Counted from the stretch's first letter, positions 1-20,000 are shown. The stretch is DNA of 20,000 nucleotides from an uncultured virus (IMG/VR IMGVR_UViG_3300010885_088079) (IMGVR_UViG_3300010885_088079), one strand, 5' to 3'. Notes: a model not told the origin generated them from the sequence alone. Translations and numbers: made by a program.

Positions 1-38
1 TTTTCATACATTTATTATAGTTTGTTTAGAAATATTTT

Positions 39-2474
39 TTAAGGTACGCATGGAGCATAGAACGGTGCCCCGCAAACTCTTTCTCCGTTAGCATTTGTCA
101 TGTCGGGATGACAATTGTCTGTGCAGGATCCAAGAGAATATTCATAATACCCTGGGCATTTCCCACCAGGAGCGTTTATACAATCGTCACCAGCCTCAGA
201 ATTATAGCACTGCCATATAAAAACTACTTCCCCATCACACCACGGTGGGGGGGGTGGAGTTTGGGGGGGTGGAGTTTGGTAAGTTGGTGGGGGTGTAGGC
301 ACAGGTATACATGTATAGTTTTCACATGTATAACCTGAAGGGCATCCGCAGAATCCACCGCACTCATCGCTTAAACCACAGCCATTTTCTAGACACTTAG
401 GAACACATTTGGTAGGAGTCGGATAAGGAGTCGGATAAGGAGTCGGATAAGGAGTGTAAGTAGGTGGATATGTTGGTGGCACCGTAGGTGTAGGTGTTTC
501 ACAGTAGCTACACGGCAAGCACATGCCACGGCAGTAGCACCAATCGCATGGACAACATGTAATTCCGGTGTCCGTTGTAAACGGACACAGCAGTATGATT
601 TTACATGGATCTGGATATGTTGGCGTAGGTGGAACAGTTGGCGTTGGCTCCGGTGTAGGCGTAGGCTCGTCCGTGGGCGTAGGCGTTGGTGGTTTTGTTG
701 GTGTAGGCGTTGGTGGTTTTGTTGGTGTAGGTTCTGGGGTTTTTGTTGGCGTGCTTGTTGGTGTGCCTGTTGGTGTGCCTGTTGGAGTTCCTGTTGGAGT
801 CTCTGTTGGAGTCTCTGTTGGAGTCTCTGTTGGAGTCTCTGTTGGAGTCTCTGTTGGAGTCTCTGTTGGAGTCTCTGTTGGAGTTTCTGTTGGAGTCTCT
901 GTTGGAGTTTCTGTTGGAGTTTCTGTTGGAGTTTCTGTTGGAGTTTCTGTTGGTGTTTCTGTTGGTGTTTCTGTTGGTGTTTCTGTTGGTGTTTCTGTTG
1001 GTGTTTCTGTTGGTGTTTCTGTTGGTGTTTCTGTTGGCTTTCCCGTAGTCGTTACCGTAGGCGTTGGCGTGGGCGACGGCGTTGGTGTTGGCGTTGGTGT
1101 TGATTCAACGCATGTCCCAGAGCCACTTCCGTCCTCCTGACACACGTATCCATCTGGACATCCACAGAAGGTTTCAATGCAATTATTAATGTTGCATCCT
1201 GGATCACCCCCGCAAATATAACCTGTACCACACCTTGGGGCTGATCCTTCTGGGCCTTGCAACACCGGGATGTAATCATAGCCACCGTATGGGTTAGCAG
1301 TCTTAACCATTACAAATTCATTCTGTGGGCAACCTGGGCAGGTCACTACTGGTGTTGGAGTGGGTGGTTCTGTAGGCGTTGGAGTAGGTGGAGTTGTTGT
1401 TGGAGTTGTTGTTGGTGTTTCTGTTGGTGTTTCTGTTGGTGTTTCTGTTGGTGTTTCTGTTGGTGTTTCTGTTGGTGTTTCTGTTGGAGTTTCTGTTGGA
1501 GTTTCTGTTGGTGTACTTGTTGGAGTTAGAGTGTTAGTGTTAGTTGGTGTAGGAGTAGGAGTGTTAGTTGGTGTAGGAGTAGGAGTACAACCTAAATCAC
1601 AATCTTTTTTACTCTTATAACATCCATCACAGGGAGATCCATTGTCTACACAGTTTCCATCAATACACATCCAATTACAGTCACTACACTGACACTCACA
1701 TGTACCACAACCAGGCAAGCTAGGATCGTACACCCAAACGCCAGGCAATCCACCTGGGCACGGTGATTTTTCACGACATAACTTTTGTAATTCTTCAATA
1801 TTAGTACATTCTGGTGTTGTTGTTGGTGTTGTTGTTGGTGTTTCTGTTGGTGTTTCTGTTGGTGTTTCTGTTGGAGTTTCTGTTGGAGTTTCTGTTGGAG
1901 TTTCTGTTGGAGTTGTTGTTGGAGTTGTTGTTGGTGTTGTTGTTGGTGTTTCTGTTGGTGTTTCTGTTGGTGTTTCTGTTGGTGTTTCTGTTGGTGTGTA
2001 TGTTGGTGTTTCTGTTGGTGTGTATGTTGGTGTTTCTGTTGGTGTGTATGTTGGTGTGTATGTTGGTGTTTCTGTAATAGTTGGAGTTGGGGTAGCTGTA
2101 GGACAAACAGGTATTGAACTATAGTATTCTTCTCCAAAATCTGAACAATACTGCGGTTTGCAGTTTTGATTTATTACGCCTATGTAAACTTTTTTGGTAA
2201 CAGACTCATAGGTTCCGTCTAGATTACAGTAATAACATGTTGTGTCTTCGTATTTTACACAATTATACGTTAACATTTCTTCGCATGTTTTTGCACATGC
2301 ACAAAGGCAATCTGTTTGTCCTTTGTAACATGGGTCCTGCGTGCATTTTCCGAAAGTGCAGTTGCTAGCACAGTCATATCCTTCACAACCAGAAGTACAT
2401 GGTTTAGCAAGGGAAAATACTACGTTTCCTAAGTCATTTAAGAAACCTTTTAATCTATCCCTTATTTTTACCAT
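39..2474 (-). CDS. Mucin-like Pro/Thr-repeat, cysteine-rich protein (811 aa); possible virion fibre/decoration or surface protein
   Basis: Long ORF with three ([12 protein letters not shown])n tracts separated by Cys-rich modules, including a repeated module ([10 protein letters not shown]...GTCV and [10 protein letters not shown]...YTCI). No hydrophobic signal peptide is visible. Its start overlaps the end of the upstream gene by 20 nt. The function is inferred. Confidence 0.8.
415..450. repeat. 12-nt tandem repeat GGAGTCGGATAA x3 (encodes YPTP on the minus strand)
   Basis: Directly visible at 415-426, 427-438 and 439-450. Confidence 0.9.
739..1038. repeat. 12-nt coding tandem repeat: 20 copies of GT(T/C)TCTGTTGG(A/T) at 799-1038 plus about 5 degenerate copies; encodes (PTET)n
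   Basis: Counted directly. Synonymous variants occur in homogeneous blocks (GTCTCTGTTGGA, then GTTTCTGTTGGA, then GTTTCTGTTGGT). Confidence 0.95.
1393..1524. repeat. Second 12-nt (PTET/PTTT)n coding repeat tract
   Basis: The same GTTTCTGTTGG(T/A) and GTTGTTGTTGG(T/A) units, about 11 copies. Confidence 0.9.
1813..2073. repeat. Third 12-nt ([12 protein letters not shown])n coding repeat tract
   Basis: The same unit family, with GTGTATGTTGGT (PTYT) variants; about 21 copies. Confidence 0.9.
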
Positions 2475-3717
2475 AATTTTCTACCAAAAAGCTGATTTTT
2501 ATTAGATCTATTTCGTTTTTTTCTCCATAGTTCAATAAATTATTTATGTTATCTATGATCGTTTTTTGGTCATCAGAATTTAACTGAGAGGAGGAAACTA
2601 TTTCTAAATAGTTTCCTGAGCACCTTACTTCTTTTATTTCTTTAAAAAATGATAGTTTCTCTCTTACCTTTAGGATGCTTTTACCTTTTATTAGGAATGG
2701 TCTATTATCTAAAAACTCAAATTCTCTGTACAATCTACCGCAATCACATCTTTGATAATTTTTATTGTCTATTTTACATAAATCTCCGTTCCAATAGTTA
2801 ACAAAAGGACTCGCTAAGGAGAAATAATCTGTTGATATTAGTTTATTGTCTTTCTCCACGCACCACGATATATTGTCCATTAAATGGTAGTTTTCTTCTT
2901 TACATGTAAAGAATGTCGCACCACCATCCCAGCATCTCATGTGATCGCAAATACTATCAAAAAGATTGTTATCTTTTACATATTTGATTGTCTTTGCCAT
3001 GAGCTTTTCATTTGTATTGCTGAGAAGTGTAGAAATTTTTACATTTAAGTTTTTTCTTTGTAGGTAATTACACAGAGCACTTAAGTTGGGACCAGTAGTA
3101 AATGTCACATCTATTTTATTATTTTTAATGTGGTTCACTAGATAGTGAAAAAAAGCATCACTGTTTTGCCTAAAAGCTTCAAAGTTTGTGTAATGAATTG
3201 TTCCATTTCTCTTTCTTCCATGATGCTCCATAAAGTTTTTAGAGTCGCTTCTTACTTCTATGACTTCTTTAATTGGCAACTTTAGGTCAAAAAAGAATAA
3301 AATATTGGGTTGCTCTTTGATGTTGAATTCATCCAAAATAAGATCATAATGATTATCGCACTCTATAAAGTGCAAAAAGTCTTCCCATCTTCGATAGGAG
3401 AAAGAATAACCAGTGGTGCTACCACTTGTAGCCATAGGGCATGAGTTTATCTCTTCAACATACCACTTATCTTTGTTTATAAGATCCGCCTTTTCAGCGA
3501 ATTCCTTTCGTTCTAGATAAGAAAATATAGGGCTTTTTTCTTGTGCCCAAAGATGTATGTTTAGTATAAGAAGCTTTATAGTATCTCTTACTAGGTCTTC
3601 ATCTTCATATAAGAGATTAGTGCATATCTTTTTGTAGTCAAAAAGCATTTGCTTGCTTGGAAGCTCTTTGTTGCTCCATTTTTTAATGAAGCTTATTACT
3701 TCCTGTGTATTCCGCAT
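2455..3717 (-). CDS. Phenylacetate-CoA ligase/CapK-like adenylate-forming (ANL superfamily) enzyme
   Basis: P-loop-like [13 protein letters not shown] (equivalent to the RYxTGD motif) and CDCGR Zn-knuckle, all typical of the PaaK/CapK family. The start is placed at ATG 3717 (MRNTQ, after AGAGAGGG) rather than 3765 to reduce overlap with the upstream gene. Confidence 0.75.
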
Positions 3718-4367
3718 CCCTCTCTTAGAAAAAAGTTCAAAGTTATCTTGTTTGTATGAGCCCATTTAAAGTCTTTCCATCTAGAAACAAGGTCCCAATC
3801 GTTACATTTTTTTACATATCTCCAACCACCAAACTTATTTATTAACCATCTTTTGTGCATTATCTCTGAGCTATCTATGTAGCCTTGTTTTGGGGCATTA
3901 TTATGAATTCTTTGCCCAACAACTTTGAGATTATTATCTATAAGTCTAGTACCAGTGTATGCCATATCTGAATCATTATCTTTGATAACTTTGTATAGGC
4001 TTTCAATGTGATCTTTTTCAAACCAGTTATCGTCGTCAAGATAACAGATTATGTTATTGTCACTATTCATTATTGCAAAGTTTCTCGGACCCCAACCTGC
4101 TCCGCTACAATGCATCGGAAGATTGAAGTATTTGAACCTACAGTCTTTTTTTGCAACACTTTTGCAGAAAACATCTGCTTCTTTGCATAAGTCACATTCA
4201 ATGCAATTTAGTTCAGACTTAGAGCATGAGTCTTTGATTAGGAAACAGTCAAAGTGAGGATATGTTTGCTCTATTACAGAGTTAGTGGATCTTTCAATCC
4301 ATTCTATTGGTGAGTGATATGTGGGTAAGCAAACCAATATTTTTTCGGGTTGTTTGTACCGTAGCAT
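3696..4367 (-). CDS. Family 2 glycosyltransferase (GT-A fold)
   Basis: N-terminal VCLPTY, SVIEQTY, PRNFAI, ICYLDDDN (DxD), and GGW...DWDL. An AAGGAGGT Shine-Dalgarno sequence lies just upstream of ATG 4367. Confidence 0.9.
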   Translation of the reverse strand: MLRYKQPEKILVCLPTYHSPIEWIERSTNSVIEQTYPHFDCFLIKDSCSKSELNCIECDLCKEADVFCKSVAKKDCRFKYFNLPMHCSGAGWGPRNFAIMNSDNNIICYLDDDNWFEKDHIESLYKVIKDNDSDMAYTGTRLIDNNLKVVGQRIHNNAPKQGYIDSSEIMHKRWLINKFGGWRYVKKCNDWDLVSRWKDFKWAHTNKITLNFFLREGCGIHRK

Positions 4368-4413
4368 CCACCTCCTTGCGGCCAAAAGCTAATTTCGAAT
4401 TAGCCAGCATTCC

Positions 4414-4441
4414 TTGACAAAACTTTCAGCTGTGGTATATA
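4414..4441 (+). promoter_or_regulatory. Putative sigma70-type (early) promoter for the ParB-like gene
   Basis: TTGACA (4414-4419), N16, TATATA (4436-4441), with TG immediately upstream as in an extended -10. It lies in the divergent intergenic region. Confidence 0.6.
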
Positions 4442-4553
4442 GGATTTTTGTCTTCGATTTTACAATGGGGTTTTCCGTGCTAAACTCATACTAACGGTCC
4501 ATTTCGAACGCTTCGATTTGGAGTGCCGTGCTACATCAGTTACGAGGTGATTA

Positions 4554-5597
4554 ATGAGCGGATCTGTTGGATCTATAGCGGACCTTATGCTCGCGAAGCA
4601 AAAAAGGCTGCCGATACCTGATCTTGAAGTTAAACGAACCATTGTTTCGGATTCATCTGCCGAGCAGATAGAGGCGATTCAGCGTGAGGCTGTGATCAAC
4701 CGAGATCATTACCTTTCTGAGTCTCGACGTTCTGGTCTGCCTTGGTTCAAATGCATTCGTAAGCCCATCCAATATAGTGAGTTTGTCATGCTTACTAGAG
4801 AGATGGCAGAAGAAATTAAAAAAGACATCTGGTCGGTTGCCGAAGGCAACAGAAACATCAAAAGGCTCCACGTTGAAGCCTTGCAGCGTGACATTGAAGC
4901 AGGAAGATGGCTTCCAACTCATGAATCGATTGCAATCGATGTCAACGGCCAGACAAACGACGGCCAGCATCGCTTGACTGCTTTTTTGAATTCCTCAAAG
5001 TCTGAGGTTTGCTTCTACATCACTTTTAACGTCCTGCCGGAAGCCAAATTCGCTGTAGACAGTGGATCTAAGCGAAATACTGGTGAAAAGCTCTCCATGA
5101 TCATTGATAGAAAGTGGGGATCTAAGGTCACTGGCTTCTGTCGGGCTATAATGCGTGGAGTTAATGCAAAAGCCCGATATACAGATTCCGAGATCGCAGA
5201 ATTTGCAACCACTTGGGAACCTGTAGTGGAATGGGTCATGGATCATTGCCCCAAAGCCGCTGCGGAGATTCAAGCTGCTATTGCCAAGATGTACATTTTT
5301 TATGGTCCCGATCTTATCGCTGATTTTTGCGATAGATTCAGGAATGTACGCTTTATTGAAGAGGGTGATCCTGCGAAGGCCTTGTATGTTCAAGTGGACC
5401 GTATAAAGGGCTGTCCGGACCTTAAGAAATATCGGTTGACACTTAGTGCATTGAATGCACTAGTGAACAACAGAAAGGTTAAGGTCTTAAGAGAGATCGA
5501 TGGAGACATCTTTGATTGGGAAAAAGGTCGCTCTAATAGAGAGTGGAATGCTCCCAAGGATTCTTGGTGGGCAAGGGTTGGATCGAAGCAAGTTTGA
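4554..5597 (+). CDS. Phage ParB-like (ParB/Srx fold, DGQHR motif) protein with a helical C-terminal domain
   Basis: LTREMAEE...NRNIK...HESIAIDVNGQTNDGQHRLTA...DSGSKR pattern of phage ParB-N-like proteins. GAGGTG Shine-Dalgarno sequence upstream, with its own promoter and terminator. Confidence 0.8.
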   Translation: MSGSVGSIADLMLAKQKRLPIPDLEVKRTIVSDSSAEQIEAIQREAVINRDHYLSESRRSGLPWFKCIRKPIQYSEFVMLTREMAEEIKKDIWSVAEGNRNIKRLHVEALQRDIEAGRWLPTHESIAIDVNGQTNDGQHRLTAFLNSSKSEVCFYITFNVLPEAKFAVDSGSKRNTGEKLSMIIDRKWGSKVTGFCRAIMRGVNAKARYTDSEIAEFATTWEPVVEWVMDHCPKAAAEIQAAIAKMYIFYGPDLIADFCDRFRNVRFIEEGDPAKALYVQVDRIKGCPDLKKYRLTLSALNALVNNRKVKVLREIDGDIFDWEKGRSNREWNAPKDSWWARVGSKQV

Positions 5598-5617
5598 CCC
5601 TACAATGTGACCTAAGG

Positions 5618-5654
5618 AGGGGCTCTACGTGAAATACCGTAGAGCCCCTTTTTT
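5618..5654 (+). terminator. Rho-independent terminator after the ParB-like gene
   Basis: Perfect 12-bp stem AGGGGCTCTACG / CGTAGAGCCCCT with an 8-nt loop, followed by a T-run, 20 nt after the stop codon. Confidence 0.9.
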
Positions 5655-5679
5655 ATAACTATGACAAAAGGTTGAGGCT

Positions 5680-7275
5680 ATGAATCAAATTAAGATAGAT
5701 TTCTGGATAAGCAACAATCAAAATGTTTTGTTTTCCGGCAAGCATGGTGTTGGTAAAACAGCTATCGTAAAAGATTCATTTGAGCGTCATGGTCTTAACT
5801 ACAGGTACTTTTCCGCATCTACTATGGATCCTTGGGTGGACTTCATAGGAGTTCCTAAAGAAAAGTCCTTAGGGGCATCATCCGAACAAATGCTTTTAGT
5901 CAAAGATCTAATCCGTCTTGATCAAAAAATTGCTGTTGATTGGGTCATGAAAAACTGGGGCATGAGCAAAGAGTCCTCTGAGAAGATAGTCTCTAGCTTA
6001 TCTCTTGGAAATGATACCTATTTAGAACTTGTTAGACCGGAAGTCTTTGCAACTGGTGAGATAGAAGCATTGTTCTTTGATGAATTCAACAGAAGTCCCA
6101 AGAAGGTTAGAAACGCAGTCATGGAGCTGCTGCAGTTTAAGTCAATCAATGGACATGTTTTTCCTAAATTAAGGCTAATATGGGCAGCTATCAACCCAGA
6201 AGATGATTCATTGAATTCTTATGATGTTGAAAAAATGGATCCGGCCCAAAAGGACAGATTTCATGTATTTGTATCTGTGCCCTACAAACCTAATGTTGAA
6301 TGGTTTAGGGATAAGTACGGAAAAAAGATTGCAGATGCTTCTGTGTGTTGGTGGAATGAGTTAGAGAACAAGGATGAGGTTTCTCCTAGAAGGCTTCAAT
6401 ATGCCTTAGACACTTACTTAAAAAAGGGCGATCTTAGAGACGTTCTTCCTCCATCTAGCAATGTCTCAAAGCTATACAACGCACTCAGCAGCGGACCTGT
6501 TTTAGAAAAACTTCATGAATTTATGTCTAGCGGACGGCAAGAGGAAGCCATAGTATTTCTCTCAAATGAGAACAATTTTGCTTCTGCAATAAAGTACATA
6601 GTTAAATCAAACGATTTAATGGCATACTTTCTTCCTCTGATACCAAAGGAAAAAATATCTGCAATTCTCTCACAAAACGATAGCACTTCTTCGTTCATAA
6701 TTTCCAACTCTCTTCGTGTGCCAGTTTTTAAAGAGATTTGTGGCGAAGTAATAAAGGCATCAACAAACAGTTCCTTAGTAAAAAAAATACGTAGACATTT
6801 TACAGAATCTCAGTTTGTTATGAACGAAGGAGTTGGGAAGTGTAAATTCTTCTGCAATAAGAATGTAGACCAAAACGTCTGGGTGGACCTGTTGAAGGCG
6901 ATGTCAACTCTGGATACAAGAAAAGATAGGCTCAATATAATGTCCAACATAGCCTCAAATATACCGGAAAATATTTATTTGCCACAGATAAAAACTTGTC
7001 TTGACCTTATTTCTAAGCTAGACCCTGAGCCGTCAGAGATTGTTGAAGGAACGATAAAAGCTACTCCTTGGTCGAATTTTGTTGAGATCGTCAACCATTT
7101 AATTCGTGAGGGTATTTCTTTATCATCTTTGGACAAAGAATTTCTTCCTGTGCCTCGTGATCAAGCTTTGATATCGTTTAAAGAATCCAACATTCAATCC
7201 TTATCAAAGATCTATGCGGCTATAAAGTTGGCTGGTTTTGAGGAATCAGTAATTAGATCGTGCGAGCAATTATGA
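5680..7275 (+). CDS. MoxR-like AAA+ ATPase (AAA_5/dynein-related) with a long C-terminal extension
   Basis: Walker A GKHGVGKT, Walker B LFFDEFNR, sensor-1 AAINP, arginine finger DPAQKDRF, sensor-2 SPRR. Confidence 0.9.
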   Translation: MNQIKIDFWISNNQNVLFSGKHGVGKTAIVKDSFERHGLNYRYFSASTMDPWVDFIGVPKEKSLGASSEQMLLVKDLIRLDQKIAVDWVMKNWGMSKESSEKIVSSLSLGNDTYLELVRPEVFATGEIEALFFDEFNRSPKKVRNAVMELLQFKSINGHVFPKLRLIWAAINPEDDSLNSYDVEKMDPAQKDRFHVFVSVPYKPNVEWFRDKYGKKIADASVCWWNELENKDEVSPRRLQYALDTYLKKGDLRDVLPPSSNVSKLYNALSSGPVLEKLHEFMSSGRQEEAIVFLSNENNFASAIKYIVKSNDLMAYFLPLIPKEKISAILSQNDSTSSFIISNSLRVPVFKEICGEVIKASTNSSLVKKIRRHFTESQFVMNEGVGKCKFFCNKNVDQNVWVDLLKAMSTLDTRKDRLNIMSNIASNIPENIYLPQIKTCLDLISKLDPEPSEIVEGTIKATPWSNFVEIVNHLIREGISLSSLDKEFLPVPRDQALISFKESNIQSLSKIYAAIKLAGFEESVIRSCEQL

Positions 7276-8483
7276 GCATCAAGATTGAAAATGATGAATG
7301 GATGGATTTATTGTTCTCTTTGGAGAACCACCATGCGGTGTTTTACAAACTTTGGCAGATAGGCAAGCCTCTATTCACAGAAGAGATAGAGACCGCAGCC
7401 TGCCAGTTTGATAAGTCCGGTAACTTTGTTGTGTTTCTTTTTAACCCTGAATTTTGGAATAGCTTAGATCAGTATAACAGGCTGTTCGTAATATGTCATG
7501 AATGCTTGCACTTGATGCTTAACCATGGAGTTCGTATTAAGGATTCTAAGTTTTCAAACAGACAAGCTTGTAATCAATGCTTAGATGTCGTTGTCAATCA
7601 CTTATTGGTTGAAAGCTTTAATTTCGATAGAAATAAGCTTTTTGATGGAGAAAGCTACTGTTGGGTTGACACAGTGTTCCCTGATACTAATGTTTCTACA
7701 AAGGAGACTTTTGAGTATTACTATCAGCTTTTCGAAAAGTCTTATGGAGACGGATCACCTATAGCAGACACACATACTGTTGATGACCACAAAGCCATGC
7801 AGTGTGATTCTTTCAACCCGATAGATGTTGTCTCGCAAATGTCTGACTTTGAAAAAGGCACACTCTCTGTTCTGTCAAAGCATATCGGACAGGAAAAAGG
7901 AAAAGATTGGGCGATAATTACTGGGCGACCAAAAATTAAGCAGAAGTGGGAAAGCGTGATCAAAAATTGGTCAATTAGAAGAAAAAAAGATATTACCAAA
8001 GAGTTGGAACAATGGGCTAGATTGAACAGAAGATTGTCTCCAATGCGATCAGACTTAATGCTCCCATCGGAGATGGAAGTTGATGACTGCTTATTTGAGA
8101 AATCCAAGATAAGAGTTTGCTTTTTTCTTGACTCCTCTGGCTCCTGTTGGCATCTAAAAGACAGGTTTTTTCAAGCGGCCTTGTCGCTTGACCCTAAAAT
8201 GTTTAGTGTAGACCTTTTCTGTTTCGATGTGGCTGTCCACAAGGTGGACCAACGGGAATTGAAGGTTTTTGGAGGTGGTGGAACTTCATTTGCCATAATA
8301 GAGAGCCACCTCCAAGACTCTGGCGAAAACTATCCGGATGGCGTATTCGTAATTACAGACGGGTTCGGAGACAAGGTTCTACCTAAGTTTCCAAATAGAT
8401 GGAATTGGTTTCTTACGGAGGATGGAAGAGACTCTCTCTTGCCAAAAAACAGCAACGTTTATCAACTTTCAGACTTTGAATGA
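7272..8483 (+). CDS. HEXXH metallopeptidase-like plus VWA-domain protein (DUF2201-like), partner of the MoxR ATPase
   Basis: FNPEFW...HECLH (HEXXH) at the N-terminus. MIDAS motif DSSGS, GGGT and ITDG at the C-terminus. ATGA overlap with the ATPase stop at 7272-7275. Confidence 0.88.
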   Translation: MSIKIENDEWMDLLFSLENHHAVFYKLWQIGKPLFTEEIETAACQFDKSGNFVVFLFNPEFWNSLDQYNRLFVICHECLHLMLNHGVRIKDSKFSNRQACNQCLDVVVNHLLVESFNFDRNKLFDGESYCWVDTVFPDTNVSTKETFEYYYQLFEKSYGDGSPIADTHTVDDHKAMQCDSFNPIDVVSQMSDFEKGTLSVLSKHIGQEKGKDWAIITGRPKIKQKWESVIKNWSIRRKKDITKELEQWARLNRRLSPMRSDLMLPSEMEVDDCLFEKSKIRVCFFLDSSGSCWHLKDRFFQAALSLDPKMFSVDLFCFDVAVHKVDQRELKVFGGGGTSFAIIESHLQDSGENYPDGVFVITDGFGDKVLPKFPNRWNWFLTEDGRDSLLPKNSNVYQLSDFE

Positions 8484-8498
8484 AATAGGAGAATGATT

Positions 8499-8924
8499 AT
8501 GAATCGAACAGCACAAATCAATAGCGTAGTTAACCAAATGGTCCGCTGCGGAAGAGAGAATGTGAAGATATCTGCAGAAAAGAAAGAGCATTATGCTTGT
8601 GAATATGAGCAAGAGATATTTCTTGCTCTGGACTTGATACCGCAAGCACAAGCCACCTTCCAAGCTGTTGTTGCAAAAAAACTTAAGTCTGATGAACGAG
8701 AAAAAGTCATTAAGTTTTGCATTGACTTTAAAAACAGGAATTTTTCTGGTCCTAATGATCCTATTTTTTTGCTTTGGAGATTTTTGAAGACCGCAAATAG
8801 AAAGCCTAGCAATCTCTATCCTAGTGTTTCTTATGCTTTGAGGTCTTATTTGGACGGCAAAAAGATTAGATCTATTAGAAATGATAGGTCTTTTAAAGAC
8901 ATTATGGAGAAGGAGATGGTGTAG
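8499..8924 (+). CDS. Hypothetical protein homologous to the C-terminal domain of the ParB-like protein at 4554-5597
   Basis: An AGGAG Shine-Dalgarno sequence favours ATG 8499. It aligns manually, nearly without gaps, to about residues 200-313 of the ParB-like protein. Confidence 0.75.
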   Translation: MNRTAQINSVVNQMVRCGRENVKISAEKKEHYACEYEQEIFLALDLIPQAQATFQAVVAKKLKSDEREKVIKFCIDFKNRNFSGPNDPIFLLWRFLKTANRKPSNLYPSVSYALRSYLDGKKIRSIRNDRSFKDIMEKEMV

Positions 8925-9462
8925 TATCTATAAAAAAGTCATCTTCCAACTTCAATAGCTCTTCTAATGCTATTATGGACCAAGGTCCATAATTAAGTTG
9001 ATACTTAAATTCTTGAGGAAGGTCTTTGGTTAAGACAACACAAAACCAGGGTCTTCTTTTTTTCTTCCAACAAAGCATTGGTTTTCTGCTACATCTTTTT
9101 GCATCCTTAGAAACCTGGCTTAGGAATCCGTCTAATTCTGTGCTTCCTTTGATGAAAACCGAGTTTAAATCTATGCCTTCATATCCGCCTTTGCTCTCAA
9201 GAACAAATTTGAATCCTTGCGGCACCACCAGATCACCAGAAAAAACCTCTCTAGCATGTTGAGGTAGGTTGTTAACTTGTGACCATCTATTCCCAGAGCC
9301 AACGGATCTGCTAAAGCCAGTACCAAATCTTTTATTCAAGATTTTTGAAAGCTCTAGCTCTACTCTATTTCCTTTTTTCTTTCCGTTGATTCTTTTTTTC
9401 TTTTTTTCGAATATTCCTTCGTCCGTGATGAAATCTTCTGAATCTTCAAATTCATAACTCAT
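8902..9462 (-). CDS. Holliday junction resolvase-like PD-(D/E)XK nuclease (Hjc-type)
   Basis: KKKGNRVELELSKIL, RSVGSG, SGDL, LESK and the C-terminal PMLCWKKKRRPW pattern of phage Hjc-like resolvases. Confidence 0.75.
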   Translation of the reverse strand: MSYEFEDSEDFITDEGIFEKKKKRINGKKKGNRVELELSKILNKRFGTGFSRSVGSGNRWSQVNNLPQHAREVFSGDLVVPQGFKFVLESKGGYEGIDLNSVFIKGSTELDGFLSQVSKDAKRCSRKPMLCWKKKRRPWFCVVLTKDLPQEFKYQLNYGPWSIIALEELLKLEDDFFIDTTPSPSP

Positions 9463-9493
9463 ACAATTATATATGAGTTTTTATTATAACATT

Positions 9494-10600
9494 CTAAAAG
9501 AAATGTGATAATAATTTGGCAATAGAGTTATCTATTTCTTTGAGTTGGTTAATGGTTTCTTCAAAAAGTTCTTTTTCCATGGTCTCTTTGTTGACCGCAT
9601 AACGTAGTTCTAACTCTACATTTTTTGCCTTTTCTATTATTCTAGCAACATACTCTTCGGCCGAATTTAGATCATATTCGCTCCATAAAGAACTTCTTTC
9701 TTTTCTAATAATCTGATCGTTTTCATCTAGTTTCGATATTAAGTTGAAATGAGGCGTTCCACTTGGTATCGTAAAAAATTCTTCCCCCACCTCCTCAGAC
9801 TCGTCCCCAAGTGTAAGTCTGTATCTGTTAGAGCTTAATGTATTGTCTACTAAACTTAAATGCCAAATTTCTTTTGGATGTACTTCAATTAGTTTGTAGC
9901 ACATAGATAGAAGCCTACTATCACACTCATTACACGCTTCTTCCCATATGCTAGGTTCTGATACAAAAAATACTTGTCCTAATTCTTCCCTTAAGTCCGA
10001 TATCCACAGTGGCCTGTACTCGTTTCTAAATAGAAGTAGTGATCTTTGTCCGCTTTCTTGTCTTATTCCTGTTGCTACGGCCATATGGCCAAATTGTATT
10101 AAGCTAAATATTCTTTTAACTGATTCTAGCTCTCTATCAACTATTGTTTTGTTTGATTTTATGGTGGACTCAAAAATACGAAGAAGAATTTCAGAATCGC
10201 ATTGGGTAGAAACTTCATAGTTTTTTCTTAACTCATAATATTCATCGTCTTCTATTCTTCCATTGTGTGCTAAAGCTATTGTTTTGTCGTTCGACGTAAA
10301 GGGGTGGTTGTTTTCATTAAAAAATGGTTCCCCTACACCTTTCGAGGCTCCTCTGGCATGAGCTATAACTAAATCAACTTCAAAGTTAGACAAACCAGAC
10401 CAGAATCTACTTTTTACGAAGCTACTAGACCTTGTTGGTTCTTTGTGATAGATCACGCTGCCGTTGAAACCACACTCGGCAGCCCAAAAGCCAGCAGCGT
10501 CTGTACCTCTAGACTCACTCTTTTCAAATAGTTTTGTTAAAAGCTGATAGCTTAAGTTCTTATCTTTTGATTTACCAATAAAGCCAGTTATGCCACACAT
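9494..10600 (-). CDS. Class II (Ntn) glutamine amidotransferase domain protein with a C-terminal coiled-coil
   Basis: MCGI (catalytic Cys2), RGTDAAG, HARGAS, NNHPF, HNG and DSE. No SIS, PRTase or synthetase domain is recognisable. Confidence 0.88.
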   Translation of the reverse strand: MCGITGFIGKSKDKNLSYQLLTKLFEKSESRGTDAAGFWAAECGFNGSVIYHKEPTRSSSFVKSRFWSGLSNFEVDLVIAHARGASKGVGEPFFNENNHPFTSNDKTIALAHNGRIEDDEYYELRKNYEVSTQCDSEILLRIFESTIKSNKTIVDRELESVKRIFSLIQFGHMAVATGIRQESGQRSLLLFRNEYRPLWISDLREELGQVFFVSEPSIWEEACNECDSRLLSMCYKLIEVHPKEIWHLSLVDNTLSSNRYRLTLGDESEEVGEEFFTIPSGTPHFNLISKLDENDQIIRKERSSLWSEYDLNSAEEYVARIIEKAKNVELELRYAVNKETMEKELFEETINQLKEIDNSIAKLLSHFF

Positions 10601-10794
10601 TAATTTTCTTCTTCCTTTTGGGCTTTATTGCCGCCCTGGAAAAGTCTCCATCCGTGTGCTGCTATTGCACAAAGTTCTTCAAAAGAATATTCGGATAGAG
10701 GAATGCCAAAGAATGTAGCATTCTCTGCTTCTTTGAACCATTCCCGAGGCAGGTTGCTGTGAATGGTTAAATCGTAACCTTTTTTATCTAGCAT
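10600..10794 (-). CDS. Hypothetical protein (64 aa)
   Basis: Fills the gap between guaC (2-nt spacing) and the GATase (1-nt TAATG overlap), on the same strand. Confidence 0.7.
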   Translation of the reverse strand: MLDKKGYDLTIHSNLPREWFKEAENATFFGIPLSEYSFEELCAIAAHGWRLFQGGNKAQKEEEN

Positions 10795-10796
10795 AA

Positions 10797-11852
10797 TTAG
10801 TGGTTGTTAGAAACTCTTACAAATTTTGCACACTTGTTAAAGTCTTTTAGTTTTCCTGCTCCTATGTAGGCACCGCAACTTCTTAACCCCCCTAAAATTT
10901 CCTGTACAATACTAGAAACTGGACCCTTGTACGGTACTTTAGAAACCTTACCTTCGGATGCTCTGTATTCTTTCTTTCCTGCTCCGTGTTTTTCTTGAGC
11001 ATAGTGGCTGCTCATTCCATAGAAAGTAAGAGATTTCTTCGCACTCGAAACAACTCCACCATTGTTTTCGTACTCCCAGTCTCCCTCACACTCATCTGCC
11101 CCAGCAAACATGCCCCCTATCATCACCCAGTCCGCACCAGAGCATATGGCCTTACAGATATCACCAACGGTCTTGCATCCTCCATCGCTCATTACCAATC
11201 CTAGCTTTCCATCGCCAGAACTTAATCCATGAGCTGCGTGGGAGCACTCTACGTTACATGAAAAGGTGCCATATCCTACACCAGTCATTTTTCTAGTTTC
11301 ACATTGTGATCCGGGCCCTATTTGGATTTTACATATGTCTACTTTTCCATGGATAATTAGCTCTTGGCATATTTCTGGTGTTGTGACGTTTCCTGCACAA
11401 ATTATACTTTCTGGAAATTCCTTTCTTACAGTAGCACAAAAATGTACAAAGCTTTCCATATATCCGTTTGGAACATCTATTACAATGTTTGTTGGCTCTC
11501 CCAATAGTTTGCTCACAGCTTTAATTTTTTCTAGATCATCATCAGATTTGCCTATAGTTGTCCAAGCGTATGCTATGCCTGCTTCCTCTATAATCCCTGC
11601 TAGTTCTTCTGCACTGTAATACTTGTGCAACGCAGTTGCGATCTTATAAGAGGACAACTTAATAGCCATCTTTTTTGATGTAAGGGGGACCATGTTGGAA
11701 CACATTAGAGGAATTCCAGTCCACACTCTTGGGCTGTAGTAAAACTTAAAATTTCTTTCTAAAGCAACTTGCTTTCTGCTTTCTAGGGTGGTTCTTTGAG
11801 GAACAATTAGAACATCATCATAATTTAATTTTACTTCTGGAGCTAAAAACAT
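10797..11852 (-). CDS. guaC: GMP reductase (GuaC type 1)
   Basis: LNYDDVLIVP, IDVPNGYMESF, AGNVTT, IGPGSQC (catalytic Cys), SDGG, FYGMSS and YRASEGK. No CBS domains. AGGAG Shine-Dalgarno sequence before ATG 11852. Confidence 0.88.
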   Translation of the reverse strand: MFLAPEVKLNYDDVLIVPQRTTLESRKQVALERNFKFYYSPRVWTGIPLMCSNMVPLTSKKMAIKLSSYKIATALHKYYSAEELAGIIEEAGIAYAWTTIGKSDDDLEKIKAVSKLLGEPTNIVIDVPNGYMESFVHFCATVRKEFPESIICAGNVTTPEICQELIIHGKVDICKIQIGPGSQCETRKMTGVGYGTFSCNVECSHAAHGLSSGDGKLGLVMSDGGCKTVGDICKAICSGADWVMIGGMFAGADECEGDWEYENNGGVVSSAKKSLTFYGMSSHYAQEKHGAGKKEYRASEGKVSKVPYKGPVSSIVQEILGGLRSCGAYIGAGKLKDFNKCAKFVRVSNNH

Positions 11853-11891
11853 TGTAAATCTCCTAGTTTTTGAAAGAACCAAGCAAGTTAG

Positions 11892-11919
11892 ATTTTATTG
11901 TTTTTATGATCAAAGTCAA
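11892..11919 (-). promoter_or_regulatory. Putative sigma70-type promoter for the guaC-GATase unit
   Basis: On the minus strand: TTGACT, N16, TAAAAT. It has the same TCCTTGAC context and spacer length as the 4414 promoter. Confidence 0.6.
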
Positions 11920-11955
11920 GGATAATTTACTTTTTAAAAGGAAGAAGCTTGGGCA

Positions 11956-11961
11956 TAAATA
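11956..11961 (+). promoter_or_regulatory. T4-like late promoter candidate (caTAAATA)
   Basis: CATAAATA ending 21 nt upstream of ATG 11983; resembles the T4 late consensus TATAAATA. Confidence 0.45.
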
Positions 11962-11982
11962 GTTTAAAAGGGAAAGGAAAAA

Positions 11983-12252
11983 ATGAATTTCTTCGAATTA
12001 GACCAACAAGTATCACAGCAGACTAGCTTAACCCCTGCGTCGAATGACGAGACAGGCATTGATAAAAATGGCTACATAAGAATAGCTGGTAAAATTGCAC
12101 AAAAGCTAGGAGAAAAGTCAAATACCTATACTCCTTTGGTTAGATATGTTGCAAGAAACCCCAAAATGTTGCAATTACTAGAGAAGTTAATAGAAGAAAC
12201 AAGTCTAGCTCAATCTGGTAAGTTGAAAGCTGTTGTTTCAAGCTACAAGTAG
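11983..12252 (+). CDS. Hypothetical protein (89 aa)
   Basis: AAGGA Shine-Dalgarno sequence and an upstream TAAATA motif. It fills the intergenic space without overlap. Confidence 0.75.
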   Translation: MNFFELDQQVSQQTSLTPASNDETGIDKNGYIRIAGKIAQKLGEKSNTYTPLVRYVARNPKMLQLLEKLIEETSLAQSGKLKAVVSSYK

Positions 12253-12253
12253 T

Positions 12254-12808
12254 TCACATAGCACTTAGTTGCTGCCCAGACTGTCCTGCTAATGAGGGTT
12301 GATCTGTTAGTTGGGGATCTTTATTTACTGGTGCTCCCGGCATTGGGTCTTTTTCTATATCCTTTTTCTCTTGAGGCGGTTTATATTGATCCCGAACAGG
12401 CTTGACTGTGTTTGACGTGCCTCTTGAGTCCGATGCACTTTCAATACCTTCTGTTCCTTCTGGCGAAGCAATTTTATTTATTGGGGAACCTATTTTCTTT
12501 ACTAGGTTATTCAAGGCATCCGCAGACCCAGAAACAGTCTTTTCTAAATCGCCTTTTTCTTTTACGGCTTTTATGATCGCTACACCAATTTTTTGCAAAT
12601 CTTTTAGATAAACTTGGTTCTCTTTTGACCAATAACTGTGTAAGACTCTCCTTATTTGATTGACTATTCTTTCTGAAAATCTGGAGAGGTCCCTTGACCC
12701 CATCCTTCCAGACTCGCCCTTTAGTTCTTCGGCCGCAGCTAGAATGTCTCCTATCTTTTGGCCAAGATACTGTTTCTGCTCGTTTATTATAAATTCTTTA
12801 AATTTCAT
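12254..12808 (-). CDS. Hypothetical protein (184 aa), possible internal head protein
   Basis: N-terminus MKFKEFIINE resembles the T4 capsid-targeting sequence. Helical N-half and low-complexity tail. ATGA overlap with the nrdJ stop. Confidence 0.75.
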   Translation of the reverse strand: MKFKEFIINEQKQYLGQKIGDILAAAEELKGESGRMGSRDLSRFSERIVNQIRRVLHSYWSKENQVYLKDLQKIGVAIIKAVKEKGDLEKTVSGSADALNNLVKKIGSPINKIASPEGTEGIESASDSRGTSNTVKPVRDQYKPPQEKKDIEKDPMPGAPVNKDPQLTDQPSLAGQSGQQLSAM

Positions 12809-15075
12809 GCTTCTTTCTTAAAGTCTATTGGGCAAGCTCCACCATCACATCTTACATGATCTTGATCAACGTCCTCTTTAAGGGAGGATGTTATTGTTCT
12901 TATGACGTTTTCGTACTCTGCTTTAGTGACAGCCTCTTCAGGTAGATATTCATAACTGCTACGATCTTCTTGAGGCATCACAGAACAGCACTTAATTCTA
13001 CTCTGATTTTCTTTAAGAGTTTCTGAAAATTGCTTGAAATCAACCTTGTTTGGGTTATATTTCAATGTATAGCTTATTTGGTTTCCTGTATCTTTTTCTA
13101 GGAGGTTACCTTTTTCATCTACACCTCTTATCCAATACTTTTCCCCTAGCATAAGCCATTTATACTGATCCTCTGGGCTGGCCTCAGAGGCAGTAACTAG
13201 TCTATCTTCCATTCCAAGCTCTGTTATTACTGGTGTGGTTGGGAACCCAACTATTACCGTGTTCTGGTAGCTAGTTAGCTCTCTTACCGGATAACCAGAT
13301 TTTTCGTACTTCTTGACCAAGGGATCAGATTTGCTGAACTGAACCCATCTTAGATACCACCTCATAGAAGGAAGGTGCCAACCCTCAGTCAACCCAAACA
13401 ACTTGCTTGTTGTACCAGCGGGTTTAATAGTTGTATCTGAGTGTGGAACTGTGACGCCTAATTTCTTTGAATAGGCTTTTGCCTCATCTTGGACAGCTCT
13501 TTTGAATCGTGACATTGTCATCCAAAAATCTTTAGACTTTTCTTCGTCTACAAGATCACTAAAACCAAGTTTAAAGAATTTCCATGCAAACTCATGGATG
13601 CCCGTAATACCAACTCCAATTCTGTTCGTTCTTTTTACTTCCTTTTTATAAACACTATCCATTGTGTTTACTCTAATTAATGCCCTAGTAACAGATCTGA
13701 AGGCTTCCTCTGCTTCGTCTAGAGTCTCTGCGTGATACGGCACAACGTCAGCGATTGTGCAGAACGCTCCCCATACTGCAATTGATATTTCGCCACACGG
13801 ATTAGTTATCATGAAGTTCTGCTTTTTAACAGCCTTCTTTAACAGTCTGTTTATGTACAAATGTGTATCATCATTCAAAGAATACTTTTTGCTACCGATG
13901 AGACATTCTGTACTGATCAGTTTTTCTGTGCCGGACTTATCTTGATTTAGTTTGTCAACGTTGATAAACCCTGGCTCTCCTGTTCCGTCTCCATACGAAG
14001 CAGAAACAGCTAGCTTATAAACACTTCTTGCGTGTTTTGCGATTTCTGAATTATATTCATCTGAACCTTTTTTGACATTCAAGAGTCGCCAGAACTCTTG
14101 GTCAACAGTGATGCTATTGTTTGATGACCATAAGAAGCCCATGGGGCTCATGTTCTTTCTTATTTCTGTTATTTCTTCTACATTTTTTCCTGTAAATTCA
14201 ATTGGTCTTTTTATTGTTATAAACTCTAGGACGCTTTCATCTTCCCAGGTCTTTGTTGACATTCGAGCTGCTCTTCTTGCTCCTCCAACAAGAACACACT
14301 CTGCAAAATAGTGGTCAATATAGATGGTTTGCATCCATCGCGGCAGTCCCGTGTTCTTCATGGTTGCTGCTTTGTTAAACGCGTTCATCAATGGCACAGG
14401 ACCGCTTGCTGGCCTTTTTTGCATACCATTTATCGGGGCACCCTTAGGCCTAATTGCTGAAAAATCTAAGATAAACAGCTTGTCTTTGTGTATCTTTTCG
14501 AAGGCGGCGTTTTCCCATATTTCTAACGCTTTGGCCCATCCTTCTCTTGTGTCGTCTACTAAGTGCCAAAGTACATCCTTCCCACTTCCGTACTTGTGCT
14601 TTGCATCTCTTACTGACTCATGTGCCGAAAAATCAAAGTTGGGATGGTTCTCATCTAACACACAACGTAAAGCTGGTGCATTGTCCCAATCTACAAGCAT
14701 CATGTCGTCATCGTAGCTTCTTCCTACGCCTGAGCCATTCATCAATAAATAAAATAGCATGAAGCTAGTGCTTGATGTCGAGCAATTAGTAAAAACCTCC
14801 ATGTTCCTCTCAGCCTGTAATTCATCACCATGCTGGAGATGCCTACCGCTCATTAATGTCGTAGCATTTAGTAAATGCCTGTATAGAACCTCGTATTCTT
14901 TTTCTTGTTCTTCTTTGTCTTTGCAAAGCTTTGCATTTCCTAAAGCAACACGATGGGCAACATCATTCCATGTTTCCCACCTTCCATCTTCTTTTTTTCT
15001 TAGTATTGTTCTCTCGGCAACAGCTTGTCCCATACCGGCATGAAAGGTTCTAGTCTTCTTATTCTGCTTTGACAT
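12805..15075 (-). CDS. nrdJ: Class II (adenosylcobalamin-dependent) ribonucleotide reductase, monomeric RTPR-like
   Basis: FTNC, GSGVG, VGGARRAA, GEPG, TNPCGEI (thiyl Cys), RIGVGITG, TIKPAGT and C-terminal CDGGACP redox pair. No ATP cone and no adjacent nrdB. AAGGAG Shine-Dalgarno sequence. Confidence 0.92.
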   Translation of the reverse strand: MSKQNKKTRTFHAGMGQAVAERTILRKKEDGRWETWNDVAHRVALGNAKLCKDKEEQEKEYEVLYRHLLNATTLMSGRHLQHGDELQAERNMEVFTNCSTSSTSFMLFYLLMNGSGVGRSYDDDMMLVDWDNAPALRCVLDENHPNFDFSAHESVRDAKHKYGSGKDVLWHLVDDTREGWAKALEIWENAAFEKIHKDKLFILDFSAIRPKGAPINGMQKRPASGPVPLMNAFNKAATMKNTGLPRWMQTIYIDHYFAECVLVGGARRAARMSTKTWEDESVLEFITIKRPIEFTGKNVEEITEIRKNMSPMGFLWSSNNSITVDQEFWRLLNVKKGSDEYNSEIAKHARSVYKLAVSASYGDGTGEPGFINVDKLNQDKSGTEKLISTECLIGSKKYSLNDDTHLYINRLLKKAVKKQNFMITNPCGEISIAVWGAFCTIADVVPYHAETLDEAEEAFRSVTRALIRVNTMDSVYKKEVKRTNRIGVGITGIHEFAWKFFKLGFSDLVDEEKSKDFWMTMSRFKRAVQDEAKAYSKKLGVTVPHSDTTIKPAGTTSKLFGLTEGWHLPSMRWYLRWVQFSKSDPLVKKYEKSGYPVRELTSYQNTVIVGFPTTPVITELGMEDRLVTASEASPEDQYKWLMLGEKYWIRGVDEKGNLLEKDTGNQISYTLKYNPNKVDFKQFSETLKENQSRIKCCSVMPQEDRSSYEYLPEEAVTKAEYENVIRTITSSLKEDVDQDHVRCDGGACPIDFKKEA

Positions 15076-15126
15076 TTTTTCTCCTTGGTTCTTTAGATTT
15101 TATTTAAGGTTCACGCCGCTTTTTTT

Positions 15127-17160
15127 TCAAAACTTTTTTGTAAATCCATTTTCATGTATTAATCTAAGCTTTGATTCTGTTTCGAGCATCTTGATGAGGT
15201 CCTGGTCGTGTGTGGTTACAAAAACCTGTTTACTCTCAGCCAGTTCTTTTATCATTTTATAAATCCCGATAACTCCGCTTGGGTCCACATTTGTAGTAAC
15301 TTCATCGAGGAAGATCAAGCTGGGGACAGAGTCGGAACTTAATTCTGTTATATAAGCAAACGAGTGTCCCACGGCCAGATTTAATCTTCTTCTTTGTCCA
15401 GTACTCATTGCATAATAGATATAAGGATCTCCATCTGGAGGGTTCCTTTCTATTTTTTCTTGCAACTCATTGTCAAAGTTTAAAGTTATAACATTGTCAA
15501 TTAAAAACTGCAACCAGTAATTTATTCTCTTGTTTAAATCTGGTATTATTCCCTCTATAATCCATTTTCTAATTCCTTGTTCTCCAAAACCTGATATCCA
15601 ATAGTCGTAGTAGGGAATTTTTTCTTCTAATGACTTTATCTTTTTCTTTTTTTCTTCAACTAGATTTTTAATTTTATCAAGTTCCTGCTTATCGTTCAGC
15701 AGTATTTCCTTAAAAGGCGAGTCTTCTTCCTTTTCATTTTTTTTAATTTGCTCAATGAGCTCTTCTATTTTTTGCTTTATAGCTATTTCGTTCTCGTTTG
15801 CACGGGGTTCCTTAATTTTTCCTAGCTCTAGAAACTCTCTTCTTAGTGTTTCTGATTTAGAGTCTAAAGAAGCTATTTTTTCCTCTACCTGTGCCTTCAT
15901 TGTTTTTAGCTTTTCTTGCTTAATTTTTAGCTGTTTTGTTTCTTCCTCCATTCCCTTCAGAGTTGGAATTTCTTCCTTTATAACCCCGTCAATACGTGAT
16001 ATTTCTTTATCTAGTTCAAGAATATATTCATCAATATTCTTGATGTCCACAGTGCCTTTGCACTTTATGCACTTTTTCCCCGGCTCCTCTTTTTTAAGGT
16101 CGTCTATTTCTTTCTGAACCTTCTTTTTCTCCTCCATTTTATATTTTATTTCTCTTGACAAATCGTTAAACTTTTCTAAGAAGCTCTGGGCATATTCTCT
16201 CTGATCTTTTTCTTTTTGCTCAATTAATGAAATTTTTTCTTGTAATTCTTTTTTCTGCTGACCAATCTTCGGTATTTCTTCGTTTACCTTTTGTATTTTT
16301 TCTTGTGCTTCTTGGTATAAGGTGAGAGCAGCCCCAACATCCGACTTCTTCTTCAGCTCTTCCTTTTTTTCCAGCAGTTTATTTTTTAGATCTTCAATTT
16401 CTTTTAGCCGTTGCGTGTTCCACTGGTCTTCTTTACTGGTTGTAAGCCGCAACCTCTTCTCAGAATCCTCCTGATTACTTAGAAGCATGGCAAATTCTTT
16501 TGTCTCAGAATCTATCTGCCCTTTAATTTCCTTCTTTGCTTCTTTAGAACTTTCAAACCATTCTCTGTATGAGCCCAGAGATAGGAGGTTTTCAACTATT
16601 TCTCTTTTTGTGTTCTTATCGCACTCTAAGAAGCACGATCTTTGGTCATCTGTAAAAATACAGATATTTATAAAGCTTTCATATGACAGGCCTACTATTT
16701 CATCTATTTTTTTCTGCGTGGTAGACATGCTCCCCAGTGTTATTTCTGTGGAGTCGTTCCAAACACCTTCTTCGCTCTCCCACAAACGCAAGCTATTTTT
16801 ATTTTTCTTTCCGTTCTCGGCTCGTGTTCTAACCACTCTGTATTTATCAAATTCGACTACGCACTTACAATCTTGACCAACTTTGTTGTGGATTACATCA
16901 TCTATATTAATTTTTTCTGGTCTTTTTATAGTTTTACCATATATTGCATATACGATAATTTCTTGGATGCTGCTCTTCCCTGTGCCGTTGCTGTTAGACC
17001 TCATGTCCAACTCTGAGTATTGCTCAATAATCTTTGAGTCTTTGTTGATTCCCTCTACAAGAACTATGTTTCCATAGTCTTTAAAGTTGATTTCAACACC
17101 ATCAGGACCAAACGGCAAGAAGTTCCATGCCGCTGCATACTTGAAACTAAGATTTCTCAT
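15127..17160 (-). CDS. sbcC: Rad50/SbcC-like (T4 gp46-like) recombination ATPase
   Basis: Walker A SNGTGKS, long coiled coil with a central CIKC zinc hook, signature MSTGQ, Walker B LIFLDE and H-loop VTTH. Confidence 0.93.
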   Translation of the reverse strand: MRNLSFKYAAAWNFLPFGPDGVEINFKDYGNIVLVEGINKDSKIIEQYSELDMRSNSNGTGKSSIQEIIVYAIYGKTIKRPEKINIDDVIHNKVGQDCKCVVEFDKYRVVRTRAENGKKNKNSLRLWESEEGVWNDSTEITLGSMSTTQKKIDEIVGLSYESFINICIFTDDQRSCFLECDKNTKREIVENLLSLGSYREWFESSKEAKKEIKGQIDSETKEFAMLLSNQEDSEKRLRLTTSKEDQWNTQRLKEIEDLKNKLLEKKEELKKKSDVGAALTLYQEAQEKIQKVNEEIPKIGQQKKELQEKISLIEQKEKDQREYAQSFLEKFNDLSREIKYKMEEKKKVQKEIDDLKKEEPGKKCIKCKGTVDIKNIDEYILELDKEISRIDGVIKEEIPTLKGMEEETKQLKIKQEKLKTMKAQVEEKIASLDSKSETLRREFLELGKIKEPRANENEIAIKQKIEELIEQIKKNEKEEDSPFKEILLNDKQELDKIKNLVEEKKKKIKSLEEKIPYYDYWISGFGEQGIRKWIIEGIIPDLNKRINYWLQFLIDNVITLNFDNELQEKIERNPPDGDPYIYYAMSTGQRRRLNLAVGHSFAYITELSSDSVPSLIFLDEVTTNVDPSGVIGIYKMIKELAESKQVFVTTHDQDLIKMLETESKLRLIHENGFTKKF

Positions 17161-17167
17161 GGCACCT

Positions 17168-17875
17168 TCAAACGCTTTTTTTGATTAGTTTTCTCAACGT
17201 CACAGTTTTGCCATCTATAAACTTAAGATATCCATCGTTTTTTCTGTCATGAAATAAAAACCCCTTACCTTCTAACAGAGGTTTTAGGCTTCCTGTTGGG
17301 TGTATTACCTTAGGCTTCTCTCCCTCTATCTCTAACTTTTTAGATTCTATTTGGGATAGACCTGTAAAATTCCAAGTATTACTGATATGTCTTATAAATT
17401 TTTCAAAATGATCAATTAAGCATTTAAATACTGCTGGAGAAGTGATGGGTTGCTTTGCGGTCTGCATGAAATTCATTATATCTTCTACAAAGGCCCATTG
17501 ATAGTGGGGTCCGGCTATAAAACCCGGGTTTCCATTCTCGGTCAATAGTATTTTTTCATTTATTTCTTCAAATATTTTGTCTATGTTCTCTTCAAAGAAT
17601 ACGTCGGCGTCCCAATACACAAATTTGCCTTTGTTCTCTTTTGCGTACTTTGATACTTGTTTTATTGTTTCTATTCTTATGTCGTTAGCCTCTGACCCCG
17701 TTATTATTTTGGCCCCTTTTTCTAAGATTTTCTTCTTAGATAAGCCATGTAATCCACAATCAACTACTATAATTTCTCCTTGGTATTTTGCCACTTCTCT
17801 TAAGGTGTATATCCAAGAAGATCCAAAGTGGTCCCAATATTTTTCGTTGAGTCCAGTGAATACGTGATTACTCAT
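17168..17875 (-). CDS. GT8-like nucleotide-diphospho-sugar transferase (GT-A fold)
   Basis: IIVVDCGL, YWDADV (DxD), NPG, WNF, and VIHPTGSLKP matching the GT8 HxxGxxKP motif. ATGA overlap with sbcD. Confidence 0.65.
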   Translation of the reverse strand: MSNHVFTGLNEKYWDHFGSSWIYTLREVAKYQGEIIVVDCGLHGLSKKKILEKGAKIITGSEANDIRIETIKQVSKYAKENKGKFVYWDADVFFEENIDKIFEEINEKILLTENGNPGFIAGPHYQWAFVEDIMNFMQTAKQPITSPAVFKCLIDHFEKFIRHISNTWNFTGLSQIESKKLEIEGEKPKVIHPTGSLKPLLEGKGFLFHDRKNDGYLKFIDGKTVTLRKLIKKSV

Positions 17876-18927
17876 TTAGTTCCTCTGCATATTTCTTTGC
17901 CTATAGATATAAGAGCCTCTTTATCTAAATTCCCAAATCCTACTTCTTCAACATATTTTTCAAGCATTTCGTCCCCCTTTAATAGGATAGACTTTGCATT
18001 TTGTATTATATGTTGCTCTATTTCGTGCTTCTTCTGTTTTATTTCTAGGCTGAATGGTTTGCACTCTTGAAGTATTTCCTTCTTCAATGCAAGCAAGTCA
18101 GCAGATCCTGCTTCTTCTACTTTTATTTGTACAAAGTTGTTGTTAAGCTCATAGTTTTTGCATTCTTTTAGGTCCAATATCAAATGCTTTGGAGAAAAAT
18201 CATTCTCAATATATTGCAATTCATTTTTATCCCCATCAAATATTATTATGTGTTTTTTTTGAAATGCTTCCCCAAAACTTAGTTCTAATGGAGAGCCAAC
18301 ATATTCAACTTTTTTATTTACTTTCTGTTCTGCATGATAATGCCCCAGAAACGTACGTTTGTATCCATCGAATATTGATGGACTTATGGTTACCATTTCT
18401 CCATCATGCTCAACACTAACATCGGAGTATTGGTTATTGTGTAGAATTGCCCCGTCTATTGCTAAGTGCCCTAGAGAGTACTCTTCTTCTCCCTCTTTGC
18501 TCTTGAGCTTGTTGATTGATTCTATTGGGTTGTGCGTGAACGGTATAAAGTCCCAATTATGGTCCTCAATCTTTATCCTTTGAGGATCTTTTATCACCGT
18601 AACGCCCGGAAGAGCAGATAAGGGCAAAACACTGCTAACATCAGTGTTGTCATTGAACCATATGTCATGGTTTCCCAAAAGTAGAAATAGCTCTATTCCT
18701 GATTGGTCTAATTCATCTCTTAATATTTCAAAAGTTTTTTGGTAGGTATATATTTCAATTTTTTGTCTATCATGAAAAAAGTCACCACCAAAAAGTATTG
18801 TCTTTATCTTTTCTTTTTTTGCTGTTTTAAAAACCCATTGAAGAACTTTTAAACAGTCTTCGAGCCTTTCATTTTTCCTCTTATGGGGGAAAATATGAAT
18901 ATCTGAAAATATCAGGACTTTTCCCAC
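17872..18927 (-). CDS. sbcD: Mre11/SbcD-like (T4 gp47-like) metallophosphoesterase nuclease
   Basis: SDIH, GGDFFH, GNHD, LGH, LGHYH and YVGSP motifs. GTG start with a GGAG Shine-Dalgarno sequence. Confidence 0.93.
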   Translation of the reverse strand: MGKVLIFSDIHIFPHKRKNERLEDCLKVLQWVFKTAKKEKIKTILFGGDFFHDRQKIEIYTYQKTFEILRDELDQSGIELFLLLGNHDIWFNDNTDVSSVLPLSALPGVTVIKDPQRIKIEDHNWDFIPFTHNPIESINKLKSKEGEEEYSLGHLAIDGAILHNNQYSDVSVEHDGEMVTISPSIFDGYKRTFLGHYHAEQKVNKKVEYVGSPLELSFGEAFQKKHIIIFDGDKNELQYIENDFSPKHLILDLKECKNYELNNNFVQIKVEEAGSADLLALKKEILQECKPFSLEIKQKKHEIEQHIIQNAKSILLKGDEMLEKYVEEVGFGNLDKEALISIGKEICRGTK

Positions 18928-18977
18928 TTGATGACTCCGTAAATGGAGCTTATATTATGCACAACTTTTATTTTAAA

Positions 18978-19313
18978 TCAAGTTCCAAGTACTTTTTCTA
19001 ATACGTCCCAAACGTTATAGGCTTTAAGTTTCATCGAAGGAGCATTTCCCGATGGGCTTCCTCCGCCTGCTCCGCCCATTGGATCTCCCATAGGGCCTCC
19101 TAAAGATGGTGGTGGACCTCCTCCACCTCCTCCCGGCATAGGTGCAGATATTCCTCCTGGTGGCCCTCCTGGTGCTCCTCCTGGTCCTGGTGGTGGCCCT
19201 CCTGGTGCTCCTCCTGGTCCTGGTGGTGGTCCTCCTGGCGGTCCTCCTGGTGGCGGTGGTGCATCAGCCTCCAGCAAGCTTTTAAATTCGATGTATTCCA
19301 TGAAGCTTTTCAT
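18978..19313 (-). CDS. Pro/Gly-rich low-complexity protein (about 111 aa), possible internal head protein
   Basis: N-terminal MKSFMEYIEFKSLLEA, central GGPPPGPGGAP repeats, and amphipathic C-terminal YNVWDVLEKVL. The start is placed at the second Met (19313), 5 nt after TAGATA. Confidence 0.75.
   Translation of the reverse strand: MKSFMEYIEFKSLLEADAPPPPGGPPGGPPPGPGGAPGGPPPGPGGAPGGPPGGISAPMPGGGGGGPPPSLGGPMGDPMGGAGGGSPSGNAPSMKLKAYNVWDVLEKVLGT
19159..19230. repeat. 33-nt tandem duplication encoding PPPGPGGAPGG
   Basis: GGTGGCCCTCCTGGTGCTCCTCCTGGTCCTGGT occurs twice in tandem. Confidence 0.85.
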
Positions 19314-19375
19314 GATACTATCTAGTATTTTCACCATTATTTATTCTATTTTTGTTCTGAATCCAATAGATACCT

Positions 19376-19525
19376 ATGAAAAGAAAAGAGAGAGAAGAGA
19401 CGGACACTCAAAAGAAACTAGCGGTTTTTTTGACGTTAAGGAAGATGTCAAACCAATCCCAAATTGGTAGGTTAAACTGCTTTAGACAGAATAACGAGAA
19501 AAAGGTTGCCAACTGGCTAAACTAA
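19376..19525 (+). CDS. Small basic hypothetical protein (49 aa, MKRKEREETDTQKKLAVFLTLRKMSNQSQIGRLNCFRQNNEKKVANWLN); not in the supplied ORF track
   Basis: Translated by hand from ATG 19376 to TAA 19525. It fills otherwise empty space, has TAGATA just upstream and lacks a Shine-Dalgarno sequence. Confidence 0.55.
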   Translation: MKRKEREETDTQKKLAVFLTLRKMSNQSQIGRLNCFRQNNEKKVANWLN

Positions 19526-19609
19526 ATTTTGGAAATGCCTTTTCTTTAAGCATAGGACTAAAGGTCTATTAATGAAATAGGCTGGTTCCTTAATTCGAAT
19601 GTTGAATAG

Positions 19610-19649
19610 ACCTGAGTGGGTAGATAGAATACACCCACTCAGGTTTTTT
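19610..19649 (+). terminator. Rho-independent terminator-like hairpin directly before the glycosyltransferase ATG
   Basis: Perfect 12-bp stem ACCTGAGTGGGT / ACCCACTCAGGT with an 11-nt loop, followed by TTTTT. Confidence 0.8.
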
Positions 19650-20000
19650 ATGAAGATATCTTTTTGCACAACGTGTAAGGACAGGCTTTATCATCTTAAA
19701 CAGACCTTGCCTTTTAATCTCTTAAATACATCTGACCTTGACAGAGAATTTGTTATAATGGACTATAACAGCGAGGATGGGCTTTACGATTGGGCAAAAG
19801 AGCATCTTTCTTGTTGGGAAAAATGGGGAATAGTAAAATACTTAAGAACTCGTCAGCCAAAGTACTTTTCTGCTGCCCACGCAAAAAACATTGCACATAA
19901 AAACGCCACTGGTGACGTTTTGTGTAACCTAGATTGTGACAATTTTGTTACCCGTGGGTTTTGTGAACTTATTCTGAAAGTGTTCAGCCAAAAGCCATCT
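19650..20000 (+). CDS. Glycosyltransferase (GT2/GT7-like GT-A fold), 5' part only; runs off the window and is not in the supplied ORF track
   Basis: Manual translation gives MKISFCTTCKDRLYHLKQTLP...EFVIMDYNSEDG...AHAKNIAHKNATGDVLCNLDCDNF (DxD). Open for 117 codons to the window end. Confidence 0.85.
   Translation, partial: MKISFCTTCKDRLYHLKQTLPFNLLNTSDLDREFVIMDYNSEDGLYDWAKEHLSCWEKWGIVKYLRTRQPKYFSAAHAKNIAHKNATGDVLCNLDCDNFVTRGFCELILKVFSQKPS

Follow-up and report, generated by a model that had tools for sequence, protein, structure and literature searches.

A jumbo-phage ParB-like protein encoded alongside a stand-alone paralog of its own C-terminal domain

A ParB/Srx-like protein of a freshwater jumbo phage is encoded together with a true and old paralog of its own seven-helix C-terminal domain, and the two genes bracket those of a MoxR-like AAA+ ATPase and a zincin-like peptidase-VWA protein. 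The four open reading frames lie on the plus strand of a 20,000-nucleotide stretch of uncultured virus DNA (IMGVR_UViG_3300010885_088079), here called the window. ParB/Srx-fold proteins are recognised as nucleotide-driven switches with roles far outside chromosome partition, and many of those in phages are uncharacterised. We propose that two separable two-gene modules are interleaved at this locus. Module 1 would be the MoxR-like ATPase with the zincin-peptidase/VWA protein, widespread and self-sufficient. Module 2 would be the DGQHR-type ParB/Srx-like protein with the stand-alone paralog of its C-domain, the small protein partnering the ParB-like protein as a paralogous heteromer or as a competitor. 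We give this proposal an even chance. The four-gene order recurs among related uncultured jumbo phages, in line with the conservation expected by the original prediction, and no description of the arrangement was found in the literature.

The ParB-like protein and the paralog of its C-domain

The ParB-like protein P0001 (347 aa, 4554..5597, plus strand; phrog_5931, E 6e-24) begins with a variable N-terminus, followed by a ParB/Srx-like domain (about residues 70-185), a seven-helix C-domain (about residues 190-305) and a conserved tail D-I-F-x-W. The ParB/Srx-like domain carries the motif N-D-G-Q-H-R. Over 22 sequences G137, H139 and R140 are invariant and the nucleotide-loop motif is [DN]-G-[QR]-H-R. 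Nucleotide-loop motifs of the G-x-x-R type read GERRxR in ParB and DGQHR in DndB-like proteins. P0001 matched 0 Pfam families at E<=1, no relevant NCBIfam model and no PADLOC model, and it showed no curated-threshold match to Pfam ParBc or DndB or to the NCBIfam ParB models, including TIGR00180; sub-threshold Pfam DndB matches were found in 2 of 27 relatives scanned (E 6e-4 and 4e-3). The AlphaFold model of P0001 has a pLDDT of 84.4. Structural alignment of the N-domain yielded a Z score of 5.6 with both sulfiredoxin (rmsd 3.3, 82 aligned) and PadC (88 aligned), 5.0 with KorB and 4.7 with pNOB8 ParB, and the best ten Foldseek matches of P0001 are all ParB, Noc or pNOB8 ParB (E 0.03-0.34). The scores are modest, and the two methods agree on a predicted ParB/sulfiredoxin-like fold for the N-domain. 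The C-domain has no clear counterpart among solved proteins, with a best structural match of Z 4.3 and only Z 2.9-3.8 against BrxU, SspE and DndI. No parS-like repeats or repeated palindromes were found near the locus, at 3600-9600, a result that speaks against the two-module proposal.

The small protein P0004 (141 aa, 8499..8924, plus strand) is a detached copy of this C-domain and has no ParB N-domain, as had been predicted on both counts. BLASTP aligned P0001 182-273 with P0004 1-90 (32.7 bits, E 2e-6). When profiles of the small protein (9 sequences) and of the ParB-like protein (22 sequences) were compared by hhalign, the probability was 97.3% and the E value 2e-11 over 120 columns at 21% identity, with P0004 11-130 placed on P0001 194-314, which matches the range and the identity estimated in the original prediction. 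A profile of 45 stand-alone members only scores P0001 192-325 at 94.8 bits. The predicted folds are also alike: the AlphaFold models of the P0001 C-domain and of P0004 (pLDDT 92.2) each contain seven helices, arranged in one common order. In BFVD, the P0004 model is best matched by phage proteins of 264-376 aa (probability 0.98-1.00, TM by query 0.55-0.73), and the matches include the 'ParB-like nuclease domain protein' of Mycobacterium phage Baee. The invariant P0004 residues P50, A58, F75, F84, D89, P90 and Y109 have conserved counterparts in P0001 P232, A241, F258, F267, D272, P273 and Y293. BLASTP, hhalign, profiles, the domain tree and the fold all place P0004 as a paralog of the P0001 C-domain.

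Searched against 1.84 billion representatives, the 9-sequence profile retrieved 65 proteins at E<=1e-3, mostly stand-alone proteins of 126-240 aa, and also matched the C-terminal part of ParB-like proteins of 316-410 aa. These 65 representatives at 50% identity define an unannotated domain family without a Pfam or PHROG family of its own. None of the 45 stand-alone members shares any Pfam family, and phrog_5931 is matched by 8 of them. Most stand-alone members carry a D-I-F-E-W tail, which is missing in the lineage of the window's P0004.

In the domain tree, a branch with support 100/99 parts 11 stand-alone domains from 21 ParB-like C-domains, and the window and lineage L004 are sisters in both halves, the two topologies being mirrored. 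With this support the stand-alone domain appears to have arisen by one old duplication. An old duplication with unrelated genes in between had been offered as the alternative to a module; it was right as history but not as to the intervening genes, which form a recurrent cassette and no random fill. From the sequences, the small gene seems to have co-diverged with the ParB-like gene and to have been lost along with it. The paralog probably came from a full-length second copy that shed its N-domain. One genome (G003) contains, at 0.77 kb upstream of its small gene, a 155-aa ORF whose motif is degenerate; this ORF is taken as a relic of the lost N-domain and is 27-37% identical to all ParB-like N-domains, the copy of its own genome being no closer.

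Locus layout and the ATPase-peptidase pair

The four genes occupy a variable slot in a conserved backbone, in which the baseplate hub and p247 precede the slot and a convergent PDDEXK nuclease, its far boundary, and a glutamine amidotransferase follow it. They had been described as the only long plus-strand island, which holds for most of the window; the exceptions are an 89-aa ORF at 11983-12252 and a glycosyltransferase gene at 19599 running off the window end. A putative promoter-like site (TTGACA, 16 nt, TG-n-TATATA; 4414..4441, plus strand) was read directly in the sequence 5' of the ParB-like gene and is absent from the list of a consensus promoter scan. Immediately 3' of the ParB-like stop codon, RNA folding revealed an intrinsic-terminator-like hairpin with a U-run (5614..5656, plus strand) of -27.5 kcal/mol (z -5.9), and 0 of 200 shuffles fold equally well. 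Inspection by eye of 14 ParB-to-ATPase spacers showed a similar hairpin and T-run 3' of the ParB-like gene in 11, and a promoter-like site between the two genes in several relatives.

The ATPase P0002 (531 aa, 5680..7275, plus strand; phrog_1297, E 1.4e-17) has a Walker A motif GKHGVGKT and a Walker B motif FFDEFNR of the hhhDExNR type; in 14 sequences G23, G25, K26, D134 and E135 are invariant, and N137 and R138 are at least 90% conserved. Its Pfam AAA_3, AAA_5 and AAA matches are all under the curated cut-offs (AAA_3 16.0 vs 27 bits, AAA_5 15.0 vs 22), and its C-terminal ~330 aa belong to no known family. The best solved match of a 14-sequence profile is 2r44_A (E 1e-8; next E 1.4e-3), labelled 'Uncharacterized protein' by its depositors, which we take to be a MoxR-family ATPase.

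The peptidase-VWA protein P0003 (7272..8483, plus strand; phrog_1314, E 1.6e-30) matches Pfam DUF2201_N at 29.4 bits against a cut-off of 23.2. Across 14 sequences H80, H84 and H89 (HExxH...H) never vary, and conservation of E81 is at least 90%; D291, S293, G294, S295, T342 and D367 are likewise invariant and fit a MIDAS site D-x-S-x-S...T...D. The Pfam scan of P0003 returned no VWA family model, and no solved relative was found by sequence. The label 'HNH endonuclease' of phrog_1314 is probably wrong. The ATPase and peptidase-VWA genes are kept as a pair in all 52 clusters and constitute a self-contained cassette in the variable slot of the jumbo-phage backbone.

The P0003 start ATG 7272 overlaps the ATPase stop as ATGA, with GTG 7260 as an alternative start. 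The P0004 start is ATG 8499, 15 nt past the peptidase-VWA stop; AGGAG lies 7 nt upstream, and homologs begin MNR. Because of the ATGA overlap and the 15-nt spacer with AGGAG, the ATPase, peptidase-VWA and small genes appear to be translationally coupled in the window. The 3' end of the small gene overlaps by 23 nt that of the convergent PDDEXK nuclease gene (8902..9462, minus strand; Pfam PDDEXK_15, E 9e-25; phrog_244, E 4e-17).

Co-occurrence and separability of the four genes

The examples all belong to a single group of related uncultured jumbo phages, which are strongly syntenic overall, and many of the records are fragments. Among them, the small gene is found in 17 of 20 informative ParB-like lineages, on the same strand and <=11 kb downstream, and in 0 of 37 peptidase-VWA clusters without a ParB-like gene. 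The ParB-like gene and the detached copy are thus linked in evolution, as had been supposed. The stand-alone-domain profile matched 0 of 5 whole records that lack a ParB-like gene, a set that includes a 209-kb genome of 100% completeness, and 10 of 10 records that have the gene; six of the ten hold a stand-alone copy, and the other four only the ParB-like C-domain or a remnant. The peptidase-VWA gene tree was built by a 'quick' method and need not mirror the genome tree. Mapped onto it, the distribution of the ParB-like gene takes 7 changes, of which starred branches force 5 or more; lineage L001, with both genes, for instance groups as sister (support 96) to L108, which has neither. Each joint absence needs two separate deletions, because the ParB-like and small genes flank the retained cassette. 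A phylogenetically corrected test, with five independent contrasts, is underpowered: on average 3.3 of the contrasts show the small gene changing with the ParB-like gene, 0 show the reverse and 1.7 show no difference, and the median p of the sign test is 0.25.

Complex prediction for P0001 (30-347) with P0004 gave a median score of 0.45, compared with 0.02 for the best of three controls, and was graded 'weak support'; in this range the tool rates a call as more likely false than true, unless the pairing was probable to begin with. Of 157 solved complexes used in calibration, 116 reach the mark, only 18 of them with a score <=0.60; of 215 mismatches 2 reach it, both at <=0.60. At least 94% of the contacts agree between the model runs, and the partner pLDDT is at least 82. 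Of the contacts foreseen in the original prediction, that between the ParB-like and small proteins was upheld weakly by modelling, and no result here points to the small protein as a link from the ParB-like protein to the ATPase-peptidase.

The small protein most likely partners the ParB-like protein through the paralogous domains. The ParB-like protein would be a nucleotide-dependent, DNA-associated switch, with its C-domain as a partner- or DNA-contacting surface. The free C-domain copy would bind it as a paralogous heteromer, or compete for the same ligand, and thereby set its oligomeric or DNA-bound state. Where both modules are present, the ATPase-peptidase pair may remodel or process the ParB-like protein and the small protein, but is not required. 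The locus would then be one where the presumed partner domain of a ParB/Srx protein was released as a separate gene and kept with its parent over deep divergence. As the small gene was lost repeatedly with its ParB-like parent, the two make a testable pair for the role of the C-domain.

Alternatively, the paralogs might have independent jobs, the small protein being a free nucleic-acid-binding or regulatory protein and the co-occurrence a product of shared ancestry and synteny. That all loci come from one syntenic group and that the sign test is not significant fit this explanation. So do the basic nature of P0004 (pI 9.6), the faster evolution of the small gene (end branches for the window of 0.85 vs 0.23 for the ParB-like C-domain) and its dispensability in 3 of 20 lineages (L012, L016 and L018), where the genes for the ParB-like protein, the ATPase, peptidase-VWA and the PDDEXK nuclease are all still present. 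A 26-residue remnant of the small gene survives in L012, and none in L016 or L018. However, the double deletion that each repeated joint absence takes, the identical invariant positions in both paralogs, and the finding that no cluster or whole record has the small gene without the ParB-like gene argue against independence, which we consider rather unlikely.

A ParB-centred form of the MoxR-vWA 'ternary' logic would make the DGQHR-type ParB-like protein a nucleotide-gated DNA clamp, closed or oligomerised by its C-domain. The freed paralog would sit on that surface as a cap, an intrinsic antagonist or adaptor that evolves along with the ParB-like protein. In phages that have them, the co-transcribed MoxR-like ATPase and zincin/VWA protein would pull this cap off or cleave it, switching the clamp during infection. 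If so, a protein would be under the control of a detached copy of its own domain; we regard this as distinctly improbable.

An obligate four-component machine had been the original prediction, with the C-domain copy linking, decoying or capping the ParB-like protein for a MoxR-VWA-peptidase that remodels or cleaves it. The coupled genes in the window, the 6-11 nt gaps in L001, L004, L024, L026 and L029, and the position of the ATPase-peptidase pair directly after the ParB-like gene in all 16 lineages that have it are consistent with such a machine, as is the general paradigm of MoxR-vWA pairs acting on a third, adjacently encoded protein (PMC7159879). However, the genes separate in either direction. 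The pair stands without ParB-like and small genes in 37 of 52 clusters, as well as in N4-like phages and Burkholderia phage BCSR5, and the ParB-like and small genes persist without the pair in 4 of 20 lineages, in whose records a search for peptidase-VWA returned 0 of 4. L019 and L023 have, in place of the pair, a coiled-coil protein of 533 aa that is unrelated to it, in six lineages 3-6 other genes split peptidase-VWA from the small gene, and three lineages lost the small gene alone. The strong terminator, joined in several relatives by a promoter-like site read by eye, parts the ParB-like from the ATPase gene and counts against a single four-gene unit. Such an obligate machine is very unlikely.

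A role of the small protein as adaptor or inhibitor of the PDDEXK nuclease instead of the ParB-like protein, by which this resolvase-like nuclease would be targeted to ParB-like-bound DNA, is highly doubtful: the nuclease gene lies <=2 kb from the small gene in 16 of 17 lineages having the latter, even with 3-6 genes inserted between peptidase-VWA and the small gene, and adjoins it in L021 despite being on the same strand there, but 27 of the 37 lineages that lack the ParB-like and small genes also have it at the same backbone position, downstream of peptidase-VWA and for the most part no more than about 0.5 kb away, and so do L012, L016 and L018, so that the adjacency is explained by the slot boundary; moreover, the two genes are usually convergent and therefore not co-transcribed, and L027 has a small gene with no PDDEXK found in 47-85 kb of contig.

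Comparison with known systems

A literature search on a ParB-like nuclease with vWA and AAA in phages gave an unrelated paper among the matches listed, one on ParB with AAA in huge phages returned unrelated matches, and no publication was found on DUF2201 together with MoxR. Within the literature on MoxR, von Willebrand and metallopeptidase in phages, PMC7159879 has no mention of ParB in its main text.

The phrog_5931 proteins of small phages, such as Vibrio phage 1.131.O gp04, Rhizobium phage RHph_Y52 EVC29_097 and the 'ParB-like nuclease domain protein' of Mycobacterium prophage prophiGD43A-5, share with P0001 a ParB/Srx-like N-domain followed by a seven-helix C-domain, at 23-28% identity over 63-73% of P0001 (tblastn). 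They are matched by the ParB-like profile at E 1e-17 to 1e-25, proteins of this type are among the BFVD fold matches, and the stand-alone-domain profile matches the C-part of the Vibrio phage 1.131.O protein at E 8e-8. The jumbo-phage ParB-like proteins differ in their longer, variable N-terminus, and the small phages have no stand-alone C-domain copy, adjacent ATPase-peptidase pair or fixed neighbours. The ParB-like family of small phages works without any stand-alone copy, which counts against the partner model.

DndB and DGQHR-type members resemble P0001 in the [DN]-G-[QR]-H-R motif and in a ParB fold followed by a helical region, although P0001 has no curated-threshold match to DndB. DndB-like proteins bind ATP and GTP according to the main text of a ParB-fold survey (10.1101/2025.10.10.680097), from which MoxR and vWA are absent. 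No dnd, dpd or TGT genes were seen, with PF01702 at 0 of 1 in a 126-kb contig that is only 26% complete.

In the MoxR-vWA 'ternary' conflict systems (Kaur, Burroughs, Iyer and Aravind, eLife 2020, PMC7159879), a MoxR-like AAA+ gene adjoins a peptidase-bearing vWA gene with a third protein alongside, as at our locus, and ATP-driven restructuring of the third component is the logic proposed. There the third component is described as VMAP, iSTAND, FtsH or a beta-propeller, and 'ParB' occurs 0 times in the main text. Neither these nor effector domains were found in the four proteins by Pfam, PHROG and NCBIfam, and no PADLOC defence model matched. Our locus further differs in having the peptidase N-terminal to vWA (DUF2201_N type), in its phage host, and in that the pair and the ParB-like protein can each do without the other.

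A homologous ATPase and metallopeptidase/VWA pair in the same order is present in N4-like phages (Schitoviridae) and in Burkholderia phage BCSR5. P0003 is 23-25% identical to the proteins of four N4-like phages over 77-85% of the query (tblastn), and phmmer matched BCSR5 at E 1e-60 for the ATPase and E 1e-25 for peptidase-VWA. An Alteromonas phage record annotates the pair as 'ATP-binding protein' and 'metallopeptidase'. In N4-like phages the pair lies between rIIAB and replication genes, and in these phages and BCSR5 it has no ParB-like gene, stand-alone domain or PDDEXK neighbour.

The predicted fold of the P0001 N-domain resembles those of the CTP-dependent clamps ParB, Noc and KorB, and the Foldseek list for P0001 includes the 8qa9 co-complex. 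Compared with canonical clamps, P0001 has no TIGR00180 or ParBc match, no parS-like repeat and no clear solved counterpart of its C-domain. KorA, the small partner of KorB, is a precedent for a small protein controlling a ParB-like protein. P0004 differs from KorA in being a paralog of its presumed partner's own domain.

Kinship of the small protein with the ParB-like protein

BLASTP comparison of the small protein P0004 (window 8499-8924, plus strand), which has no family assignment, with the ParB-like protein P0001 (4554-5597, plus strand; 347 aa) gave 32.7 bits and an E-value of 2e-6. When P0004 and eight close homologs (64-81% identity) were made into a profile and aligned by hhalign with the profile of 22 ParB-like proteins, the probability was 97.3% and the E-value 2e-11 over 120 columns, pairing residues 194-314 of P0001 with 11-130 of P0004. 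A stand-alone profile of 45 members matches residues 192-325 of P0001 with 94.8 bits; it likewise matches each intact ParB-like protein of the window and 30 related loci in its C-terminal part. Among 1.84 billion representative proteins, the small-protein profile recovered 65 at E<=1e-3, mostly 126-240 aa long, including the C-terminal part of full-length ParB-like proteins. The confident AlphaFold models (pLDDT 84.4 for P0001 and 92.2 for P0004) have seven helices in the same order, and the ten best BFVD matches of the P0004 model are phage proteins of 264-376 aa (probability 0.98-1.00, TM by query 0.55-0.73), the named ones being mycobacteriophage 'ParB-like nuclease domain protein' or 'helix-turn-helix DNA binding domain protein'. 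Both paralogs also have invariant positions in common, in particular F-x-G-x-x-D-P. The similarity to the ParB-like C-terminal domain, claimed in the original prediction from a manual alignment, is real and is borne out by pairwise, profile-profile and predicted-fold comparisons.

IMG/VR scans with P0004 alone or P0001 alone gave no confirmed relatives, and the IMG/VR relatives described here were obtained with alignment-based scans. The stand-alone family was sampled via ParB-like or peptidase-VWA genes, plus context-free library matches. The ESM Atlas gave no usable match, and its model of P0004 was poor (pLDDT 0.44).

P0001 belongs to phrog_5931 and lacks a Pfam family. Structural comparison of its N-terminal domain (about residues 70-185) revealed Z scores of 5.6 for both sulfiredoxin and PadC, 5.0 for KorB and 4.7 for pNOB8 ParB; in Foldseek, the top ten rows consist entirely of ParB, Noc and pNOB8 ParB, with E-values of 0.03-0.34, which are weak. 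This domain carries an invariant G-x-H-R inside [DN]-G-[QR]-H-R. P0001 reached no curated ParB or DndB model, and sub-threshold DndB matches were found in 2 of 27 relatives. The small protein has no Foldseek match to solved structures at E<=0.001. Its best VIA Z, 4.3, gives the C-terminal domain no convincing solved counterpart, and the weak VIA rows (BrxU 3.8, SspE 3.2, DndI 2.9) are leads only.

The ATPase P0002 (5680-7275, plus strand; 531 aa) falls into phrog_1297 ('ATPase') with Pfam AAA matches below threshold only. It contains a Walker A motif and a D-E-x-N-R Walker B motif, and the best match of its profile among solved structures is 2r44_A (E 1e-8), a deposit labelled uncharacterised which we take to be a MoxR-family ATPase. 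The peptidase-VWA protein P0003 (from 7272 or 7260 to 8483, plus strand) matches Pfam DUF2201_N above threshold, the only curated-threshold membership among the four proteins, and has the invariant residues H-E-x-x-H...H and D-x-S-G-S...T...D. Sequence search of solved structures returned nothing for the ParB-like profile, P0002 alone or the peptidase-VWA profile, and NCBIfam and PADLOC gave nothing relevant for P0001-P0004. The working names 'ParB-like', 'MoxR-like' and 'zincin + VWA' are reasonable. PHROGs and some phage records (RefSeq NC_020849.1, PV565044.1) give the family of P0003, phrog_1314, the label 'HNH endonuclease'. This label looks wrong, as P0003 and 13 relatives have HExxH plus MIDAS-type residues but nothing typical of HNH proteins.

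Transcription signals and genomic setting

A TTGACA-16-TGnTATATA promoter-like site, read by eye and unscored, is located 110 nt upstream of the ParB-like gene. Directly past the stop codon of this gene, a hairpin (window 5614-5656; -27.5 kcal/mol, z -5.9) is followed by a U-run. Judged by eye from printed folds, 11 of 14 ParB-to-ATPase spacers show a similar hairpin with a T-run behind the ParB-like gene; the strong GC-rich hairpins are those of the window and of loci L001, L005, L008, L009, L011, L012, L015, L022, L026 and L029. At least five relatives have a TTTACA-N17-TGGTA(G/T)AAT-like promoter after that hairpin (by eye, unscored). The hairpin and promoter look like a conserved terminator-promoter punctuation and may typify the promoters of this phage group. 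The ATPase stop and the peptidase-VWA start overlap in ATGA, and the small gene starts 15 nt past the peptidase-VWA stop with AGGAG upstream. Therefore, the likely transcription units are the ParB-like gene, closed by the terminator, and the ATPase, peptidase-VWA and small genes together. At its 3' end, the small gene shares 23 nt with the convergent PDDEXK gene. A search for parS-like repeats gave short scattered matches only, as expected by chance.

The window is contained in G001, a 126.5-kb viral contig with a CheckV completeness of 26%, indicating a jumbo-size genome. Near-identical DNA is present in freshwater metagenome runs, with no RNA run among the 7 runs listed from 4 studies, and the region had no match in the phage collection searched at the DNA level. 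The flanks hold genes usual in large phages, namely those of a class II ribonucleotide reductase, an SbcCD-like nuclease, an IMPDH/GMP-reductase-like protein, a class II glutamine amidotransferase, glycosyltransferases and a PDDEXK nuclease. The base composition of the window is mosaic, with G+C of 0.45-0.50 across an 811-aa ORF (39-2474, minus strand), 0.32-0.36 in the next genes (window 1-2500 versus 2000-4500) and 0.46 in the ParB-like gene. The amidotransferase gene (9494-10600, minus strand) encodes a class II N-terminal domain and a C-terminal part of about 200 aa without assignment. In most relatives, homologs of it likewise adjoin the PDDEXK gene as a constant neighbour, and in the window an IMPDH/GMP-reductase-like gene comes next. 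A DpdB-like role in 7-deazaguanine DNA modification was considered, and no TGT/DpdA was found in the 126-kb contig, itself 26% complete.

Distribution of the genes and history of the duplication

An IMG/VR scan with the ParB-like alignment gave 29 loci, which together with the window and LR756511.1 formed 20 clusters at >=95% identity. L032, whose genes are fragmented, was excluded from clustering and later added as a 21st lineage; L028 is cut by a contig end, leaving 20 informative lineages. Of the 20, 16 have the ATPase-peptidase pair, always directly after the ParB-like gene, and no peptidase-VWA gene was found in the records of the four pair-less lineages (0/4; fragments, 17-67% complete). 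The small gene occurs in 17 of the 20. It directly follows the peptidase-VWA gene in 7 lineages and is spaced further downstream in 6; in 2 it directly follows the ParB-like gene without the pair, and in 2 it follows the ParB-like gene and an unrelated 533-aa coiled-coil protein. Whole-record searches placed the six spaced copies 2.2-8 kb further downstream with 3-6 genes between. Of eight lineages that seemed to lack the small gene within the 7-kb flanks, whole records showed it in five, and the sixth spaced copy is that of L032. Six-frame profile search with filters off detected no small gene in L016 or L018, and in L012 nothing beyond a remnant of 26 residues.

In loci L019 (8035-9636, plus strand) and L023 (7958-9568, plus strand), a protein of 533-536 aa with a long C-terminal coiled coil is encoded where the pair would be, after the ParB-like gene and before the small gene. 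Neither Pfam nor PHROG assigns it to a family beyond sub-threshold matches of coiled-coil type, and a diverged ATPase was ruled out (BLASTP E 1.2). In locus L058 (record G006), a 550-aa protein (9386-11038, minus strand) whose gene separates the small gene from the PDDEXK gene weakly matches the ParB-like N-terminal domain (profile positions 90-248, E 2e-7), representing a third ParB-fold gene at the locus. In locus L059 (record G011, 3184-7545), the ParB-like, ATPase and peptidase-VWA genes are each broken up over 3-5 frames, upstream of intact small and PDDEXK genes; assembly errors are as likely as decay, because many other ORFs there are short too.

A scan with the peptidase-VWA gene confirmed 144 relatives, and the best 80 loci were kept. 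Three loci in which the gene runs off the contig (L070, L102, L104) were left out, and the other 77 formed 52 clusters. The backbone order is baseplate hub, 247-aa protein, ATPase, peptidase-VWA, convergent PDDEXK and glutamine amidotransferase. Within this best 80 of 144 relatives, 15 of the 52 clusters have a ParB-like gene and 37 have neither the ParB-like nor the small gene; 27 of these 37 have a PDDEXK gene downstream of the peptidase-VWA gene, mostly right behind it. The predicted four-gene linkage holds in part: LR756511.1, a 595-kb uncultured phage, carries the five genes of the window in unchanged order, but most peptidase-VWA clusters lack the outer two. The ATPase and peptidase-VWA pair without a ParB-like gene is also found in N4-like phages and phage BCSR5. 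In whole records, the stand-alone-domain profile matched 10 of 10 with a ParB-like gene and 0 of 5 without, one of the latter being a complete 209-kb genome.

On the peptidase-VWA tree (53 rows, quick method), ParB-like presence changes 7 times, with at least 5 changes forced by well-supported branches, and LR756511.1, which has both genes, has as its sister L108, which has neither. Since the ParB-like and small genes flank the retained cassette, every joint absence takes two deletions. In a paired test over 5 contrasts, the small gene followed the ParB-like gene in a mean of 3.3, went the opposite way in 0 and was unchanged in 1.7, a consistent direction that is not significant (median p 0.25).

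The domain tree of 11 stand-alone domains and 21 ParB-like C-terminal domains splits the two kinds with 100/99 support and shows mirrored topologies, with longer branches on the stand-alone side. Therefore, the tree argues for a single old duplication followed by co-divergence, the alternative that the original prediction had set beside its four-part module. In record G003, a 155-aa ORF (L057 7122-7589, minus strand) encodes a degenerate ParB N-terminal domain with D-G-L-M-R-L replacing D-G-Q-H-R, 0.77 kb upstream of the small gene (L057 5402-6355, minus strand). It shows 27-37% identity to all ParB-like N-terminal domains, the copy of its own genome being no closer. This possible relic, a single example, suggests that the small gene descended from a full-length second ParB-like copy. 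The small-gene frame in G003 spans 317 aa, and its start is probably an internal Met near residue 111.

A proposed division into two gene pairs, and comparison with known systems

We read the ATPase and peptidase-VWA genes as a self-sufficient cassette, and the ParB-like gene and the free C-terminal domain copy as a second, accessory pair, gained, kept and lost together and separable from the cassette. These comparisons are in silico and draw mostly on fragment records from a single group of related, uncultured phages. That the small gene lies so close to the PDDEXK gene mainly reflects the slot boundary, because the PDDEXK gene is there with or without the small gene.

Complex prediction for P0001 and P0004 gave a score of 0.45 against 0.02 for the best control, graded by the tool as weak support; at least 94% of contacts are shared between runs, and the partner pLDDT is at least 82. 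Of 157 solved complexes used in calibration, 116 reached the mark, as did 2 of 215 mismatches; at a score of 0.60 or under, only 18 of the 157 reached it, along with both mismatches. Judged from sequences and models, the chances are about even that the small protein would act as a paralogous-heteromer partner or competitor of the ParB-like protein. An obligate four-part machine, with the detached domain as decoy or adaptor as originally proposed, is unlikely, as the cassette stands alone in 37 of 52 clusters and the ParB-like and small genes occur without it in 4 of 20 lineages.

A literature search found no description of this gene arrangement. In its main text, a ParB-fold survey (bioRxiv 10.1101/2025.10.10.680097) mentions neither MoxR nor vWA; the survey used PF02195-type detection, which the P0001 family escapes. 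The MoxR-vWA 'ternary system', whose paradigm has no ParB-like third components in the main text describing it (PMC7159879), serves as a working analogy for this locus.
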